Virus record (IMG/VR): IMGVR_UViG_2526164693_000018 | DNA length: 5,399 nucleotides | Direction: 5' to 3' (one strand) | Source of the DNA: a virus | Taxonomy: Duplodnaviria; Heunggongvirae; Uroviricota; Caudoviricetes | Part shown: positions 1 to 5,399 of the stretch, in pieces | How positions within the stretch are numbered: position 1 is the stretch's first letter | Layout: each line of letters opens with the position of its first letter | Translations under genes and position numbers: made by a program | The notes under the pieces: model-generated | What the model saw: only the letters and a program-made list of their open reading frames with translations | The model's database searches: none | Told to the model about the DNA's origin: nothing

Positions 1-349
1 TACACCATTCTGAGATGTTTTTATTTGGTCCAAACATGCCGCCTTGCTGCTTGATAATATTCATTCTGACGAGTTCTAACTTGGCTTCATTGCACCGTTT
101 GACAGGTAACTTTGTAATCTCGCTAAGTTGAGAATCGGTGATTCTGTCCATTGGTTTATTCCACCCATAGGTTTTACGCAGAATGGCAAGCAGCACTTTA
201 AACTGTCGCTTGGTCAGATCTGCGCCCGAATAAGCCTCAAGCAGCATATTTGATAGTCTGGCGTAACCATCATCGAGATCTGCCACATTACGCTCCTGTC
301 CGGCAAAGTTACCTCTGCCGAAGTTGAGTATTTTTGCTGTATTTGTCAT
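1..349 (-). CDS. O: Replication initiation protein O, N-terminal ~116 codons; gene runs off the left edge of the window
   Basis: Minus-strand translation from the ATG at 349 (complement of cat 347-349) gives MTNTAKILNFGRGNFAGQERNVADLDDGYARLSNMLLEAYSGADLTKRQFKVLLAILRKTYGWNKPMDRITDSQLSEITKLPVKRCNEAKLELVRMNIIKQQGGMFGPNKNISEW, which matches the lambda O N-terminus as I recall it. No stop inside the window, so it is absent from the ORF track. It lies directly downstream of cII as in lambda. Confidence 0.9.
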   Translation of the reverse strand, partial: MTNTAKILNFGRGNFAGQERNVADLDDGYARLSNMLLEAYSGADLTKRQFKVLLAILRKTYGWNKPMDRITDSQLSEITKLPVKRCNEAKLELVRMNIIKQQGGMFGPNKNISEWC

Positions 350-352
350 AAT
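324..352 (+). promoter_or_regulatory. Candidate pO promoter for oop RNA (-35 ttgagt 324-329, 17-nt spacer, -10 cataat 347-352)
   Basis: Sigma70-like hexamers with 17-bp spacing, placed to start transcription near 360 where the oop-like RNA begins. Location inside the O 5' end matches the known lambda arrangement. Confidence 0.5.
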
Positions 353-359
353 GACTCCT

Positions 360-436
360 GTTGATAGATCCAGTAATGACCTCAGAACTCCATCTGGATT
401 TGTTCAGAACGCTCGGTTGCCGCCGGGCGTTTTTTA
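360..436 (+). ncRNA. oop: oop antisense RNA (77 nt), complementary to the 3' end of cII
   Basis: Begins gttgatagatcc and ends in an intrinsic terminator: stem cgctcgg (410-416) / ccgggcg (423-429) with one G-U pair, loop ttgccg, then a T6 run at 430-435. The 77-nt length and the antisense overlap with the cII 3' end match lambda oop. Confidence 0.8.
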
Positions 437-675
437 TTGGTGAGAATCGCAGCAACTTGTCGCGCCAATCGAGCCATGTCGTCGTCAACGACCCCCCATT
501 CAAGAACAGCAAGCAGCATTGAGAACTTTGGAATCCAGTCTCTCTTCCACCTGCTGATCTGCGACTTATCAACTCCCACAGCTTCCGCTGTCTTCTCAGT
601 TCCAAGCATTGCGATTTTGTTAAGCAACGCACTCTCGATTCGTAGAGCCTCGTTGCGTTTGTTTGCACGAACCAT
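382..675 (-). CDS. cII: Transcriptional activator CII (97 aa)
   Basis: The internal Met of the 382..735 minus ORF gives MVRANKRNEALRIESALLNKIAMLGTEKTAEAVGVDKSQISRWKRDWIPKFSMLLAVLEWGVVDDDMARLARQVAAILTNKKRPAATERSEQIQMEF, which appears identical to lambda CII from memory. The start is the ATG at 675 (complement of cat 673-675). The upstream 20 codons of the track ORF are read-in from the intergenic region. Confidence 0.96.
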   Translation of the reverse strand: MVRANKRNEALRIESALLNKIAMLGTEKTAEAVGVDKSQISRWKRDWIPKFSMLLAVLEWGVVDDDMARLARQVAAILTNKKRPAATERSEQIQMEF

Positions 676-690
676 ATGTAAGTATTTCCT
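653..690 (+). promoter_or_regulatory. pRE region: CII-binding direct repeats TTGC-N6-TTGC (653-656 and 663-666) with downstream -10 region
   Basis: The sequence ttgcgtttgtttgc is the classic CII tetramer recognition motif flanking the -35 of pRE. It is oriented toward cro and cI on the plus strand and overlaps the cII start, as in lambda. Confidence 0.7.
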
Positions 691-754
691 TAGATAACAA
701 TTGATTGAATGTATGCAAATAAATGCATACACCATAGGTGTGGTTTAATTGGAT

Positions 755-786
755 GCCCTTTTTCAGGGCTGGAATGTGTAAGAGCG
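755..786 (-). promoter_or_regulatory. nutR: boxA (complement of gtaagagcg 778-786 = CGCTCTTAC) and boxB (complement of 755-769 = GCCCTGAAAAAGGGC)
   Basis: The reverse complement reads cgctcttacacattccagccctgaaaaagggc, the lambda nutR boxA-spacer-boxB arrangement. It sits between cro and cII; the rho-dependent tR1 region would lie in 676-754. Confidence 0.85.
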
Positions 787-793
787 GGGTTAT

Positions 794-1003
<210 letters not shown>

Positions 1004-1018
1004 TTAGTACATGCAACC

Positions 1019-1089
1019 ATTATCACCGCCAGAGGTAAAGTAGTCAACACGCGCGGTGTTAGATATTTATCCCTTGCGGTGATAGATTT
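1019..1089. promoter_or_regulatory. Right operator OR1 (1021-1037), OR2 (1045-1061), OR3 (1068-1084), with divergent PR (minus strand) and PRM (plus strand)
   Basis: Three 17-bp lambda-type operators: tatcaccgccagaggta, caacacgcgcggtgtta, tatcccttgcggtgata. PR on the minus strand has -35 TTGACT (complement of 1043-1048) and -10 GATAAT (complement of 1019-1024). PRM on the plus strand has -35 tagata (1060-1065) and -10 tagatt (1083-1088). The cI ATG at 1095 lies about 6 nt after the -10, consistent with leaderless cI mRNA. Confidence 0.9.
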
Positions 1090-1091
1090 AA

Positions 1092-1808
<717 letters not shown>

Positions 1809-2182
1809 AGAGGATAGATGGAGTTTAATGGCCATGAGTATCAAGCGGTCAAAAAGAAGTTCATCTATTCATTGAAAGCATAAGGCCATCTGAGTATATC
1901 CGTAATGATCTGGATATTGTCTATAACATCAATGACCGGACGATAGATATCGGTGAGCAGCGTCCTGTATGGCAGGGTGAGGCAGGTGAAAAAACGTCCT
2001 GCCATCAACAAGAATCAAGTGCATCCGCTCTCTGGACAGATGGAAAATTTATTGGATGCAAAAAGATATGAAATAACACCTGTATAGCACGGAGCTTTCT
2101 CTGACCGATGCACTTGAAGTTGTTAGGGCTGACCCAGCCTGCTGTTTCTTTAGGTAAGAGAAAAGAGATTTAGGAGATGAAA

Positions 2183-2209
2183 GGTCGCAGAGGTGCGGCC
2201 TTTTTTATT
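2183..2209 (+). terminator. Intrinsic terminator-like hairpin: stem ggtcgca / tgcggcc (one G-U pair), loop gagg, followed by T6
   Basis: 7-bp stem at 2183-2189 and 2194-2200, then tttttt at 2201-2206. Plus-strand orientation, about 375 nt downstream of the cI stop. Confidence 0.6.
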
Positions 2210-2248
2210 GAGAGTGGATCTTGAACGGAAATTCTCAAGACTTGAGTC

Positions 2249-2277
2249 TTGCATGCAAATCAATTCCTGGATAAACT
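2249..2277 (+). promoter_or_regulatory. Candidate sigma70 promoter for the 173-aa ORF (-35 ttgcat 2249-2254, 17-nt spacer, -10 taaact 2272-2277)
   Basis: Hexamers with canonical spacing about 33 nt upstream of the ORF start, overlapped and preceded by dyad-symmetric motifs (ctcaagacttgag 2234-2246, ttgcatgcaa 2249-2258). Confidence 0.35.
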
Positions 2278-2309
2278 CGATCTGAGTCAATAACTTAGAG
2301 AGAGAGCAA

Positions 2310-2831
2310 ATGGCAAAGTCAAACGTTAGCGTGCAGGCATTCAAGGACTTCCTTGAAGAGCTTATGTCGCTGAACATAATGAAGGAGGCCACCGCTCGAA
2401 ATTTAAAAAACTCATCCGCTCGCCTCTTAACGGTAGTCCAAGAAGAGGAAATGGGTGATGTTACTCAGCTTGATGTGAATGAGCTTGCCGAGCGATACAT
2501 CAACGCAACTGAGCCGAAGCCTAGCGACAGCAGCATTACTGCATATAAAAGCCGCATGGAAAGTGCAATCAAAAAGTTTGTAGCTTTCCAGTCTGGTGAA
2601 GAAATCCCATACACTCCGATTGACAAAGAATCCAGTGAGGAAAAAGATTTGACTGGCGAACCAACAAAAGTCGAAGGCAAGGCTAATGCACTTCATACCT
2701 ATGATCTTCCAGTAGTTCTTCGACCTGAATCAGGGGTTACAGTAACGATTAAAGGCATTCCTAACGATATCACAAACGAAGAAGCCGAACGCATCTCTTC
2801 AATTCTGAAGGTTTACGTTCGGCCTCAATAA
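2310..2831 (+). CDS. Hypothetical protein (173 aa), acidic, no recognised domain; occupies the position of rexA/rexB
   Basis: Longest ORF in the non-lambda segment. Purine-rich stretch gagagagag at 2297-2305 precedes the ATG at 2310. Hydrophilic, net acidic by my count (about 29 D/E against 21 K/R), no obvious transmembrane segment. A promoter-like element lies upstream and a terminator downstream. Confidence 0.6.
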   Translation: MAKSNVSVQAFKDFLEELMSLNIMKEATARNLKNSSARLLTVVQEEEMGDVTQLDVNELAERYINATEPKPSDSSITAYKSRMESAIKKFVAFQSGEEIPYTPIDKESSEEKDLTGEPTKVEGKANALHTYDLPVVLRPESGVTVTIKGIPNDITNEEAERISSILKVYVRPQ

Positions 2832-3004
2832 TGCAAAAGCATTCAGCACAATGTCCAACTCCCCAGTCCGACATTGATGCTGTTTAACCAGAGCCTCCAA
2901 AAGGAGCCCTTGTTAAGGTACACAATATTTGCGATGTAACCTTAGCGCGTCTGGTACATTTTTTCAAGCGGTTGTAGGGCTGCCGCCAATATGAGAAAAC
3001 ACAG

Positions 3005-3127
3005 ATGTCTACATACAATTTGAATGACCAATTCGATCGAGAAGTTCATGTGAATGCCTATGAACGGATAAGGCATGGAAATCTTGAACATGTGTGTGAG
3101 CATTATCGCTCAAGGCCACACCGCTAA
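3005..3127 (+). CDS. Candidate small ORF (40 aa, MSTYNLNDQFDREVHVNAYERIRHGNLEHVCEHYRSRPHR), speculative
   Basis: ATG at 3005, stop taa at 3125-3127, ending 6 nt before a strong intrinsic terminator. Only a weak Shine-Dalgarno (gaga at 2993-2996). Below the length cutoff of the ORF track. The region could instead be a 3'UTR or sRNA. Confidence 0.25.
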   Translation: MSTYNLNDQFDREVHVNAYERIRHGNLEHVCEHYRSRPHR

Positions 3128-3132
3128 TCATC

Positions 3133-3161
3133 AACCCGGCCTCCATGCCGGGTTTTCTTTT
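3133..3161 (+). terminator. Strong intrinsic terminator: stem aacccggc / gccgggtt, loop ctccat, followed by ttctttt
   Basis: 8-bp GC-rich perfect stem (3133-3140 and 3147-3154) with a T-rich tail on the plus strand. The reverse-strand tail is less U-rich, so it is mainly unidirectional. Confidence 0.75.
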
Positions 3162-3341
3162 CCTCTCGCCCAAAAAAACACATAACCAATTGTATTTATT
3201 GGAAAATAAATAGATACAACTCACTAAACAACGCAATTCTGATCTCTCCTTACATCGCCGAGGCAATACACCCACGCTAAAAAACAATACTATTAAATAC
3301 AAAGCGTTGTAAAAAAACGCCCCGTTTTAGAACAAATTGTA

Positions 3342-3370
3342 TTGACCAAGTGAAGTACATATCGTACTAT
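3342..3370 (+). promoter_or_regulatory. Candidate pL-equivalent promoter (-35 ttgacc 3342-3347, 17-nt spacer, -10 tactat 3365-3370)
   Basis: Good -35 and moderate -10 with 17-bp spacing, about 45 nt upstream of a boxA-like element and 190 nt upstream of the N-like gene. A 5-bp-arm dyad agtac-N5-gtact (3354-3368) overlaps the spacer and -10. No lambda-type 17-bp OL operators are visible. Confidence 0.4.
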
Positions 3371-3415
3371 TTAACCATCAGCAGGACGCTGGAAGCCAAA
3401 TGGAACAGACTGGCA

Positions 3416-3461
3416 GGCTCTTTAAACAACGTCGACTCTCGACTACGTGGCTGAAAAGCCA
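3416..3461 (+). promoter_or_regulatory. Candidate nutL: boxA-like ggctctttaaacaa (3416-3429) and boxB-like hairpin tggct-gaaa-agcca (3448-3461)
   Basis: gctctttaa matches the boxA consensus (CGCTCTTTA; closer to the rrn-type TGCTCTTTAACAA). Downstream there is a 5-bp stem with a GAAA loop resembling a boxB hairpin. A second short hairpin gtcga-ctc-tcgac (3431-3443) lies between them. Located in the leader of the N-like gene. Confidence 0.5.
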
Positions 3462-3559
3462 GATCACCCAACCACATAAGCTGTGGGATGCAATGCCGAA
3501 GCAACCGTCTCAGGAGGAGCTTCGAGATTGCATCGCCAAAGTTTATTCGGGAGGAATCT

Positions 3560-3832
3560 ATGTCCAGAAAAACAGAATTTAAAGGCACCGCAGCTTCTCG
3601 CCGTAGAGCTCGTCGCGCAAACCTGCAAAGTCAGGAGGCGATTAGCTCCGACAAACTACACAGGCCAACCCCATCACGAGTGGTCTTACAATGCAAACGC
3701 AAACCAGCAATGAGAGCAGAAGTAATAACACTGACAACGTTGACCAGAAAATATGAAGGCTCAACTTGTCTTCCAAATGTAGCTCTTTACGCGGCAGGCT
3801 ACCGTAAATCCAAACAACTGACAGCAAGATGA
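3560..3832 (+). CDS. N: N-family transcription antiterminator (90 aa), P22 gp24 / phi21 N-like rather than lambda N
   Basis: Start chosen at the internal ATG 3560, preceded by gggagg at 3549-3554 (5-nt spacer). N-terminal arginine-rich motif GTAASRRRARRANLQ, typical of N-protein ARMs. The C-terminus LPNVALYAAGYRKSKQLTAR resembles the P22 gene 24 product as I recall it. Lies downstream of the candidate pL and nutL. Confidence 0.75.
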   Translation: MSRKTEFKGTAASRRRARRANLQSQEAISSDKLHRPTPSRVVLQCKRKPAMRAEVITLTTLTRKYEGSTCLPNVALYAAGYRKSKQLTAR

Positions 3833-3890
3833 CTTGTGTTGGTCGCCAGAAAATGAAATTAGGCAGCAAACCACTTATTTGAGGTGATAT

Positions 3891-4142
3891 ATGGAATTTC
3901 ATGAAAGTGCGATTTGTGATTTTCGCGCTAACGCAAATTCAGTAAAACCACAGCCAATTGCAGTTCTTTTTAAAACAATGGGTGCGTGGGCTGTTTTATG
4001 CTTCGCCGCTGACGACACTGACGCAAGAATGGCAATAGGACAAGAGATGGAGATGGACCCGACAAACGATGAATTCATAATTTATGGCGCTCCATCTAAT
4101 TACTTACTTGATACCTGCAACATTTACAACAAGGCTGCCTGA
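3891..4142 (+). CDS. Hypothetical protein (83 aa) in the position occupied by ral in lambda
   Basis: ORF with Shine-Dalgarno gaggtg at 3879-3884, 6 nt before the ATG at 3891. No similarity to lambda Ral that I can recognise except the C-terminal NKAA. Confidence 0.6.
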   Translation: MEFHESAICDFRANANSVKPQPIAVLFKTMGAWAVLCFAADDTDARMAIGQEMEMDPTNDEFIIYGAPSNYLLDTCNIYNKAA

Positions 4143-4278
4143 TGGTGGCCTTTATTTTTGGCATAAACAACAGAATAAACACAGCACTGTGTATTCATTC
4201 CAACGAGTGAATACACGGAGCAATGTCGCTCGTAACTAAACAGGAGCCGACTTGTTCTGATTATTGGAAATCTTCTTT

Positions 4279-4304
4279 GCCCTCCAATGTGAGGGCGATT
4301 TTTT
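4279..4304 (+). terminator. Intrinsic terminator-like hairpin: stem gccctc / gagggc, loop caatgt, followed by ga + T6
   Basis: 6-bp GC-rich stem (4279-4284 and 4291-4296) with tttttt at 4299-4304, located about 20 nt upstream of the 122-aa ORF ribosome-binding site. Analogous in position to tL1 downstream of N. Confidence 0.6.
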
Positions 4305-4324
4305 ATCTGTGAGGATATGAACAG

Positions 4325-4693
4325 ATGTCAAACATCAAAAAATACATCATTGATTACGACTGGAAAGCATCAATAGAAATTGAAATCGACCATGACGTAA
4401 TGACAGAGGAAAAACTTCACCAGATTAATAATTTCTGGTCAGACTCTGAATACCGACTCAATAAACACGGCTCTGTATTAAATGCTGTATTAATCATGCT
4501 GGCGCAACATGCTCTGCTTATAGCAATTTCAAGCGACTTAAATGCATATGGTGTTGTGTGTGAGTTCGACTGGAATGATGGAAATGGTCAGGAAGGATGG
4601 CCTCCAATGGATGGTAGCGAAGGAATAAGAATTACCGATATCGATACATCAGGAATATTTGATTCAGATGATATGACTATCAAAGCCGCCTGA
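4325..4693 (+). CDS. Hypothetical protein (122 aa) with acidic C-terminal region
   Basis: ORF with Shine-Dalgarno gagga at 4311-4315, 9 nt before the ATG at 4325. Asp/Glu-rich C-terminal half (DWNDGNGQEGWPPMDGSEGIRITDIDTSGIFDSDDMT). Not a lambda gene I recognise. Confidence 0.6.
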   Translation: MSNIKKYIIDYDWKASIEIEIDHDVMTEEKLHQINNFWSDSEYRLNKHGSVLNAVLIMLAQHALLIAISSDLNAYGVVCEFDWNDGNGQEGWPPMDGSEGIRITDIDTSGIFDSDDMTIKAA

Positions 4694-4765
4694 GCGCGGC
4701 GTTACCGCATACCAATAACGCTTCACTCGAGGCGTTTTTCGTTATGTATAAATAAGGAGCACACC

Positions 4766-4930
4766 ATGCAATATGCCATTGCAGGGTGGCCTGTTGCTGG
4801 CTGCCCTTCCGAATCTTTACTTGAACGAATCACCCGTAAATTACGTGACGGATGGAAACGCCTTATCGACATACTTAATCAGCCAGGAGTCCCAAAAAAT
4901 GGATCAAACACTTATGGCTATCCAGACTAA
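4766..4930 (+). CDS. cIII: CIII protein (54 aa), FtsH protease inhibitor that stabilises CII
   Basis: Translation [54 protein letters not shown] matches lambda CIII. Shine-Dalgarno aggag at 4755-4759. It is in a different frame from the 4773..5042 track ORF. Confidence 0.92.
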   Translation: MQYAIAGWPVAGCPSESLLERITRKLRDGWKRLIDILNQPGVPKNGSNTYGYPD

Positions 4931-5042
4931 ATTCACTATCGCCACTTTTATTGGCGATGAAAAGATGTTTCGTGAGGCCGTCGACGCTTATAAAAAATGG
5001 ATATTAATACTGAAACTGAGATCAAGCAAAAGCATTCACTAA
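4899..5042 (+). CDS. kil: Kil protein (47 aa), host cell-division inhibitor
   Basis: The internal Met of the 4773..5042 track ORF gives [47 protein letters not shown], matching lambda Kil. Shine-Dalgarno aggag at 4886-4890. Overlaps the cIII 3' end by 32 nt in another frame, as in lambda. Confidence 0.85.
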
Positions 5043-5116
5043 CCCCCTTTCCTGTTTTCCTAATCAGCCTGGCATTTCGCGGGCGATATTTTCACAGCTA
5101 TTTCAGGAGTTCAGCC

Positions 5117-5399
5117 ATGAACGCTTATTACATTCAGGATTGTCTTGAGGCTCAGAGCTGGGCGCGTTACTACCAGCAGATCGCCCGTGAAGAGAAAGAG
5201 GCAGAACTGGCAGACGACATGGGAAAAGGTCTGCCCCAGCACCTGTTTGAATCACTCTGCATCGATCATTTGCAACGCCACGGGGCCAGCAAAAAAGCCA
5301 TTACCCGTGCGTTTGATGACGATGTTGAGTTTCAGGAGCGCATGGCAGAACACATCCGGTACATGGTTGAAACCATTGCTCACCACCAGGTTGATATTG
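5117..5399 (+). CDS. ea10: Ea10-like early protein, N-terminal 94 codons; runs off the right edge of the window
   Basis: Translation [94 protein letters not shown] closely resembles lambda Ea10 from memory. Shine-Dalgarno aggag at 5105-5109. No stop in the window. Confidence 0.75.

Follow-up and report, generated by a model that had tools for sequence, protein, structure and literature searches.

A mobile two-gene cassette at the rexA-rexB position of a lambdoid prophage

Organization of the cI-to-pL interval

We analyzed a 5,399-nucleotide stretch of DNA, referred to here as the window, from a virus of the Caudoviricetes (IMG/VR record IMGVR_UViG_2526164693_000018). Positions 3–1500 of the window are 99.2% identical to lambda, and a site-by-site comparison with the lambda and Sakai cI genes showed that the cI allele is of the lambda type along its whole length, with four amino acid differences, the final ~100 nt being nearer to the Sakai allele than to that of lambda. 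A lambda/Sakai junction within cI at 1398, which would make the gene a chimera, was hinted at by megablast. This candidate was rejected because the C-terminal half of cI is ~95% identical between lambda and Sakai, which explains the apparent junction, and because the entire window is present in an IMG/VR contig (L051) at 99.8% identity.

As originally predicted, the lambda-type DNA ends at the cI stop codon (1808). The only match of lambda to the interval 1809–3400 is at 3133–3248, indicating that rexA and rexB are absent, and this part of the prediction also held: the longest ORF in the interval on either strand encodes 173 aa, and neither strand contains a RexA-like (~279 aa) or RexB-like (~144 aa) ORF. 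Lambda homology resumes at 3133–3248, which is 87.5% identical to lambda 35708–35826, the tImm region just 3' of rexB. The OL operators and pL that follow (3295–3370) are of the VT2-Sakai type rather than the lambda type, and no lambda-type operators were found in the window beyond OR. In a related prophage (L034), lambda cI is followed by the cargo and then by the true lambda OL3/OL2/OL1, pL, and N. A repeat search of 1809–3420 gave no convincing iterated binding sites.

Table 1. Features of the window from cI to pL.
Feature	Position	Strand	Evidence and remarks
cI repressor, lambda-type allele, 237 aa	1095–1808	+	Pfam HTH_3 and Peptidase_S24; left boundary of cargo
DUF3024 (PF11225) pseudogene	1818–2159	+	81% DNA identity to intact genes of phi24B and ST160
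Intrinsic terminator closing the cI/pRM transcript; left border of cassette	2183–2209	+	Hairpin and U-run; dG -15.9 kcal/mol, z -4.2
Predicted promoter of the 173-aa gene	2249–2277	+	-35 TTGCAT (2249–2254), 17 nt, -10 TAAACT (2272–2277)
173-aa protein gene (H0093, ECs1184, Sp5 ORF23)	2310–2831	+
Structured spacer/leader, 173 nt	2832–3004	+	Fold z -5.1 for 2829–3165
40-aa gene H0092, type-A small partner	3005–3127	+	Annotated in VT2-Sakai; phrog_21154
Lambda tImm-homologous intrinsic terminator; right border of cassette	3133–3161	+	Hairpin and U-run; dG -14.3 kcal/mol, z -4.8; terminator scan
OL operators	3295–3311, 3328–3344, 3353–3369	+	Transferred from VT2-Sakai annotation (100% identical here)
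pL (TTGACC, 17 nt, TACTAT)	3342–3370	+	VT2-Sakai annotation and promoter scan

The first ~350 bp of the cargo are the remnant of a DUF3024 gene, the gene found directly after cI in phages 933W, phi24B, and ST160. Alignment revealed two 1-nt deletions and one in-frame stop; in a three-frame translation the reading frame changes twice with a stop inside, and no intact ORF of ~113 aa for DUF3024 is present at 1818–2159. A literature search on DUF3024 found nothing. The question of whether the cargo is a degraded remnant, raised with the original prediction, can be answered in the affirmative for this part but not for the rest of the segment.

The remainder up to tImm is a cassette with the order terminator, promoter, 173-aa gene, ~170-nt structured spacer, 40-aa gene, and terminator. 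The minimum free energy structure of the left terminator has an 11-bp stem with a 7-bp core (2183–2189/2194–2200) followed by U6, and this terminator is kept directly 3' of cI in Salmonella loci; the right terminator is annotated in VT2-Sakai as that of the pRM transcript. A palindrome, CTCAAGaCTTGAG, lies at 2234–2246 immediately 5' of the predicted promoter. In an alignment, Salmonella and Proteus keep the -35 and -10 blocks, a CGATCTG motif, and the CAATAACTTAGAGAGA leader, and Serratia keeps them in part. The predicted 173-aa ORF between intrinsic terminators, with a promoter-like element 5' of it, was thereby confirmed. The same prediction held that the interval contains one self-contained transcription unit and about 700 bp with no convincing ORF. 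The conserved promoter, the flanking terminators, and the exact rexAB position support the self-contained unit, but it consists of two genes and a structured spacer rather than of one ORF, and the supposedly empty ~700 bp are taken up by the DUF3024 pseudogene, the spacer, the 40-aa gene, the tImm region, and OL/pL. Judged from the sequence, rexAB has been replaced in this prophage lineage by a two-gene cassette located between cI and tImm/pL.

The two proteins and the spacer between their genes

In the 173-aa protein, a stand-alone core-binding (SAM-like) domain of the tyrosine-recombinase type (residues 8–94) is joined by an acidic disordered linker (102–129) to a small C-terminal domain (130–166), an architecture that is newly described here. 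The C-terminal domain was modeled at low confidence as a beta-hairpin and helix, and it belonged to no family when searched alone against Pfam. The protein family comprises 653 clusters at 50% identity, and its TARNLKNS and YKSR motifs are nearly invariant. Searches by sequence against the PDB, NCBIfam, and PADLOC, and by Foldseek against the PDB, gave nothing useful. Neither Pfam nor the structure revealed a nuclease, ATPase, kinase, or membrane domain.

The N-terminal domain resembles the core-binding domains of integrases and Xer proteins, and some relatives carry the database name 'XerD'. The protein might thus be a catalytically dead decoy that occupies core-type att or dif-like sites and so affects integration, excision, or Xer recombination. 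This recombination modulator is highly improbable, however, because the domain is conserved while the accompanying integrases and att sites are unrelated, and because the partner gene and spacer would be left unexplained. The protein also has no catalytic domain: the RHR-Y active site is absent, there is no Phage_integrase match in Pfam, and just ~45 aa of beta-hairpin and helix follow the linker.

The product of the 40-aa gene, H0092, is left out of the current E. coli annotation. Its gene differs from the Salmonella counterpart at six synonymous and two non-synonymous codons, and 12 residues are invariant across relatives of 38–44% identity. An AF2 model shows a four-strand beta meander with a core pLDDT of 83–95. 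The conserved pairing of the 173-aa gene with a small gene on the same strand is likewise new. When loci were collected through the 173-aa protein alone, 53 of 59 had a small same-strand ORF of one of three types (A, B, or C, differing between cassettes) ~150–200 nt 3' of the large gene; when all loci with the large gene are counted, such a partner is present at 85 of 91. The pairing holds down to 26% identity of the large proteins, the Proteus locus L007 and the marine locus L021 both having a phrog_33859 partner. Chromosomal relatives in Rhodobacteraceae and Paracoccaceae have none of the three partner types, and distant type-A small proteins are also found without the large gene. At loci L077 and L079 the large gene is frameshifted, with the core-binding domain kept and the small ORF intact.

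The spacer between the two genes measures 150–180 nt in all 21 loci examined. In the window it begins with a terminator-like hairpin (2844–2882; dG -16.6, z -5.6) directly 3' of the 173-aa stop codon, and it is almost unchanged between E. coli and Salmonella save for an inverted hairpin loop. Rfam assigned no family to this spacer or to those of related cassettes, the sole Rfam match in the window being Lambda_thermo (4753–4811). RNAalifold found no structure in an unedited MAFFT alignment of the full set of 21 spacers, and structure emerged only inside subgroups. The spacers of related cassettes covary, with nine compensatory pairs compared to 4.8 ± 1.3 in shuffled alignments (exceeded in 0 of 500). 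A covariance model, R1, built from the G1 spacers detected the G2 spacers with E-values of 1e-12 to 1e-18, but did not match the spacer of the window even with filters off. We therefore do not claim homology between them; what they have in common is length, position, and strong folding.

Distribution and possible function of the cassette

The cargo segment is 100% identical to VT2-Sakai/Sp5 (H0093, which is ECs1184, and H0092), to ORF b63 of a Stx1-converting phage, and to ORF22 of Nil2, and it is present in 234 of 5,426 complete E. coli genomes (4.3%). The sequence is therefore not new, and the genes are known from Shiga-toxin phages as "hypothetical", so that the cassette is not the undescribed module it had been taken for. 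Also new is how widely it occurs: it follows at least 12 distinct cI alleles and is found in mobile elements of other kinds. Its other neighbors include P4-like primase genes, integrases, umuC, and, once, a superinfection-immunity gene; one copy resides in a tRNA-linked island adjoining a SocA/Panacea pair. A profile search of genome contigs with the family alignment found only one locus. The cassette is thus horizontally mobile, self-contained accessory cargo. These data establish the layout of the cassette, the fold, its mobility, and the conservation of both the gene pairing and the spacing.

The only published phenotype of the cassette comes from an attempted in-frame deletion of ECs1184 from an Sp5 lysogen, which was not obtained and was judged lethal (PMC5155283). 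Such a failure is a negative result for which other causes are possible. Cultures of Sakai were found to contain the ECs1184 protein (PMC7618764). The deletion attempt suggests that the lysogen cannot lose the larger gene, and this in turn suggests a role in addiction or lysogen maintenance rather than that of a dispensable exclusion gene. The frameshifts in L077 and L079 argue against strict essentiality of the large gene, although the core-binding part of each is preserved.

A repressor-type reading of ECs1184 was put forward with the deletion study (PMC5155283): the 173-aa protein would act as a second DNA-binding repressor and silence a lytic or toxic phage function. On such a reading H0092 would be incidental. 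The position of the gene, immediately 3' of cI on the same strand, is consistent with such a regulator of lysogeny. The same protein occurs, however, with at least 12 immunity types, in non-lambdoid elements, and in non-prophage islands, and the near invariance of its motifs across so many contexts makes a phage-specific operator an unlikely target. In addition, lambda and 933W manage without the protein, and the conserved partner gene is left unexplained. We consider a lysogeny regulator distinctly unlikely.

Lambdoid prophages classically carry lysogen-expressed genes of host-phage conflict between cI and N, and the original prediction was of an exclusion or lysogenic-conversion module. The cassette could be a dedicated superinfection-exclusion or anti-phage defence unit, analogous in function to RexAB and without addiction, given that it occupies the exact rexAB slot, that prophages and satellite-like elements carry it as an autonomous unit at their variable hot spots, in one case next to a superinfection-immunity gene, and that its protein was found in lysogen cultures. 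Nothing points specifically to exclusion: no match was found among the 5,027 models of PADLOC-DB v2 for the 173-aa, 40-aa, and 83-aa products at E ≤ 1, and enzymatic and membrane domains are lacking. A literature search on sRNAs or defence genes at the locus found nothing. Furthermore, a pure defence gene should delete freely, contrary to the published result (PMC5155283). Defence by itself thus seems unlikely.

We tentatively interpret the cassette as mobile and toxin-antitoxin-like, or as an addiction cassette, possibly with a role in exclusion, and place this interpretation somewhat short of an even chance. In type II antitoxins, a DNA-binding N-terminal domain is followed by a disordered region and a small domain at the C terminus. 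The 173-aa protein is laid out likewise, its N-terminal domain being of a DNA-binding type, its linker disordered, and its C-terminal domain small, and the interpretation draws further on the gene pairing (53/59; 85/91), which survives 26% identity of the large proteins; on the promoter kept across genera and the bracketing terminators; on mobility among many cI alleles, other elements, and a tRNA-linked island; on the covarying spacer structure in related cassettes; and on the failed ECs1184 deletion (PMC5155283) together with the protein in Sakai cultures (PMC7618764). Neither PADLOC, Pfam, nor NCBIfam gave a toxin-antitoxin or defence match, and the cassette proteins matched no known toxin or antitoxin families. 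An argument from charge, with an acidic antitoxin and a basic toxin, failed: the family median pI is 8.55, that of H0092 is about 7, and the charges of the large and small proteins are not consistently complementary. We also counted against a toxin-antitoxin-like cassette the ~170-nt gap with its terminator-like hairpin, unlike classic overlapping operons; the partnerless Rhodobacteraceae/Paracoccaceae relatives and the distant type-A proteins without a large gene; and the failure of the R1 model from related spacers to find that of the window.

Toxicity, neutralisation, and any defence role of the cassette are what we infer in the following model. Through its core-binding domain the 173-aa protein would attach to the DNA of its own promoter or to the RNA of the spacer, and its C-terminal domain would restrain the small protein. 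Expression of the small gene would be held low by the folded spacer and by the terminator-like hairpin that follows the large gene. A cell that lost the large gene would then be harmed by the freed small protein; this would stabilise the prophage and might also provide exclusion by abortive infection. More broadly, and rather doubtfully, the cassette may represent a widespread mobile two-component family in which a stand-alone core-binding-domain protein is linked through a structured RNA leader to a mini protein of beta or zinc-ribbon type, the two making up a new kind of toxin-antitoxin or abortive-infection module. The core-binding domain would then have been recruited to regulation, possibly guided by RNA or DNA, instead of recombination. 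Should the model hold, toxin-antitoxin and defence systems would gain a new family and the recombinase core-binding domain a new role. The model turns a 'hypothetical protein' with a puzzling non-deletable phenotype into a testable proposal, with a two-gene cassette, a fold, a candidate toxic partner, and a structured leader. In E. coli O157:H7 the cargo is carried by both Stx1 and Stx2 phages, among them Sakai Sp5, and anything that stabilises such prophages or excludes other phages bears on the persistence of Shiga-toxin phages.

Comparison with known systems

Like type II toxin-antitoxin systems, the cassette is a small, mobile, co-directional, and co-occurring gene pair whose first gene reportedly cannot be lost (PMC5155283); it differs from their tight operons, which lack an internal terminator, in its 150–180-nt structured spacer with a hairpin. 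The 173-aa protein has the four-helix core-binding domain of tyrosine recombinases (lambda Int, XerC/D, IntI) but no catalytic domain at all, and this also separates it from the recombinase-fold prophage repressors (SPbeta MrpR/YopR, phi3T SroF), which have a full-length core-binding and catalytic-like fold. The Stx phages 933W and phi24B share with the window the slot and the first gene of their cI-to-N cargo (DUF3024, res, stk, a small ORF, and tRM), but here DUF3024 is dead, and the core-binding-domain and small-protein cassette stands in place of the resolvase and Stk kinase genes.

BstA of the Salmonella prophage BTP1 is a defence gene beside the repressor locus and is likewise a lysogen-expressed accessory gene by the repressor of a lambdoid/P22-like prophage. 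It is one large protein, whereas the cassette has two genes with small products, and no sequence relationship was detected. Lambda rexA-rexB has its slot in common with the cassette, which in L034 lies between lambda cI and lambda tImm/OL; both comprise two genes on the cI strand, and those of the cassette end at the tImm-homologous terminator. The genes themselves show no likeness in sequence or ORF size. RexA binds DNA and RexB is a membrane protein, whereas the cassette products are a protein with a core-binding domain and the 40-aa beta protein; and rexA-rexB relies on read-through from pRM, whereas the cassette has its own predicted promoter behind a terminator.

Replacement of rexAB by a known segment

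The window is a lambdoid immunity region, reversed in orientation relative to the usual lambda map (see table), with the interval 1809–3400, pL/OL and N following in that order to the right of cI. The longest ORF on either strand of 1809–3400 encodes 173 amino acids, and a sensitive blastn search of 50,697 phage records found a lambda match to the interval only at 3133–3248. Together these results demonstrate the absence of rexA and rexB, as the original prediction held. The match is 87.5% identical to lambda 35708–35826, immediately 3' of rexB, indicating that lambda-type DNA restarts at the second of two predicted intrinsic terminators, which in the VT2-Sakai annotation terminates the pRM transcript. 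Both terminators fold as proposed, each a stable hairpin followed by a U-run. In a related prophage (L034), lambda cI is followed by this cargo as far as 3248 and then by genuine lambda OL3/OL2/OL1, pL, nutL and N, an arrangement in which rexAB is cleanly replaced.

The interval is 100% identical to VT2-Sakai, Stx1-converting phage, Stx2 II, Nil2, 2851, 1717 and the PA-series phages, where the 173-aa ORF goes by H0093, ORF b63 or ORF22, and H0092 is the name of a 40-aa ORF; in E. coli Sakai the larger gene belongs to prophage Sp5 and is called ECs_1184. The cassette (2210–3165) occurs at ≥99% identity in 234 of 5,426 complete E. coli genomes, which annotate it as a single 'hypothetical protein'. 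The cargo is therefore known in sequence and uncharacterised in function.

Features of the window
Feature	Position	Strand	Remarks
O (cut)	left end	minus	
cII	382–675	minus	
cro	794–994	minus	
lambda OR1-3	1021–1084		
cI	1095–1808	plus	
DUF3024 pseudogene	1818–2159		81% DNA identity to intact copies; single-base deletions at two sites, one internal stop
Terminator	2183–2209		dG -15.9 kcal/mol, z -4.2
Predicted promoter of 173-aa gene	2249–2277		TTGCAT, 17 nt, TAAACT; cross-genus conservation
173-aa gene	2310–2831		
Spacer	2832–3004		
H0092	3005–3127		
Terminator	3133–3161		dG -14.3 kcal/mol, z -4.8
OL and pL	3295–3370		VT2-Sakai type
N	3560–3832		VT2-Sakai type
83-aa ORF	3891–4142		downstream of N
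DUF2528/ea10 gene, cIII with Rfam thermosensor, kil, gam start	beyond 83-aa ORF		
Rfam lambda cIII thermoregulator match	4753–4811		overlaps cIII start; 88.5 bits, E 2.5e-21

Lambda-type and Sakai-type parts of the immunity region

A site-by-site comparison found the window's cI to be of lambda type throughout, the last ~100 nt alone being nearer the Sakai allele, so the placement of the end of lambda-like DNA at the cI stop codon was essentially right. We rejected a chimeric junction within cI at 1398, a megablast boundary, because the C-terminal halves of the lambda and VT2-Sakai cI genes are themselves ~95% identical.

In the prophage the N-domain of cI and OR1-3 are of lambda type and OL, pL and N of VT2-Sakai type; no operator of lambda type was found near pL. 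The same combination is present in L051, an IMG/VR contig matching the whole window at 99.8% identity, and L034 has the matching lambda OL. By EMSA, the apparent affinity of lambda CI was 3.7–6.4 µM for Sakai operators versus 0.2–3 µM for its own (PMC10742460). The sequence AACCAATTGTATT (3184–3196), lying some 100 nt before the annotated OL sites, is a near-repeat of the OL2 core AACAAATTGTATT (3331–3343), and ATACAATTTG (3013–3022), at the H0092 start, is the reverse complement of that core; both may be additional operator-like sites of Sakai type, or coincidences.

Two genes, a structured spacer and a pseudogene

The 173-aa protein belongs to no Pfam, NCBIfam or PADLOC family and gave only weak Phage_int_SAM matches and a match to phrog_2602. 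AlphaFold2 predicts a confident four-helix N-domain (residues 8–94), an acidic disordered linker (102–129) and, at lower confidence, a beta-hairpin-plus-helix (130–166). Its family comprises 653 cluster representatives (E ≤ 1e-3), all of ~165–200 aa, which are built of the same two domains and share the motif PIPLR..L.V.I.GLP.DLT..EAERIA at the C-terminus.

H0092 differs from its Salmonella counterpart by six synonymous and two non-synonymous codons, and relatives at 38–44% identity retain 12 invariant residues (V.V..Y.R...G.LE.V..H.RS.P), so it is a real gene. Its predicted structure is a four-strand beta meander, for which a search found no structural neighbours. When loci were collected through the large protein only, 53 of 59 had a same-strand small ORF starting ~150–200 nt downstream of the large gene; such a partner is present in 85/91 of all loci carrying that gene. 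Partners are H0092-like (type A), phrog_33859 (type B, common to Proteus and a marine metagenome locus despite very different large proteins), or a CxxC...CxC zinc-ribbon protein weakly matching PF23477 (type C). The partner-less loci are one IS1-disrupted copy (L078, its downstream part replaced) and chromosomal Rhodobacteraceae/Paracoccaceae relatives. The latter (L018–L020, L023–L024; 22–24% identity) are stand-alone genes by carB or mfd, flanked by long non-coding stretches and lacking all three partner types; in L023 and L024 a shared acidic ORF of 90 aa follows ~340 nt downstream instead. Some distant type-A proteins (P0256–P0259, loci L092–L094) end in QLxLF-like tails (GQLELFPL, HQLPLFN, HQYDLFA, GQLALFPV), which resemble the beta-sliding-clamp binding motif; H0092 of the window has no such tail, and at least P0259 is encoded behind an integrase at a locus that lacks the large (core-binding-domain) gene.

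The upstream terminator, predicted promoter and 5' leader are kept in Salmonella and Proteus relatives, and less well in Serratia. Between E. coli and Salmonella the spacer is almost invariant except for a hairpin (2844–2882; L013 6532–6570 in Salmonella) adjoining the 3' end of the 173-aa gene. The stem arms are the same and the loop is reverse-complemented, CCAACTCCCCAGTCCG in the E. coli type versus CAGACTGGGGAGTTGG in the Salmonella type, a flip-flop inversion of the kind typically seen at inverted repeats. The region 2829–3165 folds with a z of -5.1. A four-helix structure drawn by hand is 90% paired in two groups of related spacers, with 9 compensatory-change pairs versus 4.8 ± 1.3 after shuffling (exceeded in 0/500 shuffles). 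A covariance model from related spacers recovers the second group and gave no match to the window's spacer, for which our claim is limited to strong folding, conservation and equivalent position.

A DUF3024 gene follows cI in phi24B, 933W-type phages and Salmonella phage ST160, and in Proteus and several IMG/VR prophages an intact copy separates the cassette from cI. The DNA described as lacking a convincing ORF is filled by the DUF3024 remnant, the folded spacer and H0092. The original observation was real and largely accurate; its self-contained unit has the predicted promoter and the terminators, and the cargo is more aptly described as a cassette of two genes and a structured spacer, together with a pseudogene.

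Distribution and possible role of the cassette

The cassette lies behind at least 12 cI alleles (the window's lambda type, Sakai, Proteus, Serratia, two Salmonella and six IMG/VR), each with an N gene downstream. It also occurs beside P4-like primase genes, integrase and umuC, next to a superinfection-immunity gene in a Klebsiella element, close to Arc and Bro-N genes in a Pantoea prophage, and adjoining a SocA/Panacea pair in a tRNA-linked island. That one conserved protein accompanies so many immunity types and non-phage islands makes a phage-specific lysogeny regulator less likely. Between the cassette terminator and pL, Salmonella (L013/L014, 6861–7064, minus) and Serratia (L011, 6871–7059, minus) prophages carry an extra acidic 58–67-aa minus-strand gene missing from the window.

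Working with an MG1655 lysogen, Mondal et al. (2016) failed to delete in frame either Sp5 ORF23 (ECs1184, the 173-aa gene) or ORF21 (ECs1180), the latter being the sole other early-region gene that resisted their attempts (PMC5155283). ECs1180 is the window's 83-aa ORF (phrog_2471, no Pfam match). A 2025 RNA-interactome study detected the ECs1184 protein in Sakai, narrowly short of significance (FDR 0.065) and with a PNK assay signal no better than GFP, indicating that it does not bind RNA strongly (PMC7618764). A role purely in defence is conceivable but unsupported: the search gave no PADLOC match and no effector-type domain, and the deletion phenotype does not fit.

We tentatively regard a putative toxin-antitoxin-like or addiction cassette, which may double as an exclusion system, as the best fit, though short of probable. 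Counting against it are natural alleles with the large gene frameshifted in the linker and the small gene intact (L077, L079), relatives with no recognisable partner, and the long intergenic spacer. The features that this reading fits best are conserved pairing, autonomy, mobility, an antitoxin-like architecture and the reported lethality of large-gene loss; the role of the cassette is now directly testable.

What the first reader, a model, noticed from the sequence alone, without database searches (positions are those of the whole stretch)
2219..2277. Dense dyad symmetry over the candidate promoter of the 173-aa ORF
A perfect 13-bp palindrome ctcaagacttgag (2234-2246) sits immediately upstream of a perfect 10-bp palindrome ttgcatgcaa (2249-2258) that contains the candidate -35 hexamer. 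Related tcttga/tcaaga half-sites recur at 2219-2224 and 2247-2252. This arrangement looks like an operator for a dimeric regulator, so the module may be switched rather than constitutive.
Basis: seen in the sequence. Interest (0 to 1): 0.5.

Follow-up and report, generated by a model that had tools for sequence, protein, structure and literature searches.

The report
Conserved operator-like repeat at moron promoter
The palindromes sit on the real promoter of an uncharacterised Shiga-toxin-phage gene that could not be deleted from lysogens, but only one inverted repeat (AAGACT/AGTCTT, beside the -35 box) is conserved, and it looks like a private binding site, possibly for the gene's own DNA-binding-type product.

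Summary

On this sequence alone the cluster is only mildly unusual (p about 0.03-0.1). Comparison with 11 distinct relatives shows:
- The promoter TTGCAT-17-TAAACT is real. Its position is conserved across the whole gene family.
- The 10-bp palindrome TTGCATGCAA is a chance by-product of the -35 box.
- The AAGACT/AGTCTT arms, centred near -40.5, are about 0.9 identical. Neutral sites are about 0.5 identical, and the centre of the repeat varies.

Extra copies of the same hexamer lie in the promoter spacer of relatives. More distant clades carry different dyads at the same position. The motif-plus-promoter combination occurs only next to this gene.

Best reading: a private operator on a self-contained moron promoter, most likely for autoregulation. 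This is inferred, not shown. A new member of a known kind, of moderate interest.

The parts
2181..2209 (+). Intrinsic terminator (AAGGTCGCA-gagg-TGCGGCCTT followed by a T run). It ends transcription coming from cI and marks the left edge of the module in this sub-lineage.
   Evidence: Hairpin in the RNA fold. It is conserved in Oslo/L026 and L063 with changes confined to the loop (GAGG, GAAA, GAGA). Other sub-lineages carry a different terminator at the same place.
2219..2224 (.). Distal TCTTGA half-site, which pairs with TCAAGA at 2235-2240 across 10 nt.
   Evidence: It is kept only in L026 (N9) and as 5/6 in L063. It is absent where another terminator abuts the dyad. Probably incidental.
2234..2246 (.).
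   Evidence: The outer pair is lost in Oslo, and the palindrome is broken in L063 (CTCAAGaCTCGAA). It overlaps the conserved left arm but is not itself conserved.
2236..2251 (.). Conserved dyad CAAGACT-tg-AGTCTTG. The core arms are AAGACT (2237-2242) and AGTCTT (2245-2250). It is centred at about -40.5 and its right arm overlaps the first three bases (TTG) of the -35 box (the core arm AGTCTT overlaps two). Proposed operator.
   Evidence: p 0.0085. Pairwise identity of the arms in 11 distinct relatives is about 0.89 and 0.92 (worked out from the table), against 0.51 at 4-fold sites and 0.53 in the promoter spacer. The centre varies (TG, CG, T, A). Each hexamer occurs once in the window, and the dyad occurs once in 50 kb of VT2-Sakai.
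2249..2254 (+). -35 hexamer TTGCAT.
   Evidence: TTGC is invariant in the 11 distinct sequences of this clade. TTG with a 17-18 nt spacer is kept in all clades.
2249..2258 (.). Judged a chance by-product of the -35 hexamer.
   Evidence: About 5 such palindromes are expected in 5.4 kb (4^-5 per position). It is lost in Oslo (TTGCATATGA) and in L063 (TTGCATAGAA) while TTGCAT stays.
2272..2277 (+). -10 hexamer TAAACT. The transcription start is predicted near 2283-2286.
   Evidence: TAAACT, TAGACT or TAGAAT lies at a fixed distance from the ATG in nearly all family members. The start site is inferred, not mapped.
2279..2282 (.). GATC (Dam site) at about -5 to -2, inside the conserved TCGATCT block.
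   Evidence: GATC lies within -60 to +10 in five independent clades, against about 0.1-0.35 expected per 70 nt.
2310..2831 (+). 173-aa ORF. It equals ECs1184 / ORF23 / H0093 of prophage Sp5 (VT2-Sakai). The N-terminal part is a four-helix domain of recombinase core-binding type, followed by a low-confidence (presumably flexible) linker and a small C-terminal domain.
2832..3004 (+). Conserved, probably structured RNA spacer between the two ORFs of the module.
   Evidence: 46 predicted pairs, 7 with compensatory changes. The counterpart in type-B loci has 10 of 27 pairs with compensatory changes. No Rfam family matches.
3005..3127 (+). Small ORF (40 aa, H0092/ECs1183 type), the second gene of the module.
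   Evidence: Third-codon-position variation across 8 loci. One of two forms of this ORF is present in 55 of the 57 distinct gene-bearing loci then held, including the window.
3133..3161 (+). Intrinsic terminator that closes the module.
   Evidence: 8-bp stem, 6 G-C pairs, T run. Annotated as a terminator in AP000422. Conserved with compensatory changes.

Best explanation
Positions 2249-2277 hold a genuine sigma-70 promoter, TTGCAT-17-TAAACT, with the transcription start predicted near 2284. It drives a self-contained mobile unit (a 'moron'). The unit consists of an upstream terminator, this promoter, the 173-aa gene, a conserved RNA spacer of about 173 nt, a small ORF and a downstream terminator. 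It sits where lambda carries rexAB, between cI and pL/N.

Of the dense dyad symmetry, only the inverted hexamers AAGACT (2237-2242) and AGTCTT (2245-2250) are under selection. They are centred near -40.5, and the right arm runs into the TT of the -35 box. I read them as an operator private to this module. The most likely binder is the module's own 173-aa product, whose N-terminal domain has the DNA-binding core-binding fold of tyrosine recombinases.

On this model, two DNA-binding domains are joined through a flexible linker to a small C-terminal domain. They occupy the hexamers and hinder sigma region 4 at the -35 box. That gives negative autoregulation, meaning a set level of expression in the lysogen rather than an on/off switch.

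Shown: the promoter's conservation, the conservation of the hexamers, the protein fold, and the exclusive link between this motif and this gene.

Inferred: that any protein binds the site, which protein it is, and whether it represses or activates.
For: 1. **Promoter.** A TTGnnn-17/18-TAnAnT pair lies 25-35 nt from the ATG in all clades, from 33% to 100% protein identity.
2. **Arms conserved, centre not.**
   - AAGACT is perfect in 7 of 11 sequences and 5/6 in the other 4.
   - AGTCTT is perfect in 8 of 11 and 5/6 in the other 3.
   - The centre is TG, CG, T or A.
   - 4-fold sites are 0.51 identical and the -35/-10 spacer 0.53.
3. **The same hexamer recurs in relatives.**
   - A third copy (AAGACT or AAGATT) lies at -24, inside the promoter spacer, in L062, L064, L067, L068 and L069.
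   - L073 (52% protein identity) has a perfect 16-bp AAGACTGATCAGTCTT against its -35 box, and a second AAGACTGATCAGT against its -10 box.
   - The Serratia clade has AGTCTT-N3-AGTCTT.
   - Sites inside the spacer point to repression.
4. **The module carries the dyad wherever it moves.** It is found between cI and N, between Q and the holin gene (L069), beside dinI (L067) and beside alpA/DUF3024 (L063).
5. **More distant clades have different dyads at the same position.**
   - These clades lie on contigs that share stretches of 77-78% DNA identity with phages of Enterobacterales hosts.
   - The L037 clade has 13-bp arms centred at -41, with 4 pairs changed on both sides and 0 of 500 shuffles reaching the covariation score.
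   - L056 has AATCAA-N6-TTGATT, centred at -39.5.
   - L055 has ATCAA-N10-TTGAT, centred at -41.5.
6. **The motif type follows the large protein's clade, not the small ORF's type**.
7. **The site is private.**
   - The dyad occurs once in 50 kb of VT2-Sakai.
   - In a capped sample of 247 motif matches in viral contigs, the 19 with a promoter downstream all sit next to a homologue of this gene.
8. **Fold.**
   - Pfam gives a sub-threshold Phage_int_SAM_1 hit.
9. **Expression and importance.** The protein was detected in Sakai lysogens. The gene could not be deleted from an Sp5 lysogen.
Against: - There is no binding, footprint, reporter or start-site data. I found no usable start-site table.
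- On this sequence alone the dyad cluster is barely beyond chance.
- Half-site spacing is not constant: N2 in the window, N1 in most relatives, N4 in L073, and a direct repeat in Serratia. A rigid dimer would not tolerate that.
- Within the window's clade there are only one-sided changes in the arms and no compensatory pairs.
- L032 and L036 lack a clear dyad at -41.
- The protein's most conserved motif, EATARNLKNS, is invariant across clades that have different dyads. That is unexpected if it reads the bases.
- The fold match rests on a model with mean pLDDT 67. Foldseek against PDB found nothing significant.
- The protein was picked up in an RNA-association screen (FDR 0.065), although it was not confirmed as an RNA binder.
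- The window's hexamers match consensus only 7/12, so a site centred near -41 could equally serve an activator.
Confidence: 0.4

Rival explanations
1. The site is a constitutive promoter element with no dedicated regulator. The conserved GTCTTGC/AAGACT block is part of the promoter's own architecture, for example an extended -35 context, DNA shape or an alpha-subunit contact. Its palindromic look is incidental. The moron is simply expressed in the lysogen.
For: - The right arm is fused to the -35 box, and GTCTTGC is the best-conserved piece.
- There are no compensatory changes within the clade.
- The variable spacing fits poorly with a dimeric binder.
- Morons typically carry simple promoters of their own.
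- The protein is present in lysogens.
- The single-sequence statistics are weak.
Against: - The left arm is as well conserved as the right although it lies at -47 to -42, and the bases between the arms vary.
- Further copies of the hexamer occur in either orientation at -24 and -48/-49.
- The block is G+C-mixed, unlike an UP element.
- Unrelated dyads recur at the same position in other clades, one of them with covariation.
Confidence: 0.25
2. The site is bound by a host transcription factor common to Enterobacterales. The factor could be a class II-type activator centred near -41, or a repressor, and would tie moron expression to host physiology.
For: - The dyad centre at about -40.5 is close to the classical -41.5 activator position.
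- The window's hexamers are weak, 3/6 and 4/6.
- The module works in many genera: Escherichia, Salmonella, Cronobacter, Yersinia, Proteus, Morganella and Serratia.
Against: - The motif differs between clades whose contigs share stretches of DNA with phages of Enterobacterales hosts.
- The motif-plus-promoter combination was found only beside this gene.
- It does not fit CRP, FNR, LexA, RcsB, PmrA, lambda CII (TTGC-N6-TTGC), lambda cI or Sakai cI sites. The first five comparisons are by eye from remembered consensus sequences. The cI operators were compared directly.
- In relatives, sites lie inside the spacer, which suits a repressor rather than an activator.
Confidence: 0.15
3. The element acts as a nucleic-acid hairpin rather than a protein site. 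The repeats would fold in read-through RNA from cI, or extrude in DNA, and affect termination or processing.
For: - The minimum-energy fold of 2160-2310 pairs UCUUGA with UCAAGA (z = -2.8).
- The long repeat of the L037 clade keeps its complementarity through compensatory changes, which a hairpin would also explain.
Against: - The window's conserved arms are separated by 1-2 nt, too few for an RNA loop. Only a 5-6 bp stem could form.
- Half of the variant arms create C-A mismatches on the plus strand (L062, L063).
- A strong terminator lies just upstream (2181-2209), so little read-through RNA is expected.
- Transcripts starting at this promoter do not contain the repeat.
Confidence: 0.05
4. 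The block is a recombination boundary. A short conserved sequence at the left edge of the module would be kept because it promotes exchange of the moron between lambdoid phages.
For: Homology between sub-lineages begins exactly at the left arm, and three different terminators abut it. The module occupies at least five genomic contexts.
Against: A boundary role does not explain the extra hexamer copies inside the promoter spacer. It also does not explain the position-specific dyads of unrelated sequence in other clades.
Confidence: 0.05

Closest known systems
Autoregulated operators of small phage and toxin-antitoxin operons (for example antitoxin-repressed type II TA promoters, or P22 mnt/arc)
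   Same: Palindromic half-sites overlap the core promoter of a short operon. The proposed regulator is encoded by the first gene. The first gene cannot be deleted while the rest of the module is present. The downstream small gene is far better conserved than the upstream one.
   Different: The two ORFs are 173 nt apart, with a conserved structured RNA between them, instead of abutting or overlapping. No toxicity has been shown. The protein fold is not one of the usual antitoxin DNA-binding folds. No PADLOC or Pfam family matches.
Recombinase-fold prophage repressors of SPbeta-type phages (MrpR/YopR, PMC10516654; SroF, bioRxiv 10.1101/2025.11.27.690993)
   Different: They are full-length recombinase-like proteins of Gram-positive phages. 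The protein here has only the core-binding-type domain plus a small unrelated C-terminal domain, 173 aa in all. It coexists with a classical cI/Cro switch, and its only recognisable site is at its own promoter.
Lambda cI at OR2 and PRM, and class II activators centred near -41.5
   Same: A dyad centred about 41 bp upstream of the start that overlaps the -35 box by two bases.
   Different: The sequence is unrelated to lambda or Sakai cI operators. Relatives carry extra sites inside the spacer, which points to repression.
Lambda rexAB with its own internal promoter (pLit), and other morons at the cI-pL position such as 933W stk
   Same: It sits at the same genomic slot, is expressed in the lysogen, and is bounded by terminators.
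   Different: The genes are unrelated. This module has its own conserved promoter and dyad, and it also moves to other slots such as Q-holin and beside dinI.

Membership tests
Sigma-70 promoter | -35-like and -10-like hexamers separated by 17 +/- 1 bp | tested here: met
   TTGCAT (2249-2254), 17 bp, TAAACT (2272-2277). This is only 7/12 to consensus, below the scan threshold. Sister lineages reach 9/12 (TTGCAA/TAGAAT).
Sigma-70 promoter | Position and hexamers conserved in homologous loci | tested here: met
   All clades have TTGnnn-17/18-TAnAnT ending 25-35 nt before the ATG.
Sigma-70 promoter | Mapped 5' end about 7 nt downstream of the -10 box | not testable with these tools
   No start-site table could be read. 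The supplement of PMC7547250 is not held.
Operator for a dimeric DNA-binding regulator | Two inverted half-sites | tested here: met
   AAGACT and AGTCTT (2237-2242 and 2245-2250), extendable to 7-bp arms.
Operator for a dimeric DNA-binding regulator | Half-sites conserved while the centre and flanks drift | tested here: met
   Arm identity is about 0.9, against 0.51 at 4-fold sites and 0.53 in the spacer. The centre is TG, CG, T or A.
Operator for a dimeric DNA-binding regulator | Overlap with core promoter elements | tested here: met
   The right arm includes the TT of the -35 box. Relatives add copies at -24 and next to the -10 box.
Operator for a dimeric DNA-binding regulator | Fixed spacing between half-sites | tested here: not met
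   N2 in window, L026 and L063. N1 in eight other lineages. N4 in L073. A direct repeat with N3 in Serratia.
Operator for a dimeric DNA-binding regulator | Demonstrated protein binding and effect on transcription | not testable with these tools
   This needs EMSA or footprinting and reporter assays.
Immunity operators (lambda cI, or VT2-Sakai cI) | Match to the resident repressor's operator consensus | tested here: not met
   Lambda-type sites occur only at 1021-1084. Sakai-type sites (AAATACA/AGTACA half-sites) occur at 3295-3369. Neither resembles AAGACT/AGTCTT.
CII-activated promoter | TTGC-N6-TTGC straddling the -35 region | tested here: not met
   TTGC at 2249-2252 is followed six bases later by ATCA, read directly. 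The relatives lack it too.
Intrinsic terminator or RNA hairpin | Stem with a loop of at least 3 nt, G+C-rich, followed by a U run | tested here: not met
   The arms are 1-2 nt apart and no T run follows. The real terminator is the separate hairpin at 2181-2209.
Tyrosine recombinase (for the 173-aa product) | N-terminal core-binding (SAM-like) four-helix domain | tested here: met
Tyrosine recombinase (for the 173-aa product) | C-terminal catalytic domain with the RHR-Y active site | tested here: not met
   The protein is 173 aa. After the linker only a predicted strand-strand-helix unit of about 40 residues remains. All of the best 150 of 631 family representatives are 110-238 aa. It is not a recombinase.
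Type II toxin-antitoxin operon | Two adjacent or overlapping small genes transcribed together | tested here: not met
   Both genes lie between one promoter and one terminator, but they are 167-177 nt apart, with conserved RNA between them.
Type II toxin-antitoxin operon | The first gene cannot be removed while the second is present, and the second is toxic | not testable with these tools
   ECs1184 is reported as not deletable (PMC5155283). Toxicity of the small ORF has not been tested.
Dam-methylation-sensitive promoter | GATC inside or next to the -35 or -10 hexamer | tested here: inconclusive
   In the window GATC lies at about -5 to -2, not inside a hexamer. In other clades it lies in the -35 box or next to the -10 box.

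The most novel reading that the evidence does not exclude
ECs1184-type proteins would be a new class of small transcription regulators, built from a tyrosine-recombinase core-binding domain alone. There are 631 family representatives at 50% clustering, and all of the best 150 are 110-238 aa. On this reading they bind AGTCTT-type hexamers at their own promoter. Through that they control a three-part module: the regulator itself, a conserved structured RNA of about 150-175 nt that has no Rfam family, and a highly conserved small basic protein. The module would behave as an addiction or exclusion cassette. That would explain why ECs1184 cannot be deleted from the Stx2 prophage Sp5.
Probability: 0.2. 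Interest if true: 0.7.

Novelty: new member of a known kind. Interest (0 to 1): 0.45.

Why it matters
ECs1184 (ORF23) is one of only two early-region genes of the Stx2 prophage of E. coli O157:H7 Sakai that could not be deleted. The authors suggested it is needed to keep the lysogen stable (PMC5155283). As of 2025 it still had no known function (PMC7618764).

This work gives that open question specific handles to test:
- a defined promoter;
- a 14-16 bp candidate operator with named bases to mutate;
- a structural reason to test the protein as a DNA binder;
- two conserved partners to delete together with it, the small ORF and the RNA spacer.

If the autoregulation model holds, it adds a second, cI-independent control circuit inside the immunity region of Shiga-toxin phages. 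If it fails, the element is an ordinary moron promoter.

Tried and rejected
- **Rfam.** In the window it found only the cIII thermoregulator. In type-B loci it found nothing credible.
- **Published start sites.** The supplement of PMC7547250 is not held, and PMC13502914 does not cover this region.
- **Dyad as a phage-wide operator.** Rejected: there is one site in 50 kb of VT2-Sakai.
- **Motif scans of viral contigs.** These were swamped by chance matches. They were useful only after filtering for a promoter downstream.
- **8-bp-arm palindrome in the coding region (TTCAAGGAcTTCCTTGAA, 2340-2357).** Rejected as a by-product of the conserved F-K-x-F-L-E codons. Synonymous variants break it in relatives.
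- **Minus-strand promoter using the palindromic TTGCAT.** I found no acceptable -10 by eye, and the scan found none.
- **Known E. coli regulator consensus sequences** (CRP, FNR, LexA, RcsB, PmrA, EvgA, MetJ, IHF). Compared from memory only. None fitted. This is a lead, not a test.
- **G-T wobble bias in the L037-clade repeat as a sign of RNA structure.** There were 5 wobble cells and 14 other mismatches, which is not enriched.

Full report
**Where the window comes from**

The plus strand runs in lambda's leftward direction. In order it carries:
- cII (382-675, minus strand), cro (794-994, minus strand) and the three lambda OR operators (1021-1084);
- cI (1095-1808);
- a terminator hairpin (2181-2209) and then the finding (2219-2277);
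- a 173-aa ORF (2310-2831), a small ORF (3005-3127) and a terminator (3133-3161);
- OL/pL (3295-3370), nutL, N (3560-3832) and the genes from ea10 onward.

From 1398 to the end the window is 99.4% identical to VT2-Sakai (prophage Sp5) and many other Stx phages. Positions 1809-3400 are 100% identical. The 173-aa ORF is H0093 / ORF23 / ECs1184 of Sakai. Neither deposited annotation marks a promoter at 2219-2277. AP000422 treats the two ORFs as part of the pRM transcript.

**Checking the observation**

- Both palindromes are at the stated coordinates, and TCTTGA is at 2219-2224.
- Positions 2247-2252 read TCTTGC, a 5/6 match.
- In 500 dinucleotide shuffles of the window, repeats of this size are common: 6.8 with arms of at least 6 bp and 1.7 with arms of at least 7 bp.
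- Three dyads within 30 bp are reached by 10% of shuffles. The summed arm length is reached by 2.6%.
- A 10-bp perfect palindrome is expected about five times in 5.4 kb.
- On its own sequence, then, the cluster is only mildly unusual.

**The promoter is real**

I collected homologous loci from three sources:
- the phage database (Salmonella phage Oslo);
- viral contigs (55 loci) and one Proteus genome;
- contigs that encode individual homologues.

In every clade, down to 33% protein identity, a TTGnnn-17/18-TAnAnT pair ends 25-35 nt before the start codon. The window's hexamers are weak (TTGCAT/TAAACT, 7/12). Sister lineages have TTGCAA/TAGAAT (9/12).

The gene with its promoter occurs in several contexts:
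- between cI and N;
- between Q and the holin gene (L069);
- beside dinI (L067);
- beside alpA/DUF3024 (L063);
- after replication genes (L037).

It is bounded by terminators. This is the anatomy of a self-contained moron.

**Which part of the dyad symmetry is selected**

I compared 11 distinct sequences of the window's clade (protein identity 72-100%).
- The 10-bp palindrome is lost in close relatives (Oslo TTGCATATGA, L063 TTGCATAGAA), while TTGCAT stays.
- The 13-bp palindrome loses its outer pair in Oslo and is broken in L063.
- The distal TCTTGA half-site disappears wherever a different terminator abuts the promoter.
- What persists is AAGACT (perfect in 7 of 11, 5/6 in the rest) and AGTCTT (perfect in 8 of 11, 5/6 in the rest).
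- Between the arms the centre varies in sequence and length: TG or CG in three lineages, a single T or A in eight.
- Pairwise identity of the arms is about 0.89 and 0.92. It is 0.51 at 4-fold degenerate sites of the adjoining gene and 0.53 in the -35/-10 spacer (arm values worked out from its table).
- Conserved arms, a free centre and drifting flanks are the usual footprint of a protein-binding site.
- Changes in the arms are one-sided transitions. There is no compensatory pair within this clade.

**The same hexamer elsewhere in the family**

- A third copy (AAGACT or AAGATT) lies at -24, inside the promoter spacer, in L062, L064, L067, L068 and L069.
- L073 (52% protein identity) has a perfect 16-bp AAGACTGATCAGTCTT against its -35 box and a second AAGACTGATCAGT against its -10 box.
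- Three Serratia loci (54%) have AGTCTT-N3-AGTCTT ending at the -35 box.
- Sites inside the spacer favour repression.

**More distant clades**

The hexamer is replaced by unrelated dyads at the same position.
- The L037 clade has 13-bp arms separated by about 15 bp, centred at -41. Four pairs changed on both sides, and 0 of 500 shuffles reached the covariation score.
- L056-58 have AATCAA-N6-TTGATT, centred at -39.5.
- L055 has ATCAA-N10-TTGAT, centred at -41.5.
- L032, L035 and L036 show nothing significant at that position.
- These distant clades lie on contigs that share stretches of 77-78% DNA identity with Enterobacter, Salmonella and Cronobacter phages. The change of motif therefore tracks the module rather than the host.

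**A private site**

- Each hexamer occurs once in the window.
- The dyad occurs once in the first 50 kb of VT2-Sakai.
- In a capped sample of 247 matches in viral contigs, the 19 followed by a promoter-like TTGC..-16/18-TA.A.T all sit next to a homologue of this gene.
- The site does not resemble the lambda or Sakai cI operators.
- It does not resemble a CII site (read).

**The candidate binder**

- The motif type follows the clade of the 173-aa protein, not the type of the small downstream ORF. Type-B small ORFs accompany all three motif types.
- An AlphaFold model built from a 21-sequence alignment gives a confident four-helix N-terminal domain (pLDDT 85-90). It is followed by a disordered linker (residues 101-132) and a low-confidence strand-strand-helix unit.
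- Foldseek against PDB found nothing significant.
- Pfam gives a sub-threshold Phage_int_SAM_1 hit.
- The protein has no catalytic domain. The family has 631 representatives at 50% clustering, and the best 150 are all 110-238 aa. It is not a recombinase.
- A DNA-binding domain on a long, presumably flexible linker could tolerate the variable half-site spacing. That point is inference.

**What the literature says**

- ORF23 (ECs1184) could not be deleted from an Sp5 lysogen of K-12. The authors suggested it is needed for stable lysogeny (PMC5155283).
- It was borderline in an RNA-associated-proteome screen of Sakai, and was not confirmed as an RNA binder (PMC7618764).
- So the protein is made in lysogens and its function is unknown.

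**Most likely mechanism**

1. The promoter at 2249-2277 drives the two-gene module in the lysogen.
2. The AAGACT/AGTCTT pair overlapping the -35 box is a private operator.
3. The best candidate binder is the module's own core-binding-domain protein, acting as a negative autoregulator.

I put about 0.85 on the promoter, about 0.6 on a protein-binding operator, and about 0.4 on the full statement. The rivals are:
- a constitutive promoter element with incidental symmetry (0.25);
- a host factor, possibly a class II-type activator, given the weak hexamers and the -40.5 centre (0.15);
- a hairpin (0.05);
- a recombination boundary (0.05).

**Verdict**

The operator interpretation is partly supported by comparative evidence, and not at all by direct evidence. 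This is a new member of a known kind: an operator on a moron promoter. It sits upstream of a gene that matters for Stx2 prophage biology, which gives it moderate interest (0.45).

Noticed in passing
window 1-1398 versus 1398-5399; OL at 3295-3311, 3328-3344 and 3353-3369: The immunity region is a hybrid. The lambda-type cI N-terminal domain, OR1-3, cro and cII are joined, inside the shared coding region for the cI C-terminal domain, to VT2-Sakai DNA. That DNA keeps Sakai-type OL operators (AAATACA/AGTACA half-sites), and there is no lambda-type operator near pL. The resident repressor should therefore not control pL/N. No phage record and no complete E. coli genome holds more than 80% of the window. 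This is either a natural recombinant or an assembly chimera.
   Followed up: partly
window 2832-3004; counterparts such as L037:3514-3671 and L004:3520-3677: The spacer of about 155-177 nt between the 173-aa gene and the small ORF is more conserved than synonymous sites, and it folds into a multi-stem structure with compensatory changes. Type A loci show 7 of 46 predicted pairs with compensatory changes. Type B loci show 10 of 27. No Rfam family matches. It may be an undescribed cis-regulatory or small RNA.
   Followed up: partly
window 2851-2870 versus L026 (phage Oslo type): The inner 20 nt of the first hairpin after the stop codon (GTCCAACTCCCCAGTCCGAC) appears as its near reverse complement in Oslo-type loci (GTCAGACTGGGGAGTTGGAC). 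The inversion is flanked by the stem CAATGTC/GACATTG.
   Followed up: no
window 3005-3127 (small ORF, H0092/ECs1183 type): This is a real coding gene, shown by third-position variation. It comes in two forms, 40 aa and 57-61 aa. The longer form is 71-100% identical across loci in which the neighbouring large protein is only 33-46% identical to the window's. Both forms are basic and rich in His and Cys. No family matches in PADLOC, and for the window's 40-aa form none in Pfam either. RefSeq no longer annotates it in Sakai.
   Followed up: partly
window 2279-2282 and 2217-2220; promoters of L035, L037-L054 and L055-L058: GATC (Dam) sites recur inside or next to the core promoter in five independent clades of the family. 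They lie at -5/-4, at -16 and -4, at -52 and -33, at -52 and -21, and at -17 and -30. About 0.1-0.35 are expected per 70 nt. This may link expression to methylation state or to SeqA.
   Followed up: partly
window 3891-4142: The 83-aa ORF just after N (phrog_2471, function unknown) is ECs1180/ORF21. It is the only other early gene of Sp5 reported as not deletable.
   Followed up: no
window 2340-2357: TTCAAGGA-ct-TCCTTGAA is one of the two longest-armed (8 bp) short-spacer palindromes in the window and lies in the first codons of the 173-aa gene. Synonymous variants break it in relatives, so it is a by-product of the conserved F-K-x-F-L-E codons.
   Followed up: yes
window 1809-2170: The stretch between the cI stop codon and the terminator has no long ORF. 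In other E. coli prophages it matches, at about 96% identity, DNA annotated as a DUF3024 gene. An intact DUF3024 gene precedes the module in L063 and L065. This is probably a decayed remnant.
   Followed up: no
window 4753-4811: Strong Rfam match to the lambda cIII thermoregulator element (RF01804, 88.5 bits), at the start of cIII.
   Followed up: no

What the first reader, a model, noticed from the sequence alone, without database searches (positions are those of the whole stretch)
2310..2831. 173-aa acidic hydrophilic protein with no recognisable motif
Read directly from the translation, the protein is net acidic (about 29 D/E against 21 K/R by my count), lacks hydrophobic stretches long enough for a membrane helix, has no Cys-rich or His-rich metal motif and no Walker-type nucleotide-binding motif. 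This is unlike RexB-type membrane proteins and unlike a nuclease or ATPase effector. It could act as a decoy, a binding inhibitor or a sensor partner rather than an enzyme. I cannot assign a family from memory.
Basis: seen in the sequence. Interest (0 to 1): 0.7.

Follow-up and report, generated by a model that had tools for sequence, protein, structure and literature searches.

The report
Integrase-like regulator gene with RNA partner
The 173-aa acidic ORF is a real, conserved Shiga-toxin-phage gene (Sp5 ORF23/ECs1184) encoding a non-enzymatic protein with an integrase-type DNA-binding fold; it heads a self-contained cassette, with a previously uncatalogued structured RNA and a tiny His/Cys-rich gene, whose function is still unknown.

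Summary

The gene is ECs1184 (H0093, Sp5 ORF23, PHROG 2602). One paper reports it could not be deleted from a lysogen; another found no strong RNA binding. The family has about 659 clusters at 50% identity, extending to Alphaproteobacteria and Planctomycetes, and most members are basic. Acidity is specific to the enterobacterial prophage clade.

In lambda's rexAB slot the gene heads an insulated cassette: terminator, promoter-like element, gene, 173-nt pseudoknotted leader RNA (no Rfam match), 40-aa His/Cys-rich ORF under purifying selection, terminator. In most related loci a small ORF follows at +148 to +195 nt. The commoner RNA class shows strong covariation; the window's class shows moderate support.

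Best guess (about 0.35): a nucleic-acid-binding regulator or neutraliser of its own cassette, antitoxin-like. Function remains untested.

The parts
2179..2210 (+). Intrinsic terminator that insulates the cassette from the cI (pRM) transcript: AAAGGTCGCAGAGGTGCGGCCTTT hairpin plus T-run.
   Evidence: Folds at -15.9 kcal/mol, z -4.6, 0 of 200 shuffles as stable. The same hairpin sequence sits at the same place in Serratia (L005) and Proteus (L007) cassettes.
2236..2258 (.). Overlapping palindromes across the predicted -35 (CAAGACT/AGTCTTG at 2236-2251; TTGCATGCAA at 2249-2258). Candidate operator.
   Evidence: the repeat finder. The GAGTCTTGCA core is conserved in the three-genus alignment. The operator role is inference only.
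2249..2277 (+). Predicted cassette promoter: TTGCAT, 17 nt, TAAACT. It is a weak match (7 of 12) and was not reported by the consensus scan.
   Evidence: Positional conservation: Proteus TTGCAA-17-TAGAAT and Serratia TTGACT-17-AAAAAT at the aligned position, followed by the conserved leader GATCTG..TCAATAACTTAGAGAGA. In several O157 genomes IS1203 is inserted at 2277-2285, just after the -10. No transcript mapping is available.
2310..2831 (+). The finding: 173-aa ORF = H0093 / ECs1184 / Sp5 ORF23 / Nil2 ORF22 / PHROG 2602.
   Evidence: Literature.
2310..2609 (+). N-terminal domain (aa 1-100): four helices (8-21, 26-40, 56-66, 73-94) with a core-binding/SAM-like fold. Conserved residues include T28, R30, N31, Y79, R82 and F90.
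2610..2693 (+). Disordered linker (aa 101-128): acidic here, variable in length and sequence.
   Evidence: pLDDT below 50 for aa 102-128. Indel-rich in the alignment. Charge -3 here against a median of +4 outside the enterobacterial clade.
2694..2828 (+). C-terminal module (aa 129-173): beta-hairpin (130-138, 143-151) plus helix (156-168). Family signature PhiPhiPhiR.G..V.I.GPhiP.DLT..EA.(R/K)I.
2832..3004 (+). Structured leader RNA (class 2). P1 2844-2855/2870-2882; P2 2887-2894/2947-2955; P2a 2895-2898/2903-2906; P4 2912-2923/2933-2946; P5 2968-2975/2979-2986; candidate pseudoknot AGCCCU 2905-2910 with AGGGCU 2976-2981.
   Evidence: MFE -52.2 kcal/mol, z -3.5. Same topology in independent folds of five other variants, with different helix sequences. 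Model-fitted alignment: 87.7% of cells paired against 26-45% when slid, and 10 pairs with changes on both sides. No Rfam family. Related class 1 RNA: 90.2% paired, 24 of 36 pairs covarying, pseudoknot 0 of 5000 permutations.
3005..3127 (+). Small ORF40 (H0092): MSTYNLNDQFDREVHVNAYERIRHGNLEHVCEHYRSRPHR. His-rich with one Cys; type A small partner; phrog_21154.
   Evidence: Purifying selection: 14 synonymous against 4 non-synonymous codon differences versus L077, and more conserved than gene 1 or the spacer. A small ORF at +148 to +195 nt recurs in most related loci.
3133..3160 (+). Intrinsic terminator that ends the cassette (AACCCGGCCTCCATGCCGGGTT plus T-run), upstream of the Sakai-type oL/pL.
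   Evidence: Folds at -14.3 kcal/mol, z -5.0. Annotated as a terminator in AP000422. Equivalent terminators follow the small ORF in L039 and L077 and in Serratia and Proteus.

Best explanation
The ORF is the first gene of an autonomous moron cassette sitting where lambda carries rexAB. It encodes a non-catalytic, nucleic-acid-binding adaptor made of three parts: an integrase-type core-binding (CB) domain, a flexible linker, and a small beta-hairpin-helix module. I propose that it regulates or neutralises its own cassette. In this model the CB domain binds either the palindromic DNA over the cassette promoter or the structured leader RNA just downstream of its stop codon. The C-module would provide self-association or partner contact. 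The result would be that the co-transcribed 40-aa His/Cys-rich protein is kept in check, so the cassette behaves like an addiction or exclusion (toxin-antitoxin-like) module in lysogens. SHOWN here: a real conserved gene; the CB fold without a catalytic domain; the disordered linker; the confident novel C-module; flanking terminators; the structured RNA; the small ORF under purifying selection; recurrence of the gene / RNA / small-ORF arrangement from prophages to a planctomycete. FROM LITERATURE: non-deletability in an Sp5 lysogen, and weak or absent general RNA binding. INFERRED: what it binds, that it controls ORF40, that ORF40 is harmful, and that the cassette is expressed in lysogens from its own promoter.
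Against: There is no direct evidence for any binding partner. The 173-nt structured spacer is unlike classical TA operons. Near-identical C-modules accompany three dissimilar small ORF types, which argues against specific protein-protein neutralisation through that module. Alphaproteobacterial and other distant members lack the RNA and the A/B/C small ORFs, so the protein must have a function that does not depend on them. PADLOC and Pfam recognise no toxin or defence component. The PNK assay gave a signal no higher than the sfGFP control. The N-domain is net acidic (-4), which is unusual for a DNA binder. The failure to delete could be technical or due to prophage induction, and ORF21 (ECs1180) failed too. 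The window's promoter match is weak (7 of 12).
Confidence: 0.35

Rival explanations
1. A FliZ-like global or prophage-specific DNA-binding regulator (nucleoid-associated type). The CB domain would bind chromosomal or prophage promoter DNA and help maintain lysogeny or reprogramme the host. The downstream RNA and small ORF would be merely co-expressed cargo.
For: CB fold without a catalytic domain. The FliZ precedent. Distant members are stand-alone chromosomal genes with basic linkers, as in nucleoid proteins, and some lack the small ORF. The authors' own suggestion that ORF23 is needed for stable lysogeny.
Against: The gene keeps its place next to repressors of different immunity types, so it is unlikely to read immunity-specific operators. 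The enterobacterial clade has lost the basic linker and is net acidic. Tight linkage to the RNA and small ORF in this clade. Homology to FliZ is not demonstrable (hhalign probability 1.3%).
Confidence: 0.25
2. Sensor or regulatory partner of an anti-phage exclusion system, a positional analogue of RexAB, 933W Stk or BstA. ECs1184 would detect an infecting phage component and release or activate the small protein or the RNA.
For: It sits in the cI-N slot that houses exclusion genes in other lambdoid phages (rexAB, Stk and BstA from my own knowledge; position shown). Insulated moron architecture. Sporadic, mobile distribution; one member lies next to a DpnI gene, another next to a Panacea-domain gene.
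Against: No PADLOC hit for any component. No effector-type domain. Several chromosomal members sit among housekeeping genes.
Confidence: 0.15
3. Decoy or inhibitor. A CB-domain mimic would titrate a tyrosine recombinase (phage Int or XerC/D) or its DNA site, or the acidic linker would act as a DNA mimic against a DNA-binding host or phage protein.
For: A CB fold detached from any catalytic domain. Charge inversion specific to the prophage clade. Blocking excision could stabilise lysogeny (inference).
Against: The acidic linker is short (28 aa, net -3), poorly conserved and predicted disordered, unlike structured DNA mimics. The rest of the family is basic. Blocking Int or Xer does not explain lethality of deletion. 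There is no co-variation with integrase type: the loci carry different integrases.
Confidence: 0.1
4. A spurious or decaying ORF, or a structural or replication protein.
For: Annotated only as 'hypothetical' everywhere.
Against: Full-length conservation down to about 23% identity across phyla. Assessed in a proteome-wide screen, which implies detection. Located in the immunity region, not in a structural or replication module.
Confidence: 0.01

Closest known systems
Core-binding (SAM-like, CB) domain of tyrosine recombinases (lambda Int, XerC/D, IntI, Cre; Pfam Phage_int_SAM_1 to 6)
   Different: No catalytic domain at all, so it cannot be a recombinase. The domain is N-terminal and is followed by a disordered linker and an unrelated 45-aa module. 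No Pfam match reaches the curated cut-off.
FliZ of E. coli and Salmonella (global repressor, abundant nucleoid-associated protein; PMC3367168)
   Same: A small (183 aa) non-catalytic protein whose functional part is a CB-like domain. It shows that such a domain can act alone as a sequence-specific DNA-binding repressor.
   Different: In FliZ the CB region is C-terminal. FliZ has no beta-hairpin-helix module and no RNA or small-ORF partner. Profile comparison is not significant (probability 1.3%, E 0.039). FliZ belongs to the flagellar regulon, not to a mobile cassette.
SPbeta MrpR (YopR) and phi3T SroF: recombinase-fold, non-catalytic prophage regulators (PDB 8a0a, 9rd5)
   Different: They retain the whole two-domain recombinase fold (about 320 aa). 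They occur in Bacillus phages and have no associated RNA or small ORF.
Lambda RexAB (and other cI-N slot morons such as 933W Stk and BTP1 BstA)
   Same: Same genomic slot, same strand as cI, upstream of oL/pL.
   Different: No sequence or structural similarity, no membrane protein and no kinase. A strong terminator lies between cI and the cassette and a separate promoter-like element follows it, whereas lambda rexAB is co-transcribed with cI (textbook knowledge).
Type II toxin-antitoxin antitoxins
   Same: A DNA-binding-type N-domain plus a disordered region, encoded first in a two-gene unit. Sporadic distribution on mobile elements. Reported lethality of deleting the first gene.
   Different: A 173-nt structured RNA separates the genes. 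The downstream protein is only 40-61 aa, belongs to no known toxin family, and comes in three types behind near-identical C-modules.

Membership tests
Tyrosine recombinase / phage integrase family | N-terminal core-binding (SAM-like) helical domain | tested here: met
Tyrosine recombinase / phage integrase family | C-terminal catalytic domain carrying the R-K-H-R-H/W-Y active site | tested here: not met
   The protein ends at aa 173, after a 45-aa beta-hairpin-helix module. There is no Phage_integrase Pfam hit. It is therefore not a recombinase.
FliZ family | Detectable sequence homology to FliZ | tested here: not met
   hhalign of the 77-sequence profile against E. coli FliZ: probability 1.3%, E 0.039. 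The aligned stretch is, however, the CB-like region of both proteins.
FliZ family | CB-like domain acting without a catalytic domain as a DNA-binding repressor | not testable with these tools
   The architecture is compatible. DNA binding needs EMSA or ChIP.
RexAB-type exclusion system | Located between cI and oL/pL on the cI strand | tested here: met
   The same holds in Serratia and Morganellaceae prophages.
RexAB-type exclusion system | RexA-like sensor plus RexB-like polytopic membrane protein | tested here: not met
   No membrane segment (highest Kyte-Doolittle 19-residue mean 0.72). No PADLOC, Pfam or PHROG match to Rex proteins.
Type II toxin-antitoxin system (as antitoxin) | Two adjacent co-oriented genes with the antitoxin first, forming one transcription unit | tested here: inconclusive
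   The genes are co-oriented between two terminators, with no terminator-like hairpin plus T-run seen in the spacer. However, they are separated by a 173-nt structured RNA, and no transcript data exist.
Type II toxin-antitoxin system (as antitoxin) | Downstream gene belongs to a known toxin family or is demonstrably toxic | tested here: not met
   No Pfam or PADLOC match for ORF40 or for the type B and C partners. Toxicity has not been tested.
Type II toxin-antitoxin system (as antitoxin) | The antitoxin cannot be deleted while the toxin is present | not testable with these tools
   Literature only: ORF23 could not be deleted from an Sp5 lysogen (PMC5155283). Dependence on ORF40 was not examined.
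PHROG 2602 (phage protein family, function unknown) | Full-length profile match | tested here: met
   E 3.5e-102, residues 1-173 against profile positions 1-173 of 173.
Any Rfam 15 RNA family (for the 2832-3004 leader) | Covariance-model match | tested here: not met
   No hit at E <= 1 in the window apart from the cIII thermometer at 4753-4811. No hit at gathering threshold in nine related loci.

The most novel reading that the evidence does not exclude
The cassette is an undescribed three-component genetic module. It combines a catalytically dead, integrase-derived CB-fold protein carrying a new beta-hairpin-helix domain, a pseudoknotted RNA of about 150-175 nt that is absent from Rfam 15, and an interchangeable 40-61-aa Cys/His-rich protein. 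It is found from a planctomycete and a marine MAG to enterobacterial prophages, and occupies the rexAB slot of Shiga-toxin phages. It could be a new class of RNA-containing addiction, defence or translational-control system, in which the leader RNA is the switch (binding a protein or a ligand) that gates the small protein.
Probability: 0.3. Interest if true: 0.8.

Novelty: new variant of a known kind. Interest (0 to 1): 0.6.

Why it matters
This gene lies in the immunity region of the Stx2 prophage of E. coli O157:H7 Sakai and in many other Stx1 and Stx2 phages. It is one of only two early-region genes that a systematic knockout study could not delete, and nobody has explained why. This analysis makes that question testable. 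It supplies a fold (an integrase core-binding domain without the enzyme), a family of several hundred clusters, and two overlooked partners (a structured leader RNA and a conserved 40-aa ORF) that any deletion experiment has to take into account.

If the cassette proves to be an addiction or exclusion module, it would bear on the stability and spread of Shiga-toxin prophages. If the RNA proves to be a regulatory switch, it would add a new RNA family. It would also add a second example, after FliZ, of integrase DNA-binding domains recruited for regulation.

Tried and rejected
- **Profile libraries.** Pfam, NCBIfam and PADLOC gave nothing above threshold for the 173-aa protein, its distant relatives, its C-module or the small ORFs. 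PHROGs returned only unknown-function families.
- **PDB by sequence.** Searches with the full profile and the C-module profile gave only chance-level hits: an H2B chain, SNAREs, and an RRM 'LP.DITEEE' echo.
- **FliZ homology.** Not supported.
- **Pattern scan for more class-2 spacers.** It returned mostly chance hits. Local nhmmer filtering left about 9 distinct sequences.
- **Linking the two RNA classes.** The class-1 covariance model does not recognise the window's spacer (no hit with default filters; 5.6 bits, E 0.08 with filters off, covering only the 3' part). Homology of the two RNA classes is therefore not claimed.
- **ORF40 homologues.** Only 3 clusters were found, because gene callers skip such small ORFs.
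- **Prior sRNA catalogue.** The Hfq-CRAC paper on O157 Sakai and its held supplements do not mention this locus.
- **Rejected readings.** Membrane protein, ATPase, nuclease, metal-cluster protein, recombinase (no catalytic domain) and a Rex homologue. The terminator-like site at 2126-2140 is no more stable than shuffles (z 0.26).

Full report
**1. Context.** The window is a lambdoid immunity region read in the opposite direction to the lambda map. It holds cII and cro on the minus strand, oR, cI (1095-1808, +), the target ORF (2310-2831, +), a 40-aa ORF, oL/pL, a P22/933W-type N (Pfam N_peptide, E 3e-32), and then ea10/DUF2528, cIII, kil and gam. Positions 1398-5399 are 99.4% identical to VT2-Sakai (Sp5), the Morioka Stx1 and Stx2-II phages, Nil2, 2851 and the PA series. 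There the target is annotated H0093, ORF b63, ORF22 or ECs_1184, always as 'hypothetical'.

**2. The observation.** It is not a chance frame. It matches PHROG 2602 over its full length (E 3.5e-102). It has 44 close clusters in Enterobacterales. An exhaustive profile search found 659 representatives at 50% identity (244 at E <= 1e-10), nearly all 160-200 aa and matched end to end. A TRAPP study of O157 Sakai gave the protein an RNA-association FDR of 0.065, which implies it was detected (PMC7618764).

**3. Anatomy of the protein.**
- The alignment shows a conserved N-terminal 100 aa, a variable indel-rich linker (aa 101-128), and a very conserved C-terminal 45 aa.
- AlphaFold2 on the alignment gives four helices, with pLDDT about 90 over aa 31-90, and a linker with pLDDT below 50.
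- Sequence support is weak but consistent. Phage_int_SAM_1 scores E 0.047 on the query. SAM families are the commonest sub-threshold Pfam hits over 77 members, with a best E of 3.6e-4. UniRef calls a Mesorhizobium member a CB-domain protein.
- No catalytic domain follows, so this is not a recombinase.
- Modelled alone with 71 sequences, the C-module folds confidently (pLDDT 94.3) as a beta-hairpin plus helix. It has no significant structural or sequence relative. PHROG 36396 matches that module alone.

**4. Acidity is clade-specific.** All 43 enterobacterial members are acidic (median pI 4.87, linker charge -4). The other 182 have median pI 9.1, and 163 have net-positive linkers. The prophage clade is a charge-inverted branch of a mostly basic family.

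**5. Where the family lives.**
- In Serratia (54% identity) and Morganellaceae (73%) the gene again lies between an S24 repressor and N on the repressor's strand, although the repressor, cro, N and replication modules differ.
- In some more divergent viral contigs the surroundings do not look like a cI-N region, judging by unannotated ORF listings only.
- Members at 23-28% identity in Mesorhizobium, Devosia, a planctomycete and a marine MAG are stand-alone chromosomal genes among housekeeping genes. Others lie next to a DpnI gene and a tRNA, or next to unrelated small ORFs.
- Overall the distribution is sporadic and accessory.

**6. The cassette.**
- The E. coli, Serratia and Proteus copies start with the same intrinsic terminator (window 2179-2210; -15.9 kcal/mol, z -4.6).
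- A promoter-like element follows at a fixed position. In the window it is weak: TTGCAT-17-TAAACT, 7 of 12. A shared leader comes next. Palindromes overlap the -35.
- After the gene come a 173-nt spacer, the 40-aa ORF (3005-3127) and a strong terminator (3133-3160; z -5.0).
- The 370 nt between cI and the cassette is a decayed DUF3024 gene (81% identical to intact copies; intact in Proteus).
- The unit is therefore insulated from the cI transcript, unlike lambda rexAB.

**7. The small ORF.**
- In most related loci examined, a 40-61-aa ORF starts 148-195 nt after the stop codon. This includes the marine MAG and the planctomycete.
- There are three types: A (the window; phrog_21154), B (phrog_33859, which also covers the MAG and planctomycete versions at E 6e-18 and 1e-7), and C (a sub-threshold treble-clef zinc-finger hint).
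- ORF40 is under purifying selection: 14 synonymous against 4 non-synonymous codon differences versus L077. It is better conserved than gene 1 or the spacer.
- Alphaproteobacterial and some other distant members lack these partners.

**8. The RNA.**
- *Class 1* (17 sequences, about 155 nt): 90.2% of cells are paired, against 81.6% in shuffles (0 of 500 reach the observed value) and 37-48% when partners are slid. 24 of 36 pairs show changes on both sides. Many G-U pairs point to RNA on the sense strand. A pseudoknot between the P2/P3 junction and the P5 loop is supported by cognate duplex energies of -8.4 against -5.1 kcal/mol for non-cognate pairings, with 0 of 5000 permutations reaching the observed mean and at least six complementary variants. 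The Shine-Dalgarno sequence and AUG of the small ORF follow directly.
- *Class 2* (the window's spacer): it folds at -52.2 kcal/mol (z -3.5). Independent folds of five other variants give the same topology with different helix sequences. A model-fitted alignment gives 87.7% paired against 26-45% when slid, with 10 pairs changed on both sides. That support is moderate, because few sequences are available and the alignment was fitted to the structure.
- Rfam 15 has no match.
- The class-1 model does not detect the window's spacer. I therefore claim shared position and topology for the two classes, not homology.

**9. Literature.**
- Mondal et al. 2016 could not delete ORF23 (ECs1184) or ORF21 (ECs1180) from an Sp5 lysogen of MG1655. 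They judged the loss lethal and suggested a role in stable lysogeny (PMC5155283).
- The 2025 TRAPP paper tested ECs1184 in a PNK assay and found a signal no higher than the sfGFP control.
- FliZ provides the precedent that a CB-like domain without a catalytic domain can be a DNA-binding repressor (PMC3367168). Homology between FliZ and this family is not demonstrable.
- The Hfq-CRAC catalogue of O157 sRNAs does not mention this locus.

**10. Natural variants.** In several O157 genomes IS1203 sits at 2277-2285, between the predicted -10 and the ATG, and both ORFs remain intact. Detaching the whole cassette from its promoter is therefore tolerated, which is not the same as removing gene 1 alone.

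**11. Interpretation.** I put the most weight (about 0.35) on a nucleic-acid-binding regulator or neutraliser of its own cassette, antitoxin-like in logic. This reading joins the CB fold, the antitoxin-like domain order, the insulated two-gene unit with a leader RNA next to the Shine-Dalgarno sequence, the mobile distribution and the published non-deletability. Four points count against it:
- Identical C-modules accompany three different small ORF types.
- Distant members lack the partners altogether.
- The N-domain is net acidic.
- RNA binding was not seen with the over-expressed protein.

The rivals are a FliZ-like DNA-binding regulator (0.25), a sensor partner of an exclusion system (0.15), and a decoy or inhibitor of recombinases or DNA-binding proteins (0.10). 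A spurious ORF is excluded. Function remains experimentally open, and the deletion-order experiment in the next-steps list would separate the main models.

Noticed in passing
window 1-1400 versus 1398-5399; oR 1021-1084; oL/pL 3295-3370: The window is a mosaic. The left 1400 nt are 99.4% phage lambda (O end, cII, cro, oR, cI N-terminal half) and the rest is 99.4% Sp5/VT2-Sakai type. No phage record or complete E. coli genome holds the combination. Lambda operator half-sites occur only at oR, while the pL operators are those annotated in the Sakai record, so a lambda-type cI DNA-binding domain faces a non-lambda oL.
   Followed up: partly
window 1809-2178: The apparently empty 370 nt after cI is a decayed DUF3024 gene. 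It is 81% identical to intact DUF3024 genes of Stx2 phage 86 and AU6Stx1, and the gene is intact between cI and the cassette in Proteus and Providencia prophages.
   Followed up: yes
window 2856-2869 (apex of RNA hairpin P1); L039, L045, L072, L077: The apical 14 nt (CAACTCCCCAGTCC) appear as their reverse complement (GGACTGGGGAGTTG) in otherwise near-identical loci. This is a small inversion within the palindromic stem, switching the loop between CCCC and GGGG.
   Followed up: no
window 2277-2285; L207 (NZ_CP015831.1) and hits H31-H36: IS1203/IS3-family insertions in several O157 genomes lie exactly between the predicted -10 of the cassette promoter and the start codon, leaving the 173-aa gene and the small ORF intact.
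   Followed up: yes
window 3891-4142: The 83-aa ORF just after N is ECs1180 (Sp5 ORF21), the only other early gene reported as non-deletable. It is PHROG 2471 with no Pfam, NCBIfam or PADLOC match.
   Followed up: partly
window 4753-4811: The lambda cIII thermoregulator RNA (Rfam RF01804, 88.5 bits) lies upstream of and overlapping the cIII start.
   Followed up: no
loci L006, L069, L073 versus L037, L046, L072: The type C small ORF (CxxC...CxC, weak treble-clef zinc-finger hint) occurs behind both RNA classes, and near-identical C-modules of gene 1 precede all three small ORF types. Gene 1, the RNA and the small ORF therefore reassort as separate pieces.
   Followed up: partly
window 2694-2813 (aa 128-168); PHROG 36396: A 63-position PHROG profile matches only the C-terminal beta-hairpin-helix module (E 1.9e-5), which suggests that stand-alone versions of this module exist in phages.
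   Followed up: no
window 2959-2966 and 2992-2999: In the MFE folds of the window and L039 spacers, the U-rich linker (UUUUUUCA) pairs with UGAGAAAA, which contains the Shine-Dalgarno-like GAGA of ORF40. This hints at translational occlusion that would compete with other conformations.
   Followed up: no

Follow-up and report, generated by a model that had tools for sequence, protein, structure and literature searches.

Comparison with homologous loci shows that the 40-aa open reading frame (ORF) at positions 3005-3127 of the plus strand is the last gene in a mobile, self-contained moron (~2237-3163, ~930 bp), which in Sp5-type Stx phages separates the cI terminator from oL/pL (positions are those of the window, i.e. 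the whole stretch of 5,399 nt that was analysed). The moron consists, in this order, of a palindrome with a promoter, the 173-aa gene ECs1184, a structured leader of 173 nt, the small ORF and a terminator. The small ORF almost certainly codes for protein, its product being a hydrophilic peptide of 40 aa that is strongly constrained by purifying selection, and it is highly probable that the whole is a two-gene moron with a structured, Hfq-bound leader. Our best overall explanation, in which this moron with its coding 40-aa gene also works through a repressor/effector mechanism, is given a rough probability of 40%.

One locus under three names

The DNA of the window comes from a Stx phage of the VT2-Sakai (Sp5) type, of which it forms the immunity region, and both the ORF at 3005-3127 (as the CDS H0092) and the terminator that follows it are already annotated in the VT2-Sakai record AP000422. 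The same locus is on record under two further names, EcOnc20 (a candidate sRNA) and XECs114 (a translated ORF), and comparative evidence reconciles the three records as descriptions of one 40-aa gene under selection, whose structured leader is bound by Hfq. RefSeq now annotates none of them; no PGAP/RefSeq annotation exists at the 40-aa ORF in 234 E. coli genomes. A literature search found no paper containing the peptide sequence, and an Rfam scan of the whole window (E ≤ 1) had one match, at 4753-4811, to the lambda cIII thermoregulator, and none in 2832-3161. Lysogens express this locus, which forms part of the immunity region in Sp5, clinically the most important of the Stx2a prophages.

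EcOnc20 is an Hfq-CRAC peak (NC_002695.1 1255628-1255753, minus strand; Tree et al. 2014, Table S2) that corresponds to 2967-3092 on the plus strand of the window, the coordinate offset to NC_002695.1 being validated by the XECs114 sequence and by the distance between AsxR and stx2B. This peak passed in four replicates and was published as a candidate sRNA (Tree et al. 2014); its support is Hfq-CRAC, with no Northern listed, and it is the literature evidence for in vivo Hfq binding at this locus. XECs114 (3075-3185, plus strand), a 36-aa ORF in another frame that we identified by its sequence in the study that published it as translated, has an RNA RPKM of 452-807, a footprint RPKM of 88-135 and an RCV of 0.01-0.30 (PMC5597208). 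ECs1182 and ECs1183 are not listed in Hücker's supplements. According to published data, uninduced lysogens transcribe the locus and have ribosome footprints on it, and Hfq crosslinks to the leader and the 5' part of the ORF.

A mobile cassette between cI and pL

The boundaries of homology place the cassette at 2237-3163. It is found behind at least four different cI types and once behind Q, and the 40-aa ORF accompanies the 173-aa gene in 11 of the 16 loci, across cI types and even in the post-Q position. Recurrence in unrelated phage contexts, together with a terminator and a promoter of its own (the latter read from sequence), is what qualifies it as a moron. A search of genome contigs with the 173-aa protein returned one locus only. 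One match (H116), considered as a possible occurrence of the small ORF in a new context, proved to be this prophage again, with IS3 inserted in it.

The left edge of the cassette is marked by a terminator-like hairpin with a T-run (2179-2213, plus strand; -15.9 kcal/mol, z -4.1), which lies just after cI and was missed by our pattern scan (the hairpin itself spans 2179-2204); homology with Salmonella and Serratia loci starts at 2181-2182. It is followed by the perfect palindrome AAGACTTGAGTCTT (2237-2250), a candidate operator positioned over the -35, which is unique in the window at up to two mismatches and is conserved, with a 1-2-nt centre, in Oslo, L007, L008 and L009. A second copy of this palindrome was searched for near the small ORF and none was found. 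The candidate cassette promoter (-35 TTGCAT, -10 ATAAAC; 2249-2276, plus strand) was read from the alignment, in which homologs show TTGCTT-17-TAGAAT, and is absent from the output of the consensus scan.

The 173-aa gene (H0093, ECs1184 or Sp5 ORF23; 2310-2831, plus strand) encodes a core-binding (CB)-fold DNA-binding domain, an acidic disordered linker and a C-terminal β-β-α module. ECs1184 is a stand-alone tyrosine-recombinase core-binding-fold protein, i.e. it is predicted to bind DNA, and it is not a convincing RNA binder. As a tyrosine recombinase it was rejected, for the combination of a core-binding domain and a catalytic domain with an active-site Tyr was not found. Searches of Pfam, NCBIfam and PADLOC with the 173-aa and 40-aa proteins gave no significant family, the only signal being a weak one for Phage_int_SAM_1 (E 0.047). 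The slot behind the CB gene is always filled by a selected small gene, which in Proteus/Morganella is a 57-aa ORF (pS 0.63, pN 0.02) and in Serratia a 47-aa Cys-rich ORF, and this presence of different small genes in one slot looks like effector swapping.

At its right edge, the cassette ends in an intrinsic terminator (3133-3163, plus strand) supported by the pattern scan, by folding energy and by the homology boundary. A G+C-rich stem-loop (3133-3154) of 8 pairs, 6 of them G-C, with a 6-nt loop is directly followed by a U-run (tail TTCTTTTCCT / TTTTCTTTT), and it folds at -14.3 kcal/mol (z -4.6 vs shuffles). Homologs keep the stem and vary the loop, and the boundary of homology falls at 3156-3163. 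Because this terminator moves with the cassette, it belongs to the cassette and not to the cI transcript as such. It had been singled out as the strongest terminator of the window, which it is not, as the oop terminator (406-433, -17.2 kcal/mol) and the hairpin at 2179-2204 are both more stable. The companion idea that it insulates the unit from pL agrees with the layout, in which the unit ends 188 nt before the pL -35. The scan of the window gave 12 terminator-like sites vs 5.4 expected.

The 40-aa gene and its family

The ORF has an ATG start and encodes MSTYNLNDQFDREVHVNAYERIRHGNLEHVCEHYRSRPHR, with the His/Arg/Glu-rich, one-Cys composition that the original prediction had described (5 His, 6 Arg, 4 Glu and 1 Cys), and it does stop just before the hairpin, the last base of the stop codon being 3127 and the first base of the hairpin 3133. 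An analysis of conservation and synonymous substitution had been proposed as one check on this frame, and the frame passes it. By the Nei-Gojobori method, dN/dS is 0.06 between the window and Oslo and between the window and L007, and it is 0.06-0.12 wherever dS is estimable, synonymous sites being saturated vs L008. Variable columns at codon positions 1, 2 and 3 number 11, 6 and 29, respectively. The frame is intact in 11 loci, a small evolutionary sample that amounts to seven distinct sequences. It is kept by a 9-nt in-frame insertion in L007 and likewise by an 8-nt insertion at the stop, and the peptide core VHVNAYER.R.GNLEHVCEHYRSRPH is invariant. The Shine-Dalgarno is weak (best match 4/6 at -14). 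Published footprints cover 3075-3182, but they were assigned to a frame other than that of the 40-aa ORF.

The 40-aa protein matches phrog_21154 (E 5e-8), and profile searching places it in an unnamed family of ~40-aa basic proteins that corresponds to this group. The family comprises 95 cluster representatives (E < 1e-3) with the common motif V.V.AY.R.R.G..E.V..H.RS.P, in which V16, Y19, R21, V30 and R35 are invariant. The family median pI is ~10, yet the E. coli peptide is not basic (pI 6.96). The protein is predicted by AF2 (pLDDT 78, four strands) to be a β-meander of four strands, one face of which carries conserved Tyr, Arg and His residues, and a Foldseek search of this model against the PDB returned nothing below E = 3. 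Tiny basic β-proteins of this family recur in prophage moron slots and in defence islands, where distant members adjoin GmrSD, HEPN, AAA_13 or ToxN-like genes, and they are often encoded by a lone gene with no obvious protein partner. One such neighbour, the 149-aa ToxN-like protein in L024, was compared with ECs1184 and is unrelated to it. Two long multi-repeat proteins (P0052 and P0115) were left out of the family because they share only the segment AY..A.RNGWLDEVC.HM with it and appear to be helical repeats. As for the suggestion that the ORF gives the 173-aa gene a small partner protein, its coding half stands, and co-occurrence and the wider family speak for it. The partnership is putative, as the family also occurs solo and another small gene occupies the slot elsewhere.

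A structured leader bound by Hfq

Conserved RNA structure begins within the 173-aa gene, whose last codons form hairpin H1 (2781-2826, plus strand; -20.6 kcal/mol, z -4.7); at synonymous sites, codons 145-173 have diverged about half as much as codons 1-100, and H1 lacks covariation because its pairs are invariant. Three more hairpins follow on the plus strand. H2 (2844-2882; -16.6 kcal/mol, z -6.05) has a top that is inverted in the Salmonella lineage (CAACTCCCCAGTCC / AGACTGGGGAGTTG), and a reverse-strand BLAST match is seen at 2844-2882. H3 (2887-2955; -22.9 kcal/mol, z -3.3) is branched, with three compensatory pairs in its outer helix in L008. H4 (2959-2999), in which TTTTTTCA is paired with TGAGAAAA just 5' of the start codon, shows two covarying pairs in the L007/Yersinia lineage. 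It might occlude the weak ribosome-binding region, a role that is only tentative because the energy of H4 is no better than that of shuffles (z -0.6). Otherwise, z scores of the leader hairpins range from -3.3 to -6.1, 95% of cells are paired in the leader structure and six pairs are changed on both sides, vs 2.2 in shuffles (0/500 shuffles) and 0-2 in slid controls. The alternative offered at the outset, that the region is a structured 3'UTR or an sRNA, was partly right: the 173-nt spacer has conserved hairpins and some covariation, and the leader with the 5' part of the ORF is the Hfq-crosslinked EcOnc20, but the region is coding.

Possible function of the module

How the parts might work together can be outlined as follows. 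ECs1184 would bind the palindrome over its own -35, which would make the operon autoregulated, and the structured, Hfq-bound leader would hold translation of the small protein low. The latter would be a nucleic-acid- or partner-binding effector, harmful to the cell if unrestrained, of which ECs1184 would be the repressor and/or antitoxin. The terminator would close the unit ahead of pL, and the module might serve prophage maintenance or phage exclusion, like other rex-slot genes. This logic of a repressor/antitoxin and a toxic effector is put forward tentatively, binding of ECs1184 to the peptide or to the palindrome and toxicity of the peptide being presumed. Its appeal is that it offers a testable explanation for a published failure. 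Deletion of ECs1184 from lysogens was unobtainable and was described as apparently lethal (Mondal et al., PMC5155283), and a role as repressor or antitoxin of a harmful small protein would explain why the gene is non-deletable. Also counted in its favour are the swapped small genes in the slot, the defence-island neighbours and the sole disrupted copy among 234 E. coli genomes, in which IS3 lies between an intact ECs1184 and the small ORF and so cuts the latter off from the promoter. Counted against it are the 173-nt spacer, which is atypical for type II toxin-antitoxin (TA) operons, and the fact that a failed deletion is a negative result; deletion of a second, unrelated early gene, ECs1180, likewise failed (Mondal et al., PMC5155283). 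The near-neutral pI of the E. coli peptide, the weak ribosome-binding site and the unconvincing RNA binding of ECs1184 also count against the mechanism, and the solitary members of the family argue against a strong intrinsic toxicity of the small protein. If this logic were true, the cassette would be a small-protein module of a new kind with an effect on how stable Shiga-toxin prophages are.

A more specific version, in which ECs1184 and H0092 would be a previously unrecognised TA or abortive-infection module, with a CB-domain antitoxin/autorepressor and a 40-aa β-meander toxin gated by the Hfq-bound leader, seems rather unlikely. Neither protein matches a type II TA family in PADLOC, Pfam or NCBIfam. 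The hallmarks of type I systems, a small hydrophobic membrane peptide and an antisense RNA, are not seen either: the peptide has a GRAVY of -1.40 and no hydrophobic stretch, and an antisense RNA is hinted at by no more than a weak promoter-like site on the minus strand (2857-2828). Were this version true, the peptide family would represent a new class of small effectors across bacteria, and the module would help to lock the Stx2a prophage into its host.

Among the alternatives to a repressor/effector module, the one that survives best holds that the small protein does no harm, has an accessory role (as a small regulator, for example, as a cofactor of the CB protein, or in exclusion or anti-defence) and is merely co-transcribed, and that ECs1184 is non-deletable for another cause, such as derepressed transcription toward oL/pL-N-kil, disturbed cI expression or a technical problem. 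We consider this a serious possibility at less than even odds. It accommodates the fact that, in prophages and defence islands, members of the family fill a slot by themselves and have no candidate antitoxin next to them, the hydrophilic nature of a peptide that matches no TA or defence model, and the statement by Mondal et al. that the reason for the failed deletion is unknown, in a study in which the unrelated ECs1180 also proved non-deletable. It leaves unexplained, however, the tight, structured, Hfq-bound leader with its low ribosome occupancy (the RCV of 0.01-0.30), as well as the one natural disruption, which splits the small ORF from its promoter while sparing ECs1184, and read-through to pL is already blocked by the strong terminator.

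That the functional product is instead an Hfq-dependent regulatory RNA (EcOnc20), whether as an sRNA that is 3'-derived or independently transcribed and stops at the terminator, or as an RNA with two functions, pairing with targets and coding for the peptide, is improbable. The Hfq-CRAC peak in four replicates and a terminator whose U-rich tail would end the transcript are what such an RNA predicts, the identity of the spacer (80-95%) exceeds that of third positions in the ORF (45-60%) vs L007 and L008, and a promoter-like site exists at 2991-3019. A purely non-coding version is nevertheless excluded by the dN/dS of ~0.06 and the frame-preserving indels, and the promoter-like site would begin transcription inside the ORF. 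The peak itself is open to another reading, as Hfq also binds A-R-N motifs at mRNA ribosome-binding sites (Tree et al. 2014), and AGAAAA is found at 2994, near the start of the 40-aa ORF. No record was found of a separate, short non-coding RNA that starts at a 5' end of its own in this coding region, for which neither a Northern nor a target has been reported and which Rfam does not match.

That the translated gene is XECs114 or an ORF on the opposite strand (53 aa, 2942-3103; 88-97 aa, 3009-3302) is extremely improbable: although the RIBOseq signal was assigned to the XECs114 frame (PMC5597208) and minus-strand ORFs are annotated in YYZ-2008, phi330 and Stx1/Stx2-II phages, XECs114 scored a ratio of 0.63 and 'pseudo' in one classifier of its own authors (PMC5597208), and its start is ACG in L008, premature stops interrupt it in L007, L015 and L008, its C-terminus is unconserved and it runs through the terminator, all of which indicates that the published frame is wrong, while the 53-aa frame has a stop in L008 and is heavily changed elsewhere and the 97-aa frame crosses the cassette boundary at ~3163 (some records annotate a shorter version), in keeping with the earlier statement that the region has no credible ORF of at least 60 aa.

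Likeness to known systems

The lambda rexA-rexB-timm genes share with the cassette their position between cI and oL/pL, expression in the lysogen, the presence of two genes and an intrinsic terminator just before pL. The cassette differs in that nothing in it resembles RexA or RexB in sequence or domains and in that it has its own promoter/operator, is separated from cI by another terminator and is a mobile unit found also after Q. In this mobility it resembles the lambdoid morons (Juhala et al. 2000, as cited in PMC4104026), which are extra units with their own promoter and terminator between conserved phage genes, and it occurs in different phages at two classic hot spots. It differs from them in that its two cistrons are split by a long conserved structured leader and in that the distal small gene is swapped between lineages. 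The architecture of ECs1184 (DNA-binding domain, acidic disordered region and small C-terminal module), the palindrome over the promoter, an upstream gene that is reportedly non-deletable and a small distal product recall type II TA operons. In the latter, however, genes usually overlap, whereas here there is a structured spacer of 173 nt, neither protein matches a TA or defence model, and the putative toxin has only 40 aa and relatives that are often partnerless.

ECs1184 itself, with its four-helix CB fold devoid of a catalytic domain and its location in a regulatory region of a prophage, can be compared to CB-fold regulators that lack recombinase activity (FliZ of E. coli, MrpR/YopR of SPbeta and SroF of phi3T). 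Of these, FliZ shows by precedent that a CB-like protein can be a repressor. The recombinase fold is complete in MrpR and SroF, while ECs1184 is a CB domain alone with a β-β-α tail and DNA binding is predicted. At the RNA level, the Hfq-bound prophage sRNAs of EHEC (AsxR, AgvB and StxS) and the dual-function SgrS/SgrT offer the nearest parallels, EcOnc20 having come from the same Hfq-CRAC experiment and the same prophage and having a terminator at its end. AsxR and AgvB, at the PR' moron site, are 51-60 nt long and do not code for protein, whereas a selected peptide is encoded here, and the EcOnc20 peak covers the translation-initiation region of the 40-aa gene.

A selected small gene and its peptide family

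The 40-aa open reading frame put forward in the original prediction is present at 3005-3127 (+), where AP000422 annotates it as H0092; other phage records have opposite-strand ORFs or no annotation at this site, and PGAP annotates nothing there in 234 E. coli genomes. Diverged copies occur in Salmonella phage Oslo, Salmonella prophages, Cronobacter, Yersinia, Pseudescherichia and one metagenomic contig. The comparison across relatives that the original prediction had proposed found the frame kept, with a dN/dS of 0.06 both against Oslo and against the Yersinia-lineage copy L007 (against another copy, L008, synonymous sites are saturated), and in four representative sequences the variable alignment columns fall 11/6/29 over codon positions 1/2/3. 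The peptide core VHVNAYER[IV]R.GNLEHVCEHYRSRPH is invariant, an AGG to CGA codon change retains Arg, and the frame survives both a 9-nt insertion in L007 and, in Oslo and others, one of 8 nt at the stop, which adds a Trp. On this comparative evidence, drawn like all cassette comparisons here from seven distinct sequences, the small ORF is a selected protein-coding gene. Two minus-strand ORFs were rejected as genes, one of 53 aa with a stop codon in L008 and one of 97 aa spanning the homology edge.

Of 1.84 billion cluster representatives searched with a profile of the peptide, 95 matched at E < 1e-3; they are almost all 30-60 aa long, with the family motif V-[HYF]-V-x-A-Y-x-R-x-R-x-G-x-x-E-x-V-C-x-H-x-R-S-x-P and with V16, Y19, R21, V30 and R35 invariant. 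The family median pI is 10.0, the E. coli member being neutral (pI 6.96). The family corresponds to phrog_21154, a PHROG without assigned function; its members are 'hypothetical' or nameless in all sources, Pfam, NCBIfam and PADLOC assign the peptide to no family, and a literature search did not find its sequence in published work. AlphaFold2 with the family alignment predicts, with moderate confidence only, a four-strand beta-meander (strands 13-16, 19-23, 26-30 and 33-36; core pLDDT 83-96) without a structural match in the PDB. Since a lone four-strand sheet lacks a core, the model suggests that the peptide may oligomerise or dock onto a partner. The profile also matched, through an AY..R.G.LE.VC.H segment, P0052 (538 aa) and P0115 (316 aa), whose ~45-aa repeats (W-T-x-E...EALKY-x-TR-x-EF...AY-x-x-A-x-RNGWLDEVC-x-HM) are probably an unrelated helical repeat.

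A mobile cassette with its own terminator

The window corresponds to a lambdoid immunity region in reversed orientation relative to the usual lambda map, with a lambda-like oop RNA region (361-433), minus-strand cII and cro, cI (1095-1808, +), pL (near 3342-3370), N (3560-3832) and also ea10, cIII, kil, gam and a cIII thermoregulator element (4753-4811; Rfam RF01804, 88.5 bits). The annotated start of cI varies, giving 217 aa (AP000422, Sakai RefSeq), 231 aa (other RefSeq) or 237 aa (longest ORF). The slot between cI and pL, that of rexAB in lambda, is held here by a cassette comprising a palindrome and promoter, the 173-aa gene ECs1184 (2310-2831, +; a predicted recombinase core-binding-fold protein), a 173-nt spacer, the small ORF and a terminator. 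The 330 bp downstream of ECs1184 are 100% identical in VT2-Sakai (Sp5), Stx1 and Stx2-II phages, YYZ-2008, Nil2 and others, 46 phage records in all, and in 234 of 5426 complete E. coli genomes.

A BLAST comparison of the window with every homologous locus returned a single block, 2237-3163, which in Salmonella and Serratia reaches left to 2182 and takes in the preceding terminator. The cI repressors that precede the block are of at least four S24-type kinds, with other morons intervening in some loci, and the Pseudescherichia copy lies behind a Q-type antiterminator; judged by these differing neighbours, the block therefore behaves as a mobile, two-gene moron. Its promoter, operator, TSS and 3' end are predictions from sequence: the perfect palindrome AAGACTTGAGTCTT (2237-2250) overlaps the -35 TTGCAT, and homologs have TTGCTT-17-TAGAAT and retain the palindrome with a 1-2-nt centre. 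Within ECs1184, an acidic linker (codons ~101-130; 2610-2700) has pN ~ pS (0.4-0.5 in several pairs), and the domains on either side are under strong constraint.

The 8-bp GC-rich hairpin predicted at 3133-3154 was confirmed (6 G-C pairs, tail TTTTCTTTT; -14.3 kcal/mol, z -4.6). It is not, as had been claimed, the strongest intrinsic terminator of the window, for the oop terminator (406-433, -17.2 kcal/mol) and a hairpin at 2179-2204 (-15.9 kcal/mol) fold more stably. The latter has a T-run, lies directly after cI and ahead of the cassette, is followed by TTTTTTATT to 2213, and probably ends much of pRM transcription before the cassette terminator is reached; it was missed by a pattern scan and has homologues in the Salmonella and Serratia loci. 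AP000422 labels 3133-3154 'putative rho independent terminator for pRM transcript'. Its stem is conserved among homologs and its loop variable, and because it moves together with the cassette we regard it as the cassette's own terminator, and only secondarily as an analogue of lambda timm. The pL -35 lies 188 nt further downstream, and it is reasonable to infer that the terminator insulates the cassette from oL/pL.

The slot after ECs1184 has other occupants elsewhere. The ECs1184 homologs of Proteus and Morganella (~73% identity) precede a ~150-nt leader, a 57-aa basic ORF under strong selection (3675-3848 in L009, with an equivalent in L019; pS 0.63, pN 0.02) and a terminator, while Serratia (L017, 3190-3333) has a 47-aa Cys-rich CxxC...CxC ORF weakly matching a treble-clef zinc finger; each stops a few nucleotides ahead of an intrinsic terminator. 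The 40-aa family, in turn, has distant members that occur singly, whether between the Q and holin genes of a Rahnella prophage, in a defence island with AAA_13 ATPases, HEPN and GmrSD as flanking genes, next to an S24 repressor, ORF6N and GmrSD, or immediately 3' of a ToxN-like gene. By this distribution, ECs1184 and the 40-aa gene are modules that can occur apart and have become coupled in this lineage.

A structured leader

The 173-nt spacer is more conserved than the synonymous sites of the flanking genes (80-95% identity against L007, where third positions are 60% identical). Significantly stable hairpins are H1 (2781-2826, within the final ECs1184 codons; -20.6 kcal/mol, z -4.7), H2 (2844-2882; -16.6 kcal/mol, z -6.05) and H3 (2887-2955; -22.9 kcal/mol, z -3.3). 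In the leader alignment, made from seven distinct sequences, paired cells amount to 95%. Six pairs, three of them in the outer helix of H3, change at both positions; shuffles give 2.2 (0/500) and slid controls 0-2, and the covariation stems from two lineages. A fourth hairpin, H4 (2959-2999), would pair TTTTTTCA with TGAGAAAA directly before the ATG; it has two covarying pairs and is tentative, as its folding energy is not significant.

In all comparisons, Proteus with its unrelated downstream region among them, the final 29 codons of ECs1184 (2741-2831) have diverged at synonymous sites about half as much as codons 1-100, which is consistent with selection on H1. In the Salmonella lineage (L005, L012) the top of H2 (2853-2878), CAACTCCCCAGTCC, is swapped for its reverse complement AGACTGGGGAGTTG with the stem intact, which looks like the signature of a quasi-palindrome template switch. 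A minus-strand promoter-like site (2857-2828, TGGACA-18-CATTAT), directed into the 3' end of ECs1184 across H1, might drive an antisense RNA. Only one of the 234 E. coli copies of the cassette is disrupted: in L006 (NZ_CP114132.1, plasmid pNJS001-2) an IS3-family element lies between ECs1184 and the small ORF, in the leader at ~2963-2968, 37-42 nt upstream of the ATG. That prophage has an additional IS1203 in gam.

Published evidence of expression

All expression evidence for the cassette comes from the literature, placed by window x = 1258720 - NC_002695.1 position (validated by the XECs114 sequence and the AsxR-stx2B distance), and it shows that the locus is transcribed in lysogens, has ribosome footprints and is contacted by Hfq. 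The orphan Hfq-CRAC peak EcOnc20 of Tree et al. (2014), which passed in 4 replicates, is window 2967-3092, covering leader and the 5' two-thirds of the small ORF. No Northern is listed for it in that paper, and a 2021 review has it backed by Hfq-CRAC alone, with its target given as unknown. Tree et al. (2014) also describe Hfq binding to A-R-N motifs at mRNA Shine-Dalgarno regions; AGAAAA is present at 2994. RNA binding by ECs1184 was not convincing in a PNK assay.

XECs114 (3075-3185, in another frame than the small ORF) has RNA RPKM of 452/807/234 and footprint RPKM of 134.6/88/2.6 over three growth conditions (Hücker et al. 2017, PMC5597208). As a gene this frame was rejected, its start codon being lost and stops gained in homologs; the footprints therefore fit the 40-aa frame better, and would be better explained by its translation.

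Possible function

Mondal et al. (2016; PMC5155283), whose gene list leaves out small ORFs, did not obtain an in-frame ECs1184 deletion in a K-12(Sp5) lysogen, called its loss 'apparently lethal' and suggested that the gene is necessary for stable lysogeny. We give a probability of roughly one in three to a scheme in which ECs1184 is a repressor or antitoxin that autoregulates the operon through the palindrome and holds in check a harmful peptide effector, whose translation is kept low by leader and Hfq (RCV 0.01-0.30). Such restraint would explain why ECs1184 could not be deleted, and the scheme fits the swapping of effectors among lineages, the defence-island contexts and, as a single case, the IS3 insertion in L006. 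Against it, the spacer is longer than is typical, relatives of the peptide often lack a partner, the failed deletion is of unexplained cause, and neither cassette protein has known TA or defence homology in Pfam, NCBIfam or PADLOC.

A benign accessory peptide is about equally likely. We think it unlikely that the locus product is a dual-function RNA. A purely non-coding RNA, or another reading frame, is scarcely credible.

Mondal et al. (2016; PMC5155283) likewise failed to delete one further early gene from the lysogen, ECs1180 (Sp5 ORF21), an 83-aa ORF 3' of N (3891-4142, +), whose stop codon is overlapped by a terminator-like hairpin at 4131-4152.

Follow-up and report, generated by a model that had tools for sequence, protein, structure and literature searches.

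The immunity region of lambdoid phages, composed of OL, cI, OR and cro, is inherited together as a unit in the textbook description. The present analysis concerns a 5,399-nt stretch of viral DNA (IMG/VR record IMGVR_UViG_2526164693_000018; hereafter the window), in which this unit is divided. The early-left region of the window is the one found in VT2-Sakai (Sp5), the Stx1-converting phage, Stx2 II, 1717 and 2851, and positions 1780–4474, which comprise H0093, H0092, the terminator, OL3–OL1, pL, nutL, N and H0090, are base-for-base identical to VT2-Sakai (AP000422). In megablast comparisons window 1398–5399 is 99.4% identical to VT2-Sakai, the Morioka V526 Stx1 and Stx2-II phages, 2851 and the PA series, and equally to O157 chromosomes numbering in the hundreds. 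In VT2-Sakai and its relatives, however, these operators are paired with CI, Cro and OR of the Sakai type, whereas the window carries the cI N-terminal domain, OR, cro, cII and nutR of lambda. Positions 1–1500 are 99.2–99.5% identical to lambda and ev099. Other wild prophages of lambda immunity are SfI, mEp332, HK544 and the O157:H7 proA remnant; in this group the 46 other lambda-cI loci compared have lambda OL1–3 upstream of N, but the window does not. What is new is an immunity region split within cI, with OL and OR of different specificity; every part of it is known already, and each is essentially identical to a phage described before.

Layout of the Window

The lambdoid early region is placed in the window in the orientation opposite to the standard lambda map, and its features are collected in Table 1. 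Window 3–1500 corresponds to lambda 37535–39032, and with ori iteron 1 located at lambda 39034 the first base of the window is the start of this iteron; such an exact start suggests that the window is a complete short-read contig. Past N there follow an 83-aa ORF, ea10/DUF2528, cIII with its RNA thermometer, kil and most of gam, and the ORFs from cI to kil are all intact. The Rfam search of the whole window gave a sole match, the lambda cIII thermoregulator (RF01804, 88.5 bits) at 4753–4811, at the start of cIII, and none near pL.

Table 1. Positions of the main features in the window, with the evidence for each
Feature	Position	Strand	Evidence and remarks
Gene O, lambda type, 5′ part	1–349	−	corresponds to the Phage_rep_O gene of L003
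cII, lambda type	382–675	−	Pfam Phage_CII, 1.1e-48
nutR, lambda type	754–786	−	boxA CGCTCTTAC (778–786), boxB AGCCCTGAAAAAGGGCA (754–770); comparison with lambda nutR and fold
cro, lambda type	794–994	−	Pfam Cro, 5.9e-35; region 99% identical to lambda
Lambda OR1, OR2, OR3	1021–1037, 1045–1061, 1068–1084		between cro and cI; weight matrix
cI	1095–1808	+	Pfam HTH_3 and Peptidase_S24; lambda DNA-binding domain, C-terminal domain in common with Sakai-type CI
173-aa ORF, H0093 of VT2-Sakai	2310–2831	+	annotated in AP000422; phrog_2602, unknown function; rexAB slot of lambda
40-aa ORF, H0092 of VT2-Sakai	3005–3127	+	AP000422; phrog_21154, unknown function
Intrinsic-terminator-like hairpin (3133–3154) and T tract	3133–3164	+	ends the PRM (cI) operon; in AP000422, terminator for the pRM transcript
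Conserved linker of lambda-type and Sakai-type loci	3129–3248		L013 returns to lambda OL here
Putative Sakai-type OL3	3295–3311		AAATACAAAGCGTTGTA; AP000422 operator, offset 1103; matrix 9.95, single good half-site
Putative Sakai-type OL2	3328–3344		TAGAACAAATTGTATTG; overlaps the −35 hexamer; contains AATTGTATT; matrix 13.0
Putative Sakai-type OL1	3353–3369		AAGTACATATCGTACTA; overlaps the −10 hexamer; contains the AGTAC-N5-GTACT dyad; matrix 16.0
nutL, Sakai/933W type	3416–3461	+	boxA 3416–3425, spacer hairpin 3431–3443, boxB TGGCTGAAAAGCCA 3448–3461
N antiterminator, 933W/Sakai type, 90 aa	3560–3832	+	Pfam N_peptide PF25694, 3.4e-32

A Lambda Repressor without Lambda Operators at pL

The first-pass annotation of this DNA, made by reading the letters, had taken the OR1–3 region at 1021–1084 for canonical lambda operators and the repressor for one of lambda-like specificity, and both assignments are borne out. 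With a half-site weight matrix, for which six lambda operators served as the training set, OR1 (19.9), OR2 (14.7) and OR3 (18.1) are the three best-scoring sites of the window, all others reaching 12.2 at most. The CI protein contains the QSGVGALFN motif and is identical to lambda CI at 233 of 237 residues, including the entire recognition helix. The window thus holds the lambda-domain CI, the three OR operators and lambda Cro, and what it lacks from lambda immunity is a lambda-type OL overlapping pL upstream of N. In finer detail, the central base of OR2 (1053) is G in the window and in the remnants on the proA side and A in lambda, and the OR1–OR2 spacer differs from lambda at 1040. Exactly this CI protein occurs widely, with 10,875 index blocks listing it, and in all ten places listed it is followed by a cassette with an NYN-domain gene, or a remnant of it, and then by lambda OL.

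That lambda half-sites are missing between 3000 and 3560 had been noticed at first reading, and the weight matrix leads to the same result: the best score in this interval is 2.97, whereas Markov shuffles of the same 561 nt reach a maximum of 5.06 on average (sd 2.3). The scan found no lambda-type operators anywhere downstream of cI in the window. Two lambda-operator-like 17-mers inside genes, one within O (310–326, TACCTCTGCCGAAGTTG, score 12.2) and one within N (3726–3742, TAACACTGACAACGTTG, score 11.0), were considered as operators and are taken as chance matches, with ~0.08 and ~0.17 such sites expected per window, respectively. A scan for operators with one lambda and one Sakai half, as would suit a mixed repressor dimer, returned none above chance except OR2 itself. 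Among the 173-aa, 40-aa and 83-aa ORFs no alternative repressor emerged, as Pfam, PHROGs and PADLOC gave neither a DNA-binding domain nor a known function for them.

These comparisons demonstrate, at the level of predicted specificity, that the CI and Cro encoded here are lambda-specific and have no cognate sites at pL. The resident CI should thus be unable to control pL, which in cis would lie outside the control of the adjacent repressor, because this CI is lambda-specific, whereas pL bears only operators of the Sakai type.

pL and Left Operators of the VT2-Sakai Type

The candidate pL proposed upstream of the N-like gene is well supported. A sigma-70-like promoter on the + strand at 3342–3370 is made of TTGACC (3342–3347), a 17-nt spacer and TACTAT (3365–3370), and AP000422 annotates the major leftward promoter at the matching position. 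The stretch 3295–3369 is identical to the putative operators of AP000422, and the six annotated Sakai sites (three OR, three OL) have in common the core A(A/G)TAC-N5-GTA(C/T)T. To test the operators independently, a matrix was built from Sakai OR1–3 alone and the window was scanned with it; the best match is OL1 (3353–3369, 16.0; 0.003 expected per 5.4 kb) and the second is OL2 (3328–3344, 13.0; 0.077 expected per window). Overlap of the operators with the −10 and −35 hexamers is found in other lambdoid phages as well.

Two motifs pointed out earlier are explained by these operators. The AGTAC-N5-GTACT dyad, whose single occurrence in the window is at 3354–3368, does overlap pL as described, but it is not the unrelated element that it was thought to be, being the core of OL1, the Sakai-type operator proximal to the promoter. 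The repeat AATTGTATT has indeed two copies; the one at 3335–3343 was correctly placed and forms the right half of OL2, whereas the first lies at 3188–3196, one base away from the 3187–3195 given for it. This first copy is contained in an isolated good half-site of the Sakai type (3181–3197, CATAACCAATTGTATTT), located 100 bp upstream of OL3 in the linker that is conserved across immunity types.

The region 3160–3400 thus holds the pL and OL control elements of an immunity module of the VT2-Sakai type and is not a degenerate lambda one. One of the two options offered by the first-pass annotation, namely that pL is controlled by another factor, has in this way gained a definite candidate, since the three annotated putative operators of the VT2-Sakai-type CI are situated exactly on the candidate pL. 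Of VT2-Sakai immunity the window has the OL core overlapping pL, and it has neither the Sakai CI N-terminal domain nor the Sakai OR and Cro.

From pL transcription would read through the Sakai-type nutL into an N of the 933W/Sakai type, which is just 35% identical to lambda N over 63 aa. The nutL agrees with the AP000422 annotation (which maps to 3416–3456) and folds as expected, its boxA and spacer hairpin being followed by a boxB with a GAAA loop. The 933W/Sakai N/nut module is represented by the PF25694 N and by nutL downstream of pL, and downstream of pR its cognate nutR is absent. Here a second mismatch of specificity can be noted: the Sakai/933W N and nutL (GAAA tetraloop, spacer hairpin) stand together with a lambda-type nutR at 754–786, which has a GAAAA pentaloop and no spacer hairpin.

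Two Parents and a Switch Inside cI

The other option, a recent mosaic, fits the sequence equally well. Window 1–1720 has 0 mismatches to three lambda-immunity remnants beside proB-proA (L004, L005, L009), and the O157:H7 versions on the proA side (L010, L012) differ from it by one SNP over the same interval; after the switch the window differs from the proA-side remnants at 1721, 1727, 1778, 1781 and 1784. From 1780 to 4474 there are 0 mismatches to VT2-Sakai, and the difference at 1779 is private to AP000422. When the window is compared with Sakai-type phages, 20 positions differ between 1430 and 1709 and none between 1780 and 4474. The window equals the lambda-immunity parent through 1709 and the Sakai-type phages from 1721, which leaves 1710–1720 as the switch interval. 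Judged from its sequence, the window is a two-parent mosaic of contemporary E. coli prophage types, with O′-cII-cro-OR-cI from one of them and all from 1721 from the other.

The join falls in the last 100 bp of cI, in the coding sequence of the C-terminal domain. Lambda-type and Sakai-type cI have highly divergent N-terminal domains, whereas their C-terminal domains show ~94% nucleotide identity and are near-identical as proteins; that lambda CI and the CI of Stx phages have this domain in common was noted earlier (PMC3430580). In about 90 loci the SNPs of the cI C-terminal part (1398–1808) form a patchwork of blocks common to lambda-type and Sakai-type repressors, which indicates that recombination within this domain is frequent. 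The start of the Sakai-type cI is annotated in two ways, as a 217-aa protein in AP000422 (L001 2258–2911) and as a 231-aa protein by gene callers in most genomes (e.g., L092 2804–3499); inconsistent N-termini of this repressor were also remarked upon before (PMC3430580).

Cassettes between cI and OL

Between cI and the operators, at 1808–3248, there is a slot for interchangeable cassettes (rexAB, an NYN-domain gene, or the 173-aa and 40-aa ORFs), which are found with either immunity type; the comparison took in L003, L007, L013 and L039, the last of which combines Sakai cI, the NYN cassette and Sakai OL. A conserved linker bounds the slot on each side, formed by the cI C-terminal domain at one end and by 3129–3248 at the other. 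The latter is 84–87% identical to the lambda-immunity loci, and ~92% over 3181–3248. For the 173-aa protein no function was obtained from Pfam, PHROGs (phrog_2602, unknown function) or PADLOC. Because they would be co-transcribed with cI up to the terminator at 3133–3154, like rexAB, the cassettes of this slot may be exclusion genes expressed in the lysogen.

Rarity of the Combination

For comparison, loci were gathered by exact-pattern scans of IMG/VR and by protein look-ups, and were classed by the cI N-terminal domain and the downstream operators. The operator type matches the repressor type in 79 of 81 loci, and the two exceptions are the window and the contig L014. Among lambda-type cI loci with enough DNA, 46 of 48 have clustered lambda OL, the window and L014 having Sakai operators; all 33 Sakai-type cI loci carry the Sakai OL1 sequence and none of them lambda OL, so that among these 33 no locus joins a Sakai N-terminal domain to lambda OL, as the reciprocal junction would.

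None of 5,426 complete E. coli genomes contains the junction itself; their best match over 1560–1900 reaches 97.4% and belongs to the Sakai parent, and the Sakai-type parent is present in 243 of these genomes. The junction is also absent from 50,697 phage records, and scans for the junction pattern in GTDB species representatives and JGI metagenomes gave no matches. Look-ups of the exact cI and H0093 proteins, searched for the hybrid, led to matched parents in all 20 places listed. The combination of a split cI with OL and OR of different types was thus not found in any curated genome or phage record, and the junction is known from two short draft contigs only.

L014, the sole other instance, is a 6.8-kb IMG/VR contig of the same arrangement, 99.78% identical to the window. 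Its switch interval is 1662–1708, since it has 1709A, and it is made up of a 47-nt exact repeat common to both parents. Among the comparators 5141T occurs in the window and L014 only. The L014 bases 3324A and 3352T were considered as compensatory mutations of pL and rejected, as they are natural polymorphisms also present in matched Sakai-type loci (L030, L095). By its kind the event is ordinary mosaicism of the lambdoid early region; the combination is unusually rare.

Origin of the Junction

The usual exchange of a cassette would require two crossovers, one in the cI C-terminal domain and one in the linker 3129–3248, and the operators would therefore stay paired with the repressor. A matched double-crossover counterpart of the window is L013 (UViG_2778261064_000020), in which lambda cI is followed by the H0093/H0092 cassette, identical to window 1710–3239; this locus leaves the window at 3248 for canonical lambda OL3-OL2-OL1, lambda nutL and lambda N. 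L039, with its Sakai cI, NYN cassette and Sakai OL, is a second such counterpart. In the window only the crossover in the first linker would have taken place, with no return crossover in the second.

We give a little better than an even chance to a real junction, formed by homologous recombination of a Sakai-type phage with a lambda-immunity prophage already resident, with pL repressed in trans by a Sakai-type CI. The route could have been an inversion, or an incoming Sakai-type phage could have inserted by homology into the resident cI. In the same cell there would then be left the reciprocal junction, still making the Sakai-type CI, and this protein would repress the pL of the window in trans. 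Both parents are present, in inverted orientation, in the O157:H7 strain TR01 (CP033605), where the lambda-immunity one (L010) lies at 0.30 Mb and the Sakai-type one (L098) at 2.70 Mb, and recombination between prophages, as well as inversions bounded by prophages, are documented in O157 (PMC2669165, PMC8743559). The TR01 chromosome encodes lambda-type and Sakai-type CI with near-identical C-terminal domains, and it is conceivable that mixed dimers or oligomers of both repressors are formed in ordinary O157:H7 strains.

Two other explanations keep the lambda repressor in charge of pL. The first-pass annotation had allowed for a true pL with lambda operators mapping elsewhere, and this was looked for; it is almost certainly wrong, as the whole stretch separating the stop of cI (1808) from the start of N (3560) lies in the window and contains no lambda-type site, and the sole strong promoter match facing N is that at 3342–3370. 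It is very improbable, too, that lambda CI controls this pL by cross-binding to the Sakai-type operators. In EMSA lambda CI bound OL1, OL2 and OL3 of VT2-Sakai with apparent KD of 5.4, 4.0 and 3.7 μM, but in the same EMSA lambda OL1 was bound at 0.21 μM, ~25-fold tighter than Sakai OL1 (PMC10742460). The main text of that report appears to describe no control with non-specific DNA, the terms non-specific, negative control, random and scrambled being absent from it outside the references, and the binding of lambda CI to Sakai OL1–3 in this assay is not regarded as functional repression. Furthermore, the lambda matrix finds no match near the Sakai-type operators, the N-terminal domains of the two CI proteins are highly divergent, and the co-occurrence of repressor and operator types in 79 of 81 loci argues for distinct specificities.

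A different matter is whether the junction exists in a genome at all. In an assembly chimera, a short-read assembler would have used the ~410-bp, 94%-identical repeat of the cI C-terminal domain to join a lambda-immunity remnant and a Sakai-type phage that are separate, matched prophages of the source strain; the anatomy would remain as described, but the mismatch would have no biological existence. We consider this unlikely, though far from negligible. The two contigs with the junction are short (5.4 and 6.8 kb), the first base of the window coincides with lambda ori iteron 1, like a contig end, and the IMG/VR contigs L033, L035 and L037 break within the same repeat; yet L037 also illustrates that assemblies of the same IMG series break at the repeat and do not bridge it. 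The 47-nt exact repeat in L014 would favour a misjoin, but in the window the interval offers only 11 nt of exact identity, which would not suffice for a k-mer misjoin if the right parent lacked 1709G. The join occurs in none of the complete genomes despite the many that carry the Sakai-type parent, and the window and L014 differ in the switch interval and partly in the right-hand alleles, like independent artefacts. Against this, the switch is clean, 20 consecutive left-parent SNPs being followed by right-parent SNPs with no mixed consensus, and the otherwise unseen 5141T in both contigs suggests a common real ancestor sequence. On the sequence alone, a real junction may be held roughly twice as likely as a chimera. 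A real junction could also stand by itself, in a single-copy recombinant (a hybrid phage or a remodelled cryptic prophage) with no cognate repressor of pL, where pL-N-kil-gam would be constitutive, otherwise silenced, or tolerated. This is distinctly improbable. It would agree with the fact that from the genome of L014 (2531839234) IMG/VR contains no Sakai-type cI N-terminal domain or OR, but IMG/VR holds viral contigs only and not whole genomes, and absence there is weak evidence; the downstream sequence of the lambda parent is not listed from that genome either. L014 is, moreover, unbroken through all k-mer runs shared in the C-terminal domain, which would be easier with one copy in the genome. 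What speaks against such a hybrid is that N, nutL and kil have remained intact and do not differ from those of VT2-Sakai. In lambda genetics it is lethal or strongly deleterious to leave pL unrepressed with N and kil present, and a stable lineage is therefore unlikely. For the same reason repression in trans is favoured if the junction is real, because a lineage with an unrepressed pL and with N, nutL and kil intact would be expected to suffer.

Split Immunity and Known Hybrids

A stronger form of the trans-repression proposal would be that of a real, stably carried element with divided immunity, whose rightward arm is under its own CI and Cro, and whose leftward arm (N, kil, gam, red, int) is only under the Sakai-type repressor of another prophage; we regard this as improbable. 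If it were true, the early-left genes would depend on whether a co-resident Stx phage is induced, and lambda CI at OR together with Sakai CI at OL, their C-terminal domains being near-identical, might even assemble into mixed long-range loops or heterodimers. A real join would provide a natural case of a prophage arm placed under the repressor of another prophage in Shiga-toxin-type E. coli, which would bear on the cross-talk of prophages and on the locking-in of Stx phages. Should the join prove an assembly artefact, it would show that a repeat of ~410 bp can yield false regulatory mismatches in draft genomes.

The agreement of operator and repressor type in nearly all loci supports the immunity region as a unit, despite the free swapping of the cassette between cI and OL. 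The unit is nevertheless breakable, for one crossover in the conserved sequence of the cI C-terminal domain suffices. Regulatory modules were swapped by recombination in flanking homology also in the laboratory hybrids lambda imm434 and lambda imm21, and in these the whole immunity region, from OL through cI and OR to cro, stays together as a unit; in the window, by contrast, the unit is split and the crossover lies inside cI.

Follow-up and report, generated by a model that had tools for sequence, protein, structure and literature searches.

Trp18 of lambda N is important for boxB recognition, the central stretch of the protein is its NusA-binding region, and in P22-type nut sites the boxB loop is GACAA. 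The laboratory lambda hybrids imm434 and imm21 arose by module exchange around the immunity region with N and the nut sites kept compatible, and viable laboratory hybrids of lambda exchange the whole immunity cassette between conserved linkers. The N-NUT system of the H-19B/933W class was reportedly studied by Neely and Friedman. The Sen laboratory has investigated the H-19B N-NUT system, and NusA is recruited to the nut spacer (PMC3526286). According to a deep-mutational study of lambda N and boxB, the critical features of the RNA are the closing U, the G in the first loop position, a purine at loop position 3 and the GNRA fold (PMC12027372). In the protein, the critical residues are Arg6-Arg11, with Glu9 inert, and Lys14 is important (PMC12027372).

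Here, we analyzed a stretch of 5,399 nucleotides (the window), which is a lambdoid early regulatory region whose plus strand corresponds to the leftward (pL) transcript. Its features are as follows.

Minus strand: N-terminus of O, lambda-type.
382-675, minus: cII, lambda-type, located 3' of nutR.
786-755, minus: nutR, lambda-type.
786-778, minus: boxA of nutR, CGCTCTTAC (RNA CGCUCUUAC; lambda boxA CGCUCUUA).
769-755, minus: boxB of nutR, GCCCTGAAAAAGGGC, folding as GCCCU-GAAAA-AGGGC (GCCCUGAAAAAGGGC).
794-994, minus: cro, lambda-type.
1021-1084: OR operators, lambda-type (OR1, 1021-1037; OR3, 1068-1084).
1095-1808, plus: cI repressor, 237 aa.
1710-1720: crossover interval at the 3' end of cI, from the allele map.
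2310-2831, plus: ORF of 173 aa.
Plus strand: ORF of 40 aa.
3133-3154, plus: terminator-like hairpin.
About 3295-3311, 3328-3344 and 3353-3369, plus: OL operators, VT2-Sakai-type, from the annotation of AP000422.
3342-3347 (-35, TTGACC) and 3365-3370 (-10, TACTAT), plus: pL promoter, VT2-Sakai-type, from a promoter scan.
3416-3429, plus: boxA of nutL, GGCTCTTTAAACAA (RNA GGCUCUUUAAACAA).
3431-3443, plus: spacer hairpin of nutL, GTCGA-CTC-TCGAC, followed by the conserved CUACG.
3448-3461, plus: boxB of nutL, UGGCU-GAAA-AGCCA, a 5-bp stem with a true GNRA tetraloop.
3560-3832, plus: N antiterminator, 90 aa (ATG at 3560, GGAGG at 3551-3555).
Plus strand, after the N gene: ORF of 83 aa, then ea10, cIII, kil and gam.

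The operator and pL annotations of AP000422 were transferred to the window at an offset of 701. N, nutL, cro, cI, cII and the downstream genes are all intact. Going by the map of lambda, we take the Rho-dependent terminator tR1 to lie between nutR and cII; the annotation of the lambda locus marks only rutA/rutB in this interval. The sole match in an Rfam scan of the window (E up to 1) was the cIII thermoregulator Lambda_thermo in the cIII leader (4753-4811, 88.5 bits, full length), and no nut or boxB family was found.

The first-pass annotation had described a non-lambda N combined with a lambda-type nutR and a different nutL at positions 3416-3832, and all three elements are present in the sequence. 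As a location, 3416 holds for the start of the module, being the first base of the nutL boxA, but not for the gene, which begins at 3560. As had been claimed, nutR is exactly lambda-type; boxA, spacer and boxB are identical to those of lambda (NC_001416, locus L010), the first mismatch lies beyond the site at position 751, and the 8-nt spacer and the location between cro and cII agree with the description of lambda nutR. The boxB tggct-GAAA-agcca reported for nutL was likewise located, at 3448-3461. The whole nutL (3416-3461) is 100% identical to that of VT2-Sakai-type Stx phages, and the segment corresponding to 3416-3456 is annotated in AP000422 as 'putative N-utilization leftward'. Its boxA, which we take to be rrn-like, is kept in 80 of 81 related loci, the remaining contig beginning at N.

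It had also been considered that the real nutL might be a different element matching nutR. In the window, we found neither a second lambda-type boxB (up to three mismatches) nor a second GCTGAAAAGC-type boxB (up to one mismatch), and nutL's boxB class has no cro-side site there. A real nutL or nutR elsewhere was rejected as a candidate: the window and L065, the only other contig with this combination (see below), contain no extra nut site of either class.

Downstream of boxA, nutL contains two hairpins, those of the spacer and of boxB, as does the H-19B-type NUT, judging from the fold and the conserved stems. In close relatives, the spacer hairpin has a constant stem and a variable loop (CTC, ACAC, ACTC, GCAC or ATC), and in more distant ones the stem is compensated (GGTGA/TCACC, GATTC/GAATC). 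The boxB hairpin forms all five pairs in 19 distinct nutL and nutR sequences of the Sakai-class family, with compensatory changes at pairs 1, 2 and 5 and with pairs 3 and 4 invariant as G-C and C-G. The pairs were counted by a script, because the MAFFT alignment had placed the loop indel after the 3' stem. On this covariation, the boxB hairpin of Sakai-class nut sites is above chance. Lambda boxB differs from the 19 sites at pair 3 and in loop length, and is accompanied by neither the spacer hairpin nor CUACG.

In the minimum-free-energy fold, GCUCUUU of boxA pairs with GAAAAGC, the 3' half of boxB, and the spacer hairpin is enclosed between them. This alternative pairing appears both in nutL (3414-3470) and in the native nutR of the family (L001, 1455-1513, minus strand), and the first base of boxA covaries with the boxB stem, being G in nutL and C in the native nutR. 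The fold recalls the 'alternative NUT RNA structures' that are said to figure in the title of the 2000 paper by Neely and Friedman.

The longest ORF around N spans 3488-3832; we set the start at the ATG at 3560 because it matches the annotated VT2-Sakai N and the 90-aa homologues. The protein is 100% identical to N of VT2-Sakai-type Stx phages, and 601 bases around the gene are 100% identical to many Stx1 and Stx2 phages, including VT2-Sakai, in which the gene is annotated as N. Three parts can be distinguished in it.

Residues about 9-27: arginine-rich motif (ARM), GTAASRRRARRANLQSQEA.
Central stretch, similar to that of lambda N: LHRPTPSRVVLQCKRKP.
C-terminus, P22-type: LPNVALYAAGYRKSKQLTAR.

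The protein matches the Pfam family PF25694 N_peptide over residues 1-90 (3.4e-32, 111.3 bits, cut-off 27.9), including the C-terminal YAAGYRKSKQLTAR module, and gives no match to PF11438 N36 (lambda N) at E up to 0.1, with lambda N itself scoring 92 bits against the latter. The P22-type module covers the C-terminal ~25 residues only and occurs in every PF25694 protein, irrespective of the ARM. Of the 18 residues of the ARM core, 9 are identical in lambda, 9 in phi21-like, 6 in P22-like and 5 in H-19B-class N. By BLASTP, the window N is 35% identical to lambda N over 63 aa (E 4e-5), spanning the ARM and the adjoining central stretch; 49% identical to the H-19B/933W class over 53 aa, where an indel of 7 residues follows RRR(E/A)R; 54% identical to phi21-like N over 28 aa; and 47% identical over 19 aa to P22-like N, represented in these comparisons by the homologue P0096. 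The assignment of this N to the P22 gp24/phi21 lineage, as opposed to lambda, is thus correct for the C-terminus but only partly so for the ARM, which is as close to lambda as to phi21-like N and farther from P22-like N. On these alignments, the window ARM is a class of its own, N-terminally nearest to the H-19B/933W N and equally close to lambda and phi21.

The segment 3829-3882 (plus strand), which overlaps the N stop codon (ATGA), reads MTCVGRQKMKLGSKPLI followed by a stop in another frame; the same residues end a lambda-type N variant in L008 (8221-8547), ITCSGRQKIKGKSIPLI of lambda N comes close, and lambda/phi21-type N proteins share this C-terminus. By its sequence, the segment looks like an out-of-frame remnant or linker conserved at the 3' end of N genes. 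The 90-aa proteins P0069 and P0079 carry a further ARM class, DDNARNRRRARRQAQREQAM, on the P22-type C-terminus, with an RRRARRxxQ core that is lambda-like in appearance.

To which nutR does such an N belong? Among 81 loci selected for an N of at least 98% identity to that of the window, 75 contain the native VT2-Sakai nutR, one (L065) the lambda type, two are deletion remnants and three are too short, so that a GNRA-tetraloop nutR occurs in 75 of the 76 loci with a readable cro-side nut site. The native site, located after cro, consists of CGCUCUUUGUAACAA, the hairpin GGAC-AUUC-GUCC, CUACG and UCGCU-GAAA-AGCGA; it agrees with nutL in architecture and tetraloop, and in its stem a G-C pair is replaced by C-G, a compensatory change. 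From this survey, the cognate nutR of the window N can be given as boxA, spacer hairpin and UCGCU-GAAA-AGCGA. The 75 loci vary widely in the distance from N to nutR and include at least five OL operator (immunity) types, which indicates that N, nutL and nutR stayed together through repeated swaps of the immunity cassette. The two remnants, L070 and L072, retain Sakai-type N and nutL, and in them cro is truncated, with a Q-like gene and host genes behind it and no nutR.

The other classes are equally consistent. H-19B-class N is accompanied by a GACAA boxB at nutR in 75/75 loci with readable upstream sequence and at nutL in 78/80. Among 120 IMG/VR stretches with lambda nutR, 88 are informative, all of which have the lambda N ARM and/or lambda nutL; another class of N was found beside lambda nutR in none of these 88. 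Thus, the boxB specificity of ARMs, from which the first-pass annotation argued, is borne out comparatively (75/76 for the Sakai class, 75/75 for the H-19B class, 88/88 for lambda), and in the window the specificity group of N and nutL is not that of nutR. The nutL of the H-19B/933W class (L113-L192, e.g., L113, 5800-5870) has no canonical boxA (no GCTCTT) and consists only of the spacer hairpin, CUACG and GACAA boxB; the corresponding nutR has CGCU(A/C)UUUU.

Lambda-type OL and OR are found together with an N-matching nutR in 6 loci with Sakai N and in 27 with H-19B N. In the six, boxA (window 780) and the pL transcript start (3376) are the exact limits of lambda-cassette homology, and in the 27 the boundary is again at boxA. 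In natural mosaics such as L038, L066, L095 and L113, the whole immunity cassette is swapped between two fixed joints, one inside the boxA of nutR, at CGCTCTT (window 780), and the other at the pL transcript start ATCAGCAGGACGC (window 3376), which is common even to lambda.

The window departs from this pattern by its origin. Positions 1398-5399 are 99.4% identical to VT2-Sakai, Stx1, Stx2 and PA-series phages and to O157 chromosomes, and for positions 1-1806 the match, at 99.7% identity, is a lambda-immunity prophage that the same O157:H7 genomes carry (e.g., CP030767, CP016755) and that normally has a lambda-type N with lambda nutL. Allele by allele, 1-1709 come from the lambda-immunity prophage of E. 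coli O157:H7 and the sequence from 1721 onward from VT2-Sakai: Sakai-specific mismatches end at 1709, and mismatches to the lambda-type parent begin at 1721. The parents share ~410 bp of the region coding for the cI C-terminal domain at ~95% identity, and the cI protein is identical to that of the O157:H7 lambda-immunity prophage, a repressor of lambda specificity. The allele map shows the window to be a two-parent hybrid with the joint inside cI at 1710-1720. N and nutR are therefore mismatched because the right and left arms come from two parents joined in cI, and the mismatch seems to be a rare side effect of recombination or of assembly and not an evolved dual-specificity system.

The same joint produces a second mismatch. 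Lambda-type operators occur at OR only (1021-1037, 1068-1084), and the operators around pL are Sakai-type, e.g., AGTACATATCGTACT; judged by operator type, cI and OR are lambda-type against a Sakai-type OL. It follows that the element's own repressor should hold pR and not pL, and N and kil would then be unrepressed unless a co-resident prophage of Sakai immunity supplies the repressor. Neither this second mismatch nor the cause of the first, the two-parent hybrid, had been noticed in the first-pass annotation.

Among 5,426 complete E. coli genomes and 50,697 phage records, the joined arrangement was not found, and none of them covers at least 80% of the window. The neighborhoods of the 173-aa ORF (53 contigs read) had Sakai-type cI and cro in 10 of 10 among the matches listed, and a context look-up with the exact cI protein returned parental contexts only, again among the matches listed. 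A second hybrid is L065, a 6.8-kb IMG/VR draft contig 99.78% identical to the window, whose switch interval (1662-1708) lies one informative site before that of the window. The exact junction pattern (1695-1789) had no matches in IMG/VR, L065 differing at 1709; with N allowed at 1709, it matched L065 only in IMG/VR and nothing in the JGI metagenomes. In the collections searched, these counts show the combination of this N and nutL with lambda nutR to be rare. The reciprocal joint that would be expected from an inversion was rejected: its four IMG/VR matches are all unrelated mosaics, three with Sakai N (L068, L070, L072) and one with lambda nut sites (L316).

Beyond the joint, positions 1809-2203 (after cI) are ~82% like a region in the H-19B-class loci L119 and L123, and 1000-2201 are about 93% identical overall to eight complete genomes. 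In the part of these genomes matching 1809-2203, an intact DUF3024 protein is encoded after a lambda-type cI; in the window, no ORF of at least 60 aa is left there. The 173-aa ORF (2310-2831) belongs to no Pfam family and has a sub-threshold match to a SAM-like integrase N-terminal domain (E 0.047).

We consider with moderate confidence that the window is a real but rare recombinant prophage segment in which N acts at nutL and the lambda nutR is a passenger. Positions 3416-3832 are, in this reading, the module by which a Shiga-toxin phage of the VT2-Sakai (Sp5) type antiterminates leftward transcription through N. From pL, nutL (boxA, spacer hairpin and GAAA-tetraloop boxB) and then N would be transcribed; by analogy with lambda and H-19B N, the ARM would bind the boxB of its own leader, the central and C-terminal parts would engage NusA and RNA polymerase, and leftward transcription would become termination-resistant. 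Joined to this module at 1710-1720 is a lambda-immunity right arm (cI N-terminal domain, OR, cro, nutR, cII and O), the two parents being co-residents of E. coli O157:H7 genomes. The lambda-type nutR would have come along with the join without having evolved as the partner of the window N; going by the sequence, N would work at nutL, and antitermination rightward from lambda nutR would be absent or weak. Since pL would escape the element's lambda-specificity cI, the element may be defective or reliant on co-resident prophages. This reading agrees with the clean single switch of alleles within an 11-bp interval and with the use of the cI C-terminal region as a natural mosaic joint elsewhere, and L065, as a second and non-identical copy, could mean that the combination persists in nature. 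It is weakened by the fact that both copies are on short draft contigs with different joints, which also fits recurrent assembly chimeras.

A possible, though doubtful, explanation is therefore that the contig was mis-joined in the shared cI stretch, both prophages being intact in the source, probably an O157:H7-like draft genome, and no such element existing in any cell. Individual complete O157 genomes indeed contain both parents, the hybrid was found neither in complete E. coli genomes nor in phage records or JGI metagenomes, the sole other instance is a 6.8-kb draft contig, and the two instances switch parent at different points, as independent mis-joins would. The details of the joint fit this explanation less well: the 11-bp interval between the informative sites (1709, 1721) appears too short for a simple k-mer graph mis-join, the switch is single and clean with no mixed consensus, and the cI C-terminal region is a proven natural mosaic joint in other contigs.

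A third explanation, under which the window would be a viable phage with both arms working, depends on the specificity of N. Four N proteins, some of them chimeric, are informative in this respect.

P0046: Sakai-like ARM; H-19B-like body and leader; nutL GAAA, nutR GAAA.
P0027: H-19B-like ARM with the 7-residue insertion; Sakai-like body; nutL GACAA, nutR GACAA.
P0037 (Pantoea): Sakai-class ARM; Sakai-like body with a longer central stretch, 105 aa; nutL GAAA, nutR GAAA.
P0016 (Cronobacter): Sakai-class ARM; Sakai-like body; nutL GAAA, nutR GCAA.

By this comparison, boxB loop type tracks the ARM class, chimeric proteins included, rather than the nut flanks or the remainder of N, and relaxed specificity of the window N, though conceivable, is therefore not supported. 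The first-pass annotation had raised relaxed specificity as a possibility; nothing speaks positively for it, the combination occurring only here and on one short contig.

Functional cross-recognition is nevertheless physically plausible, because lambda and Sakai boxB share the closing U-A, the loop G1, the purine at loop position 3 and the GNRA fold, and the window ARM retains the RRRxRR core with only the Glu9 equivalent altered. Sakai-class N may conceivably, though improbably, read the bare GNRA fold, accepting alike a true GAAA tetraloop and the GNRA-like pentaloop of lambda, whose GAAAA would fold as GNRA with one base flipped out. The literature search returned no experimental data on the specificity of VT2-Sakai N. 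From the comparisons made here, we think it unlikely that the window N uses lambda nutR efficiently.

A phage exploiting such recognition in both arms is equally improbable: the shared boxB features, the lambda-like RRRxRRA..Q.Q ARM core, the intactness of N, nutL, cro, cI, cII and the downstream genes and the occurrence of the arrangement twice speak for it, but the combination is found in 1/76 readable relatives and 0/88 informative lambda-nutR loci, natural lambda-immunity mosaics break at boxA and so leave boxB matched to N, ARM classes are already separated without exception by one additional loop base (GAAA versus GACAA), the ARM has Leu and Glu at the positions of lambda Lys14 and Trp18 and thus no equivalents of these residues, lambda nutR is devoid of the spacer hairpin and CUACG conserved in 19/19 family nut sites, and the mismatch of OL and cI would persist even with a working nutR. 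If cross-recognition did occur, the window would be a viable phage bridging two antitermination specificity groups, a natural route for the exchange of N/nut specificity would exist, and a minimal ARM/tetraloop pair would be usable as an RNA-tethering tool.

Returning to the recombinant reading, little is at stake in the finding itself, since known lambdoid modules are involved and their odd pairing is explained by the join in cI. The gain is comparative. The cognate nut sites of a widespread Stx-phage N have a GNRA-tetraloop boxB after a spacer hairpin, and in chimeric as in other N proteins their loop type goes with the ARM class; mosaics swap the cassette between the nutR boxA and the pL start and thereby keep N matched to both nut sites. 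The window is a rare exception to this matched-cassette rule. If the hybrid is real, it constitutes a natural test of the window N on lambda boxB and of a prophage whose repressor cannot bind its own OL. With regard to O157:H7, the N/nutL module of the window is identical to that of the Shiga-toxin phages.

Among the known systems, the closest are VT2-Sakai (Sp5) and the Stx1/Stx2 phages (AP000422, NC_000902, AP005153), in which pL/OL, nutL, N, the ORF downstream, ea10, cIII, kil and gam are 99.4-100% identical to those of the window; in place of the lambda-type cI N-terminal domain, OR, cro and nutR of the window, they have versions of their own, with a tetraloop nutR. The N-NUT system of H-19B/933W (PMC3526286) has the same order of nut elements (boxA, spacer hairpin, CUACG, boxB) and an N whose N-terminal 53 aa are 49% identical and whose C-terminus is identical to those of the window N. 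Its signature, a GACAA loop with a 127-aa N having the ARM RSRRRER-LKAKALA, in which 7 residues are inserted after RRRER, is replaced in the window by a GAAA loop and a 90-aa N without the insertion. Lambda shares with the window an identical nutR and, more distantly, the ARM core RRRxRRA..Q.Q and the central stretch (35% over 63 aa), but the window N has no N36 match and a P22-type C-terminus, and its cognate boxB is a tetraloop with a different stem. P22 gp24 belongs to the same Pfam family, PF25694, and has the same C-terminal module, LPxxALYAAGYRKSKQLTAR, with a different ARM (6/18 core identities). In contrast to the imm434 and imm21 hybrids, the cassette itself is split in the window, inside cI. 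All parts of the window are thus known; what is rare is their combination, and it is no new kind of antitermination system.
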